From Spirogloea muscicola (taxonomy: Eukaryota), in contig WELB01000016.1 of NCBI GenBank assembly GCA_009602725.1, positions 635,084-699,083 of the forward strand: a DNA stretch of 64,000 nucleotides, in the 5' to 3' direction. This document shows positions 1-64,000 of this stretch, one piece after another. The translations under genes and the position numbers were made by a program. The notes beneath the pieces were generated by a model. It saw only the letters and a program-made list of their open reading frames with translations, had not been told where the DNA came from and did not search any database. Every line of letters starts with the position of its first letter. Position 1 is the first letter of the stretch.

Positions 1-90
1 CCCGGAGGCCGCGCCGCGGGCCAGCTCCCGCCTGAGGGTCCGCCACCGCCGCCGACGCCGTCGACGCCGCCGCTGCCGCCGCCGGCGGCC

Positions 91-1822
91 ATGTTGGGCG
101 GGAAGGGCCTGGCGGCCCGGCTGGGCCAGAGCTTCAACGCCGCCGGCGTTGCTCTCTTCGCCCGGCTGCTCCTCGGCGAGCGCCACCTGGCCTTGCCCCA
201 CATTAGGTACGCCGGCAGTTCTGGAGGCCCAGTGCTCATAGCTCGACCTTAGGTCTAAGGTCCTTACTTTGCTGAGCACAGGTTTAGTGCATTCAGCACC
301 GCGGGATCGCCACTGCAGCTCGAAGGCAGTGCCATATGGGCAGGACATTAGTGAGCCCGACGAGTACGAGCAACAGCCAAGCCTCCCTGGAGCAGACTTT
401 TGTCCTTCTCTGTGACGTCGTCTACTACCAAGCCGCGGCCACGCCGCCGATTGAGTACTCGTTGAGACCGACCGAATAGTGCGTCTTGCCCACAACATGA
501 CATGGACTTGACTCTGCGGGCACCCCGTCTGCGGGTGCTTGCAGCGTCCCCGACATTCGGTGGGTGGATTGGGCAGCGCTCCGGAAGGCCGGCTTCGAGG
601 GTGTGGTTCTAGACAAGGACAACACTATAACCGCCCCTTACGAAACGGCCGTTTGGTCCAACCTCAAGCCGTCCTTGGAGGAGAGCGTGTCGGTGTTTGA
701 CGGCAAGGTTGCCGTCTTTAGCAATTCGGCAGGTTGGCAAAAAGAGCCGTCGCCAGGCCTGCTGAAGCGCGTTTGGCAAGACTTTGGTATGATCATATCT
801 CCCTTGCATCAATGCTTTGCTCAACTGATGTAGCTCGTCATATGCAGCATGCATGAGCAGGACTTCGCCAGTATGATCCAGAGGGGCGGGATGCGCAAGC
901 TTTGGAGGCATTGCTCGGCTTGCCGGTGATAAGTCACGGTACTTCCAGCCGGATCAATCCATATCCAGCCTTGAGCCGCTTTTGATCTGCACAAGCATTG
1001 CAGGAGATGCTATGTGAGGAGTGTCTGCAGTTTGCAATGTTTGGAGTACTCTCACAAAAGCGTAAGGTCAGGGTTGACGGAGTGCACAATGTTGGTAATG
1101 CAGAGAGTAAGAAGCCTGCTGGAGATGCTGGCGACCTCGAGAAGCACTTCAACTGCCAGGCTCCTTGTCTCATCATAGTGATGCCCTCTCCTTGGACCTT
1201 ATGACTTGGGCTCACTGTTGCTATATCAAGAGGCACAACTGTCAAGCATCATCTGATAGTGCCTTGTCAAATGTAAGCCCTGAACAAAGTATAGCTGGAC
1301 TCTGAGCATACTTTGGTCTTGGCCAAAGTTCACTGTCCTTGATGCTTCGGTGATCTCCTCAACAAGCAGGTCGGAGATCGATACTTCACAGATATTGTGT
1401 ATGGCAACCGGAATGGTCTGCTGACTATAAGAACGGCGCCACTGACTCTGGCGTTGGAGCCCTTCGTTGTTGGTCAGGTTGGTCATATGTTATCTTGCTA
1501 GTGACACTTGTTCACAGTCAAGATCTCAAATTGAAATTCTCACGATTTTTGCGCAGTCAGACATCATCATATAGTGCACACTGTATGTGTTGCGCCCATT
1601 TTGACGCATCTTCCCTAGCCAGGCTCACTTGCTCCCACCTTAAAAGACGGATTGGTTGCCTTGCAGGTACGAAGACTTGAGGATACATTGGTGGCGTCTT
1701 GGATCAACTCAGGTTTGAAGCCCAAGGAGCATCCGTTGGCACCTTCGCCATTGGACTTTGTGAAGAGAGCTATTGGTATCAAACATTCGCCCGATTCTCC
1801 TCACAAACCTGAAGTGCCTTGA
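91..1822 (+). CDS. HAD-superfamily IIIA phosphatidylglycerophosphate phosphatase (GEP4/PGPP1-like), about 6 exons; the frame is open back to base 1, so the true start may lie upstream
   Basis: Spliced exons 91-206, 545-731, 861-938, ~1104-1177, 1370-1477, 1667-1822 give LGQSFNAAG...LALPHISVPDIRWVDW...VVLDKDNTITAP (DxD motif)...VFSNSAG...KKPAG...VGDRYFTDIVYGNRNG; TGA at 1820-1822. Confidence 0.88.
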
Positions 1823-2599
1823 GACCTGACAGGATAAAGAGTAGCAGGATTGGTAAAATAGAAGCATAGCAGAGGGACAACATTGAGCATGTTTTGCAGG
1901 CCTTGGCAGTTATCAGCATCTGCAAAGACATATACCTAGTGGGAGTTGGATATGCAATCCTTGGAGTCCCTTACACTTCTCTGATGCATTCCAGCGGCCT
2001 CCACAAAGTAGACCAAAGCATTTTGCCGACTTCGAATTTGATTGTGGACAAATGCTGCAGATAAATGTGCTTGCCTGGAGAAAGGAACATGAGTGGTAAA
2101 GGGAAGAGTTGTGGTTTACATGTAAACTGCTTGCGAGCCCTCTGTTGCCTGGCCTGTGGCTCCGTCATGAACACCTTCTCTTGTACATCTGGCTGGCTTT
2201 TGCAGCAGCTCTTTCAATATCGGCAGCCGCATTCTTCTTGTTGGTAATGCGTATGCTTAAGTAGCTGAGATCAGGCTTGGGCTCCTTCAGCGCAGTGGTT
2301 CGCAGCAGCCGCTGGCAGGATCGCTTGCCATGCCTTTTTGAACGGCGCAGGGCTGTGCTACTTTAAGCTTGTACGAGCACATTAGGACTTGAGCTCAGCC
2401 TGCCCTGGTTACTAGCCACTAGCCCGTGGTACCTTATCTTGGGCATTAGATGAAGTACCAAGGCTGTGCAACAGAGTGGCATCCCGCTTCGCCAAGTGAC
2501 ATTTCATTCATCATTGGGCGAGCTTTCATAGCCATTTTGCCGTAAATTGGATGAGCTGTTTTTCATTTCCGATCACCCAGATACAAAGAGAAGAGCACG

Positions 2600-2750
2600 T
2601 CAATTGCAGTCCGGTATTCGGGCATCAGTTAGGTACCTCTACGTGCTCTTAATGGAGCTGCTGTTTTCTACGTGCTGACTCGTGGTTACTGAGCGGGTCA
2701 ACTTAGCAGCAGGTGATAGTACAACTGTCAATGTGCTTGCCCTCTGTACT
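2600..2750 (+). repeat. Degenerate 3' UTR remnant of the CRE-like retrotransposon found at 38.5-43 kb
   Basis: Contains cgtggttactgagcgggtcaa...tgtgcttgcc, shared with 18440-18580, 47330-47490 and the reverse complement of 38545-38700. Confidence 0.65.
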
Positions 2751-2827
2751 TAGCCACTCAAGTACAGAACCCCATCACCCCATATACGCTCCGTCGACTT
2801 CCCACCACCCTGGCGACCCGCCCGGCC

Positions 2828-5271
2828 ATGCCGCCGCTGGTGGCGGCAGCGGCGGCGGCGGTGTCGGCGGCGGCGGCGCTGGCGCTCCTGCTGCTCTTCG
2901 CGGTNGGCTACAGGGTTTAGGTAGTAGGGTTTGAATTGCAAGCCCATAAGTCGCTTCTGCTCTCGTCGAGTCCGCATGCGCAGGTTCGGCATGGCGCGAG
3001 AGGCCCAACTCAGAAGCGCGCCCGGGAGCTCAGCCGCCTGGCGGCCAGGCTGCGGGCGGCGGCGACGGCGGCGCCCGGGACCCCTGGGACGATGCCGGCG
3101 GCGGCGGCGGCTCTGGCGAGCTGATACCCGGCGGCGAGGAGGAGATGTTCGCGCTCGGCCGGCGGCTGCGCGCGCGCTTCCCGGCGCTGCTCGGCGCTCC
3201 CTACCACCACAGCGCGTATGTGATCGCCGCCACGCAAGTACGCCCCACCTTTAACCACGATCTCGGCGAGCAATGGGGTTTGAACCTGTGTCTCAAATTG
3301 AGAATGTTACACCTTGACCAACTAAGGCTGAGAAGGGCCCCCTTATCATTGGCTTAGCTCCTGGAAGATGGTTGTGGGTACCCGGCGGTCAGTACCATGC
3401 CAGCGCGTGTTGCATGCGCAGGTTCCGCGGGCGTCGGCGAGCGCCGTGGCCTTCGGCCTGGGCCTCTTTGAGGGCAACGGCAGCCTCGGCGCGGATCACT
3501 TCCGGGCGTTTGCGGTCACCACCGACACGCTGGCCCACGACATCCACCTGCGCTTCCACGACAACTGTGCAGCGTACGCAGCGTCAAAGAAGGCGATGAA
3601 GGCCGAGGTGGCGAGGCTGCAGGCCCGTGCCTATGCAGATGTTGCTGCATCTGTCGCGAATCGCCATCCGTACCTCAGCCCTAGTGCCGCCGACGTCGCC
3701 TCCCTCTGGCTCCTGTGCAAACAGGTTCTCTGGCACCCACATGCTCTTTCCACAATCCTGCTTGTAGATCGTCAACGCTATCAAGCGCCAGTCACAGGGC
3801 TTCAGATTTAAGCAACTTCAGACAGAGTCAGGATAAGGGTTCAGCTATCTGTGCTTCAATGCCAAATGTCACCTGATATACTGCAACCACCTGCTGCACG
3901 GTGTGGTGGCTGTCCAGACTCTCACTTTTGCGGCGTGCAATGCCTCATTCGTGCTTGTGGCTCTGGGGATACCTCTGTCCAGGAGGCGGCGCTGCTCGAC
4001 CGGCAGGATAGGGCGTGCGCCCTATTCACTGCTAGCGAGGCCGCATTACTTGAGTGGGCAGATGACGTCGAGTTGCACCTTCTCAAGGGCTATGGCGCAG
4101 CCGTGAATTATCGCATGGGCGTAGCTCTGCTGCGTGACATGGTCAAGGCCATGGACGAAGCGGTCGCTGCAGACCACAGCGAGCGACAAGAGGCAGCCGC
4201 TGGCACGGATTGGCAACAGCGCGTGCGGCAACGAGCGAAGCTGCGGTTTGCACATGCTGAGACGCTGGTGCCGTTGACATGCCTCCTGGGCCTCTTCCTT
4301 GGTGGTCCTAACGGTCAGTGCTCTTGCATGAACGGTAATTGAAAGCTCCTGAACATACGCTTATCTTGAAGAATGAAGGTCTCTCCATGAAGATCGTGTT
4401 CTGCACTGTCGTGGTTGCTCATTTGCAAGAGGTGGAGAAAGTCAAGGAGAAGCTCCCGTTGCCAGAGCTCCCCTACCCGCCAGTCGTGCGGACGTGGCGT
4501 GGAGCCCAGGTGGCACCATTCGGCGGCAATACGGCTTTGATCCTGTACCGCTGCAAAGACTCACGCGACCAGGATGGACAGGAGGCATCCTACCTTGATG
4601 ATTCGATAAGGGCGCCTGGCGACGTGCAGGGTGCGACCACTGTGGCTGCCACTGACAGTCAGGAAGATCAGTGGAAGTACTTTGTCATGGCCCTTCACAA
4701 CGAGCAGCCCGCGGTTATGCCAGTAAATTACCCTTGCTCCCTTCCAAGCATTTAGGATTTCACTTTCGTCAATCATTACTCGGATGTATAATGTGCACTT
4801 GCTTTCCTCTGCAGAGCAGTTGCCTGCAAGTTCCAGTTTGTTGAGTAGCTCAGCTCTTCTGTGATGTATTGACAAACAGTTGTTGCCACCACAGGCCTGT
4901 GGTGGCACAATACTCTGCCCTTTCCAGGTATTTAAGGTAAGACCTGCCACTTTCGACTTACTGTAATTTCTAAGGTGTAAATGTTACCCATTTGTTAGTT
5001 GCAGTAATTTCCAAGTGAGATGACCACAACATTGTTCGGCGACTCGACTCTCCTCTAATAGCAATCTTCATGTGATTCGGTGCTGCAGGAGAAGGTTGCA
5101 GGCCCTCACTTGCTGCACAGCTTCGAGGATGTTTGCTCACTCAAGCCTCACTTAGAGGATAGGACCAGTGCTTGGAATCGTATATTAGCAGCTGTGGCCA
5201 CTACCTTCAAAACTTGGTGGTCACTAGTTTTTGATGACTGGAGGAAGACATTTCCAACTGCCGACCTTTAG
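2828..5271 (+). CDS. Multiple inositol polyphosphate phosphatase / histidine acid phosphatase (MINPP1-like), multi-exon, with a signal-peptide-like N-terminus and a gap at 2904
   Basis: Hydrophobic N-terminus from ATG 2828; RHGARGP catalytic motif (~2985); ATQVPRASASA; LRFHDNC; LEWADDVE...KGYG; LRFAHAETLVP; WRGAQVAPFGGN; LHNEQP; TAG ends at 5271. Confidence 0.88.
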
Positions 5272-5525
5272 CTGTTGTCAGAGGTTGCCAATTTTTTGCT
5301 ACTGCACCGTTGACTCATGCACTTGCTGGAGGTGCTACTGAAATTCTTTCATTCTTTCAAAAAATTGTGGCCCCTGCTGGCCTTGCTGAAGACCAGGCGA
5401 AGCAACTCATATTGCTCCAACTGGACTAATTCGGCCCAGACGAGATCCGTCCTTTGTGGCATGTCAGAGGCGTTGCTTTGACCAGCGCAGACAGAAGGTG
5501 ACAAGTTGGTGCACTAGAATGTCGC

Positions 5526-6912
5526 TCAGTCCTGCTTGGGAGGCTCAATGTCTGAGGCGTAAGGTTCACGCCCTTTCTGCAAGCATCAACGACCCAGTTC
5601 AGTATTGACACATTGACACTTGACATTGCTGCATTCAACATCAAATTCGTTGGTAACAATATGCATGTGGTCCAAGACAGCAGACTTGCAGACTTTGCCA
5701 CCCATAAGTGAGGCTTCATATCGGAACTGGTAAGAACTTTACTGACCTGGCCATCGGGCCGTGTGACGATTCCGCCACGTGTGTATGTCGTGAGAGGGTC
5801 AAGGTTCGTAGAGTCAAATGTCCTGAGCGGGTCGCGTGGCACGCCGGCACCCTCGTTGACAGGCGCACGGTCAAAATTGGGCGGGTTGTTGATGACGACG
5901 TAGCCACCAAGCAGGCCGCCGATGAGTAGGAAGACGAGGCCGAGCAGGAAAGGCAAGCGCACAATGGTAGGATCAAGGCCGAGCTGGGCTATCACGCCCT
6001 TGCCTGTGAGCACCTCCATGATGATTCCAGTCTGCACACAAGACAAGCCGTTCATGCGACTACCAGCAAAATCTATGTTCTAAATCATAGCAGGCTCTGA
6101 GTAGTGAGCGCCAGTGGTTGCACCACCTGTTCTGCCAGCCGTGGCGCGACCGATGGGTAAGTGCTAGCGGAGCTGGCCAGACCCAGCATGGCCGCGCTGT
6201 GACGCACCGTGAAGCCAAGCATGGCCATGCGGCCGACGTAGAGCTCCTGCTTTGTGCCAAAGCCAAAGTACGTCCCGGGGCCGCCGAGGCCGAAGGGCTC
6301 CTTCTTGCCCTCCACCGGCGTCCCTTCGGTCGACGCCCGTACCACCAGGCTGCTGGCTCCGCTGCCTGCAACGTGAACAAAGGCATTACTGACCAAAGGT
6401 ATTTAATGACCAAAGAGCATGCGGCCAAGGGACTGCAGCTACCCTGCTAGCTAAGGCACCCCGCCTAGCCACGAATGCTTCTCGCCTGGGCCCGCCTTGA
6501 TGCTCCGAGCCTGCCGGGAGCCGAGCTGCTTACTGCAAATGCTGGGTTATTGCGATCTGGCCAAAACACCAGCATTGCGGCTCGAAGTGCCGCTGTCTTG
6601 CCATCACTTGCCATCACTTGCAGCTGTGGCAATGCAGGCCGGCCTCAGTGTCACACTGCTGAGCAGTCCAATCCCAGTCTGGAGCTCCGGACGAGATATG
6701 TGATATTGACCAAAACCGCTGCGCTTTCAGACCGCAAGTACATGGGCCCCAAGTGGGGCATTTCTTGAGATGCTCATTGGCGGAGTGCACTGGCGGGCCT
6801 GACGGTGCTCACGTGTTGCGAGCTCGGAGCGGCGCGGCAGCGGCCGCATGGCGCGCAGCGAGGCGGATCGAGAGGCCTGCAGCCTGCATTCGCCGGCAGC
6901 GCAGCGAGCCAT
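5526..6912 (-). CDS. Two-helix light-harvesting-like (LHC family) protein resembling one half of PsbS, ~197 aa with a transit peptide
   Basis: Phase-consistent exons 6813-6912, 6208-6365, 5747-6031, 5526-5576; FGFGTKQELYVGRMAMLGF-TGIIMEVLTGKGVIAQLGL (LHC E..R.AM motif) followed by a second hydrophobic helix PFLLGLVFLLIGGLLGG. Confidence 0.8.
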
Positions 6913-7849
6913 GGTATTAGCTCTCGACCTGCCGATCCTTCGCCTGCGGGCGAATCGATGCCGAGCTTTGGCACTGCGAAGGTGAGGCCAGGCGGCTGGA
7001 GCGCAATTTGATCTTCTCGATTTCATATCATTTTCATAATCAAAGGACGGAAGGTCGCACCGGCAGAGGAGAGCGGCCGCAGGGGGGGCCGGCGACGGCG
7101 AAGGACCGGCGGCAGCCGCTCGGCGCAAAGCCGCCGCGGCGGCCGGCGGGGCGGCCNNNNNNNNNNNNNNNNNNNNNNNNNNNNNNNNNNNNNNNNNNNN
7201 NNNNNNNNNNNNNNNNNNNNNNNNNNNNNNNNNNNNNNNNNNNNNNNNNNNNNNNNNNNNNNNNNNNNNNNNNNNNNNNNNNNNNNNNNNNNNNNNNNNN
7301 NNNNNNNNNNNNNNNNNNNNNNNNNNNNNNNNNNNNNNNNNNNNNNNNNNNNNNNNNNNNNNNNNNNNNNNNNNNNNNNNNNNNNNNNNNNNNNNNNNNN
7401 NNNNNNNNNNNNNNNNNNNNNNNNNNNNNNNNNNNNNNNNNNNNNNNNNNNNNNNNNNNNNNNNNNNNNNNNNNNNNNNNNNNNNNNNNNNNNNNNNNNN
7501 NNNNNNNNNNNNNNNNGGCGGCGGCGGCGGCAGCGGTAGCGACGGCGGCGGCGGTGGCGGCGGCGGCAGTCGCTGCGGCGGCGGCTGCGGGACTGGCGGC
7601 GGGAGTGGGCAGTGGCAATGACGCCGGGCCAGCTGGGCCACGTGTCCTGCCTACCCTTCCTCCACTTTCTCTCTCCCCGGCTTGCATATAGTCCTCTTAT
7701 CTCCCCCTCGCCCGAAGGCCCCACGCTTCCCTCCCTCCCCACCGCGCCATCATAGGCTTACCGACCGCCTCTCCCCGGCGCCTGATGTCGACGTGGCGCG
7801 CTCCCTGCCTGCGGGGGGTGGGTCCCCGAGCTCGCTTGTCCAACTGTTC

Positions 7850-8435
7850 TTGTGCTGACTTTCTTGTGGATCTGCACAAATCAATGTAGCAAATCAAACC
7901 CGGAGCTTTCTGCCTCGCGGGCCGGCCACGCTGCGAAGGCCGCTCGCAGCAAGGCGGCCAAACACGCCGACCACCCGGCTGCCGATGAGTTCGTCCCCCT
8001 GGCTGTGGACGTGCACGGGGCTCTCGGATTCCACTGGCTCGACCTGTTGGCCAGGCTTGCACGGCGCGCCGTGTCTCGCATCCCGGTGAGCCGGCTGACT
8101 TCAACGCCGCTGGCTCGTGGGCTCAGGTGTATCGTATGCGCTTGTCCGTCTCCCTCCAGCGGTCCATGGCCCACGCCTTGCATCTGCATGCTGGCCGTGC
8201 TCTCGCTGCGGCCTCCGGCTTTCATCAGGGGGATAGTTTTCCGGCATCTAGACTGTCGGATGTGAGGCTCCTCACTCGTGACTACTGAGTGGTCCATCCT
8301 CCCCCGTTCTGCCATAGCCTCTTCAGGCCCCGCAGTCGCTGCTTTGCTCGTAGTTTGGCCCCTTCGAACCTTGTCAATTCTTTTCGGGCTGGCTTCTCAC
8401 AGCCCTTGCCCCCATTCGGAGAGCCACTTCTTCTT
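7850..8435 (+). mobile_element. 5'-truncated CRE-like non-LTR retrotransposon copy (C-terminus of the restriction-like endonuclease plus hairpin 3' tail)
   Basis: Translates as KHADHPAADEFVPLAVDVHGALGFHWLDLLARLARRA; the tail 8228-8435 is near-identical to 34010-34215. Confidence 0.75.
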
Positions 8436-8529
8436 AATCAAACCCAGACCACACGGTGGCACTCCCCGTCTTCGAGAGAGACAGCACTGGCGAGGCGGAT
8501 TTGAGATTGGGCGGAGAGAAACGATATAC

Positions 8530-8625
8530 AACTCAGAATAGAAACAGCGCTTCCAAATGGACTGGTGGCTGTGAGAGGCCAGCCCAAAAGAATGGACAAG
8601 GTTGGAGGGGCCGGATGGCGCAAAG
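8530..8625 (-). repeat. Inverted copy of the hairpin 3' tail unit
   Basis: ggtggctgtgagaggccagcccaaaagaatggacaagg is the reverse complement of the tail unit. Confidence 0.7.
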
Positions 8626-9089
8626 AGCAAGTTATAACTGCTACGCCAAATAAGAGCAAGAGGAACACCTGTGACACCTGGTCTTCCTCCCAAAAGGGGT
8701 TCAACAGGCTCTCTCTCTCTCTCTCTCTGTGCAACGGCTGAAGTCCAATGACTCAGGTCGTGACAGTCTTACTGCCGCATGCTGCAATTTGCGTATCCAT
8801 GTCAAAAAGGTAATGCTGATGCACTATTTTGCCTCAGATCATCAAAAGCTGATCAAGTATCAGGACTGTGTTGGATGCATGATGGCACGACCGAAGTACC
8901 TTGGTAAGTATATAGTGGCGAAAGTATGCAGAGAAGAGACTCACATCAGGCGAAATCCTCTTATGGATCAAGGTACATCTTTTATACTGTGCACTACAAT
9001 CTGAGAAATGAATGCAGTGTCGTGGTGTCACCTGCAGATCACTTGTTATGAAATTCAGGCCAACAAATTTGAAGCTGTACAAAGAATAT

Positions 9090-11111
9090 CTAATTGCGGT
9101 GTTTGTCAGACTCCTTAAGAAGCCTCTGATCGAAGTCTTCAAGCTCCTTCCGTCTACTCTGCTCCTCCAAGCGACTTTCTGCTGCCTCCCTCATAGTCCT
9201 TGCTTCTTCCTCAGTCGGGGCCTGAGACAGGTCCCAACTGTTCTTCAGCTAGGAATGTACTCAGTACATCTAGACATGCAAGCAAGATAAATAACCACAT
9301 CAGGTATGTTAACCATGTCTGGCTGCCGAGACATGCATGGGACTGACTATCAGTGGTGTCACTCACCACTGCCTCATCCCACCCATGGCCACTACTCTCA
9401 GGTATAGCATCAAGATTGCCAGGCTCAACATGTCTTCTTGTCCAATCCTTGATCGACCCAGCTGTTGGCAGTCCATCGACATTGCTCAAGTCATCGTGCT
9501 CTTTGTCCGAGGAGTTGGAAGTCCGAACGCCGTTGTCGATCTGCACAGAGAATTATGAAGAGCTCCTTGACTCACCTAGAGTCAGAATATCCTATGCAGT
9601 AGCTGGAGCTCTGTTAGAATATTGTCTACTCCACACTTGTGTTACAAGGAGTCTGGCATAGCATAAGGCACACCTGGACATGGACTGCACAGAGCAGTAT
9701 GCTTGCAAGCGGCAACCAGCTATCATCAGGTGAAAGTTGCAGACCACTCCTGAGGCAGAGAGGAACAATAAGCTGACAAACATGCTGACAAGCTTGCACA
9801 TGAGCCTTGCCGTGTCCTTGTACTAGTGAATTCAACAAAGTCAAAGCACCATGCCTTCGAGTTGGTCTCAGCATTGTCCAGGCACAGGTCCCATCATCAA
9901 GACTACCACGGTTGCTCTATGCATCAGCTTATCTGTACTGATGATTGCCACGACGTACTTGAAGTATGGTGCCGCGTAGACAGCGGCGTAAGCAAGGTAT
10001 CGGTTGTCATTGGTGTCAAGCCATGCAAAGACCCAAGCCTGACCAAACGAAGGGTGTCAGTATGTTTTCGATGTCTCAGGAGAAGAGTCTCCTTTGCCCA
10101 AAGCATATTTCACATATGAAGTGACTAACCACCTTGACAGAAGATGACTTGTTGCAACCTTGTCTATCAATCACTTGTTTCTGTTTCCAGCAGGGGCATA
10201 TGATTGCCGGGTTTGACAAAACGTAGGCTGGGCATGAACAATCTACCAGCCAGTCAAAGAGGGGTATTGAGCTGATTATTGACATGGTTGCATAGCGTAT
10301 GCTGTTTGAACCGAATGGTCCCTCTTGTTCCTCCATCTGGGGCCTTGTTTGGCTTCGCAAGCTGCTTGATGCAGGCAAAGCCAGTGGTGTGACGGAGCTG
10401 AGTAGTGCACAGCCAATTGCTGCCGCAAATGGGATATCATCAAGCAGTGCAGCTTGACACAAGAGCCCATTCCTAGCCTGGAGATAAAATAACAGAAGTT
10501 GTCAGGGCCCCCACAATATGTTGATGCTTTCCGCCACTCCTTATCCTGTCTCATCTAATGGATGCCATCAGCTTGGCATTCTAACAACAAAACCCAATTA
10601 AGCGCAATATCTACTGCGCTGCAGGTATGCATTGGTACTATGATAGAATAGGTGGTCCTTGATACCATCAACAGCAGTCTTGACATTCTAACCTGACGTC
10701 CACTGCGCAAGCAAAGAGCCCTCTTCCCGCCAGCTGAGAAGCTGCTGGGCCATGGCCTGCTGATCCCTGTTGCAGGGAAGCAACACTCTTGAGCATGCAG
10801 ACTCAGTGGACGATACTAGCATCTGCCGAGAGTAGCAGATGTTACTACAGAACTTGGTCAAATTGGACCCCAAAAGTCGCAGCCACCTAACCAACTCCTA
10901 ACCAACACGGCTGCAGCCAGTGGACTGGCAGTGCCATGGATGCAAGTCGCTCGTGCGAAGCTGTACTTCCTGATAGCCACAGGCTGCAGTACACAATGGC
11001 CGCCAACAAAGCGTGCACAGAGGCTACGCTTAACTTACTCTGCAGCTCCTTCGTAGCAACACAGCAGCCATGCTGCCCAGAGCCAGCCTCCAGCGGCGGC
11101 ATGGCAGCCAT
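9090..11111 (-). CDS. Conserved plant-type membrane protein of unknown function, probably plastid-targeted, multi-exon
   Basis: Phase-consistent exons starting 11039-11111 and 10693-10766, then ARNGLLCQAALL...ATMSIISSIPLFDWL / AWVFAWLDTNDNRYLAYAAVYAAPYFK / SGLQLSPDDSWLPLASILLCAVHVQ / ...ELEDFDQRLLKESDKHRN*; TAG at 9090-9092. Confidence 0.7.
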
Positions 11112-11161
11112 GCAGCAACACGGCAGAGGAGCCGGTGACGGTATGGTCTCTTTGGGCTGGC

Positions 11162-11460
11162 TTATGTCTCGGAGGTCGTCGCCGGCTCTACGTCCGGGCG
11201 CAGCGCCTCGATGGCCGGCCCGGCCTGCGCCTCCAGGTAGCTGAGCTGCCGCTCCAGCGACACCACCTTCTCGTTCAGGTGCGCCAGCCGCTCCCTCGCC
11301 GTCGCCTCTGCGCGCCGCCGCCTTCCGGCGTCAAGACTGCGGCGGGCGCGACTCGAACGCGGGCCCGATTGGGAGGCGGCGGTCTTACAGAGGGGCCGGC
11401 GCGGCGCTCACCGAACCGGGCGAGCGTCTCGAAGAGCCGCCGCGCCGCGAGCCGCGCGCC
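11162..11460 (-). CDS. BRK1: BRICK1/HSPC300 subunit of the SCAR/WAVE complex; 5' end lost in the gap at 11461
   Basis: Exons 11412-11460 and 11162-11307 splice to ARLAARRLFETLARFEATARERLAHLNEKVVSLERQLSYLEAQ, matching the BRK1 pattern RRLF.FL..FE.T...LA.LNEK...LER.L..LE.Q. Confidence 0.85.
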
Positions 11461-11753
11461 NCGCCGCCGCCGCCGCCACCGCCAGGTGAGCGCGCCGCTG
11501 CCCCACCCGCTTGCTAGTCCTGCAAGCGCTGGCACGGCAGGGCGAGGTTTCGGAGGCTGCGAGCCGGCCATGGCCGCTCCGGGCGCTGCCTCGCCGCTGA
11601 CGGCCAGCGCAGCGGCGCCTCGCCGCGCCTCCCCGGAGTCCCTCCGCTCTCGCGCGCCTTCAGGAGCGCCTCCCTGGCGGCTCCTGGCTCAGCTGACGCA
11701 TAGCTCGTAGATGGTGTAGGCCACCGACGACGCTCGGCCTCCGCCAGGCCAGG

Positions 11754-13996
11754 ATGCTCCCCAAGATGGCCGCCGCTGGCGCGGCGGCGCTCCTGTTGGG
11801 CTTGACGGCGCTCACTTGCGATGCGGCGCTGCCGTTTGACCCCGCTGCCGTCGTCCCCGCCTTCGTCTGGTCCAACATAGAGTAAGAAACCTGGACTGGC
11901 CCTGAAGGGCTTAGGTCCCTGGCTTCATTGCCGTCAGCGGCTGCGCTGCAGTCTGCTGCATCAAATCTGTCAGCTTATAGATCTCCCAAGCCGTCGTCTG
12001 ACATAGGTACACATGCACTTGCGTGGCAGCTGCGTCAGTGGCAGTGGAGTTGTCGACTATCAAGCTCTTGCCATGGACGCCCTTGCCGCGAACCTCTTCG
12101 CCAATGAGGTGGGCACTGCTACCGAGATCATGGTCCGAGAGGCAATGTCTGGCGACGCTACTTGCTGAGTCGTCTCAAGGCAAGCCACTGACAAGCTTCA
12201 AGCGGCGGGCCTGCATCCCTTCTGACAGAGCCAGATCCTCAGCGGCAACAGTGTTGATGCAGTCTTCATATTTGTGGGTACACAGGTATGCATTCCTTCC
12301 TGAAGCCATATACATTGTAGTTGCAGGCAGTGTTAAATTGAAGATAGGGGTTGGAATCAGTCACTCTAGTAACTGCAGGCTGCTCTGGGATGGGCCGATG
12401 CCTTAACAGTCAGTATTTTCAAAGGGCAGGTATTCAACTGGATGCTCAGGTTCTTCAATAGAGCTGTGGCTTAGCAATAGTCGGTTAGGCGTTTGTGTGG
12501 AGACGTCCGTTCCATGCTCTGTCATGAGTCGTTGGTTGGTGTGTGGCCCATCTTGCTTTGCTATTAACGTGCATTCCTTGCATGCGCCAGCTGAGGACCA
12601 GCGACCTCTCACGCTACCGAGGTGAACACGAGGACGCGGATCCTTTGAAAGCCCTCAAGGTTGTAATCTTATCTCATATGCTCCAGCAAATTTGATCCGT
12701 TGTCTTCCTTACGGTAGAGCACAGAGCACAAGCAACACAGTACTTAGACCTGGGCTCTTGCGAGCCTGACAGATCTCAGTACCTTCTGTAAGATCTTTAT
12801 CACGTTCTGCAGCCCCCATAGATCACCGTGCGCCATGGCTCAAGCAGACAGTCAAGGGGCAGGAGATGACTCAGCATGCAGCTTTGTTGGGGTTGTCCAG
12901 GGTGCCTTGCATGACGCCAACACGTCAATCAGCTTCCCCAGCATCAGCTTGAGTGGGTCACAACGCTATGCAGCCTCAGTACTTGCAGGAGCTCTTTCTG
13001 CAAAGCTTGGCCAAAACCTTGGCGAGCTCCTCATTGTGGGGCCGTGCAAGGTGGATGCTGGACATGCCACAAACTTTGACAAAGTGGCAGACTTGAAGGT
13101 AAGCATTGACCTTTTAAAAGACGGTCAAGGTCCCTATCACAAAGTAAAGAACAAAGACAGATGCTTGACAAGTTGTCCAGTCCTGAAGTTCCAGAGGTTG
13201 ATGTGTTCAAATGGCAGGGCCTGCTGCTTGGCTTGAAAATGCTCATCGATTAGCTTCTCCAAGCAGAGAGAGAGAGCAGTGATCAGCAGGACCCTTGATG
13301 TCATGACTAAGGATCGTAACCATTGCAGGAACATCTTATGAAGAGACCCTCCACAAGACAATCAGGCCAAACAGATGTGCTTGTTGTGTGCAATGAGGAT
13401 CTCTGGGGGGACTACTCACTTGAAGCCCTGACCGAGGAAGGTCTGTGGAGCTCTTAAAGTTGTTGCTAAAAAATGAGATGTGCGCACTTGCAGTGCTACT
13501 GCAACAAGCTGTTACAATGTAGTGACTGCCACGTTCATGTCTGGCCTTGATCTGCCTTTGCAGGTCACATCTTCGACGCTGTTCACGGGGCTGTGAAGGA
13601 GTCAGTGCCCAAGTATGCGGTTATATACACTGCTGATCCTCGTGAGGCTCAGCATCTATCAGATGCTCGCAGGGCACTGCAGGAGGAAGACTCCTGTGAT
13701 GCCCTCTGTCGCACAAAGGCGACCGTACTTGAGGTGTTCATGGTGGTAAGTCTGGTCAACATTGCTAGTATCGATGGTGTCAATGACATGGCCAGATGAC
13801 ACATGACACTCACATGATGACTTGTTTTACCGATCTCCTCTGACACCCTTGCTTGCTGCAGCGCATGGCAAGTGTTGATGCTAGTCCTGTACCTCCTTGC
13901 CAGGTTGTGGTGTTGGCAGTCATACTCATCTCGGGCTTGTGCTGCATGGCGCAAGTTGACACGCCGTCCCGCTTTGAGAAACCCCATGATCAATAA
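11754..13996 (+). CDS. V-ATPase accessory subunit S1 (Ac45/VOA1)-like type I membrane protein, multi-exon
   Basis: Signal peptide then VVPAFVWSN; VDYQ; C-terminal CDALCRTKATVLE, a TM helix, then ILISGLCCMAQVDTPSRFEKPHDQ*, the typical Ac45/VOA1 tail; start at 11754 or 11766. Confidence 0.8.
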
Positions 13997-14436
13997 CCTT
14001 GGACTTCCTTGTACATCCTTTTACTTCTCGAGAAACTCACTGTCATTGATAGTCAATGGCACCTGTTGCTGCTCCGCCCACGCGACTAGACTAAACCCTG
14101 CAGCAACCAAAGTATGCTGCTTGGTGGCTGCTGCGGCTGTGCTATTGACATGCAAGCATTTCCGCATGCTGTAAGTCTTCGTTGGGGTTGCACCTCTCCT
14201 CCAGCCACAGGACTTGAGTGTCATGCACCCCTGAACCCTGTGCATGAACTCACAATGCAAGCATGGCAGAGGCGTTGTCTCCGGTGTATGTTTGCATTGC
14301 ATGTGTAAGTACTGCTGAACCATACGAGTCACCTTCAATCAAATACGACAGACCGGGAAGAAAGTGGGCACTATGTCTCCCAGTAAATTTGTCAGTAGAA
14401 TGGTCGTCCTGGAGAAAGTTGCATGCACTGCGAAGG

Positions 14437-16749
14437 TCATGGGTTCTCGACGCCACCAGATGGAGCGGCAGGTGCCTTGGCATCCTTGCCAGCATCTGGT
14501 GTGGCTGTCGAGCTGTTGGCCCTTGTGACCTCGGTGGGAGGTATTCTCTTGCTTGCACGCTCCTGCACCAAGTCGTCGGGCCCACCAACGGGTGTCGGTG
14601 CCACTCGCTTCACTCCGCGGCCCACTATGCCAATGCTGCGCACTGGTGTCGCTGCTGCGGGTGCCAGCCCGACTGCGACGCCGTCTGCAGGCGGAACCAC
14701 TGGCAGCTTCGGCTTGTCAAAGCCAGGTGAGGACAGCAGATCAGCGGTCACAGCTGGCACCGTGTCTTCTGCGTTCTCCTCCAGTGTCGCAGCCGCCACT
14801 GCCGTCTTCTGCTTTTCATCGCTGTCCTGCTTTCCAGTGAGGGCGCCGAATGCCTGCCGCAGCGCCTGGAAGTTGGCGGCGGCTTCAGGATTCTGTGCTT
14901 CCAGCGTCTGCATGAATGAGGGGCCCTCCGCCTGCTCCCGTAGCTCTTCCTCCTGCACATGAGTGCCATACAGGCAGATGTCAGAGATCCTTGTAGCAAC
15001 AAAAACGATCATCAAGCGCCGGCAAGAATGTGCATTGGCGTACCTTTTCCTTGAGGTCAGCAATGAGGCCCCGCAAGATGTCGACCTCCTGCTGCACGGC
15101 TGCTCCATTGGCCTCCCCGTTTGCTGACCCCACCGAGGGCTCCCCGCCGGCAGTGGCAGGGGCTCCACCAAGCGCCACCTTGAGCTTCTGAATGCGCGCC
15201 TGGCAGATGGCAGCGGCGCGCTGGCAGTGCGCCAGGGCCTCGCGTGGGTTGTGGTCCAGCTGCTGCGCTAGCGCGATCTTGAAGCACCTGCATGTCACAT
15301 GCGGCGAGTCATGTATGCCTGCTGCAAGCAGTCGACAAGCAAGCGCGCAAGCCAGTTGTACCGAATCACCACTACTACTGCTACGAGTGGAAGAGGGCTA
15401 TGGCAGCTTGGGAGGCGGAGAGGGATGAGGAGGGGGAGAGAGGTACAGCTCGGCGAGCATGCGGTCATCTGGCAGCAGGAGGTGCTCCAGGATGCCCAGG
15501 GCCTTGCTGTAGTCGGCGACCGCCAGCTCAAATTGCTCTGTCATGGGGGGCGCGGCGCCGCAGGGCTGGTCAGGCGCTCGGCAGGCACAGCGTGTTCCTA
15601 CCACTGCGACCGTGGCAGCGCCGCGGCCCTTGCGAGACGGAAGACCGTCCAAGAGCAGCAGGAGGAAGGAGCTGCTCCTGCAACTCCCCATCATAAATAT
15701 GCAATTGCCCCATCGTTTCAGATCCAAGGAAATGGGTTGTTGGGTTATTGGGTTGTTGGGCTATTGGGTGTTTATTTAATTCGCCACGGATTTGCACAAA
15801 GGTGCTGAGAGAGGGTGGGGGCGGCGCGCACCTTTCTCCAGGCTGATGTCGGCGAGCGTGGCGATGACCTCGGCCTCCTCGACGCTGCGAGCCGCCGCCT
15901 TCTCGTGGATCAGGCGCGCCGTCTCCAGCACCTTCCACGCCAGCTCCAGGTCGCCCTCCTCGTCGTCCTCCTCCTCCTCCCCACCGTCCCCGTCGTCGTC
16001 GTCCACCTCCTCCTCCTCCGCCGCCTCGCCGCTCTCGCCGTTCAGGTCCACCTCCTTGCCCTTGTCCTTGACGTGGGTCGGCGCCGCCGGCGCGGCGGCG
16101 GCGTCCCCGTCGTCCACCTCCCCCGCCTCGTCGTCGCCGCCGTTGTCCTCCTCCTCCGCCTCTTCGCCATCCGCATCGTCTGTGGGACCGAGACAGCGGC
16201 ATGGCTCAGCTGTCGCCATTGGCAATGTCTACTTTACTTGGCAGAACATCTCCGGCAATCGCCCATCAAAGGCAGGCCACCCACTAGCGCTGCCGCGCAG
16301 CGGCGGCGGCGGCTTGCAAGCCGCACCGGCACCGGCACTGGCGGCGGAGGCGGCGGCGGCGGAGGCGCGCTTCGCGGCGATGGCCTGCTCGGCGGGGCCC
16401 AGGGCGTCGGCCTCGCCCTGCGCCTTGGCCAGCAGCGCGGCGCCGTACTTGAAGTAGGCGCTGGCGCACTCGGCCGCCAGCTCGCCGTAGTGCCCCACCC
16501 TGCGCCACCGCCGCCGCCGCCGCCGCCGCCNNNNNNNNNNNNNNNNNNNNNNNNNNNNNNNNNNNNNNNNNNNNNNNNNNNNNNNNNNNNNNNNNNNNNN
16601 NNNNNNNNNNNNNNNNNNNNNNNNNNNNNNNNNNNNNNNNNNNNNNNNNNNNNNNNNNNNNNNNNNNNNNNNNNNNNNNNNNNNNNNNNNNNNNNNNNNN
16701 NNNNNNNNNNNNCCGGTGCCGCCGCCGCCGGCGCCGCCGCCGCCGCCAT
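14437..16749 (-). CDS. NASP: NASP/Sim3 histone H3 chaperone (SHNi-TPR), multi-exon, with an internal gap
   Basis: YGELAAECASAYFKYGAALL; acidic insert; DLELAWKVLETARLI; LADISLEK; FELAVADYSKAL...DDRMLAELY; C-terminal basic IGIVGRGVKR. Confidence 0.88.
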
Positions 16750-17229
16750 GGCCGCGGCCGCGGGCGCACGGGCTCTGCTTCTGCTGGGGCTCCGGCCGGC
16801 GCTGGGACACTACGGGACAGGCAGTTCGGTTGCCCGGGGCCCAGGGCGAGAGACCCTCCCTTCCGAAGCGAGGTTTCCAACTGGTCTCTTACCAGGCTGA
16901 GGCGAGAGGGCTTGCCGTAGGCCGGGAGGGAGGCCGCCGCCACCCCCCTCCGCGCTCCGGCCGCGCTTCCCGCGCCAGAGGGCGGGAACCGGTGGGTCGT
17001 GGATTGTTCCGCGGCGCTCATCCGACAGATCGTGGACTCTTCCGCGGCGCCGCCGTGACGCCAGCCTGGCCAGGCCACGGGGCAACGCCGTGCCGACGCT
17101 GCGGAGCCCGCCACAGTGCCTCTAGTGGAACTAGTTTCTCCGACCTGCGGCTGCTCAACTGGGTTATGGAGTGGTTCGTTGCTTTTTGATTTCTTGTGTG
17201 TGCACTAAAACTCTTCTCTGGCCATGTCG

Positions 17230-17415
17230 CACTTTGTTCACTCGTTCTTCTGGGCTGGCCTCTCACAGCCACCGCCCTCTCCTGGAAGTGTCTTTTCTTC
17301 TTTTCTTAGTGTCGAGCGACGAGTGCGGAGCTCCTCCATTTGGAGAAGGTGGCTCTCCCAAAAGGGGCACAGGGCTGTGAACAGCCAGCCCGAAAAGTAG
17401 TGACAAGGTCCGACA
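17230..17415. repeat. Inverted pair of CRE hairpin-tail units
   Basis: gggctggcctctcacagccc at ~17251 (+) and gggctgtgaacagccagccc at ~17372 (-). Confidence 0.65.
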
Positions 17416-18071
17416 AGGTCCACCTGAAGGTACAAAGAGCGCCCTGCCTCAGTGTGGACCTGGCTGGCTTTTACAGCCGGTCTTGTAATCTCATGCGGCT
17501 GCATAATTCATCTTATTCCATGAGGCCGTGGAGCTCCCAGCTCCTGACTTTTCCGACACCGTCCACTGTTCACTGGGCTAGTCACTCCGACCTGCGGCTG
17601 CTGAGGGGTTGCTGACCCTACATCTGCTGTGACCACTTGCATAGCTCTGTAGTCTTAGCGTCTTTCGGCCCTTTGAACCTCGTGGTTTACATGCGGCGCC
17701 CGACTCTCGGCCGCCGGCCCAGCATGCCGGCGGCCACGCAGCAGGCGAGCGCTTCGCCGGGGAGGCCGGCCAGGCGGGCCCAGCCGCGGGCTGAGCAAGA
17801 GGCCCCAGAGTTGCAACCGCCACGGAGCGCGAGCTTCCTGAGCTTCCTTCCTCGTCCAGAATCTTTCTGTTAGCAAGCTTCTGTCTCCTCTCATCCGTGG
17901 TCTGCAGAAAGGATAGTGCTAGGCATTAAATGCCTTATGCCTGCTGCTTTATGAGGTTGCTGACTATGGGCGTAGCTAAGCTAATCGCTGTCTCCTGACC
18001 ATTACTTCAATGAATCCCTGTATGGTAAAGCACGCTCACACAAACTTGTTGTGGGCAATCTTGTCCTCCAG

Positions 18072-18270
18072 CTGCAGGGCTCCTACCACGGCCACTTGAC
18101 CAGAAGGCGCGGACAGTGTCGGAGGTGCGCAAGAATGTGTGGCCTTTGATTAAGAGTGGACAGATTAAGCCAGTCATTGACTGCATCTTTCCTCTTGCAG
18201 AGGCTGCAAAAGCACATGAACAACTTGACTCCAGTGCTCACATAGGCAAAGTTGTCCTAGTAGTTGGATG
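18072..18270 (+). pseudogene. Orphan last exon of an NADPH:quinone oxidoreductase (PIG3/zeta-crystallin family)
   Basis: After the acceptor ctccag: AGLLPRPLDQKARTVSEVRKNVWPLIKSGQIKPVIDCIFPLAEAAKAHEQLDSSAHIGKVVL; no upstream exons recognised, and the frame runs on into a repeat. Confidence 0.7.
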
Positions 18271-18399
18271 GACAGAAGAGGGCGATGGCTGTGATTGGCC
18301 AGCCCAGAGAAAGAATGAACAAAGCTCGAAGGGGCCAGAAAAAGCTAGAGCACACTGCGACTCAATTGCCACTGGGTGCTTAACATCCCCTGTTGAGAA

Positions 18400-18950
18400 T
18401 TTAATGTTTATGCGTGCTCAGACTCATGCTTCGCACCGAACCTGCCATCTGGTATTCAGGCATCGATTAGCGACCTCCATGTGTTAATTCGTGCTTACTG
18501 AGCGGGTCAATGTGCAATGGGTGATGTACGTCAGTAGATGTGCTTGCCTTTGTACCTGGCATTTTTGGCCTTCGTTTTTGAGCAGCCCGCAGGTCAGAGA
18601 AAGTAGTCTCCGGGTAGCGGGGTCCCCTGTCTACAGCCAGAGGCTGCAGCCCAAACGCGACCAGCACGCAGACGCAACGCATATGCGATTGACCGCTGCA
18701 GCCTGCAGCGATACTGACAGGCGCATGCGATACAGGCGAGAGAGCCTGCCGCGTCGGCCTGCTCCGCTTGGTGACGTCGAGACACAGTGGTGCGCGCTAG
18801 CCGATGCAGGAGTTCGAGCCACCGAGCGCCGAACGCCCCGTGGACGTGGTTGGCAAGGGCGAACTGAGCTCTAACAGCGGGGGCGGTGGTGTGCATGGCC
18901 AGCCCACAAAGAATGGACAAGGTTCGAATGACCAGAAGGCGCCAAAGCGA
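18400..18950. mobile_element. Two truncated CRE-like 3' ends arranged tail-to-tail (+ strand 18400-18580; - strand 18585-18860) plus a tail unit
   Basis: The + copy has the ttactgagcgggtcaa UTR; the - copy encodes HVHGAFGARWLELLHRLAR...RMRLSVSLQ. Confidence 0.65.
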
Positions 18951-20349
18951 CAAAGCTATGCAGGAGACCACAGCGGCTCAACAACCCCAAGCCAGCAGCC
19001 GCAAGTGGGAGTGACTAGCAGCCGGAAGAAAGAGAAGTGCGCTCCCATAGAGAAGAGAGGCTGGCAAAGCTAGCCAAAAAAGAATGACAATGTCCAAAGC
19101 CAAAGAAAGAGGAGCCGGAAGAAAGGATAGGATGCGTTCACCGGCGTCCTTCTGGACCAAGACACAAAGCAGCTACGTATTACTCAGTAACCCCTGCTAA
19201 GCAGCCTCAGGTCCTTCTGGACCCCGAGACCGGCCATGCGGCGAAGGGCTCGCCGCATTGCCCGCCTCGTTCTCGTTCTGCGGCTGGGGAGGCGGAGTAT
19301 CCCGGGCAGGTGTGAATCGGAGCACCCCGGGCGGATCGGGCCGGCGCACGTGCGCGACCGGCGGGGGGTTCATGCGGCCGCCACATGCCCCGTCTAGACT
19401 CCCCTCCCCTTCTCGGGAAAAGTACTCTCGCCGCGGAGCAATAGAGCGTATTAGCGCATGGCTGTCTTTTGAGGCGCAGCAACGGCTCTTTTGTCTCCGC
19501 TGACCCTCGTCCCGATCCCCTCCCCTCTGGGCTACTGTGCGCCAGGAGTTCTCCTGTCACGCCCCTCACCGCCGCCGCCATTGCCGCCGCCGCCGCCGCC
19601 ATTGCAACCATCGCCGCCGCCTCCGTCGCCGCCATTGCCGCCGCCGTCGCCGCCGTCGCCGGCGGAGACTGCTGNGCCGGGGCAGGGCACTGCCGCCTGC
19701 TCGGCGCTAGCTCCCAAGGCGCGGAGGCCTGAGGGCCGCGCGAGGGCAGCCCTCCCGGGCGCTTGCGGTGCCCACGGGCGGCACTGACCCCGGCCCGGAG
19801 GCTAGGCGTGGCCGGCCGCCTCGTCTCCTGGCAGTAAGCGGAGACGATGTTCCCTCCAGATGGCCATGGCGCTCCATGTGTTTCCGGAGCTCCTTGATGG
19901 GATGCCACAGTCAGGCCCTCGTTCGGCCTCCCCTCCCGGAGCTTCAAGGTCCAGCCTGCGCATGGTGCGTTCCTTCCTAGTGCGGAGGCAATGGTGACGC
20001 CGTGGCCATAAGGCAGGGCTTAGGTTCTCCCGTCAACAAGAACCCTTGCCAGGCTACAACCGTCCGTTCAGCTGCCTATCGTTATCAGCAGGGTTTAGTG
20101 CTTTGGCTTCCGGCTTGGCAGACAGGACTGGGAGTGCCAGCAGATAAGTACGCTGCCCCATCAGTGCATGTACACGGGCACGCCGGAGCACGATGGTCAG
20201 CAGTCAAGCCGGCCTGCTTAATTGGCACGGTGGAGCAGGGCTGGCACTGCGACCTTCGAACTTCAAAATCTGCACACGATGATAGAGCACTGGGCTTATG
20301 ACCTCATGGTCGCAGATTTAAGCCCTGCTACACTCAGAAACCAGGCACT

Positions 20350-20397
20350 AGGGGTTTAGGGTTTAGGGCTTAGGGCTTGGGATTTAGGGTTTTGGGT
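20350..20397 (+). repeat. Degenerate plant-type telomeric (TTTAGGG) tract, interstitial
   Basis: tagggg tttaggg tttaggg cttaggg cttggga tttaggg tttttggg. Confidence 0.7.
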
Positions 20398-20609
20398 TGA
20401 TGGAACTACGTAGCACGGCGTGGCCAAGCGCACTTGGGAGCTGCTGGCGAGCAGATGTTAGAGGTGGAACTGAACAAGCTTGCGCTGCTTCGCCTGTCTT
20501 GCAGTCTGAAGAAGAGCCTGCATGGCTGTCACCGAGCCAGGCAGATGGCCCTTGTAGTCAAAGGTGACTGGCACCTGGCACAAGGCCGGGTGCATTGGAG
20601 GCAGCCAAG

Positions 20610-23600
20610 ATGGTTGCAGATGGCACCGTGCCACCAGCGCTGGCCACCGTCCAGGGCCATGGGGGCCTACTTGTCGTTGACAGCAAGCACTACCAGGTAA
20701 GGTAGTTTCTGCTCTGGCTTGTGACCCCGTGTCAGATTGATCCTCAACGGGTGAAGCACTTCAGCTTCTGTTTCAGAAAGATCGAGGTGTTGAAGTGGTT
20801 TAGATCTTAGTGTGCACTGTGCACTTGCCTGATAGAGACCTGTCTCAAGATGTGCAATCGTTTATTGATTTCTAAGCAACTCCAATATTAACAACAAGGT
20901 TTGTTTTCTGCTGTCACACGACGTTGCTCATCCAGATTCTATCACACAGCAGGAATTTTCTCGATGTAGTCAAGGTTGCTGCCAAAATCGACTCTGCCAG
21001 CCTGGTGGGCATGCCGCTGTTGGACCTCTTCAGCGAAGAGGTGTGCCAGCTTGACTGCAGATATTGCATGAGCCTCTTTATGACTGAAGACATTGTAATA
21101 TTAGGTGACATTCATTGCTGCAGAGCAGGAGGGCATAGTCTACAGGGAGCAAGATCTCCAAGTAGCACAAGGGAGCGGTTGGCCCCTTATTGACTGAGTG
21201 CAGCTTAATGAGCGTCCTAATTTTGACCTAATTGCAGGCTTATGCCAAGATGCAGCTAGCATCCGTGCGGGCAGACGACCGTTCTAGCTCATGCCGCATC
21301 GTTGCAGAAGGAGGTACATCAAAGAGAATGAATCACTGCCTGTGTGCTTCCTGCTGCGCTTGGCATGCACTCGGATATGTAGCCTCCCAATGGCTTGAGT
21401 TGTACTCATTGACGGGCACAGTTGGCATGCAAGTTTGCCTGTCTCCGCCTTCCTCATGAAACTCAGTGGGTCTAACAGCCACTAGCTGCGTCTTCATTGC
21501 AGAAAGCTCTTTCCTTGTCACTGTCAACCGAGCAGGCGGATATGTGTACCTGAGTTTTGAGGAAGACACTGAAGCAGGTCTGCTCTGACTACTACTCAGC
21601 TACAATCAGGTTCCAGAGGCTACTGCTGAGACCAGGCTGTCATGATGCCACGTCTATACGGCATGTACTTACTTGGAGCAAACGACGAAAGACATCCCTC
21701 CGTCTTTGACGGATCCTGAACCACTGCCCTTTTTACTTCTCATTTAGCATTTGTTTTGTCTATCTAACAGCAGGTAAGAAATCTTCAAGGAAGCACGACG
21801 GGCGCACCTTCTCCACTCAATTGCCGTTCCATCAACTGGCAAGGGTCGCCATCGACCACCTCCAAGCCGTACCTGCACGAGATGTAGTTAGTCTTTGTGC
21901 AGTTGCAGCCCAGGTACATGTGGCCAAGACCACAATATCAGCTATTAGAGCTCATTTTGCCAAAATGAGACCTTGCTGATTGGGTTCTTACGCAGGCCAG
22001 ATTGACATGACTCTTAAGATGCGTGCTTACCAACGTTGTCTGTCTGCGTGCTCATGGTTGCAGGAGCTCCGTAATATGGCAGGATATGACAGGGTTGTCA
22101 TTGGGCAGGTTGCTGAGATCGGGGACACTGCTGAGGTCTTGAGACCGGACCTCCCTCTCAGTTGCCAACTACAATGTCACCTGCAACTAAGAAGGCCTTC
22201 AATCTCTTGCAAATCACGAACCTGCAAGCACTTGCATCTGGAAGAACATGTCCAGCATATAGCACCTGGAGCAGTGCTCCCATAGGTTTGTACTGTGTGA
22301 GTGAGGAACGTTCAGAGGGTCCGACTAGACCACAGCCCAGGGATGGGCAGATTCTGCTCCTGTGCTGACTTGATAGAATTGCCTTCTCCAGGTCATTGCA
22401 GAGAGCTGCCTAAAATCACTCCCACCCTACAAAGGCTTGCACTTTCCAATGGCAGCCTTGCCCAAGGTTGTAACATCCTCCAGGCCATCTTTATCTAAAT
22501 CAATTATCCTCATGCATCTTGTCTACACATACGCTCCCAAGATCTCGTGTGACATATGGCAACAGTGAGTGAGCAGAATGTTTCTCACGGCTGCCATATT
22601 ATTAGGTGTGAATTTAGACTTACTCGACATGTGTTCTGATATTATGTTGTCACGTGCTCTCGTGTCATCCAGGACTGGGTGAATGGTCTAAGCAAAGCAG
22701 TACCAATGCGGCTCATCTACGGTGTCGGAGCTGCTCAGGTCCCACTAGCTGGGGAGAAGACTTTGTTGCAGTCCCTTTCCCTGGTCAACTCCCCTCTTGC
22801 AGGTAAGTTAGTGTCCGCTTAGTGACACGATTTGGGTTCCCATGTCAATACTGCAGGCTTTGCTCATGGTCCTTGTTGTTTGTGTCAATTGGCAGGAGTG
22901 GATGACAAGCAAGCCGAGGTCCTTGAGAAGCTAGGGGTCAAGTCTCTCCTTCTCATGCCCATTGAGATCCCCTCAAGAGGAATGCCAAAGCTGTGGGGCA
23001 TTGTTGTATGCCACCACTATCGATCACCGTGGCTCCTTCCCAACTCGCGGAGGGCCTCTTGCATCTTCCTGATTCAGGTACGTAGGTAGCCAAGTAGTCT
23101 GTGCCAGTCAATGACGTTTGCATCCCTGAAGTAAAGGTTTGATGTCATGAGTGCGAGTAAATAACTCCAACACTTGGCAGGTGAGACATGACTTGCGAGC
23201 ACGGTATCATCACTATCTGTCCGCTGCTGCCGTCGACGAGTGTGACAAGCATCTCTTTGGTCCCGCAACCTGCAGGCCCTTAGAGCGCACCTAGAGACAG
23301 CAGTGAAGGCTCAAGAAAGGGCTGCCGACCGCCAGATGCAAGCCATGCAGACCAGCATCTGCGACCACCTCACATACCAAGTGCCCACCTCGCTGGTAGT
23401 TGAGAAGCCTTCCATCATCGACCTCATCCCCTGTGAAGGAGTTGCACATGTCCAAGGGTTGAGCATCGTCAAAGACGGATGTTGCCCAACAGATGCCCTG
23501 GTAAAAGAACAGACCTCATTTGATTCTCATGATATTGACAATATTCCAAGCTGGTTCTTGATGTGTCTCGTGCCTGCAGTAGCAAAGGTTGCAGAATGTT

Positions 23601-26600
23601 ACTTATGAGAAGCTTGGCGTCAGTAGAGCCAGGACAGCTGTTACTTCTCTGTGATAGATCGTGATATATTAGTCATGATGTAGTCATGTTCTCGTGATTA
23701 GCATGCTAGCAAATACGACAACAGTCAACTGCGGATGCAAAGTGGCTGCTCTATCGTATAAGCACTTACTGTCCCATATTTTTATAGGGAAGTGCCCTTG
23801 TGTCCGTGGCTAATGACGAGCTTCACTGCATGCACTATGGATGTAGCCAATTCTGAATTGCCTCTGCTCTAACGTATACATGGACTAGGGGGTTCAAGTA
23901 TCAATTGAATCTACTCTTTATAGTGCATCCCAGGCCTTTTTGTGAGCTTTTTTCAACTGACAAGCGCAGATTCTAAAGCTGACAAGGTGGGTGGAGGAGA
24001 AGAAGATGATGGTCGATGGCCTCTACACCGTCTCCAGCTTGAAGGCTGCAGGCTTCCCAGAGGCAGACCAGCTCCTGCGAGACTCTTGTTTGTGCGGCCT
24101 GGCAGTTGTGGCAATCTCTGAAGACGACCTTGCGCTCTGGTTCCGCAGACGTGAGAACAGCCACTTGGTGCTAGCCGCGTGTTTCTCAGAAGCTGATGGG
24201 AAGCAGATTGTGCAGGAGCTTGCATGGGTACATATTGCGTAAACTAGGCTGCTCATGCTCTTGCTGTTTAACAGTGAGCTTAGTTGAGCTGAGCAGGAAG
24301 CTCCATTGGAGGTGTGGCAGGAATGGATGTTGTGAAGGACTGGGCATGGACACATCCAGCAGCCGCAGGTTCGCCGCTCATCCAAGCTGAGGCGTACCAG
24401 TCCTCAGAGGCGTCATCAGATGTCTGGACTGCAGCTGAGGTGGGTGGCTGCGGCTCAACTTGAGCCGTATGCTGTCTGAGTTGCTGCTACATGACACTGT
24501 GAAGGAACCGCTGCTACGTAACATTGTGAAGGAAGTCAGGGTCTATCAATGTCATGGTTGACTTGGAGCCACATTACTACATTGGTCTTGAAGTATTGCA
24601 TTTGGCTAACTTTCAGAAGCTGTAAGCCATGAGCCAATATGAGGTATAAGCCAAGCAAGTTTCAAAGTATGCCACAATATTTGATTGCAGAAGTTGGGAC
24701 TTAGCTAAGCAATAGTTGCTGAGATGCAACAATGTCTTATCTACTCTGTAGCTCTATCCAGAGTAGATACTTGACTAGCTCAGTCTGCATTTCTTGGGTG
24801 CTTAGGTGAATTGCCTCAAAGGTCTACGGAAGATGGCTGATGATGCTCTTAAGGGCAATAGTGAGCCCATCAAAACCATGATGCTGGTAAGGCTAGAGGT
24901 GGAAGAGCTTGCCCATACACAACTATGCTGACGCCCAGGGTGAGATGATTTGTAATATGATGGGCGTCTTTAGATGTCTGCTTGTAAGGTACGAGATAGG
25001 ATGTAATCCTTTACATGTCCTTGCACAGTGCTCCTGTTAATAGACATTTGGCTGTTGTGTTTGACCATCTTTGGTCTACCTGCTTAGATCTCAAATGCAC
25101 GTTGTCGGCACTTTTACTCTCATTCTGAAAGCAGCTGTACGTCGTGCTTCCACAGGTTCGACTGAACGAAGAGAGGCTGAAAGCTATGCAGGACTTGGCC
25201 ATCGTGGCAAGAGATCTGACGCACATGATGGAGATTGCCAAGACTCCAATCCTCAGCATTAACGAGCACATGGTCCTTGTAGAGTGGAACCAGAGGCTGG
25301 CGCAACTCACCGGCAAACCAAAAGTTAGTCTGCCATAGCTTTGTCTGTAAACCGGCCTTGCATCTCTAGAGACTTGTGACAACAAGTGGACTGTCAACAT
25401 TGCTTAGTAGCGCTTGGTTTACAACAAGCTGCTGCTCAATTTGCCCGCCAAGATAGATACACTCACAAGCCAACAGCATAGAGCTGATTCCAGCATTGAA
25501 GTATGCTGTCTTGCAACATGAATTTGGTTCTCAAGAGTCACTGTTGAGCTGTTCTGTGTGCAGGCTAGGGTGGTGGGATGCCATTTGGCCGATGTATTGG
25601 TACCGGACTGTGTAGAGTCTGTCATTGCAGTAGTAGAGAAAGTGCTGCAAGGAAACAACCAGGACCACTTGGAGATAAATCTGAAGAGGGTGCCAACCAA
25701 TGGTACCTTGCAGAAGGGTCTTGCTGGTGCTAGTGGCAAAGATACAAGCCTGTCTATGCTGGAGTTGCAGGAGGACCTGCTAATACTCATGGTTAACATG
25801 GTTCCTCAGTGGGACTCTGCGAACAAGGTCATTGGTGTCAGCATCATTGGCCAGGTTACCATCTGCCTCCACCTTACTCCTCCTCTGTATAAGGGGATGA
25901 TGGGGTGACGAGCTCCTTAGCCATCCCATCTTTGGCCTTAATTAGTATCCCTGCACCTTCACATTATTGCATGTCTCGGATATCTGAGAAGGCCTGTTCT
26001 CACCCGGCAGGATGTCACTGAGCAAAAGCTGATGATGAGAAAGGCAGCTCTTCTTGATGGAGGAGTCAAAGGCGGTGAGGGAGAAGCAGAGAAACTTTCA
26101 TACAAGAAGATCATTGACAAGGCCACCTTGCCGATCTGGGGAGTCGACCGAGAGGGCGTCATCGTCGAGTGGAACAGTGCCATGGCAAAGACGTCTGGTA
26201 AGACTGGATGTTTTGTAGATAGTGTCCTGCATTTGTGCATACAGAAGAGGCAGAGCACCATCAGCATGTTGGTCATAGGTTCTCTATGAGGTGGTCTGGT
26301 ACACCGTTATATATGCTGGCACTCTGCTAATGTGTTGCCAGGTACATGGTATGTACCTGGCACTGAGCTCTAGGGCAGGGTGCCCTTCACTTGCTGCGAT
26401 GCAGCTCGGGTGCATGCTCTACCAAGCTCATGTATTCATCAGCTTCTTACAGCTCCTTATATGGCACAGGCATATCAAAGGAGCAGGCCCTTGGGAAGCA
26501 GCTTATGGGGGATCTTGTGGGGTCCGAGAAGGTCCTGATGGTACCAGACAAGGAGATGCTGCTGTCCTTGGATTTTGCCTTGCAGCGGGCTTTGGCCGGG

Positions 26601-29600
26601 CACGAGACACCTCTCACTCACCTCAAGTTTGTCAACGATGAGGGTCGGCACATCGAGAGCCTGGTTAACATGACCACACGGCGGGACGAAGCAGGGAATG
26701 CCGTCGGTGTCCTATGCTTCATGCAGGACGTGAGCATGCGCAAGGCGGTGGAGAAGGCCAACGCTGTGAGGCTGGCTGCAGAGGCGGCTGCCGATGCCAA
26801 GTCGCGTCACCTTGCGTTCCTCTGCCACGAGATCCGCAACCCGCTGAACGGCATCTTGGGCAATATCACCTTCATGGAGGATACGACGCTCACGGAGGAG
26901 CAGCGGGAGCTCGTGGAGACGACAGCCACCTGCGGTCACCAGCTGGTCAGCTCTCCAGAACCCCAAATTTACTCATGCTAATTGGGCCTACGTTTGACCA
27001 TGTTACTGAATGTCCTCAAAGATTCATGTGGTCGCTTTGGAGATTTACTTATCCTTATGATGGTCAACAATGTCATACCAGCGTCATGTCTTATTTTAAT
27101 CAGGTCTACAGGTCAGTTCAAGCAGCAGAAAGAGTTGTATATTTGCAACTAAGCTGCAGACTTGTATGGGAAGGTGATTTTTGCTTGTGCAGAGGAAGAT
27201 TGTGGAGGATGTGCTGGACATAAGTAAGATCGAGGAGGGCAAGACACAGCTTGAGTTGAAAGAGCTCAAGCTACAGAAGATTCTGAATGCTATTATTAGC
27301 CAGGTACGTGTAGTACATGAATTGTATGAGGAATTCCTTTGCTTATCCTTGCATTGACTCGCATATGCAGCAAAACCTGCACCTAGAAGGGACCAAGGAT
27401 CACAAAGTGATGCAGCAGTTTGCACTTCCTTGGCAGCTGTCACTGGCTGTGGGCTCACCTATGTGGCGTTGTGCAGGTTGCGATTGCAGCGACCAAGAAG
27501 GGCTTGCAGCTCTTCAGCACAGTGGAGCCGAGGTGCCTGCATTGGCGGCCTCTCGGGGACGCCCCGAGGCTGCAGCAGGTGCTGTCCAACTTTGCGTGGA
27601 ACACGATCAAGTTCACGCACACTGGGTATGTGGACATCCGCATCGCCATGCAGGAGCCAAGCGCCCCCGATAGCCGCGGCCGGACGTTTGCCAAGTTCTT
27701 GTTCAAGGTCACAGACAGCGGGGAGGGCATCTCGGAGCCGTTGAGGCGACGGCTGTTTGAGGAGTACTCGACGGGCAACAAGACGAGCACGAGCCAGTAC
27801 GGCGGCACCGGCCTCGGCCTGAGCATTGTGAAGCAGCTGGCGTACCTGATGGGCGGCGAGGTCAAGTGCCAGAGCCAGCCGGGCAAGGGCTCCACGTTCT
27901 CGCTGGACGTGGACCTGCAGGTGCTGCCGGCCGGCACCAAGGAGCCCTCGCCCTTCTCGCACCTGCTGGACGAGCCGACGGCCAGCGACTCGCTCGAGAA
28001 CAGCAGCATTGAGGACGAGGAGTTTGCATTCCCACTGCCGAGCAAGGCGGATAATGAGCAGGGGGCAGGCGAGCCGCCGTCCATGCCCAGTGACGCGCCC
28101 AGCTTGCAAGCCGGCAAAGCGCAGCCGGCTAGCGAGGAGGACGAGGACAGTGGACCTGACCAGATAAGGACGGCGCAGCAGCAAGAACCCGCAGCCGTGT
28201 CCCCAAGTCCAGCTTTGGCCGGCCTTCTGGAAGCCAAGCAGCACCTCGGCCGCCGCCGGTCCTTGAATGCCATGATGCTCGACGTCCTCCTGGGCCCCGA
28301 GGCCGGGAGGCCGGAGCCGGCGGCGCACCACCGCGCTCCGCCGCCGTTCTTCAGCAAGCAGCCGGCCAGCGTGGTGCCAGTGCTGGGCGCGTGGCAGCAG
28401 GCCGGCCGCCTCGGCAGCTCGCCGCCCCAGGCAGTGGACCAGCCACCACCTGCGAGCTCGGCCGACAACCGCCAGGTGCCGCCCCAGCCGCCGGCTGCTG
28501 CGCAGCCAGCCGAGCGGCCTGCGGAGCCGCCGATGTCTCATCACCAGCCGAGGCCGCTCGACGCCGAACCCCCGCCGTCACCTTGGCGCAAGCTTGAGCT
28601 GGCGGCTAAGCCTCAGCCTGCGAGAGCCATGGCACAGAATGTCGGCGCAAGCGTCCCCCCCCCGGAGCTGGACCAGGTGGTGCAGCGGCTGGCCCTGGCG
28701 TACGGCGACTCGTGGAGCGTCCGGGTGGTGCGTGAGATTGTGAAGCCAGGCGAGGCGGCAGTGCTCGCAGAGATCACGGTCGGCGCTGCAGCCCGCCAGC
28801 AGTGGGGGACGGCCAAGGAGGCGGCGGCGGCGGCAGCGGCGTCGTCGGGCCAGGGCGGCGGCGACAGCGGCGCTGCACTCCTGCCGGCGGCGACGGCGCG
28901 GGCCCTGGCGAACGCTGCGCTGCTGTTCCTCCCCTCTGGCGGGCTGCTGGCTGCCGAGGCCGTGCACCAGCCAGCTGCAGTGTCGTCTCACTGGAGATCG
29001 GTCGCAGCGCAGGAGATGGCCGAGTCCGGGGCAGCAGCCGTGCAGGGCCGCGAAGCGCAAGCTTCGTCGACGCACGTGTCTCCTGTCAGACGGGCATTCG
29101 GTCGCTCTGGCTCTTCGCCGGCGCTCGCCGTGTACAACATTCCCGACTTGGCGCAGCCCAGTACTCCGATTGCAAGGCTGAGTCCTCGCGCTCCAGTGGA
29201 GAGGACGGCATCGCAGCAAGGTGCTAGTGAGCGGGAGCCCGCCAGCTCCCGGCAGCCGCTGGACGTAGGCGCTGTGGTGGGTGCGTCTCTGCATCACTCA
29301 GGGCCGGCGCACGCGGCGTTGCTGACAGCGGCGGCAGCCAAGACGAGCTCTGGCGGTCAGCTTGCCGCCGACGTTGGCCTGAGGCCGCTAGCAGCGAAGC
29401 TCAGCACACAGGGTCCCATGCTGGCCACAGCAGACGCCGTGCTGGACGCTCCTCCGATGACGTCTGGGCTCGGGCAACTAGCGCCGCCGCTGGCAAGGTC
29501 GAGCTCTGGAGGGTCCTCCGTCTTCTTCCCGGCACCGCGTCTGCCGTCGTCGTCCCCGCCACCTCAGAGGCCCCAGCTCATCCGCAAGCTGCCATACGAT

Positions 29601-31064
29601 ATGTCCGTCCTGCCGTCTGTTCCTCCTTCATCCTGCGCGTCGCCTAGGCACGCTGCTGGCACCAATGCTGGAAGTGAGTCAGGGATTAGCAGCGCGTCGA
29701 CCATTGCACAGTCCCCTGGTTCAGGTCCTTCCGGAACACGTGGCTTGAAGGTACGATAGCCTTCCGCTTTGCCTTCTCAATGTTTTGTTGTAGATTGACA
29801 TCATTCATGGCATGCCCTGGCATGTGTCAGCATTTTGTTCAACCGTGGCACCTTTGCCCTCCTATACTGGTAAATTCTCTCCATTTAAAGAGACGGGTCA
29901 ATACTGTTATTGATTGAGTGTTAGCTTGCCTATGCCAGGCAGTCAATGTTGGCGCGTGTAGTGAAGTGGTCATGTAGACGAGGATTTGGACATGCCTCAT
30001 GATAGCTTTGCACGTGACTTTGTGATCCTATGCAGGCCTTGGTCATTGACGATGAACCTGTCAATGTCATGGTTGTCAAGCGGGCACTGTACAAGTACAA
30101 TCTTGACCCACCTCAACAGGGCAATGGCTCTTAAGTAGGGTAGATGCTTTTGGCTTTGAGATAGCTGCTTCTTTAGAAATACTGGGCTGCTGCAGTGCAT
30201 AGTCCTCGATTTATGACATACTCTTGCTGGTTGTTGAAGTCTGTGTGACAGTTGCAATTAGTGCACTGAGAAGTCGTTGGCTGTGTTCTTCTTACAGAGC
30301 CAACTTTGAGGTGGAGACAGGGGCAGATGGGACTGACGTGATCTGGAGGGTTATTGAGCTAGGAGAGAAGTTTGACGCTCTCCTCCTTGATGAGAGGTGA
30401 ATACTGATGTACTTAGTGTGAATGCTTCTCTCGCTATAGACTCTGTGTCCAGGCCACCTGGGCCGCACCGTGACTGTCTTCAGTCAGCAACATGTGTGTT
30501 CAAACGTATCTCATATGAAGCAAAGATTTGCCACGTTGTAGTGACGTTTCCTGCCAACTGTGAAGGTTGAAAGTCATGAATGGCTCTGAAGCTTGCCAGC
30601 TGGTTCGACGACACGAAGTTGATTGCAACCTGCCAGAGGTGCCCATCATTGGCATCTCCGCAAATGTGGAGGGGGCTGACCTAGTAATGTCATCAACTCA
30701 GCCCGACAACTATGGGGGTCGTGCATTTGGCTGATGTTATGAGCATGGCGCCAAGATATGTCACGGTCTCATGAGGAAATTACTCAATGTCAAGCTTGTA
30801 CTTGCTTGGGACAAGAAGGCCCTGCAAATGGCTTTCTGCCTCTTCTTGTGCTGACTATGGCATTGTCACTTGCAGAAAAAGTACGCCATGTCGGGTTACT
30901 CGGCTGTCATGGGGAAGCCAATCAATGTGCGGACAGCTGGCGAACGGCTTCGCAAATACTTGATGACATACAAATCGCCCTCACCTGAAAGACGAGCTGA
31001 ACTGAAGCAAGGAGACATTTTGAAGGCTAAGAAACAATTGGATGGTTTTGTTGTGTTCGTATAG
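20610..31064 (+). CDS. Phytochrome-related hybrid histidine kinase (PAS2-GAF-PHY-PAS-PAS-HisKA-HATPase-long linker-REC) lacking chromophore-binding residues; 24 coding exons modelled
   Basis: Phase-consistent GT-AG exons: 20610-20696, 20936-21040, 21238-21313, 21503-21577, 21774-21913, 22064-22135, 22392-22466, 22673-22802, 22896-23077, 23276-23500, 23970-24150, 24321-24439, 24806-24886, 25156-25323, 25564-25854, 26011-26197, 26470-26945, 27193-27303, 27477-29750, 30036-30094, 30298-30396, 30566-30683, 30876-31064 (23), plus a possible upstream exon at 19860-19964. Motifs: VQGHGGLLVVD, AGYDRV, KLWGIVVCHH, LWFRR, EWN (twice), FLCHEIRNPLNGILG, LSNFAWNTIKFT, DSGEGI, GGTGLGL; receiver IDDE/LLDE/ISAN/GKP. 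Confidence 0.88.
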
Positions 31065-31319
31065 CAAGGCTGATGACTAGTCGATTAGCTCTTGGCCATG
31101 TTCACTCCTGCAGATATGGAAAGCTCAGGTGTGCGTTGTGTTGTAATTTAGTATATTGATTATTAAGGAAAGAGGCATTTCTTCCTGTATCTCCTTGCAA
31201 ACTTGGCTGGGCTGGCCTCCCACAGCCGTCGCCTTCTAATGGAAGCGACTCTCTCTCGTGCAACCTTGATCAAGCAAGATACAAGGTGTATTAGGCACTG
31301 AAGATGGTTGTTCAGAATG

Positions 31320-31526
31320 CCCCTCATGTATTTAGCAATTAAGAGTACGAAGGACTTGATCAAGTCATCCAGGCCCAAGCTCTGGGCATTATGAGCCAAA
31401 GAAAGAGCCCACAGCCATGACATCATTTGACGTACATGCTGTAAGTTTTCCTGGTCAATCCTGAAATTTCCATGGGTCACAGCATCATCGTATGTGGAGC
31501 AGAATGACATCATCTGTGTCAACAAT
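31320..31526 (-). pseudogene. Possible divergent SKP1-like exon remnant
   Basis: After the acceptor cctcag: LLTQMMSFCSTYDD...LWALSLAHNAQSLGLDDLIKSFVLLIAKYMRG, loosely paralleling SKP1 IL.KVIEYC...LILAANYL.I..LLDL....VA.MIKG; by-eye similarity only. Confidence 0.35.
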
Positions 31527-31929
31527 CTGAGGCATAGAAGAAATCTCGTTTATGCCGGCCCGCGGACTATGGCCCCCACCCTCCGTGCACCCCTCCTCGG
31601 TAGCGGCAGCAGCCCACGGGCCTCCTGAGCCCCGGCCCTGCACCTACCGAAAATTTAAGTTGGTATTTGTATTCAACCTCGAAGCAGCTAGCTTAGCAGT
31701 CTGCTTGACAAGAAGCGACATCATTCATACTGAAGAAGTATATTGCTGACTTACTGACTTACTAACTATCGAGCACACAAATCAGAAGAGAGATCTCAGG
31801 AGGTTTCAACCAGTGCGGCTTATTGCAAAACATCACCGGATGTACGTTGAGAAAGAACCATGCACAACACCTGCAGTGTCCATTGCAATTATCAGCAGTC
31901 ACAGAGAGTCGTTTCGTGTTTCGTTCACC

Positions 31930-32064
31930 TGCTAGCCCTTCCATGCCGCTGCTCGCAGCAAGGTGGCGAAACACGCAGACCACACCCGGCTGGGGACGAG
32001 TTCGTACCCCTGGCCGTGGATGTGCACGGGGCTCTCAGGTCCGAGTGGCTCGACGTGCTAGCCA
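31930..32064 (+). mobile_element. CRE-like endonuclease fragment interrupted by an LTR-like repeat
   Basis: HPAGDEFVPLAVDVHGALRSEWLDVLA, ending at 32064. Confidence 0.65.
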
Positions 32065-33749
32065 TGTAAAGAACCTCGCCCCTACACACGCAGTTAGGGT
32101 GAGTCGTCCTTCTTGGGTTCGGCTGGTAGGGGTTTAGGAGCGAACCCACTACACAGTGAAGCACTATCGCATAGGCGAGGTGGAAGACAGGCCCTGTGGG
32201 GCCACCGCTGGCGGTGGCGACTCCACCTCCTGGGCGCGAGCCCGCAGCTGTCCCCAAGGAGCGCAGCCACGGGCTCCCCGCAGCAAGGCCCGCGGCAGGC
32301 TGCGGCGGCGGCTGCGGCGGCAAGCAGCGGCAAGGCTGCTCCTGTCCGAACTCCCGTTGGGTCTCAGCCCAAGGCTCATCGTGCTTCTCCCGTGCCAACC
32401 CCCCTACTGGGATGCGCATGAGGTCGATGACGCGGTGCACTTGATGCGCCAGAGCAGTGGCAATCCGTCGCATGGACGTGCGACGGCCCACGCACCACAG
32501 CAATCCTCCGGTCGGGATGGTGACCAGGGAGGGCTCCGGGGAGGGGAATCTGGTGGGTCATGGCTGAGCGAGATTCCCAAATGGTTCGTGTTGATAACAC
32601 AATCGCGACGACAATAGTGCCGCTCGCTGCGACATACCTCAAAGGGGCGCACGTGAGTGGTGGGACTCCCTGGAGCAGTCATCTTCGCCCGAGGTGTTGT
32701 AACAAAGGTCAACACGAACCATTCGGACATCTCGCTCAGCCATGATTGAAGCCCTCCCCGGTCACCGGAAATTTGCCGTGGTGCGTGGGCCGTCGCACGT
32801 CCATGCAACTGAATGCTACTGCTCTGAACGCATCAAATGCACCGCAGCATCGACCTCTTGCGCATGCCGCTCTCCGGCACGCAGCCGGACGAGGTGGGTG
32901 CGCTGTTCTCATGGGTCCTCTCAAGGAAGGCACGAGGGAATGGGTCCAGGCCAGCCTTAGCTGCCTCCAGCTGCTCCTTGAGGAGATACATGCATTGCAC
33001 CTTCCCAGCCGACAGGCCCTCTTGGCCTGCCGCTCCGAGCGTGCCCCTCAGGGACTTGCCTTGCAGCAGGCGCTGCTGGCTCTGCAGCAGCCGCTGCCTC
33101 AGCAGCCAGCCGCTCTTCTTCCCGAGGAGGGCTAGGAGGCGCACTAGATGTGTGCGACTCCATGCTTTCAGAGGAACACTGAGTGATCAAGTCAGGCTCC
33201 AGCAGTCAGCATAGTAAAAAATCTATACTGCAAGACAGGACATCGCAAGACTGCTGCAGCAGCGAGCGAGCAAGCAAGGCAGCGCGCTACCCCAAACCTC
33301 CAGATGACAGGCAGGCAGACAGCCGCCCAAGACCGATGCACACAGTTAATGCTGGCCACACGACTAACCTTTACCACACAAAGGCTGCAGGCTTCCTTCC
33401 CCACCTCAAGTAGGCAATATGCGGCAGGTGGTTCTCCTCAGAGGATTAGTCTGCAAGGTTGGCGCTGGTCGCGGCTGGCGCAGGGCGCACCACAGGTGCG
33501 CCCCTGCTAAGCAGCTTCCCGGACCATCGTCTGGCACGACCCGTTATCTCAACAGAAGAAATTAAGACAGGACGTCAGGAAGATCCTTGCATCATCAGCG
33601 GCCAGTACAAGCCCAATAGATGCAAGACAGCCTCTGGTACCGAATGTGAAGAACCTCGCCCCTACGAACGCACTTAGGGTGAGTCGTCCTTGTTGGATTC
33701 GGCTGTAGGGGTTTAGGAGTGGACCCACTACACAGTGAAGCACTAGCGC
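32065..33749 (-). mobile_element. Small degenerate LTR element (TRIM-like or Gypsy gag relic) with ~105-bp direct terminal repeats
   Basis: Direct repeats 32065-32170 and 33645-33749, both TG...CA; minus-strand cggtaccagag next to the right repeat resembles a tRNA-Met PBS; gag-like ISGDRGGLQSWLSEMSEWF; no TSD or PPT found. Confidence 0.55.
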
Positions 33750-33759
33750 ATACGTACTT

Positions 33760-34850
33760 TGTTCCTTCTTTTTTGGGCTGGCTTTTCCAGCACCTATCCT
33801 CAATGGGCGAGCCCTTTCTTCCTGGGTTGTGAGCGGGTCGCCCCATGGCCTGCTTTGCGGCGGGCCAAAGATCCCCCTCGGCAGGGTGGATCTTGGCGAC
33901 GGTTATCTTAAGTTATCTTAGCATCTACTGACTAGAGATTACTGAGAGTCCACTTGCTGCTGTCTCAGTCTTTAGCACTCCGGCTCCTTCAGACCTTGTC
34001 CATTCCTTTGGGGGATAGTTTACCGGCAGCTAGTCTGTCGGATGTGAGGCTCCTCACTCGTAACTACTAAGTGGTCCATCCTCCCCCGTTCTGCCATAGC
34101 CTCTTCAGGCCCCGCAGTCGCTGCTTAGCTCGTACTTTGGCCCCTTCGAACCTTGTCAATTCTTTTCGGGCTGGCTTCTCACAGCCCTTGCCCTCATTGG
34201 GAGAGCCACTTCTTCCCTTTGGGCTGGCCTCTCTCCCAGCCACCACTTTAATCTGGCCGCGCGTGCTCAACAGAAAGCTCTATCTTAGGACGGGCGGCAC
34301 CCGCCCGCCACCTGGACGGGCCACTTGCCCGGCAAACGGCTAGCGGCCCATGTATCAGTAACAGCACCGTGTGGCCTAACCAAACGGTGGCCTAACCAAA
34401 CGGTGGGTTCGTTACAAGCCAGGCTTGCGCGGCGCGCTGGGTCCCGCAGGCGAGGGAGCAGGCTGAATTCAACGCCGCTGGCTCGTTGGCCCAGTCTACT
34501 GCATGCGCCTGTCCATCTCCCTTCAACGGTCCATGGCCCACGCCTTGCACCTGCGTGCTGGCCGTGCTCTAGCTGCAGCCTCTGGCTTTCGTTAGGGGAA
34601 TTGATTTCTGGCAGCTGCTCTGTCGAATTTTGAGGCTCCTCACTCGTAGTTGTTGAGTGGTACATCCAGCCCCAGTCCTGAGCTAGCGCTTGTGGCCCCT
34701 TCGTCTTTTGGCCCCTTCGAACCTTGTCAACTTTTCGGGCTGGCTTATCACAGCCCTTGCCCCCATCTGGTGAGCCACTCTCTTGCTTTCTTTCTTTCTT
34801 TCTTCCCATGCCTTGTTCAGCTTGGGCTGGCCTTTTACAATCACTGCCTT
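33760..34850 (+). repeat. Cluster of CRE-like 3' tail fragments
   Basis: Repeated ccttcgaaccttgtcaattcttttcgggctggcttctcacagcccttgcc units; degenerate endonuclease C-terminus at 34420-34600. Confidence 0.7.
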
Positions 34851-35933
34851 ACAATGGAAGAGCAGTTCTCCAATGCTGATGTCAACAACCATGGGACATC
34901 GACTTGACCTGCCAAAGCTTTTGTTAGGCGGCACCTTGGTCGAGCACAAGAGACATAGATGTAGGAAGGTGTCTTTGTGCTGGACAGAGGCTACTCTAGG
35001 GTTCAGGAGGATATTTGGGAATATCAGCTGGGGGATTTGCGCCTCATCGTCACTCAGCTGCATGCAAGTGAGCCTTTGGCTGTCGGTTGACATGCAGCCT
35101 GTCAAAGACTGTATACCTCGGGCAGATAGAATTGCAAGGAGTCTGACCCCATCTTTTACAAAAACTTCCTCTGTGAACGTGCTGCATTCTTTCACAAGAT
35201 CTTACTGCTTGTTGTCATGCTTCTTCTTCAGCATGCATTCCACAATTTATTATCTTAGCACGGCATTCCATGACCTTAGAAGAAGGCAAGGGGGGTTTCA
35301 AGAAGGTTGCTATCACATCGGCCCTATAGTCGCAGCTTCGCAACTCTTGCATAGACCTACGGCATAGCAAAGGACGCCTGAAAGCACCAAACAAACCGCG
35401 TCCACATGTAAAACGAATGTCGGGCTTCAGCAACAGGCTGGACTTGACACCTAACGAAAGCACTTCGCCCACGTTGCATGAAGCCATGCGCGAGCGCCCC
35501 TCGGCGAGGGAGTGGTGTGTATGACGAGCATTTGGCCAAGAAGGAGACGCAGCTCGGAAAGGCGAGGGCTGAGAAAACCAGCCCACATCGACGTCAGGAT
35601 GGACAGACGGTGGTCTCCGCTGATAGGGGCGCCTCGCCGGGCGATTCAAAACGTCGGGCGGCGCCAGGCAGCCGGGGGAGGCTCGCGCCGGGGCCTTCCA
35701 TCTGCGCGCGGGGAGTGGCGAAGCCCCCGATGTCTGGCGGAGAGGGGGTGATCCCCTCCCTGCACCTCTCTGCTACGCCTTCAGGGCAGCTCTTCGACCG
35801 GATGTCAACCTGATCGCGGGGAGGGGGGGCGGTCGGCCTCTCGCCTCTCGCCTGGTCGGCCTGGCGGTAGGGGAGACGCTCCTCCCTCCCTCCTATCACC
35901 AGCAGCCGCCTTCTTCTCCTTCCCCTACCGTGC

Positions 35934-36447
35934 ATGCATGCCCCAAGGGCCCCCGAGCCCGCCGGCGCCGCCGCCGCAGCCGGCGCCGCCGCCAGCGCCA
36001 GCGCCGTCGCCGCCGCCGCCGCCGCCACCACAGCCGTCCTCGTCGGCGAATGCCCTGCCAAGCCGCTGGTAAGCAAGCACCGCCGCAGGCCCGTCTCAGA
36101 GGCGGCCCGCCTGTTTCTCAGAGGTGCTGCCCGGGAAGGTGGTGAAGGTGGTGAAGATCTTGAAGCAGCGGAGCAGCATAGCCACCCCGCCGCCGCCGCC
36201 GCCGCCGCCGCCGCCGACGACTCGGCCGCCGGCGAGCCCGAGCTGGCGCCGGTTACCAAGCCACGCGCCGGTCGCCGAGCCAGCACCCGCCTCGCAATGG
36301 GCGGTGGCGACCGAGACGAGGCGGCGGATGACAAAAGTGCGCTGCCTGACGCAGCGGACGGCAGCGGCGGCAAGCGTTCGCCACCCGCGGCCGAGCCGCC
36401 GACGAAGAAAGCGGCGCATGCCAGCATACGGACCGGCCCCGTTGCAG

Positions 36448-36492
<45 letters not shown>

Positions 36493-37823
36493 ACGGCGAC
36501 CGCAGGGGAGAGATATGGCAAGCAGAGGAGAATGGCGGCGGCAGCGGGGCCCCGCCAGCGCAGGCGGGAAGCTGCAAGTCGCCTATCAAGTGGACTAAGG
36601 AGCTCAAACATGTATTCAAGAAAGCGGTGGATTTGCTTGGAGGCGCCGCAAGTTAATTTGCCCGGCTTGTTTTCTCGCTGCCGCCCTGACTCGGCCCCCG
36701 CCACGCACGCCGCCGGCGCACCGCGCGCTCACGCCTGTCGCCGCTGGGCTACTGCAGATGCGACGCCCAAGGGGGTGCTGACGGTCATACTTAAAAACCG
36801 GAACGTGAGCGTCGAGGGCATCACGTATCAGCAGGTCGCGAGCCATTTGCAGGTCAGCATTCCCAGCTCGCTCTCTCCCCACCACGGCAGCCGCCGGATC
36901 GCCGGCCTGCTGCAGCCTGCATGGCAGCTTGGCAAGCCACCCGGCAGGCAGTGGGGGCTGGGGGTGAGCCTGGTTCTTTTGCGAGCACTCATGAAGCTGT
37001 TGACGTCCCTGTGGATACTCTGCAGCGGTATTGCGCACTCCAGGCGTCCAGCCCTGGTGACTCTAGGCCTGGGTGAGACACGCCCCCGCGACCACCCCTC
37101 TCATAGCTTGCTCTTCAAGTTCCGCTAAGCACTACACATCATGTTGACAGCAAGTGTCTTTGTCACAGTCAAATTTAATGCTTCCGGGGCTGTCAAGACT
37201 ACAGCAGCAGCAGTGAGATTGCTGCTTGCTGCCGATGCTCTCCCGGCCCTCTCCACGCTGGTGTTGATGCCTTGCCGCCACAACCTCACCTGGACTGTGT
37301 CTGCACCTCTGGTTTTGTGGCCCTGCCAGCTGCGGGCAGTGTACACTTCACACTGGGGAAGCGATGCAGATTCAAATGGAGATGCAGCGCCAGCTGCACA
37401 AGCAGCATGAGGTACAAAAGCCAGGCGTGACATTGCAAAAGATTTCAATCCTTGGCAAGCTATATCAAGCTGTCCGCTCGAGCAGTTGCCTGTGCGCTTG
37501 TCTATAGTTCAGGTTGGGCGGCTGACCCCTCTGAGGGCTGTCCGTCTGCTTGTGGTGTGCCGCAATAGATGCTGTTGCAGCTTAAGGCGCAAAGTAAGAT
37601 CCTGGAGCAAATTATCTTCCACCAACAGCGGGCTGCGAGCTCACTGTTGGCAATCACCTCCACTGGCACTCCTGGCAGCGGCGGCGCCCTGAGTGTGGGG
37701 GGAAAGTTATGGGGTGATTTACTAGATGCGGGTATTGGCAGCGGCAATGCTGCCGCTGATATAGTCTCCAGAGTTACTGGCTTAGAGGAGAGGTTTGACG
37801 CCCTCCTTGTCGCCCTTACGTGA
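35934..37823 (+). CDS. Divergent GARP MYB-CC (PHR1/PSR1-like) transcription factor
   Basis: IKWTKELKHVFKKAVDLLGG / NATPKGVL...ITYQQVASHLQ / RYC (SHAQKYF-class MYB); EAMQIQMEMQRQLHKQHE (LHEQLE-type coiled coil, 37330-37411); last exon from 37569 MLLQLKAQSKILEQI; the start codon is uncertain. Confidence 0.72.
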
Positions 37824-38541
37824 GAGACAAACTCGATTTCGACGAGACAATGTGAACGCTGAAAAACAGCACAAACAAATAAAGACGGCTTTGCTCTTAT
37901 CGTATCGCAAGGAGGAGTACAAGTGTCTTAGCTGTTAATCATGTTCAACATCACAACAGGGGTATGTTGTGTTCCGTGTAGTACATTCTCAAGACAAAGG
38001 AGGCACTTTCTCCAGTTTCTCATTTCAGCCCTAACGATAGCAGGTCACACAGTGTACTGCACTCGATGGATGGTTTATATGTAAGCCCCTCATGCACACA
38101 GCCTATCAGTATTTGACAAGATCTGACAATATAAGCCCAAGCTCTAGTTGCTGCGCTTGTAAAAATGCAAGAGCCACAGCCTCGAACACGATTCATGGGC
38201 ATGGTTTTGTCCAATGCCATTGCTAGTGTTGCTACGGGTCGCTTCCTTGTCGTGGAGCCTTATAACATCATAATTGTGACCAGAAAATACAGGAGCATGA
38301 CGGCTTTCTTTGTATTGGTACCACCTCTGCCAAGTTGCTGTTCGTGGTCAACGGTGAAGCAGCTAGGGTAGAAGCTCATTCGACAAGCACTGCACAACCT
38401 GACCCCATTGAATAGGGCTTGTCCTTGATTAAGTATGATATACCAATGCGTGGACAAAGATTCCAGAAGCCTTTATATCATTGTGGCTTCGACTACTGCG
38501 TTGCAGGGTGGTGAAATATCAGAAAATGAGGCTCTTCTAGA

Positions 38542-41500
38542 GGGGGAAAATTTCGTGTGTTTGAAACATGCGAAGGCCAAATGGCCAAGTACAAAGGCAA
38601 GCACATCTTAAGACCTACATAAACTACAGTAGATTGACCCGCTCAGTAACCACGGGTCAAAACATAAAGGTCGCCACCCGAGCCTGAATACTAGATGGCA
38701 GATACGAAGCCCTTCTGCCACCAACTAGAGCTCGCCCAGCTTTCTGGTGCAAAGAATTAGCCTGAGCACGCTGCAAACAGGCCAAAACTCGTCGTCGCAA
38801 GAACAAACAGATATGCAGCTGGCAAGTCCATCTCAGCCGGGAACACATCTGCATGTCGTGTGTAGCCTAGGTTGGCTATATGCTATGCCTATGAAGGAGA
38901 GTAAGGAAACGAGGACCTGAGCAGCCAAAGATGTCGATTGCCGCTGGCAGGAGCTGATCACATTGGGGGTAATCGGAGTAGTGCTGCAACTTTCTTTGTT
39001 CAGCACTGCCCACTGCGTGGCCAGCGATGTGTGTCGATGCTGGACCTTTATAGGCCTCCGTAACCACAACATCGACCAAGGCCCGTGGTACTCCACCATG
39101 TTGCACGCCCACAATGTTAAGTGTGCGGCGATGATGACGTCCCTGGGCATCCGTGGTGATAGGCATGATGTTTTGTTCACTTCCACGACCGCACGGTACC
39201 CGGCGTCGCGCATCAAACCTGCCAGGGCATCACGGAGGAGGTTGTGGATGCCCACCACTTCTGGTCTGGTGGGGCATCGCAGCATGTGAGTGGCGAGCTC
39301 AGCATCCTCTGCACGGAAGCCGCACTCACACTGGCGCACCCCAATCAGGCAGTTAGGTGGGAGGCCGAGGAAGAGTTGAAGCAACGCCCGAAAGGCATCG
39401 GAGCTGATGCTGAAGGCGCTGGCCACGGCGTGTGAGGTGATCCAGTCTGTGGCTCCAGGTGTGGCGAGGGAAGTAAGTCTTGCCAGGCTCATTAAATTGT
39501 TGTGAATCTCTGGCAGCCTCCTCAAGCTTCTGCGGCGCTCATCTTCCACTGCTGTAACCAGTCTGGATTGTGCCCCTCTATCCGAAGCTTGGGCGAGGGT
39601 CGAGAATGGCGTGAGTAGGGGTTGTATAAAGGGAAAAAGAGCTGATTGCCAAGTCATGGATGCTCCTCAGATCCGCTTGGAAGGGGAAGGAGCTTTCCTC
39701 CACATTTCGTACGGGATTGTGGAGGCAAGGGAAGCGCATGGGAAGCATAGAGGCGATTTGGTTCCAGCAGGCCAGCAAGGCTGCTTGCGCCGTCTGCTCC
39801 AACGACCGGCAGCCGAGGCCGCCCATGCGAGTGGGAAGGGAAGCCTGGAGGGAAGATGAAGCGGAGGGGAAAGAGGAAGATTGTAGAAGGGATGCCAGGG
39901 ACTGCAGCAGGGAGTTGTCGAATTCCTTGTAGAGCTCGCCCACCATGCCCATTGGGGCGACTGTCCGTTGCAGGTAGCATGCCCCTTGGCTGATGCAGCG
40001 GGTGAGAATGGCCAATGCCAGCTGTGTGTCCCCAAGAAGGGAAAGGGAAGGGAGGGGGTACGAGGTGTATTTGGAGGCGTTCCCGCAAGTCCACCGCCAC
40101 GTGAGCTGGTGTGCCGAGGGGGACCTTGAGAATGGCCAGCCCATTGGCAGGGGTCCGGCAGCCGTGGGGGAGCTGAAGGTTGGCGGGGAGACGGAGTGGG
40201 GATCATGCCACGCTCTTCGACGGACAAACCCGCAGGCCCATCAGGTCCAGTTCACAAACGAGCAAGGGGTAAGCCGCCATGACTTCAGCTGGAGGTCCAA
40301 TGATGTGTGTATCATCGGCGTAGGAGGGGAAGAGGAGGTCTGGGTGTTGCCTCTGGGTGCACCGTATAGCCCGACAATGTGCCAAGGCAAACAGGATTGG
40401 GCTAAGGGGATCCCCCTGGCGTGTGCCAGAAGATGACCACGGCATCTTCCACGACTCTCCGGCTTGCCACAGCAGCCGCCCTGGGCGGCCATAGGCCATG
40501 AGGAAAAAGGGTATAAGTGAAGGGAAGTGGTTGCGCAGCTCCTCCATGATGACGCTGCGCTCCACTGTGTTGAAGGCGTTACTGATATCCAGCCCAAGGA
40601 CCATCGTTGAAGGGTCCACGTCGAGAGCTGCGCGGATGCCGTGGACGAGGGCCTCCGCCCCGCAGGACATGCCAGCACCAATTGGTGGGGTAATAGGTGG
40701 CTGGTCAGTTGGGGTTTCAGCTCGCTGCACACGGCCTTTGATGCCAGCCGCATGATAACCTCCGTCATCGCAATGGGTCTCATACCGCCTGTCGACTTCG
40801 CAAGGGCCAGCAGGTGGCTGGAATTGAAGCGTCGGCAATGCGTGGTGGAATGGCAGCCCTGGCGATGTGTCGGCAGGTGGACAGGAACAGGGAGAAGCTC
40901 CTCTCATCCCCATCAAGGAAAAGGTCCTGTAGGTGCTCAAAGAGCCATCCAGAAGGGCCTCCAGACACCATCCGGGGGGCTTTGGTCAGGGCCACACGGA
41001 GCGCTTCTGCCGATAGGTCAAGAGGACTGGGGAGCTCGCCAGCCCAGGGCTCGAGGGGGTGTTGTGGAGGGGGGTTGGAGCTGTCGCAAGATAGCCTCCG
41101 TGGCGTCATTGGTATTAGCCAGGGTTCAGGGCAAAGGGCCTGAGCGGCCCAGGAAAGTTCTCCTGCCCTGCCAAAGCGTCTTACGAACGCTTAATTGCCA
41201 GCTGTGGACTGTTGAGAGCCCACTCTCTGATCCATTGCGCGCTCGCCGCTGTGAGAGCGCGACCCGAGCAGCTGCTGGACGCTGCTGAGCCAAATCCTCC
41301 CATTTTCCACTTGTAAGTGCAGCCAGGCTGTCCTGGAAAGTCTTGCGGCCACTGACGCCGAAGGAGGGAAGATAGCCAAGAACAAGCTTGGGAAAAAGCA
41401 TGTACAACGCCCAGGCCGCCTCGTCCATAGAGTCCGCTTCGATGCGTGCGAGGTAAGGCATAGAAACCTTGGTGCACTCACGACGTGCCCATCTGAGAAT

Positions 41501-41908
41501 GTGGCGTAGGTTTCGAAGGCCGTCAGGGATGAGAAGGGGGGTGAGGTCCACTGGGGCAGCCCATTGCCAGCTCTCTGAAGAAGGGGGTGGTGGAGGCCGG
41601 ACGGTGCCAGGCACTTGTGAACTTGCTGCCAGCTCCTCGCGATTCTGGCGATTGCGGCAGTGATAGGCATGGACTGGCAGCCCTCTCGTGTTAAAACGTT
41701 GCTGGCATACTGGGCAAGGGACTCTCTGGTCTGGCGCATTTAGGAGGCCCGTGTGGACTGGGCTCGGGTCGTGAGACCGACCCTGCCGATAGCGAGGTCG
41801 TTCTTGATGGTCACCAGCTGGATTGCGTCTCACGACAACAGGTCGAGGTAGCAAGGGAGGTGGAGGTACGGGTAGAGGTAACAGGGGAGGTAGAGGAGGC
41901 AATGATGG

Positions 41909-41940
<32 letters not shown>

Positions 41941-43078
41941 CAGGTGGTGGTGGTGGTGGTGGTGGTGGTGGTGGTGGTGGCGGCGGCTCCGGGACGGGGA
42001 CTGGTGCAGGCACTGGTAAGTGCACAGCTGGAGCTTGGGGAAGAGATGGGCGTTGCCTTCGAGTCGAGAGTAGATGCAGCAGACTTTGCGGCCGGCAGGA
42101 AAGAAAGGGCCCGTCCGCAGTAGAGGAGTCGCTTGACTGTGATGGGCTGATGACTACTCCGACTCGGGGGTTCCATGTTGTTGGGGCCTCGGACTCTGCA
42201 TCCGAGGAGGCCGAGCCGGGGTGCGTAAGCCGAGCTATCTCATCAGGAGCAGGGACTGCAGGAAGGGGCTCGGGCTCCACAGCCGTCGTCGGGGAGGAGC
42301 TTGAAGAAGCTGAAGGGGGCGTTGAAGGAGTGGGAAGGTCGGCCACTGAGGCAATGGCAGCCCTCGTTGCAGCAGTCGAGCTGCGGGTGCCGTAAGGGCG
42401 AGGGGCGCGCCGCGACGGGCTGCGCGCCTCTCCGCGACTTTGGCAGCCGCCGCCATGGCGGTGGTGTCGGCCAGTGGGCGGTGGGCGGTGGGCGGCGGCG
42501 AGCAGCGGCGGAGGGGGCGGGGCGGGGGGGGGAGGGGGGCGTTCAGAGGCAAAATGAAGCTCTTCTAGCGGGAGGGGGGTGGCTGTGAAGCGACCAACTT
42601 GTGACAAGGCGATGCCGTTTATGGTACACCCAACTGCAAGCCGCAGCCGCCACTGTCACGCTTTGCGGGGATTTGCTGCGGCTCCCGTGTGGAGCTGCTG
42701 CCGCCGCCGCTGCCGCTGCTGCCGCTGTGGCTGCTGCTGGCAACCTCACTACGCGACCATCGTACTGCCACGCTTGCAGTGCGCTCTGCTGGGCCGGCGC
42801 GGATCGGTGGCGTGCGCCCTAGTGAGTGCAAGGGAGCAAGCCCCTCCAGCCCCTCAAACCCTGACCCCGGCGGCACGCCCTAGCGCTGCCCAGCCTGGAT
42901 CTCACGGGTCGGCGCCAACCCCAACGGTGGAGTTCCAATCGATCCACCAACCGCTAAGATCACCGGACTCCCTAGCACAGGGATAAACCCTGAGCCCCTC
43001 GGTACCCCGCCGACACTCCACTGTGTGGGGGCCTCATAATGCGCGCATGGAGGTGGTACCGCGCGGCTCCACACATTT
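38542..43078 (-). mobile_element. Near full-length, frameshifted CRE-clade non-LTR retrotransposon (Zn finger, RT, restriction-like endonuclease)
   Basis: CPVCQQRFNTRGLPVHAYHC; RPIAMTEVIMRL; GAEALVH; LDISNAFNTV; GTRQGDPLSPILF; YADD; GGLG; CECG...HMLRC...HNLLRD; VDVVVT...EQRK...HY; PAAIDIFG; split over several frames; flanked by ttctaga at 38535-38541 and 43079-43085. Confidence 0.88.
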
Positions 43079-44089
43079 TTCTAGAACCTACATCATACGA
43101 GCTAGCAAGAGTCTCAGATTTCTCACAGCATGACCATCTCTCTTTCATCTTCCTCCTGCACCTTGACCAACTCGTCGTCTTGTGTGCTGGAAAGCGCACC
43201 TCATCTGCCTTCCTCTGGATATAATTTAAAGCTCAAAGACGTTTCAATGATACGAAACCTTGCAGCTGCCCGTCCTCCGTATGCTGGCAAGAGTCCAGCA
43301 GCTCAGCTGAAATGTCTCCTCCGAGGGGGCTGTCAATAACAAGCCCAAGAGAGCAATTAGACTTATGGGCCAGAAGGGTCTAGAATGTTGGCCCAGAAGG
43401 GTCTAACAAGAAGGAGAGTTGCCTAGTCTACAAGGGGGCCCAAGCCCTGATGGCGAGCTCAGCAGCTGCTAGTTTCTTCCCTATTTTGAAGAGCAGATAT
43501 ATGTACGTGCAAGGACCTCCATGTTCGAGCCCTAAGCCCAGGCTTTCCATCACCCGCTTTCCATCACCCGCGTCATGTTGGCATATCTGCGAAGGGCCAT
43601 CAGCCCGTTGGGAGCAGCATTTTGGTCGTCCGCGTCAACAGTGACAGGACATGAGAGCCATAGCTGCATCAGGTGTAAAGAGAAGTGAGCTCTTCCAAAG
43701 CTCCTCCGAAGCTTTTCCAGTAGAGGCCAATAGCTGTGAGTGGCCAGCGCAGAACAAATGCATAGATTTCGAAGAGGCCAGTACTGAAGGAGGCGGGGGC
43801 TGTAGAAAGCCAGCCCACAAAAGCTGAGCACCTGCGAGGCGGCTTGCTGGCCCATGTCGGGTCGGAAGCTGACAAGTGCAAGCGCGGGCTCCCGCTCGAC
43901 GACAGGGGTTTGCGGTCCCATGGCGGCGCAGCAGGAGCAGCCAAACGCTGCGGCGGCGGCGGCGGCGGCGCCTGAACTCCCAGGGTAGCCAGCCGAGGAG
44001 CTCCTGCCAGGCGGTCTGCTGGCCCCTGCTGGGGCAGAAGCCGACGCGTGCGTGCGCGGGCGCCCGGTAGGCGACAGCGCTCTGCGGTG

Positions 44090-44620
44090 CCAAGAGAGCC
44101 TTAGCACCTCAAGCCGGCGGCCCGTCTCCCTGAGCTGCTGCACGATATGCAGCTGGGGCTCGCCATGCTGACGCTCAGCATCGCCCAACGTCCCCTGTAC
44201 CTGGCTCAAGCCCTCCACCCCTCCCCGGCAGCGCAGGCCGCCTATGAAAGCTTTGAAGTAGGTATCCTGGCCAGCACAGCGGCCCTTGTCCAACACCCGA
44301 CCTTTCTGGAGACGCCGGCTGCAGTTCACCAGGACTGCCTGCCTGTGAGCCGAGGGGGTCTGGGCTGCCGTCCGCTGGCTCGTGCCTGCCGGGCAGCGCA
44401 CCTGGGGAGTATTGCAGCTTCGGTGGCCCAGCGTTTCATCCGGCATGGGGGTCGCCTCCTGGAGCAGGCGGCAGTGGACGTGGAGACTGCTCGTTGCCAT
44501 TTCAGGCGGCTCTCCGCTCAGCCCGGGATGCGCTGCTTGCGAATTACCCCGCCCTGGTGCCACGGGCCGTCCCGTTTGCACTCCTCGCACGCACGGCCGA
44601 CCTCCGGGCCCGATCTCGCT
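44090..44620 (+). mobile_element. Internal (post-RT) fragment of a second CRE-like element
   Basis: QLGLAMLTLSIAQRPLYLAQ...LPVSRGGLGCRPL parallels QLALAILTRCISQGACYLQR...LPTRMGGLGCRSL at 39.6-40.1 kb. Confidence 0.65.
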
Positions 44621-45994
44621 TCATGGCGGACATGCTCAGGTGTATCAGATCATTCAAACCATGAACCATTCTATTTAGTCTGCATGCTCTGCATGTATTA
44701 GTGGGTTATATGACCTGATCGGAATGACTGGTTCCACATAATAGCAGGTTGAAGTTGTAGGTTGTAGTTGCATGTTGTACTAGCAATGCGATTGCTACTT
44801 GTCATTGGCATTTGACTTCACAAACCATTGGAAACAACCTCCATCAAAGATGGACTTAGCAATCACTTCCTTATCTTGGGTATAGAAGGAGCAGATATTG
44901 GCGCAGATAGAAGACGCGTGGTGCGCATGACGAGACCAGGAGTTTGAAGCTTTGACGCTCTCAAGTGTTCTTCACATCACAAGCTCGCACTCCTCCGCTT
45001 ATGCCGACCTCTAGTGCATTCAACCTCTCAAACACGCCCCTGCAGAGGATTACGAAGTGTCGTCCATGTCGACAACTGCAAGTATGCATGACCCTGCGCG
45101 CTATTAGGACATTGCCTTTGAGCATGACCAAGCTTCTAGTGCTGCTCTTGCTGCACGATTCATCTCGTGCACCTCTACAACCTTCTTGTACAACAAAATC
45201 ATGCTGGCCAGCTCGTCAAGGGCGATCGTACCTCCTGACATGTGCCGTTGCAGCCTCTTTATGTCGGCAGTATTTTCCCAAGAGTGAAGCGCATAATCTT
45301 GCTTCCTACAAGCATGTCGTCGATTTTCTCCTCTCGGCGCGGCATCTAGTAGATGGCTAGTACTTTCATTGAGCCAGACTCCATGGATGTCATCTTTGAC
45401 TGTCCATCCTGTCCCCCCCCAGTCCCTCATTTCAGGCTGGCTCCTTACAGCCAGCGCATCGAGCCCAGTTCCTCTCCACCTTCAGTGGCAGATCGACCCT
45501 CGGCACTTCAGCAGCCACTTTGGCTATGCCATCTTTAGTAAGAGACGCGCAGCTTCTACATATTTGACCTCCCATACCAAGGACGCACATTGTTGGGCCC
45601 CACCGCTTTCCCCTCCGTCGAGAGGCATCCGTGCGCTCGTAAGCTGGATGCTTTCTGGACAATCGTGCTAGCCTGCGGTGGCTTCACTCTGATAAAGGCT
45701 CTCAACACCAACATCAAAGTCCTTCAGCTGAACGGCATGCACTTAACGCCTCTGAAGGATGCTCTGTGCACGCACGCAATGATCATCACAACTTTGGGCA
45801 TTACTCTACGCAAGCAACGCTGGAGTCATGCACCCCATGAACAGATGAGCGAAATTGCTCAAGCCTCGGTACATCTTAATCAGAGTGCTCTGAGTGACAG
45901 TCAAATCGGTATCCACGATATGTCGTCACGCCTCCGACCCACTTGAGTGGAGCCTCTCCACTCTGGCAACTCTCTAGGTGCGCACCACTCCACA

Positions 45995-46912
45995 TCAAAC
46001 GTGATATGTCAATGTCCTCGGTCTGCGCCGTAGCCAGTGATGGTGGCAGCCGTGATGGAAGCGCAGCCTCCTCAGCCCAGGGCACGCCACGACAACGGCT
46101 TGGGCAGACTCTACAGTAGGCCTCCCGCAATCGCGCAGGCAGACATCCCGCAGGAGCGGGCAAGCCAGGGCCAGCTGCCTGATGCCATCGCTCGTGACGC
46201 TGCGGCAGCCTTGCAGGCGTATCCTGAAAAGCTGGCGCATATATCTGGCGATGGATTGCAGGCCAGCATCGGTGAGGAGTGGAGCCCTCCAATCATCGAA
46301 GGACGGCGACAGTTCCAGCTCCGTGACGCGCCGGCACGCAGCAGCGATGGTTTCTATATCTGCGTCTGCAGCGGATGAGAGGTGATCAGCGTCAGAGTCG
46401 GTCACCCGCAACTGGGTGCAGACCTCCTACTTGGGTACTAATTTCCGGACCCAGCAAAAAGTCTAGCAGCGTGTGGCAGCAGGAAGGCAGCACTTGCCGG
46501 AAGCTGGCGTCTCGGTCAGTGCAAGGCTCTCCAGTGCCGTGAGCCCAGCGACGTCGGCGAGGGGCACGGCGTGTCCCGTGTGGTGCAGTCCGAGCGCACG
46601 GACTGAGCTGCTCAACGTGCACAGAGCCTCGAAGGTGCCCTGCAGGTCCGGCACCTCGATCGTGGGCCAATCGGGGTTGAGCCTCAGCTCTACTCGCAAG
46701 TCTGTGAGCGTCGAGATGGCCGACAGGAGGCGGAGGTTGCTGGGGTGGCGGCGGCACGGCAGGAAGTCGAGGCGGAGGCTGAGGCGCGAGAGAGCCGGGA
46801 AGGTGGCGGCCAGCGCGGGGCCGAGCGCCGGGGGCTTCGCCGGGCCGCCGGCACTGCGCGGCCGGTCCCGCAGCGAGACGGCGGTGGCGGNGTCGTCCGG
46901 CAGGCCGTCCAT
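45995..46912 (-). CDS. F-box/LRR (FBXL-like) protein with a gap at 46891
   Basis: MDGLPDD F-box-type start; LRR units LTALESLAL, DADIETIAAACRRVTELEL, LTDAGLQSIARYMRQLFRIRLQGCRSVTSDGI, ACPLLRDVCLRDC, ACPGLRRL; probable intron ~46413-46495. Confidence 0.7.
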
Positions 46913-47089
46913 GGCGGCCGCGGAGGCTCGGGGGCGCAGGGGCGCGGGGAGAAACGGCGCCCGGGGGCAGCTGCCGGCGGGGCTTGAGCGCCTTGCGGCC
47001 GGGGCCCGGTCCCGGGCGCCTCCGCTCCCCGCCGCTCTTCTTCTTCCTTCCCTTGCTCATACCTCTCTATGCAATTTAATTCGATCAAG

Positions 47090-49010
47090 GGGCTCGCTCT
47101 TCCTCTTCTGGGCTGACCTCTCACAGCCATCGCCGTGCCGTGAAAGAGCTGATTTGATGTTCTTGGACCTTGTCCATCTACTCGGGGCTGGCCTGTCACA
47201 GCGCTCACGCCGCTTTGGAAAAGCTTCGCGTCCGCCCTGTTTGGAAGAGCTTCCATTTCTTATTCCCTTTCTTGCTTCTGCACTTTCCTTTCTTCCGCAC
47301 TCTGGGGAAGAACGCCTCCTCGCCATGTATCTGCCATCTAGTATCCAGGCATCGGTTAGCGACCTTTATGTTTTGACCCGTGGTTTCTGAGCGGGTCAAT
47401 CTACTGTAGGTTATGTAGGTCTTAAGATGTGCTTGCCTTTGTACTTGGCCATTTGGCCTTCGTTTGTTTCAAATACACAAAATCTTTCTCGCCGCCGTCG
47501 ACTCATGCAGACTCTCCTGCGCCGCAAGAAGGCTGCAGGGTGCGGCGGCTGGGTGGAGGGGCGGCACCCGGGGGCGCTGCCGCGGGGCTTGGGCGCGCCG
47601 GCGACGCGGGCCTCCGCGCCTTGCGGCCGGGGAGAAAACGGGGAGGCACCCGGGCCCGGCCCGGGCTTCTCCGCTCCCCGCCGCTCCGGCCCTTTATTTT
47701 CATAGCGCTTTGTTCGCCGCCTCAGCGGAGTGCCTACTTCCCTGCAGCGTCAACTCTTTTCGGGCTGGCTTCTCACAGCCCTTGCCCCCATTGGGAGAGC
47801 CACTTCTTCCTGCAGCGAGCTACTCAAATCTGATGTTGCTCACTCGCGGGTACTTAGCTTTCCTCTGCATCGTCTTGTGTTCTGTAGTGTAGTCCTTTTC
47901 TGGCTCCTCTTTCTTGGGCTTTGGACTTTGTCCATTCTTTTTGGGCTGGCTTTGCCAGCCCCTCCTCCATGGGCGAGCACTTTCTGTCTTTAGGCCCCTC
48001 CGTCATTTGGCCCCCTCAAACCTTCGTCATTTTTTTTCGGACTGGCTCTTCACAGCTCTTGCCCTCATTAGGAGAGCCACTTCTTCTTTCTTCTCTCGCT
48101 CATTCCGCAGTCCGCCAAGCGGCGGGCGCAAAGGAACGAAAATACTCAAATCACCCGGTGGGAGACGAGTTTGTCCCACTCGCCGTCGACGTACACGGAG
48201 CCTTTGGCACAAAATGGCTTGACCTGCTTCATCGCCTTGCACGGCGCGCAGTGGCCCGCCGCCACGGGCAGCAGAGCGAGCAGCCTGGCTTCAATGTTGC
48301 AGGGTCCCTCGCTCAAGTCTTCCGGATGCGCTTGGCCATCTCTTTGCAGCGGTCCCTTACCTTTGCGGTTCACTTGCATTCAGGCCGCGCTTTGGCTGCG
48401 GCCTCCGGCTTCCGTCAGGGCGACGTCTATGGCCTGCTAGCTATTCCGACTTGCATCTACTGACTAGAGGTCACTGAGAGTCCCCTTGCTGTTGTCTTAG
48501 TATTTAGCACTCCGGTTTCTTCGGAGACTGTCCATTCCTTTGGGCTGGCCTCTCACAGCCACCAATCAATCTGGCCGCGCTTCCTTTTCCATTGCTTTAT
48601 ATCGATTGGCGGGGTCGCTCTCCCCCTCTTGAGCTGACCTCTCACAGGCTCCTCACTCGTTATTGAAAATTTATCCTATTCCAGGTTTGAGATAGCGCTT
48701 CTGGCCCCTTTGTGATTTGGCCTCTTTGAACCTTGTCAATTCTTTTCGGGCTGACTTCTCACAGCCCTTGCCCCCATTGGGAGAGCCACTTCTTTCTCAC
48801 AGCCATTGCCGTCCCCTGAAGGAGCTGATTTGATGTGCTTGGACCTGGGCAATTGTATCGGGCTGACCTGTTACAAGCTTCGCGCCGCTTTGGAAAAGCT
48901 CACGTCCGCCCTTTTTGTAGGAGCTCACCAATTTCTTGCTTCCGCACTCTGGGGAAGAACACCTCCTCGCCGCCGTCGAATCTGCAGACTCTCCTGCGGC
49001 GCAGGGCTCG
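47090..49010 (+). mobile_element. Nested cluster of truncated CRE-like copies and tail units from both tail families
   Basis: 47330-47490 matches the 3' UTR of the 38.5-kb element; 48100-48463 encodes KERKYSNHPVGDEFVPLAVDVHGAFG; at least 7 hairpin units; 47095-47310 is duplicated at 48790-48995. Confidence 0.75.
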
Positions 49011-49084
49011 GCTAGAAGGGCTCGGCTACACCTGCTCGGTCGCTTAAGAAGAAAGCGCGGCCAGACTGGTGGCTGACTGGTGAC

Positions 49085-50095
49085 TGGTGGCTGTGAGAGG
49101 CCAGCCCAAAGGAGTGGACAAGGTCTGAAGGAGCCGGAGTGCTAAATACTAAGACAGCAGCAAGGGGACTCACAGTACACGCTAGTCAGGGACTCTCAGT
49201 ATACTCTAGTCAGAAGATGCAGGTCGGAGTAGCTAGCAGGCAAATAGACGTCGCCCTGACGGAAGCCGGAGGCCGCAGCCAAAGCGCGGCCTGCGCGCAA
49301 GTGAACCGCGAAGGCAAGGGACCGCTGCAAAGAGATGGCCAAGCGCATCCGGAAGACTTGAGCGAGGGACCCTGCGACAGCCAGGCTGCTCGCTCTGCTG
49401 CCCGTGGCCGCGGGCCACTGCTCGCCGCGCAAGGCGGTGAAGCAGGTCAAGCCATTTTGTGCCAAAGGCTCCGTGTACGTCAACGGCGAGTGGGACAAAC
49501 TCGTCCCCCACGAGGTGATCCGAGTATTGGCGTTCCTTTGCGCCCGCCGCTAGGCGGACTGCGTAGCCCGCACCCTCCGACGAGCGTTTGACGCCTGGAC
49601 TTATAATAGTCAGTCGTGACAACGTCGGCAATGAGCCGAGGCCCCCCGCCGAACACACTGGCGACGAGATCGGCGCGCCAGGTGTGGAGGCGGCCATCCG
49701 CCCCAGCGGTCAGAGGCATGATGCTGGTATTTGCCATCGCCACAGTGTAAACGGCCTCCACGAATATGCCAAACATGGCATTGCGCAGCAAGTCGTGGGT
49801 GCCGGTCCGCTCCCCTCTCCGTGCGCACCGGAGCATGTGGGCCGCCAAAGACGCCGCGTCAGGGCTGCGCTCGCCGCACTCGCACTGCTGTACTCCACTT
49901 AGGCAGGGTGGGTGGAGGCGTGTAGGCGGTGCACCGCCGTACGGAATGCGTCGGCCGGCATCCGGAGCGCATCGTGGATCCTCGGCTGGGGCCCACGCTG
50001 CCGCCCCTGGTGAGGATGCCGAGAGCAGCCCCGTGCGCCCCCGGAGGTCGTCCGGAGGCAAAAGCCCCATCGCCGTGGAGAAGGAGGCGGCATCG
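49085..50095 (-). mobile_element. 5'-truncated CRE-like element with a complete restriction-like endonuclease region
   Basis: CECG...HMLRC...THDLLRNA...RADLV...IADVVTTD...KERQY...FVPLAVDVHGAFG, followed by the hairpin tail. Confidence 0.8.
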
Positions 50096-52790
50096 ACCTG
50101 TGCTCTAGGTAAGACGCATCGGCAACCATGCTCACTATCATTCTTTCATTCCGCTGATCTTTTTGTGTTTGAACTGGTTCACAGTGATTCTTGTGGTCCA
50201 ATACAGTAATGGCATTCAGTGTTATAGATACTTCCTGACCTTCAGTAGTGACTTCTCACGCTACGTGACTTGTCACTCGTGGAAGACCAGAGATGAGTGT
50301 CTATCTCAACTCAAGGGGACCGAAGCAGAAGCAGAACATCCTACTGGGAAGATGATCAGATTACTTACGTACAGTCATGGAGGTGAGTACGTTTTCCCTC
50401 AACTTCATACATGTCCTCAAAGGAAGTGGCATTAGACATGGAAAGAGTCTCTATGCATGCCCTCAGCAGCATGGAGTTGCTGAGAGGTGGATGTGATCCA
50501 TTTTAGAAAGTGCACGATGCATGATGTATGCGGCGACCAGAATCCACCAATTCTCACCAAAATGGCTGAAGCCGTTTCCACAGCAGTTTATCTGAAGGAT
50601 TTACCTTACCCTCCTGACATTGCTCTTGTCGTATAGAGAATTGAGAGTACGGGTGAAGAAGAAAGGTGAATATGGAACCCATAACTCTTGCGCAGGCCAT
50701 GTCAGCAGTCACTTAATAATAATAATAAATGACTTAACTGCTGGAACTTAGATGATCCGGAAGAACAGGAACGAGCACTGCAACTGACACAGAGGAGCAG
50801 AGGGAGCAAGACGTAGTATGAAAACAAAAAAAGGTTAAGCAACTCCTACAGCACTGACAGTAAAGAAGATCATCACGCAGAACATGGACTCCTGCGGTAC
50901 ACTTCGGACAAGTAGCGAAGGTACTCCCATCCAACACTGACATTGACTGTGAAAATTCATCTTCATTGCATGATGCTGCATATTCTTCACATGGAATGCA
51001 TTGAAAACAGGTCATTGATGATGAAATGAGAAACAGGATATCAATGACGAAACGAGATCGCTCTCTAAGAACAAACCGTGGGGTCTTGTCAAGCTACCTG
51101 AAGGCAGGAAGGCAACAGGTTGCAAGGGGGGAATCATCGATTGAAACTGTCCGATAATACAATTGACAAGTTCAAAGCAAGGTTACTTGCAAAGCATAAT
51201 GCACAGAAGGATGGACATTATTCAACCGAGTGTGCTCCTACTCTTATGCTGACCTCCATGAGATTGCTACTTTCACTTGGAACGTCTTATGACCATGAAA
51301 TGCATCAAATGGATGTACTACAGCATTGAAGATCTGAAGGCAGAGATATACATTCAACAGCCTGAAGGGCAGATTGTGCAGGGACAAGAAGATTCTGTCC
51401 GCAGCTTGCAGTAAGCGCTGTACGTTCTGAGGCAAGCGCCGAGAGCATGGTACCAACGTCTTGACCACTATTTCTTGCTCGGAACGGTTTCTCTAAATGT
51501 CATGCTGAGCATACAATCCACGTGAAGGGGTCAGGTATAGAGCAACGCATTCTTGCCTAATACTTTACTATATATATTGATATTTTGCAACAAGAAATTG
51601 AAGACGTCAAAGAAGTCCTAGCTTCAGAACTGGACTGTCAGATTCAGCAGAGGTCAAACAAACATATAGCATGCAGGTCCTGAGAGTTCGTGACGCAAGG
51701 AATTGCCAATTGACAGTGACCGGACTCTTGCATGCAATCTGCCTCTGAGAAGCTTACTATGCAGGCATGCAAGCCAGACTCCGCACCCCTAGACACAGGC
51801 GTCCATCTTACAGAAAAAGATTGCCCGAAGACTTAGAAGGAACAGAAGGCTGATATTCTACCCTACACACAAGCCTTAGGAAGTCTGATGTATATCATGT
51901 TAGGAACTCGCCCAGATGTAGCAGTAGCTGTAAGTCATGTCAGTAAATTATGGCCCTGGCTAACCCTGGCTGGTCATACCGGGTAGCCTTACACGTGTCT
52001 TGATATATCTGACGGGAGATCTGCTTATGAATCTCTTCGTCAATATCTGATGAGTCGCAATGAGTCGCGATGTGTTACTTGGATATGCTGATTCTGACTG
52101 GGCCGGTGACCTAGACTGCAGACACTCCATAAACGGCTACATTGGTCTGATACATGGGGAAGCTATTTCTTGGAGCACAAAGACGCAGGCCCCAGTCGCA
52201 CTGTCAAGAACTGAGCATATGGGCTGCTACACAATCTAAAGAAAGAAGCAGTATGGCTCAGGCAACTGTTGCTGAAAGTCGGTCTCCATCAACCTTATGC
52301 GATAAACAAACTAAATCAAAAGGCAGTCTTGCACTGGTTGCTCATATTACTCGCGTGTCAGGCATATTCGTATTCAATAAGAGTTTGTTGGAGAGCATGT
52401 ACAACAGATTATAGTATGTTTCGGATTTTGTACTACAACGGTAAGGTGGCGGATGCGCTTAGCAAAGCTCTACCCAAATCAAATTGGATTCTTGTAGAGC
52501 ACAGGCAGGTGTCCTAGCCCAACTCTCCGAAGGGGAGTGTGGAAGTTGGATCGTCTGCCAGGCGCCGGCCTTCGTTGAGGAACAGTAAACCCACCACTTT
52601 AGGCTTGGCCAAACTGAGCATCCGATTCAGTGCTGTGCAAAGTCGAAGGAGACGGCTGGGCTAGCTGAGGTGGCAGGTCCAATACCAGATTGCTTCAATC
52701 AACTAGACGCCTAATTCGCTGCTTTTTCCCACCATGACTTGTGTTCCAATATGGGCACAGCATATGGGTACAAAGCCACACCGTGTGACA
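50096..52790 (+). mobile_element. Degenerate Ty1/copia LTR retrotransposon (integrase-RT-RNase H, PPT, 3' LTR)
   Basis: CALGKTHR, ELVHSDSCGP, YFLTFSSDFSRY (integrase); KARLLAK, HQMDV (RT); GYADSDWAGDLD, VADALSKAL (RNase H); PPT gaaggggag at 52529-52537, then TG...CA at 52538-52790; many stops. Confidence 0.85.
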
Positions 52791-53409
52791 CGCCAAACAC
52801 CACTTTTGCAAGCGCGGTCCCTTGCTCTCTCAAGTAGTCGTGTTTCCCTCGCCAAAGGCTAGCCGGCGCGGCAAGGCTCACGTCTGCGACTGCTGTCGCA
52901 CAAGGGGTGAAGACGTGGACGAGGGTGGCTCCCTGTTGAATGGGGTATCGCTCATGTTGCCGTCAGTCGCCGGCCCCTCCATCGCCTGCGCTAACGCCTG
53001 CAGAGCAAACGGCAGCGGCCGGCGTCGGGCTGGCGCAACCTCGGTGCAGAGGATGTTCCACGGCATTGTCCGTGTGCGGGGGTCAGGGAGGAGGGATGGC
53101 AAGCCCTGCGACCTGCCGTGCCGGGGGCCACAGTCGAGTGCGCGCCCAGTGGCGACCGGGGACATTGCCCGGGCGCCACTGTGCCGGCTATGCCATCTAC
53201 GACGGCTGTCCTTCGCCATGGCATCGCCGCCGCCGGGCCCCCGCCTGCGCCGCCCGCTGCCGCCAGCCGCGGCCGGACGGACACGTCACACCACCGGGGG
53301 GGTTCCTTCTCGGGGATGTCGCCTGCAGCCGCGCCGGGTGCATGGCTGCCCTCTCGCCGGTCGGCGGCCCCCCGCTCGCGTCCCCGCGGCCAGCGGCCCA
53401 GCGTCTGCT

Positions 53410-54293
53410 CCCACGGTGAGGACCGCCGCCATCGCCCGCCTGCCGCACTCGTCGTGCCCCGCAGCCGGGCTGGTCCGCGCTGCCGCCCGGCCCGCCGGCC
53501 TCATAGCTGACGTCGTGCGCTTGTGCCGCCTGTGGCGCCGCCTGGCCGAAGCGGCCGTCGCGGAGGTGCGCCTCCGGTACCGGGAGCTCAGCGTCAGATC
53601 CGCTGCTCCTGCCCGCGGCCGGGGTGGACGGCGCAGCTCGGCCCCCACGCTGGCCTCCACATCCCCGGCGGTGACGCTCCCATTCTATTGAACGCGTTCG
53701 AGGGTTCGATCTTTGCCTCTTGAGAGCCGTCACGACGCTCGCTAAACTGCGAGTCAGGCAAGCCGCGGGCATTCGCGGACGCGGGGGCCATGATGCCGGC
53801 CCCAGATATCTTGGCGTATGTGCAAGATCTCCGGGCCCTCTCCAACGTGTTGCGAGCGCTGAGCTCGGGCACAGACGTCGCAGCCAGTCTTTGAGAGAGG
53901 TGATCTTCTTCACGGCTCTAGAGAGCCTCTCACTGACCTGCCCACGTGCTACTGGTGAGCCCTGCACCCTCCATACCGCCAACATATACATCTCCATCGC
54001 CCTGTGAACCTGCTGCCGATGTCAGGTTTGGAGTAGGCGGTTGCTCAGCGTGGTCACGCATGGCTCGTGCAAATGCAGACATCCATGCTATCACTGCCGC
54101 TTGCCAGTACATCGCAGAGCTGGAGCTACACTATTGTCAGCGATGTACCACTCCAGCTTGGAGTTTGCCGCGAAATTCAAGCAGCTTCGCAGGTCCTTCG
54201 TGAGCAGTTGCAATAACATTTTACTGATGGCGGGGTTGTGCAATTTCTCATGGGCTGCTCCATGCTGCAAAATCGTCGTTGGAAATGTCCAAG
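53410..54293 (+). pseudogene. F-box/LRR pseudogene (paralog of 46.0-46.9 kb)
   Basis: VVRLCRLWRRLAE; FTALESLSLTCP; ANADIHAITAACQYIAELEL; frameshifts and stops. Confidence 0.6.
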
Positions 54294-54310
54294 GCTGTCC
54301 AGAAGAGGCG

Positions 54311-54966
54311 TTGGACAATTCTCAACGCCGATGTTGCAGCATGGAGCAGCCCATGGCAGATCGCGGAACCCCGCCATCAGTGCTAGTTCTGCAAGCGCTC
54401 ACGAAGTACCTGCGAAGCTGCTTGGATCTCGGCAATCGACTCCAAGCTGGAATCGGTACATTCCTGACAGCAGTGTAGCTCCAGCTCTGTGATGTGCTGG
54501 CAAGCGGCAGTGATAGTATGGATGTCTGCATCTTCACGAATCATGCGTGACCATATTGAGCATCCGCCTCCTGCAGTGCTGACTTCAGCAGCAGGATCTT
54601 AGTGCGATTGAGATGTATGTGAGGCGGCGTGTTGGCAGCTTGGAGATTGCGGGGCTCACCAGTAGCACGCGGGCAGGTCAGTGAGAGGTTCTGTAGAGCC
54701 GTGAAGGTCACTTCTAGCAAGGGAAAGACGTCTCTGCTCAAGCTCAGTGCTCGCAATACATTGGATAGCGCCCAGAAAGTTTGAGACATGCGCTGGAAAT
54801 TCACGGGGCCGGAATCATGGAAGCCGAGGTCGCGGATACCCGTGGCTAGCGTGACTCGCAGGGCGGCTAGTGTCGTGACTGCTCTCAGGCGGTGAAGATC
54901 GTCCCCTCGAACGTGTTCCAAAAGGAGGGCGAGGCGCGTCATGGCGAGGAATGTTGAGGCCAGCGC
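54311..54966 (-). pseudogene. Second LRR pseudogene copy, inverted relative to the previous one
   Basis: LRAVTTLAALRV...FTALQNLSLTCPRATGE...DADIHTITAACQHITELEL. Confidence 0.6.
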
Positions 54967-55084
54967 AGGGCCAAGCTGCGCACAGAAAGATTTTGAGTAG
55001 TAGCATACTATGTCCGCTGAGTATCAGGATGTTGTGACGCCATTACTTCTCAGAAGCCCCATGTGCTGTTGCGTGCTTCTGCCC

Positions 55085-56485
55085 TAGCCGCCGCCGCCGC
55101 GCCTCCGCCGAGCCCTCTACTCCGAGCCCTGTGCCGCGGCCCACGCCACTGAGCCACGCGCCGCGCCCACTGCCCACACGGCGGCCACGTCCGCGAGCAC
55201 GGCCATGCAGCACGCCCGGCCGCGGACCGCGCCTGCACAGCAAGTCATTGTTGCGCCTTTCAGGCAAGCCGTGGCCCCTCAGTCTTGCTTCTATCTGACT
55301 GTTGGCCTTGCGCCAACGCCACGAGTGTACACCTGCGGTGTGCACTCGCCGCTTGCCTCATGTACTGCGAATCTGATGCTGGCAGCCTCGCATATCAGGT
55401 CCTTGCACATTGTGCAATTCGGCACCAGCCTCAGCGAAATTATTTTGGCGACCAAAAGCCTCAAGCGCGACCAGCGAAGCACAGAATCAGCCTTAGGTGC
55501 ATGAGGTATAAGGTGTGCAGTGCATGGCCTGCAGATGCGCACCACCTATGGGACGTCTTCACCGGCCTCGTCAAGTGGCACAAAAACCAGGACAGCCCTC
55601 GCATGCCAAGATTAGTAAGCAGCTTGGTGCAGCAGTATAAGCAAGACCACAAGGTGCTACGTTGTGCTGCTCCGGCGTGTTTGCTTTGAGGCACAGAGCA
55701 CTGACCTGGCATGTATGTGATGCAGGCGGCTGGCCAGCAGCTGAAACGCTGGAAAATGATTGATCGTCGGCTTCTTTGGGACCTGCTCAGGTGTGCAGGG
55801 AGACCTTGTCCGCTTGACCCAACGATAAGACAAGCCGTGCAAGTCAGCAGCAAATTGACAGCAGCACACGCAGGACCGGCACTCTTCTTTCGGGCCTGGC
55901 CGAAGCAGAGAAGCACGAGAAAGCTTGGGTGCAGTGGCCGGCATGGATGGACGAAGGATGCGTGTGTGCATCCATGCTGGCCACTGCACCCAAGCTTTCT
56001 CGTGCCTCTCGGCTACGGGAACATTGCCGGTCCTGCGTGTGCTGGCGCAAACTCGCTGCTGACTCGCACGGCTTGTGTCATGATCGTATTGACAAGGTCA
56101 CCCTGCACACTGAGTGGGTTCATGAAGAAGCTTACAAACCCTCATCGTCCAGCGTTTCAGCTGCTGGCCAGCCGCCTGCACCACAAACTTGCCAGGTCAG
56201 TGCCCTGTGGCTCGGAGCAAGCACGCCGAGCAGCACAACTTGAAAGCACTTTTTGTTGCTGCTTCTACTGCTGCACCAAGGTGCTCACTTCTCTTAGCAT
56301 GCCTGCGCTGTTGTGCCGCTTGACCAGGCCCGAAAAGACGCCCAATAGGTAGTGCGCAATCTGCAGGCCATAAACTGCAACCATGTCACCTTATGCACAT
56401 AAGGCTAATGCTGCGCTTGGCTTGTCGCAGTTGAGGCATTTGGTTGCCTTAAAAGAGCCGGCCGAGAGGCCGGTGCCCACTTGCA
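55085..56485. repeat. Copy of an unidentified dispersed repeat or pseudogene family, with an internal inverted duplication centred at ~55959
   Basis: 55090-55400 resembles 59000-59130 and 62315-62630; arms at ~55412-55949 and 55969-56485; the right arm resembles 60235-60740. Confidence 0.65.
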
Positions 56486-57605
56486 TACGTTGGCGCTGCC
56501 AATGAAATGCTGGGAAAGCTCAGCGCTCAGACAGAGAAGTCTTGCAATCGCTCATGCACTTTAAGACCCAGGGGTAGGTGATAAGCGGCTATCGAGCCCG
56601 CTGTCAAGTCGCTGACCCGTTTGTATAGTAGGCCTCCTCGCTGAACCCTTCTAGCCCAACGAAGTAGAGTATCTCGGGCTTGTCAGTCACAGCCCCCTTG
56701 GAGGAGCCACCACTAGCTGAGCTCCGGGCTCTTGCCTGCAAAGATGATGGCCAGCCGCAAGGTTTTGGCAAATTCATGCTGTTGATACACGTAGCAGGCC
56801 TCAAGAAGGTTCAAAAAGCAACCGAGATATGCAGCACGTTGTGCGGTTGGTGTTCATCACACAGCATTGAGGTGGGAGGGACCTTGTGGATGCGTCTTGT
56901 TGCTAACCGTTCTGCTAAGGGCACAGCCACACTTGCTCCTCAAAAGTCGTTCTGCTAATGAGACAGCTGCTTTGGCTTCTTCACCACGCATAGAATCAAG
57001 CGTCGTGTCTAACAGCAAGAGAACGTGTACTGGCTGCTTTTATTCGGCTGCCTCGAAACCGCCATCATCGCAGATTGGTCAGGGAGCATGGTGGCAAATT
57101 GCCCTCGTTGTTCCAGATATGGCGTCCATGCTTGCAGTTCTTCACTTTGGGCTGATCACTTGGTCTGCATCGATGTATGTGCCTGCCTGAAAGCTTCTGA
57201 GCTCAAGGAGTTTGGGCTAAAGCGAAGCACAAGTCTTGTCAGCCTGGTCGTGACAATTCCTCCCGTATACAAACAGTTAGGGATTAGCACGCCGTTGTTG
57301 GCTTTGGACGTTGGGGATTAGGGAGCAAATCCCCCACACAGTGAAGCACAACGTACAGTATGCAGGGAATATCTCGCGCTGAGACGCCGACGACAGATGG
57401 CGACTGCACCTCCTGGGCACAAGCCAGCAAATCTCACCCCAGGGGAGCAGCCATAATTTTCTTACAGAGAGCCGCTGCGGTAGGCTGCAGTGCCGCGCTG
57501 CAGCAGCAACCAGAAGCTGGGCTGTGCCAGTAGGCAGCAGCAAGGCTGTGCCTCCGTATGGTGCTGAGAGGTCTAGGGTGCAGTACTGAAATGCCGAAGG
57601 ACAAA

Positions 57606-57738
57606 ATGGCTGAAATTCCGAAGGACGACGGATTGTGAGCTCCCTTCATGGATCTGCTAAAGAGCGCAGGAGCAACTCGGCCGAAGGACAAGGAATCGTG
57701 AGCTCCCTTCATGGACCTGCTAAAGAGCGCAGGAGCAA
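57606..57738 (+). repeat. Two-copy ~63-bp tandem repeat
   Basis: ccgaaggac...gtgagctcccttcatgga(t/c)ctgctaaagagcgcaggagcaa occurs twice. Confidence 0.8.
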
Positions 57739-58279
57739 TTTGTTAGCTCGACGGAATGGTGACACAGGGCGTGCAGTAGCAGCAGTGACTTTGCACCAGT
57801 GCGGGCATGCAGGACCGCATTGCCACAAATGACAGGCACGGGAGAGCGTGGGTTTATTGCCCAAATTCGGAGGAGGCAGCAAGTAAAAGGTGCGGCCTAC
57901 AGTGACGCAAGTGACGGCGAACGCCTGGAGGCGCCGTAGCAAGATGGAAGGGTGCATTCAGCACACCTGAGCGAGCAACCCACCAATTAAAGCCGGACTG
58001 CTTACTGTATTGCCCGTGACGTTGGGTTCTGCTTGCTGAGCAAGCTCCTGGAGTAGCCCGAGCCACCGAGTCCATCTCCCGAGCGTCCAGGGGCCCTCGG
58101 CGGGAAGATGTGGGCAGGATTAGGAGGAGAGGCTGTGAATGGCAAGCCTTGGAGTGAAAATGTCCATGTCCGAAGTTGAACACTGGACCTCAGAATGAGA
58201 AGCGGGGGTCCTTGCTGAGCCGAAGCAGGCTATGGAGCAGGGCATGCCAGGTGGCAACGGCGGTGAGCTGAGGTGGACA

Positions 58280-58730
58280 GCCCGCGTGGCGGGGGCCACG
58301 CGCGGGGGCCGCCGAGCCGGCGTCTTCCCCGCGCACGGGCTGGCCGGGGGAGGAGCGCGGGAGATTCGTTGGGCCCCAGAGGCCAAGATGCCGTGGGGCT
58401 TTGACCATGGCGGGCCGCTGACCGGGCGGTGAGTGAAGGTGCCGCGCCGGGGGCCACGCGCGGGAGCCGCCGAGTCAGTCGCTTTTCCCGCTCGCACGGG
58501 CTGGCGGGACGAGGGAAAGCGCACGATATTCGTTCACCCCGGCAGCCAAGGTGTGCTTTCCCGCTCGCACGGGCTGGCGGGACGAGGGAAAGCGCGGGAT
58601 ACTGGTTCACCCCGGCAGCCAAGGTGCCCCGGGGTTTGACCTTGGCGGGGCTGGCGCGGGAGATTCGTGGGGCCCAAGGGGCCAAGATGCCTGGGATTTT
58701 GACCTTGGCGCGAGCGCGGGCCGGGCCGCT
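58280..58730 (+). repeat. GC-rich complex minisatellite with self-complementary units
   Basis: gctttcccgctcgcacgggctggcgggacgagggaaagc twice (~58481, ~58556), flanked by related gcgcgggagattcgt..ggccaagatgcc units. Confidence 0.75.
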
Positions 58731-60839
58731 GGTCGGGCCGCGTGGAGGAGGGGCACTGAGTGACCGGGGCCGGAGCGGGCGAGTACATAAGCCAGGGGAG
58801 CCCGCCCCCAGCCGCCATTCCAGCCCTCTCGCCGCCAGCCCCCTCGCCGCCCCCGCGCCCCGCTCCCCGGCTCCTCCCCCGCCGCCGNGCCTAGCCCCCG
58901 CTCGCCGCTGTCCAGCCTAGGCCTCCTGCTGCTCAAGGCCGCACCACTCCCCCGCAGCCGCCGCCGCTAAGCGGCCTGCTCCCGCCGCCTCGCCGCCGCG
59001 CCTCCGCCGAGCTCTGCGCTGCCGGCCCTGGTCGCCAGCGCCGCGGGCGTCGCCGCCGCATCCACGCGCAAGCCGCCGGTGCCGCGGTACATGGCGGCCA
59101 CGTTCGCGAGCACGGCCATGGCAGCACGCTTGCCCGCGGAGGCCGCGCCCAAGGACTGGCCACTCGCGCTCCGCCAGGCCCCCGCCCGGGCAAGCCCCGG
59201 CTCCCTTTCCCTTGCCGTCGTGTGCCTGTGCCTTGCAGCCGGCCCTCCGCGCTGCTTGCGGGCCTCCTGGTTTGCCGCCTCTGGGCTTGCCCGCTGACGT
59301 GCCGCCACGCTCGCCGTGTCGCCGCCAACGACCTGGGGTGACCAGTCGTGTCTGACGTCCTGCGCCACTCCACTGTACAGGTGTCCAAATTCTTGGCCAA
59401 GGCGACTGCAACTCCCCGCCCGACCCGGCCCGAGGCCGACAAGGCGCCTGCGCTCATCATCCTGGGGCCAGGATGGTGCAACAGCTCCCGATCGCCCCCC
59501 CTCGCCCTGCGATTGAGGACTTTTCGCCGCTCGAGGCCAGCTGTCAGGCAGCCGCCCGAGAAGTCCCAACTACGATGCTGCAGAAGGCCGAGGTTGGTCT
59601 AATACTGCAAGATGCCTGGATGCTTGATGCTTCGACTTCTGCTTGGTTTCTCTGGTGGACGAATGATTATGTGTTTCATAGTCCTGCCCGGGAGGCTCAG
59701 GCCCCTCGTCTTCTTCCACGTCTTCCTGGCACGCTTACTGAATTGCCCAAGTGTGCCGGTGTCTTTGCCACAGCCGCCCAAAAGGCCCGCGCCAAGACCT
59801 CCTGCCGTGCGGTGCCCTGCTCACTTGGCCAGCGCTGCACGCGCCCGACGGAGAAGATTTGTACACGACGAGGTAAACAAGCGTAGTGCCGAAGCAGCCT
59901 GCTCAACCAGGGTTAGGCAGTATTCTCCTGTCTCCCCTCGCATAAGGCGACCGTAACTGACGAGCTTGCCAGGGCTGGAAAGCTGGTAGGCTTGGCGGAG
60001 GGTGCCGAGCATCTCCTGACTGCCGCAAAGCACCCTGACTGCGCAGGTTTGCTAGCTCCGCCGTTTATCTAAGCTGGCAACGAGGCAAGCAGACGTGGAG
60101 ATGCGGAAGGAGGAAGCCCGGCAGATTGCCGAGCTGCGGCGGACGCTAGTGCACAAGGCGCTGCCGGTGCCATCATTCCGGCTGGTCTTTAGACCCCTCC
60201 CGTGAGGCACCCGACTCAGCTCCACGTAATGCTGGCCCTGCACCCAAGCTTTCTCGTGCTTCTCTGCCATGGCAACTCCTTGGAAGATCAATGCCGGTCC
60301 TGCGTGTGCTGGTGCAAGTTCTCTGGTTTGCACGGCTTGTCTGGTTTTGGGTCGAGCTGACCAGGTCTCGCTGCACACCTGAGCAGGTCAAAGAAGAAGC
60401 TGACGAGTCCTTGGCTTCCAGCATTTTTGCTGCTGGCCAGCCGACAGGACCACGTACATGCGAGGTCAGTGCTCTGTGCCTCAGAGCAGAGACGCTGTTA
60501 CTTTGTGCTGAAAAGCAGCACAAAGTAACGCCTCGTGTTTTGCTTTTACTGCTGCACCAAGCTGCTGGCTGTGTTTAGCATGCCTGAGCTGTCCTGCTTA
60601 TTGTGCTGCTTGTCGAGGCCGGTAAAGACATCCAATTTGTAGTGCATAACTTGCGGCCGTACCCCGCGCACCTTCCACCTCATGCTTTAACGCAAAAGCT
60701 GTGCTTGTTTGTCGCAATTAAGGCATTTGCTTGTCCAGTGATGACTGGTCCTGGGAGGCTGGTCCCCAGCCGGCTCAGTCAGACGACTATTGCTGGAAGT
60801 CGGCTCCATCAACCTTCACGACATTTTACACTGATTCAC

Positions 60840-61255
60840 TAGCGCAGTCTTGCACTGGTTGCTCATCCAATTTTCCACTCACGTACCACACACGTACATT
60901 TTCAATATCGTTTTCTTAGAGAGCATGTACAACAGAAAGTAGTATGTTTTTCTTCAGCCAGACTTCGGCCTTCGGTAAGGAAAAGGAGGAGATTCACTAT
61001 ACCAGGCTTGGCCAACCTGAGTATCCTATTTCAGTGCTCTGCAAAGTCGGAGGAGACGGCGGGGGTAGCTGAGGTGGCTGGTTAATTACCCCACGTTGCC
61101 TTAGTTCGCTAGACGCATAGTGCGCTGCTTTACCCCACCAAGAGCTGTGTTCTAGTATGGTCACAGCATATGGGTACAAAGCCACACCGTGTGACATGCC
61201 AAATTCAAGTTAATTCAAGTGCAGTGCCTTGCTCTCTCAAGTACTCATATTTCTG
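60840..61255 (+). mobile_element. Second copy of the copia RNase H end, LTR and adjoining sequence
   Basis: Parallels 52320-52850 (gcagtcttgcactggttgctcat; gagagcatgtacaacaga; gggtacaaagccacaccgtgtgaca; ccttgctctctcaagta). Confidence 0.75.
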
Positions 61256-62069
61256 GGCTGCTCACCCTTGCTTTGCTCTTGCTTGCACTCGCTTGAGTCT
61301 GGTCTGTTCTTGTCTGGCTACTACTTCTCCTTTCATCAACATATTCATCACTCTAAATACTCAACTGATGGCACGGATCCTTCTTATGGCGAAGCTAACA
61401 CTCGTCGATTGCAGAATATAGAGAGCACAGAGACTGATGAGTCTGGAAGACTAGGCGGGCCCATTGTCAATCTGTGGATAGCGCAGCCGCGGACCTCGGC
61501 AGGTCAACAATAGCCATAGATGAGTCCGGGACACACGAACCAGCTGAAGAGGCTTGTCTTGCTGCGCAAAGGGACTCACAAAACAGTGCCGGCTGGCCTG
61601 AAGGCTTTTGGCAGAGATCCAGGATTTGAGCCGCATGAATAAAGGCATGCAGACGACCTGTTAGCGCGACACGGCAGCGGTGTCCGCTGCCCAGGTGGAC
61701 GTGCGGGTGCCACGCCCGCCCGTGGCCAGCGTCCCGAAACATTCCGACAGCCTGCCTGCGGGATGTGGGCAGCGGGGCGGTCAACCTGGGCACGGGGTAG
61801 CTTGACAACGTCGCTGGGCGAGGCCGCGAATCAGAACCGTGGGCTAATGCGGCGCCCGGGGTGGGCGGGGGCGGCACGGCGCGCCGTCCGCCTGTAACGA
61901 GAGCTATGCCACTCTGAGCCGTTAACACTGCAAAGCGAGTGCAGCAGTGGGCTACAAAGCCTGAAAGGGCCCTGAGGTAACATAACGGCAAGCGGCGCTC
62001 GCAGGAAGTTGGCCCCTCGGCCCCCCACTTGACCCCAGCACTGCGGCTCCCCTCGACTCAGTTACTCCC

Positions 62070-62107
<38 letters not shown>

Positions 62108-63019
62108 GCCGCCGCTGTGGGTCTACTGCGGCTTCGACCCCACCGCCGAGAGCCTCCACCTCGGTGCGCCCCNGCCGGCGGCGAGCCTCCGCTGCCCAGC
62201 GCCGGCTCGCCGCCGGGCAGCCACCTGGCCACCTCCCACCTCCCACCTGTACGCGACGTGCCTCTCGCCCGCCGCCACCGCCTCCGCGCGCCCTCATCCT
62301 GCCCCCGCCGCCGCCGCGCCTCCGCGGAGCTCTCTACTCCGGGCTATGGTCGCCAGCGCCGCGGTCCATGCCGGGTTGCGGAGCCACGCCCTGCGCCGCC
62401 CTTCTGCTGGAGGACATGGCGGCCACGCTCGCGAGGCACGGCCATGCATGCAGCACGCCAGGCCGCGGCGGCCGCGCGCGCAGACCAATTGCTTGGGCTG
62501 TGGACGGCGCCTTTCCAGGCAAGCGTGCTGGCCAGCACGCTTGCAGCCGGACCCACCTTGCAGTGTGCACTCGCCGCTTGCGGGGCTCATGTCCTGCCGA
62601 CTCTGATGCTGGCAGCTTCGCATATCAGATAGTTGCCCGCTTACGTGCTGCGACGCTCGCGGTGTCACCGCCAACGACCTCATCCGAAAGGCTGTGCCTG
62701 ACAGCCTGCGCCCCTCACTTGCACAGGTGTACAACCACTTGACGAGGGCGACCAGAGCTCCCCAGCCAATGGCCGGTTGGACGCGACACATGCGTTGGTC
62801 ATGAAGAACATGCGGCCAAGTTCGACAATGTCGTGCAACAGCACCCGGTTGACCGGCATCTTGCAGCCTTGAGGCCGTCAGAACGTCTTCCAGTGTTGCT
62901 GCCCAAGCACTCGTCCCCTGCTCACCCCCTCTTAGGTCTGTGCCGTTCCAAAGCTCCTCTACAAAGGTCGGCTCACGCGACCTTGGAGACAGGAGAAAAC
63001 TGCCTAACCGCTTTAGCAG

Positions 63020-64000
63020 GCTGCGCCAGCCCTGCGCTTGCTTACCTCGTCGTGCAGAAGCCTTCTCCGTCGGGCGCGTGCAGCGCTGGCCAGGAGAGCA
63101 GGGCACCGCAGGGCAGAAGGTCTTGGCGCGGGCCTTCTGCGCGGCTGTGGCAAAGACACGAGCACACTTAAGATTTTCAGCTTCTAAGGGTGCCAGGGAG
63201 TTGCAGAGAAAGACGAGGGGCCTGAGCTTCCCGGGCTGGGATATGGAAATCCATCGTCATTGATTCACAGAGACAATAGTCCGAGAGGTCAGAAGCATCA
63301 AGCTGGCATCTTGCAGGATCAGGCTGACCGCGACCTTCTGCGGCATCGATGACGGCAGCAGCTGCATTCCAGTATCGAAACGGCCTTGGCTGCTGCTCTG
63401 CACTCGGCTTTGTCGAGCACGTCCACGAGGTCTTTGGCCCTGTTGGCTGCATCACCTTCCTTTGCAGGTGTCTGCAGGTCAGAGAGCACACAGCATGTGG
63501 ACCGCTAGAAGGCAACAGAAATCATAGAGGTTCACAGGCTGTGCCCTCTGACTTGCAGACACCTGCAGAGGAAGGCAATGCACCCAAGGGGGCCAAAAAT
63601 GTCGTCAACGTGCTCGACAAAGCGCAGTGCAGAGCAGCAGGCTAAGGCCGTTCCGTTAGTGGAGAGCAGCTTCTGCCGCCGTCGATGCCGCGGAAGGTTG
63701 AGGTCAGCCTGATCCTGCAAGATGCCAGCTTGATGCTTCTGACTTCTTGATTTCTTTTTGTGAAATGTCGATGTGTATCACATCCCTGCCCGAGAGGCTC
63801 AGGCCCCTCGTCTTCTCCTGCGGCTCCCTGGCACACTCGAAAGCTGAGATATCCAAGTGCGCCGGTGTCTTTGCCACAGCCGCGGGAAAGGCCCGCGTTA
63901 AGAACTCCTGCCATGCCGTGCCCTACTGTCCTGGACAGTGCTGCACGCACCAACGGAAGGCTTCACTCGACGAGGCGAACAAGCGCAGCGCTGGCGCAGC
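63020..64000. repeat. Long inverted repeat centred at ~63515 that runs off the window
   Basis: The left arm 63020-63495 is the diverged reverse complement of 63538-64000; a third copy lies at ~59575-59900. Confidence 0.8.

What the first reader, a model, noticed from the sequence alone, without database searches (positions are those of the whole stretch)
20610..31064. 'Blind' phytochrome: intact phytochrome scaffold and two-component output, but the bilin pocket is dismantled
Seen in sequence: the spliced protein aligns domain by domain with streptophyte phytochrome (PAS2-GAF-PHY-PAS-PAS-kinase), yet each chromophore hallmark checked is replaced. STLRAPHGCHAQYMANMG becomes SPLAGVDDKQAEVLEKLG (attachment Cys to Lys at 22907-22909, next His to Gln, Tyr to Val). 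HYPATDIPQ becomes HFPMAALPK (DIP Asp to Ala at 22455). DRVMVY becomes DRVVIG. The PHY-tongue PRxSF motif is absent (exon 24321-24439), and no bacteriophytochrome-type Cys occurs between ATG 20610 and the PAS2 domain. In contrast, the phospho-accepting His (LCHEIRNP), the N/G1/G2 boxes and a receiver with DD/D/S/K are all intact. Established: canonical land-plant phytochromes keep the Cys and lack this His and the REC domain, whereas prasinophyte phytochromes and some non-canonical charophyte (PHYX) forms carry REC. Inference: 23 exons stay in frame, so this looks like a maintained, light-independent sensor kinase (ligand, temperature or redox sensing) or a heterodimer partner that gives true phytochromes a phosphorelay output.
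Basis: partly seen in the sequence, partly recalled or inferred. Interest (0 to 1): 0.9.

Follow-up and report, generated by a model that had tools for sequence, protein, structure and literature searches.

The report
Blind algal phytochrome kinase, PHYX1 type
This spliced algal gene encodes a phytochrome that has lost its pigment-binding residues but kept its kinase motifs; it likely belongs to the already described PHYX1 group, and it also carries a small unannotated domain predicted to fold like Rad52 and to self-associate.

Summary
Window 20610-31064 is a 23-exon gene (all introns GT..AG) identical to Spirogloea muscicola model SM000016S01922 (1840 aa, PAS-GAF-PHY-PAS-PAS-HisKA-HATPase-REC). 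The attachment Cys, His, Tyr, DIP Asp and tongue motif are replaced; His852 and Asp1737 are intact. Public contigs show 14 of 22 introns spliced, and the folded domains are under purifying selection. The idea is not new: Li et al. 2015 (PMC4525182) named a charophyte clade, PHYX1, that lacks all bilin cysteines, keeps the His and sometimes carries REC. My trees put this gene, with Mesotaenium, Closterium and one transcript-derived relative, in one Cys-less clade at that position. I could not compare it with the published PHYX1 sequences. What I add: the sensor evolves fast while the kinase evolves slowly, the mirror image of plant phytochromes; clade-specific Trp and Cys residues appear in the old pocket region; and a ~80-residue domain sits in the kinase-receiver linker. 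That domain is shared with prasinophyte phytochromes and a Cys-bearing paralog, folds like the Rad52 core (Z 9.8) and is predicted to oligomerise. Function is untested.

The parts
20610..31064 (+). Whole gene, 23 exons, 1840 aa (SM000016S01922)
20610..21812 (+). N-terminal PAS (PAS_2), exons 1-5; no N-terminal extension and no BphP-type Cys; less conserved between the three copies (85-86%)
21813..23308 (+). GAF domain, exons 5-10, with remodelled bilin pocket
22103..22105 (+). G176 in place of the conserved D-ring Tyr (DRVVIG)
22407..22409 (+). C192, a Cys kept in all 6 Cys-less rows and in 1 of 35 others
22455..22457 (+). A208 in place of the DIP Asp
22676..22678 (+). W213, clade-specific Trp five residues after the DIP-Asp column (0 of 35 others); possible pocket filler (inferred)
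22907..22912 (+). K259-Q260 in place of the attachment Cys-His
23309..24880 (+). PHY domain, exons 10-13; tongue exon 24321-24439 has WAWT for WGG/WAG (W460 at 24347-24349) and no PRxSF; tongue residues 461-476 pLDDT under 50
25156..26748 (+). PAS-PAS repeat, exons 14-17
26749..27926 (+). HisKA (His852 at 26826-26828) and HATPase_c with N, G1, G2 boxes
27927..29750 (+). About 600-residue Pro/Ala/Ser-rich linker in exon 19, poorly conserved except one island
28665..28940 (+). Linker island, aa 1325-1416: alpha-beta-beta-beta-alpha domain, Rad52-core/dsRBD-like fold, predicted head-to-tail oligomer
30036..31064 (+). Receiver domain, exons 20-23; D1737 at 30389-30391, S1770 at 30657-30659, K1792 at 30915-30917

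Best explanation
A spliced, conserved, phytochrome-derived hybrid histidine kinase without its bilin-binding residues, likely a member of the known PHYX1 clade and likely a light-independent phosphorelay kinase. Shown: domain order, loss of the pocket residues, intact catalytic motifs, splicing, purifying selection, and a Cys-less clade at the base of streptophyte phytochromes. Inferred: it binds no bilin; it autophosphorylates His852 and passes the phosphate to Asp1737 and on to a phosphotransfer protein. Inferred with less support: the GAF-PHY module is kept as a dimer scaffold whose pocket is partly filled (W213, W460) and reads a smaller non-bilin input. Predicted: the Rad52-fold linker domain, inherited from prasinophyte-type phytochromes, joins kinase dimers into larger assemblies.
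For: Exact 23-exon model; 14 of 22 introns skipped in X1 contigs. Of 34 GAF-PHY positions invariant in at least 33 of 35 Cys-bearing rows, the four Cys-less genera keep 16 (largely scaffold Gly/Pro/Trp/Arg), lose 12 (including Tyr176, Arg254, Cys259, His260, Tyr263 and tongue Gly/Phe) and are mixed at 6. AF2 model of residues 1-603 has pLDDT 87 and matches phyB best (E 2.6e-39). The three Spirogloea copies differ at 16 of 387 GAF+PHY residues against 89-91 of 516 in the linker (p about 1e-10); among the 40 of 167 contig differences shown, 12 synonymous to 1 non-synonymous in folded domains against 9 to 16 in the linker (p 0.0015). GAF-PHY tree: Cys-less clade 100/100, first branch of streptophyte phytochromes 97/94, as PHYX1 is drawn in Li et al. 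Supp. Fig. 2e. Path to Nephroselmis phytochrome: sensor 3.9-4.5 against 2.3-2.9 for canonical rows; kinase 1.6-1.7 against 3.4-4.4. Linker domain trimer: score 0.53, best of 3 controls 0.24; mark reached by 21 of 30 solved pairs and 0 of 23 single chains (microbes), 17 of 29 and 0 of 30 in eukaryotes; runs agree in at least 91% of contacts, partner pLDDT at least 77.
Against: No published PHYX1 sequence (KT072038-44) was in hand, so membership rests on traits and tree position. The Cys-less stem is long (1.23), and its exact place is unsettled: sister to all other streptophyte rows in GAF-PHY but sister to the Cys+His paralogs in PAS-PAS-kinase (99/98); the AU test does not reject the latter for GAF-PHY (p 0.31). 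Kinase activity, ligand and lack of bilin binding are untested. Arg224 and His294, which I recall as bilin contacts, are kept. The N-terminal PAS is no better conserved than the linker (p 0.51). The AF2 alignment held mostly canonical phytochromes, which may pull the model towards them. The trimer job is unlike the calibration (three copies), only 1 of 7 eukaryotic pairs without an older solved relative reached the mark, and Rad52 rings are solved, so the pass may be from memory.
Confidence: 0.6

Rival explanations
1. Output partner of a sighted paralog: the blind kinase co-assembles, through the shared Rad52-fold domain or the kinase helices, with the Cys-bearing PHYX2-like protein, which has no receiver, and so supplies the receiver for a light signal.
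For: The Spirogloea Cys+His paralog P0305 (second half) ends in the same domain (E 3e-7 with a profile built without it) and shows no receiver after it. The two groups are sisters in the output-module tree (99/98). In Li et al. Supp. Fig. 2e, 5 of 7 PHYX1 species also have PHYX2. The domain is predicted to pack head to tail (score 0.53, best control 0.24).
Against: No hetero-complex was modelled or shown. Co-occurrence and the shared domain also follow from common descent, since prasinophyte phytochromes carry the domain. P0305 is a fused gene model, and the other paralog P0159 lacks the domain.
Confidence: 0.2
2. Still a pigment sensor, using a non-covalent tetrapyrrole or a new attachment site such as C192.
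For: Li et al. leave open 'a non-conserved binding site'. C192 is kept in 6 of 6 Cys-less rows; Arg224 and His294 are kept.
Against: Asp208, His260, Tyr176, Tyr263, Arg254 and the tongue motif, invariant in all 35 Cys-bearing rows, are gone together. By recalled Cph1 geometry the C192 position lies away from the A-ring (not measured here).
Confidence: 0.1
3. A separate Cys-less lineage, convergent with but distinct from published PHYX1.
For: No direct comparison with KT072038-44; Closterium (Desmidiales) has a member (P0158), an order where Li et al. list none.
Against: Every trait given for PHYX1 is met, the host class fits, and an HMMER search of 1.84 billion representatives showed only one Cys-less PAS-PAS-kinase clade among the best 150 hits.
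Confidence: 0.07
4. Decaying pseudogene or wrong splice model; true transcripts restore Cys and DIP.
For: Introns 7 and 8 are not among the joints shown. An SHGCH string lies in intron 7 at 22589.
Against: Three intact copies, orthologs in three other algae with the same losses including a Trinity-assembled protein (P0068) that reads through the same SPLAGV-x-x-x-Q segment, and purifying selection. The intronic string lies before exon 8, out of order, and lacks the rest of the motif; 4 such G/S-C-H strings occur in 4.6 kb.
Confidence: 0.03

Closest known systems
Charophyte PHYX1 (Li et al. 2015, PMC4525182)
   Same: Zygnematophycean host; PAS-GAF-PHY-PAS-PAS-kinase; no bilin Cys; conserved His; REC; placed outside canonical PHY1/2.
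   Different: No difference shown. Not in the passages read: Spirogloea and Closterium members, the residue-level pocket loss, and the Rad52-fold linker domain.
Charophyte PHYX2-like paralogs (Spirogloea P0159, P0305)
   Same: His retained, PAS-PAS repeat, sister output module, same linker domain in P0305.
   Different: Keep Cys, DIP and the tongue motif; no receiver seen. The label PHYX2 is my inference from traits and position.
Prasinophyte phytochromes (Tetraselmis astigmatica P0187, Nephroselmis P0178)
   Same: Same full architecture in P0187, including His, REC and the linker domain.
   Different: Keep all chromophore residues; P0178 shows neither REC nor the linker domain in the record held.
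Canonical plant phytochromes (phyA/phyB/phyC)
   Same: Best sequence and fold matches in the PDB.
   Different: Keep the sensor and lost His, REC and the linker domain: the mirror image.
Rad52/Mgm101/Sak core and dsRBD fold
   Same: Alpha-beta-beta-beta-alpha fold; Rad52 residues 67-165, Z 9.8, rmsd 2.3-2.6 over 84-85 residues; head-to-tail packing predicted.
   Different: 14% identity, no Pfam or PDB sequence match, only the core is present, and it is not basic (7 K+R, 8 D+E), so nucleic-acid binding is doubtful.

Membership tests
Charophyte PHYX1 | Lacks the conserved bilin cysteines in PAS-GAF | tested here: met
   GAF Cys column is Lys; no Cys before residue 83. The paper defining CysA-D was not read, so the other two sites were not located by name.
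Charophyte PHYX1 | Conserved phospho-accepting His | tested here: met
   His852 in LCHEIRNP
Charophyte PHYX1 | PAS-GAF-PHY-PAS-PAS-kinase, REC in some | tested here: met
Charophyte PHYX1 | Streptophyte branch outside canonical PHY1/2, separate from the Cys-bearing His clade | tested here: met
   the exact sister group differs between modules
Charophyte PHYX1 | Groups with the published members KT072038-KT072044 | not testable with these tools
   Accessions read in the supplement; no record under these names came back from the protein searches or look-ups
Charophyte PHYX2 | Retains the bilin Cys (implied by Li et al., who single out PHYX1 as lacking it) | tested here: not met
Canonical plant phytochrome | GAF Cys present; kinase His and REC absent | tested here: not met
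Active hybrid histidine kinase | H, N, G1, G2 boxes and REC DD/D/S-T/K | tested here: met
Active hybrid histidine kinase | Autophosphorylation and His-to-Asp transfer | not testable with these tools
   needs a bench assay
Rad52/Rad22 family (linker domain) | Rad52 core fold | tested here: met
   VIA-align Z 9.8, above dsRBD at 8.2; Foldseek best E 1.1e-3
Rad52/Rad22 family (linker domain) | Sequence profile match | tested here: inconclusive
   0 of 8 members match a Rad52 Pfam model at E up to 1; no PDB sequence match at E up to 10
Rad52/Rad22 family (linker domain) | ssDNA binding and annealing | not testable with these tools
   Charge is neutral; not filed as a member

The most novel reading that the evidence does not exclude
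Green-algal hybrid phytochromes carry an overlooked Rad52-fold oligomerisation domain between kinase and receiver. In zygnematophytes it couples a blind kinase-receiver subunit (PHYX1) to a sighted receiver-less subunit (PHYX2): a photoreceptor split between two paralogs. Land-plant phytochromes lost the domain together with the His and the receiver.
Probability: 0.18. Interest if true: 0.8.

Novelty: new member of a known kind. Interest (0 to 1): 0.42.

Why it matters
PHYX1 was flagged in 2015 as possibly bilin-free, and I found no functional study in the library searched. This full-length, spliced, three-copy gene from the sister group of land plants makes it testable. It shows the opposite fate to plant phytochromes: kinase kept, sensor rebuilt. 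If the linker domain is a real oligomerisation module, it adds a missing part to the ancestral green phytochrome and suggests how blind and sighted paralogs could work together.

Tried and rejected
No whole genome is held for the window, so paralogs came from protein databases only. The run search listed one holder, not on record as RNA; its contigs skip GT..AG introns, which I take as splicing. Introns 1-3, 7, 8, 12, 15 and 17 remain unseen in transcripts. A profile search at 296-1110 residues returned only canonical and bacterial phytochromes (86 hits). A metagenome scan with the sensor alignment found 596 pattern matches and no relative; the linker-domain alignment was too varied for pattern scans, so the domain's range outside the 322 proteins held is unknown. 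The ESM Atlas gave canonical phytochrome clusters for the sensor and no usable hit for the linker domain. Pfam YopE (E 0.0016, 19 bits, cut-off 25), GHMP_kinases_C and Gp80 matches to the linker domain are below cut-off and at odds with the fold; rejected. The intronic SHGCH string was rejected as chance. The all-domain tree is the quick tree only. Earlier scan findings: none by words or sequence. Supplements of PMC11096116 do not name PHYX1 or these gene ids; those of PMC10505561 are picture PDFs and could not be read.
Full report
Observation. A homology search with exon 17 returned a protein identical to the window's product: P0001, EukProt model SM000016S01922, 1840 aa, with two near-identical copies P0002 and P0003; P0002 is labelled Spirogloea muscicola. 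A script mapped P0001 exactly onto 20610-31064 in 23 exons, all introns GT..AG. Pfam confirms PAS_2-GAF-PHY-PAS-PAS-HisKA-HATPase_c-REC.

Expression and constraint. One public run (X1, RNA by guess) has contigs that skip 14 of the 22 introns; 12 further joint rows were hidden, so introns 7 and 8 around the Cys site are not seen directly. A Trinity-assembled ortholog, P0068, reads through the same Cys-less segment. The three copies are 94% (GAF), 98% (PHY) and 97-99% (kinase) identical against 81-85% in the linker. Of the 40 contig differences shown (of 167), folded domains have 12 synonymous and 1 non-synonymous, the linker 9 and 16, the island 1 and 1. The N-terminal PAS (85-86%) is no more conserved than the linker. 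This is a maintained gene, not a pseudogene.

Relatives. Cys-less orthologs with His and REC occur in Mesen1 ME000212S03050 (P0004; Mesotaenium endlicherianum by my recall of the label), Closterium sp. NIES-53 (P0158), P0068, and fragments P0005, P0209 and P0210. In a 41-row alignment of eukaryote-type phytochromes (bacterial hits left out), all 35 Cys-bearing rows have Tyr176, Asp208, Arg254, Cys259, His260 and Tyr263; the 6 Cys-less rows have none, bar one Asp in poorly aligned P0004. Of 34 near-invariant GAF-PHY positions, 16 are kept, 12 lost and 6 mixed. The clade also fixes new residues: C192, W213, P222, Q233, W460-T461 and others. So the sensor was rebuilt under constraint, not merely eroded. 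That W213 and W460 fill the pocket is my inference from recalled phytochrome geometry. An AF2 model of residues 1-603 (59-row alignment, mostly canonical) has pLDDT 87 with a disordered tongue (461-476) and matches phyB best.

Trees. GAF-PHY, 41 rows: the Cys-less clade (100/100, stem 1.23) is the first branch of streptophyte phytochromes (97/94), followed by Spirogloea Cys+His paralogs and then canonical forms (80/59). PAS-PAS-kinase, 24 of 41 rows (rows lacking the module and near duplicates dropped): Cys-less plus Cys+His paralogs 99/98. The AU test does not reject that union on GAF-PHY (p 0.31), and the all-domain quick tree of 22 rows gives it 93. With 18 matched rows, the path to Nephroselmis phytochrome is 3.9-4.5 in the sensor for Cys-less rows against 2.3-2.9 for canonical rows, and 1.6-1.7 against 3.4-4.4 in the kinase.

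What is known. Li et al. [quoted passage not shown] Wang et al. 2019 (PMC7027972, passages) draw PHYX1/PHYX2 as sister to canonical phytochromes. All stated traits are met here. The published sequences were not retrieved, so membership is inferred (about 0.9). Passages of PMC13730384 and its preprint, PMC9915684, PMC13167755, PMC6324907 and PMC8707292 add nothing on PHYX1 function. Searches for later work found no functional study. Subscription papers, including the reviews by Rockwell and Lagarias (one asked for and not held) and the Spirogloea genome paper, were not seen and may say more.

An unannotated domain. The 600-residue kinase-receiver linker has one conserved island, aa 1325-1416 (28665-28940). 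A profile built from four Cys-less rows finds it in 13 of 322 proteins held: the six Cys-less proteins, Tetraselmis astigmatica phytochrome (E 2e-15), four other prasinophyte-type records, P0010, and the Spirogloea Cys+His paralog P0305 (E 3e-7); no canonical phytochrome has it. Pfam and PDB sequence searches give nothing above cut-off. AF2 folds it at pLDDT 85.5 as alpha-beta-beta-beta-alpha. The best structural matches are human Rad52 residues 67-165 (Z 9.8, rmsd 2.3-2.6, 84-85 aligned), Mgm101 (8.6) and dsRBDs (up to 8.2) among 48,161 chains; Foldseek ranks Rad52 first but only at E 1.1e-3. It is not basic. Three copies were predicted to pack head to tail, strand 3 of one copy on strand 1 of the next, with the invariant Trp-Gly at the interface: score 0.53, best of 3 controls 0.24; the mark was reached by 21 of 30 solved pairs and 0 of 23 single chains in microbes, 17 of 29 and 0 of 30 in eukaryotes but only 1 of 7 without an older solved relative; runs agree in at least 91% of contacts, pLDDT at least 77. 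Rad52 rings are solved, so this may be from memory. Two searches for such a domain in algal phytochromes gave 2 papers (listing only, one mention of Rad52 each) and 0 papers.

Mechanism. Most likely a light-independent hybrid kinase: the rebuilt GAF-PHY keeps the dimer scaffold and reads a non-bilin input, His852 phosphorylates Asp1737, and the linker domain clusters kinase dimers (0.6). Rivals: receiver-bearing partner of the sighted paralog (0.2), non-canonical pigment binding (0.1), a separate Cys-less lineage (0.07), pseudogene or wrong model (0.03).

Verdict. Interest 0.42, carried by the untested function and the Rad52-fold linker domain.

Noticed in passing
protein P0305 (SM000048S16582, not in the window): A 2466-aa model that appears to fuse two tandem Cys- and His-bearing (PHYX2-like) phytochrome genes; the second half ends in the Rad52-fold domain and shows no receiver.
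   Followed up: partly
protein P0159 (SM000072S21193): Cys-bearing paralog with His but a drifted H-box (HEISSP) and a longer kinase branch; may be losing kinase activity.
   Followed up: no
proteins P0158, P0209 (Closterium): Cys-less members in Desmidiales, an order for which Li et al. list no PHYX1.
   Followed up: partly
protein P0010: An unnamed JGI histidine kinase fragment carries the same linker domain before a receiver-like segment; origin unclear.
   Followed up: no
window 20351-20396: Degenerate TTTAGGG-like repeats about 215-260 bases upstream of the ATG.
   Followed up: no
window 22589-22597: A G-C-H string (SHGCH) in intron 7, out of order for the chromophore motif; judged chance.
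   Followed up: yes
window 40206-40985 (-): Reverse transcriptase (RVT_1) match, E 1.6e-9; probably a retroelement piece.
   Followed up: no
window 3812-4339 (+) and 18029-18484 (+): Exons matching His_Phos_2 and ADH_zinc_N_2; ordinary neighbours (3 of 29 long frames scanned had a match).
   Followed up: no

What the first reader, a model, noticed from the sequence alone, without database searches (positions are those of the whole stretch)
28660..28930. Rad52/Rad22-like folded domain embedded in the kinase-receiver linker
Inside a ~610-aa Pro/Ala/Ser-rich linker lies an ordered island: ELDQVVQRLALAYGDSWSVRVVREIVKPGEAAVLAEITVGAAARQQWGTAK...AATARALANAALLF. Its helix-strand-strand-strand-helix pattern recalls the Rad52/22 single-strand annealing core (V..RLN..FG..WS...V...L......G.....A.TDALKRA...FG). 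The basic KR of ALKRA appears as ALANA, so it may serve oligomerisation rather than DNA binding. I know of no phytochrome or hybrid kinase with such a domain. The assignment is pattern recall, not a search result.
Basis: inference. Interest (0 to 1): 0.8.

Follow-up and report, generated by a model that had tools for sequence, protein, structure and literature searches.

The report
Disarmed Rad52 domain inside algal phytochrome

Summary
Confirmed. Window 28665-28928 (+) encodes an ~88-aa domain in the 611-aa kinase-receiver linker of Spirogloea muscicola SM000016S01922. This phytochrome-like hybrid histidine kinase has no chromophore Cys, an intact His-box and an intact receiver, fitting the PHYX1 description. 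The island is the only linker stretch shared by orthologs from four lineages (6 of 6 pairs). AlphaFold gives alpha-beta-beta-beta-alpha (pLDDT 86). The top structural matches are RAD52 (Z 9.6-10.0, RAD52 residues 66-160) and Mgm101; dsRBDs score lower. Standard Pfam scans miss it. However, its profile matches viral Rad52_Rad22 proteins: HHalign 97.5%, against at most 1% for shuffles and 0.8% for a dsRBD control. One intact viral member scores 43 bits. So it is a true Rad52-family homolog. It lacks the beta-hairpin (R55) and the D149/K152/R153 equivalents in every ortholog, so it is unlikely to anneal DNA. Best reading: a Rad52 core co-opted as a protein-interaction module (self-association or partner docking), possibly from a prokaryotic or viral donor. 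Function, oligomerisation and donor are untested. Spirogloea also has nine derived gene models carrying island-containing 3' pieces of this gene.

The parts
28665..28928 (+). Degenerate Rad52/Rad22-family core (alpha2-beta3-beta4-beta5-alpha3 in RAD52 terms), aa 1325-1412 of P0004
28665..28703 (+). Helix 1 (RAD52 alpha2 equivalent); family Asn (human N76) not kept
28713..28811 (+). Three-stranded sheet: WS[FV]RVVRE / AVLxE / RQQWG; most conserved part across algae
28812..28871 (+). Ala/Gly-rich, low-confidence loop, longer in Spirogloea than in the other orthologs
28872..28922 (+). Helix 2 (RAD52 alpha3 equivalent); K144, D149, K152, R153 equivalents replaced
20610..31064 (+). Host gene SM000016S01922 (P0004): PAS-GAF-PHY-PAS-PAS-HisKA-HATPase-linker-REC, PHYX1-like, multi-exon
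22907..22912 (+). K259-Q260 at the place of the chromophore Cys-His of phytochrome B
   Evidence: alignment
26826..26828 (+). Phospho-acceptor His852 (LCHEIRNPL)
27477..29750 (+). Large exon: HATPase plus Pro/Ala/Ser-rich linker containing the island
30037..31064 (+). Receiver-domain exons (DD, phospho-Asp1737, Lys1792 kept) and C-terminus

Best explanation
The island is a Rad52/Rad22-family core domain that lacks its single-stranded-DNA-binding parts and likely works as a protein-interaction module (self-association or docking of a partner) in the disordered linker of a chromophore-less, phytochrome-like hybrid histidine kinase. Shown by calls: the homology and fold, conservation in four algal lineages, loss of the hairpin and of the D149/K152/R153 equivalents, and intact H-box and receiver residues. 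Inferred steps: (1) an ancestor of these algae fused a Rad52-family fragment, possibly prokaryotic or viral, into the kinase-receiver linker; (2) the annealing groove decayed while the sheet-and-helix stem, which builds the subunit array in Rad52 rings, was kept under selection; (3) it now brings kinase dimers together or recruits a partner, and so tunes His-to-Asp phosphotransfer or localisation.
For: Fold: AF2 pLDDT 85.6, pTM 0.77. The listed top Foldseek PDB rows through rank 19 are all RAD52 or Mgm101 (best E 6.5e-3). The top viral-library hit is a phage Rad52/59/22 protein (E 4.2e-4). VIA Z is 9.6-10.0 over 81 residues against RAD52 66-160, while dsRBDs reach at most 7.9 over about 64 residues. 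Homology: HHalign against viral Rad52-family alignments gives 97.4-97.5%, E about 1e-11. It gives 96.6% with the selection motif removed, and 60 column shuffles reach at most score 14.6 versus 63. The dsRBD control gives 0.8% and the reversed alignment 0.1%. 10 of 10 tested viral proteins (of 38) pass PF04098, and their profile hits human RAD52 at E 2.5e-16. Viral L203, an intact PF04098 member, scores 43.3 bits on the algae-only profile, E 8e-6 when scaled to 5.8e9 sequences. Loss of DNA binding: there is no hairpin upstream in 5 of 5 copies, K152/R153 positions read AN, TA, HH, SA, AN, and net charge is neutral to acidic. RAD52 grips ssDNA through R55, K152, R153 and D149 (PMC11096129 passages). 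Selection: it is the only conserved linker block across lineages, with 63/68 and 59/68 identity to homeologs versus 81-83% for the flanking linker.
Against: No experiment or model shows any binding partner or self-association. The island also lacks the N-terminal helix and the GIG..LY tail of the family, and these may be needed for rings, so it could be monomeric. Foldseek PDB E-values are only about 1e-2, and the Z gap to dsRBDs is about 2 units. The model rests on a 5-sequence alignment; the single-sequence model was all-helical and poor. The island keeps invariant Arg residues (R24, R45), which could serve another ligand. The donor is unresolved: the branch is long and the sister group is weak (60/82), with no eukaryotic RAD52 or ODB1 in the tree.
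Confidence: 0.55

Rival explanations
1. The domain is an intramolecular regulator that docks on the protein's own receiver or kinase domain and gates phosphotransfer, rather than binding other molecules.
For: It always lies between HATPase and receiver. In Spirogloea the derived genes keep island and receiver together, and several begin exactly at the island boundary, aa 1323-1330.
Against: It sits hundreds of disordered, unconserved residues from both domains. Co-retention with the receiver may simply reflect duplication of the gene's 3' end.
Confidence: 0.2
2. The domain still binds nucleic acid (ssDNA or RNA) through a different surface, tethering the kinase to chromatin or RNA like a dsRBD or the plant RAD52-like ODB1.
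For: The fold is shared with dsRBDs (Z 7-7.9). R24 and R45 are invariant. ODB1 is a RAD52-like protein needed for intron splicing (PMC4513849, listing and abstract start only).
Against: All canonical Rad52 DNA-contact residues and the hairpin are gone, and K+R does not exceed D+E in any of 5 copies. There is no sequence signal for dsRBD (0.8%).
Confidence: 0.13
3. The domain is an integrated decoy or sensor that co-assembles with host or viral Rad52-family rings and reports DNA damage or infection to the phosphorelay.
For: It keeps the ring-forming stem but not the DNA groove, and the closest sequences found are viral. Island-bearing derivatives are amplified in Spirogloea.
Against: No partner data. 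It has diverged far from every Rad52 sampled (branch 2.18 changes per site).
Confidence: 0.07
4. The likeness to Rad52 is convergent (a generic alpha-beta-beta-beta-alpha fold), or the domain is a functionless relic.
For: Pfam, PHROGs, NCBIfam and PDB sequence scans give no Rad52 hit, and the Sak subfamily does not match.
Against: Profile-profile and direct sequence hits survive shuffle, reversal, motif-free and dsRBD controls. The domain is conserved across four lineages while the rest of the linker is not.
Confidence: 0.05

Closest known systems
Charophyte PHYX1 non-canonical phytochromes (Li et al. 2015, PMC4525182)
   Same: PAS-GAF-PHY-PAS-PAS-HK with the His kept, a C-terminal receiver and no bilin-binding Cys
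   Different: The passages and the supplement part read mention no folded domain in the kinase-receiver linker. Assignment to PHYX1 here is by features, not by a tree.
Rad52/Rad22 family, PF04098 (human RAD52, yeast Rad52, Mgm101, prokaryotic and viral Rad52-like SSAPs)
   Same: Three-stranded sheet with alpha2 and alpha3; the conserved W, G and F positions; closest to viral members with Q[FYW]G at the end of strand 3
   Different: No alpha1, no beta-hairpin, no TDALK[KR] residues, no GIG..LY tail; embedded in a signalling kinase rather than free-standing.
RDM1 (Rad52-motif plus RRM protein; PMC11783212 passages)
   Same: A Rad52-related part reused in a multidomain eukaryotic protein with a distinct function
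   Different: RDM1 is described as nucleic-acid binding. Here the partner domains are a two-component kinase and receiver.
dsRBD fold, including dsRBDs used for protein-protein contacts (that role is recalled)
   Same: alpha-beta-beta-beta-alpha topology, Z 7-7.9
   Different: Shorter structural overlap (about 64 versus 81 residues) and no sequence signal.

Membership tests
Rad52 SSAP superfamily / PF04098 | Three-stranded antiparallel sheet with alpha3 across it and alpha2 (elements i-iii of PMC9870868) | tested here: met
   AF2 model; Z 9.6-10.0 to RAD52 66-160
Rad52 SSAP superfamily / PF04098 | Sequence homology to family members | tested here: met
   HHalign 97.5% with controls; L203 43.3 bits
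Rad52 SSAP superfamily / PF04098 | Passes the Pfam PF04098 model directly | tested here: not met
   0 of 5 island copies listed at E up to 10
Rad52 SSAP superfamily / PF04098 | beta-hairpin and alpha1 (elements iv-v; human aa 46-67 with R55) | tested here: not met
   Structural match starts at RAD52 residue 66; the 45 aa upstream are low-complexity in 5 of 5 copies
Rad52 SSAP superfamily / PF04098 | ssDNA and Mg-binding residues D149, K152, R153 | tested here: not met
   Replaced in 5 of 5 copies
Rad52 SSAP superfamily / PF04098 | Ring or filament formation | not tested
Rad52 SSAP superfamily / PF04098 | Single-strand annealing activity | not testable with these tools
   Needs biochemistry; predicted absent
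dsRBD (PF00035) | Sequence signature of dsRBD | tested here: not met
   HHalign 0.8% against 30 RNase III dsRBDs from one bacterial phylum; no Pfam hit
Charophyte PHYX1 | No conserved bilin Cys in GAF | tested here: met
   K259-Q260 aligns to the phyB Cys-His; Q in P0007 and A in P0009; the P0008 model is garbled there. Other Cys sites were not checked.
Charophyte PHYX1 | His phosphorylation site and C-terminal receiver kept | tested here: met
   H-box, DD and phospho-Asp in 6 of 6; receiver Lys in 5 of 6
Charophyte PHYX1 | Groups with the published PHYX1 clade in a phytochrome tree | not tested
   Reference PHYX1 and PHYX2 sequences were not on hand under those names

The most novel reading that the evidence does not exclude
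A recombinase fold described as probably unique to annealing proteins was captured from a virus or bacterium by the ancestor of conjugating green algae, stripped of DNA binding, and now polymerises a blind phytochrome kinase into rings or arrays: a Rad52 fold turned signalling scaffold.
Probability: 0.25. Interest if true: 0.85.

Novelty: new variant of a known kind. Interest (0 to 1): 0.66.

Why it matters
[quoted passage not shown] A conserved folded domain in its output module gives a concrete handle on how it signals. It is also a counter-example to the view that the Rad52 fold is probably unique to annealing proteins (PMC9870868). It may record viral or bacterial gene capture into plant-lineage two-component signalling. 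The domain is about 90 aa and easy to express, so DNA binding, oligomer state and partners can be tested directly.

Tried and rejected
Library scans with island sequences gave no Rad52 hit: Pfam (weak YopE, Gp80 and GHMP hits lie below cut-off, in the window copy only, and were rejected as noise), PHROGs, NCBIfam and PDB sequences. Single-sequence AF2 was all-helical, pTM 0.34. tblastn of two islands against phage records found nothing. Pattern scans of viral and metagenome contigs with the island alignment gave no confirmed relative. Five Sak-type phage proteins did not match (HHalign 0.2%). In 301 genomes of one bacterial phylum, the island profile gave 15 matches at E up to 0.1, which is chance level, and PF04098 gave 0 over cut-off. 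The word-index profile search returned 12 hits among 7991 candidates, all algal, with no prokaryotic or plant RAD52. Of 131 loci from the island-motif scans, 5 ORFs had both motifs in frame and only 1 (L203) was Rad52-like. The second Atlas search gave only sub-0.9 leads: SSAP_Sak and Slr1353_N; the latter family could not be searched. The first Atlas search gave Rad52_Rad22 clusters at 0.91, with the family on 19-30% of members. No whole genome was held. No listed run is on record as RNA. Earlier scan findings: none. Literature searches listed no paper describing a Rad52-like domain in a phytochrome or kinase; this was judged mostly from listings, and subscription papers are not covered.

Full report
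Observation. The peptide is at 28665-28928 (+) in an uninterrupted frame that begins with the HATPase domain. It is identical to aa 1325-1412 of a database protein labelled Spirogloea muscicola SM000016S01922 (P0004, 1840 aa), whose exons map to 20610-31061. Contigs from one run guessed to be RNA show GT..AG joints matching this model, including both ends of the large exon, and they cover the island. No contig bridges kinase to receiver. Continuity rests on the open frame and on the same architecture in three other lineages; one of these (P0007) is labelled as a transcript assembly.

Host protein. Pfam gives PAS_2, GAF, PHY, two PAS, HisKA, HATPase and REC. The best solved relatives are plant phytochromes B and A (E about 1e-103), and the phyB chromophore Cys-His aligns with K259-Q260. 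His852, the receiver DD, Asp1737 and Lys1792 are present. Li et al. 2015 (PMC4525182; passages, plus a supplement search and supplement part 2) describe charophyte PHYX1 as His-retaining, sometimes REC-bearing, and lacking all bilin Cys. The protein fits that description; I did not test it with a tree. Wang et al. (PMC7027972, passages) add nothing on the linker.

Conservation. A kinase-region search gave 8 hits. Six were PHYX-like: three Spirogloea copies, P0007 (species not given), P0008 (label Mesen1, recalled as Mesotaenium endlicherianum) and P0009 (Closterium sp. NIES-53). The other two were weak hits, one a named bacterial kinase. All 6 carry the island; P0008 and P0009, which were not in the profile, score 70 and 62 bits. 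Their linkers are about 600-1360 aa long, and in 6 of 6 cross-lineage BLAST comparisons the island is the only alignment (44-63% identity over 36-50 aa). 23 positions are invariant in five diverse copies. Among homeologs the core is 63/68 and 59/68 identical versus 81-83% for the flanking linker.

Fold. With the 5-sequence alignment AF2 gives helix 2-14, strands 18-28, 31-40 and 43-50, and helix 71-87 (pLDDT 85.6, pTM 0.77). Without an alignment the model was poor. Foldseek's listed PDB rows through rank 19 are RAD52 or Mgm101 (E 6.5e-3 to 1.7e-2), with dsRBDs from rank 20. The best viral-library match is a phage Rad52/59/22 protein (E 4.2e-4, TM 0.69). Among 48,161 chains only two reach Z 8 or more, both RAD52 (9.6, rmsd 2.8, 81 aligned, residues 66-160). 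Mgm101 follows at 7.9 and dsRBDs at 7.8 or less over about 64 residues; one search agrees (Z 10.0).

Sequence homology. Direct library scans fail. Motif scans of viral contigs gave 48 loci and 38 distinct proteins. 10 of 10 tested pass PF04098, and a profile of 24 of them finds human RAD52 at E 2.5e-16. The algae-only profile scores L068 at 31.5 bits. HHalign gives 97.4% (score 63) and 97.5%. Because those proteins were selected on the C-terminal motif, I removed it: the match stays at 96.6%, and 60 column shuffles reach at most 14.6. Single copies give 80-97%, the reversed alignment 0.1% and a dsRBD alignment 0.8%. In reverse, the viral profile ranks island copies as its top nine domain hits among 1345 sequences, though the P0007 copy scores at noise level. 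An independent scan with the island's own motifs found L203 (1 of 131 loci), an intact PF04098 member. It scores 43.3 bits, E 8e-6 scaled to 5.8e9 sequences, with 30% identity over 89 aa to the window copy.

What is kept and lost. PMC9870868 (first half of the text read) lists five fold elements and calls the fold probably unique to SSAPs. The island has the sheet, alpha3 and alpha2; it lacks the hairpin and alpha1. PMC11783212 (passages) treats hairpin plus sheet as essential for annealing. PMC11096129 (passages) names R55, K152, R153 and D149 as ssDNA or Mg contacts within or next to a 46-67 DNA-binding domain. Using the human numbering and the joint alignment: R55 and Y65 have no counterpart; N76, K144, D149, K152 and R153 are replaced in 5 of 5 copies; W84, the strand-3 Gly and F158 are kept. 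The TDALK[KR] invariance in the viral set is by selection, whereas K144 (38/38), W (38/38), Y (35/38) and N (30/38) are not. Charge is neutral to acidic. So it is a homolog of the family but fails membership as an annealase.

Mechanism (inferred). What remains is the stem that, per PMC9870868, sets the curvature of Rad52 multimers. It has been kept in four lineages while hundreds of flanking residues turned over. A protein-contact role is the simplest account: self-association of the kinase or docking of a partner (0.55). Rivals are intramolecular docking on REC or HK (0.2), non-canonical nucleic-acid binding (0.13), decoy for Rad52 rings (0.07), and convergence or relic (0.05).

Origin. The islands form one clade (100/99) on a long branch, weakly next to L068 (60/82). 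The tree held only viral proteins and did not include L203. The island profile scores viral proteins at 31-43 bits but lists no human or yeast RAD52 or Mgm101 at E up to 10, which points to the prokaryotic/viral subfamily. Plant organellar RAD52 was not compared, so horizontal capture is a hypothesis.

Spirogloea derivatives. Nine further gene models (P0003 with three copies, P0012-P0019) carry the island or part of it with downstream linker, most with a degenerate receiver, and several start at aa 1323-1330 of P0004. A profile of the N-termini of five of them matches window 37569-37820 (E 5e-7), just downstream of a MYB-CC LHEQLE motif. They likely arose as chimeras by segmental duplication of this locus; whether they are expressed is unknown.

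Novelty. Ten literature searches listed nothing on a Rad52-like domain in a phytochrome or kinase. Coverage is limited to open papers, and the Spirogloea genome paper and its supplements were not seen. Both parts are known; the fusion and the disarmed domain appear new. Verdict: real, new variant of a known kind, interest 0.66.

Noticed in passing
window 36297-37820 (+): MYB-CC (LHEQLE)-type transcription factor-like gene downstream of the kinase. Its last exon (37569-37820) matches the N-termini of the derived island-receiver genes, suggesting chimeras from segmental duplication.
   Followed up: partly
P0003, P0012-P0019 (Spirogloea scaffolds s199, s158, s331, s12): Expansion of nine gene models carrying the island or part of it, most with a degenerate receiver; P0003 has three tandem units.
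   Followed up: partly
window 32409-32868: Nested imperfect inverted repeats (arms 40, 63 and 37 nt, 87-92% complementary) forming a ~460-bp hairpin, possibly MITE-like or a small-RNA precursor.
   Followed up: no
window 32064-32173 and 33644-33752: Two-copy ~110-bp direct repeat, 1580 bp apart.
   Followed up: no
window 20350-20395: Short degenerate TTTAGGG telomere-like run just upstream of the gene.
   Followed up: no
window 38833-40240 (-): Two long overlapping frames that look like a retroelement remnant by recall; Pfam gave no hit over cut-off.
   Followed up: partly
P0008 residues 1398-1480, Atlas: Sub-0.9 lead to viral clusters partly labelled PF27148 Slr1353_N, which may be another Rad52-like family; not searchable here.
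   Followed up: no
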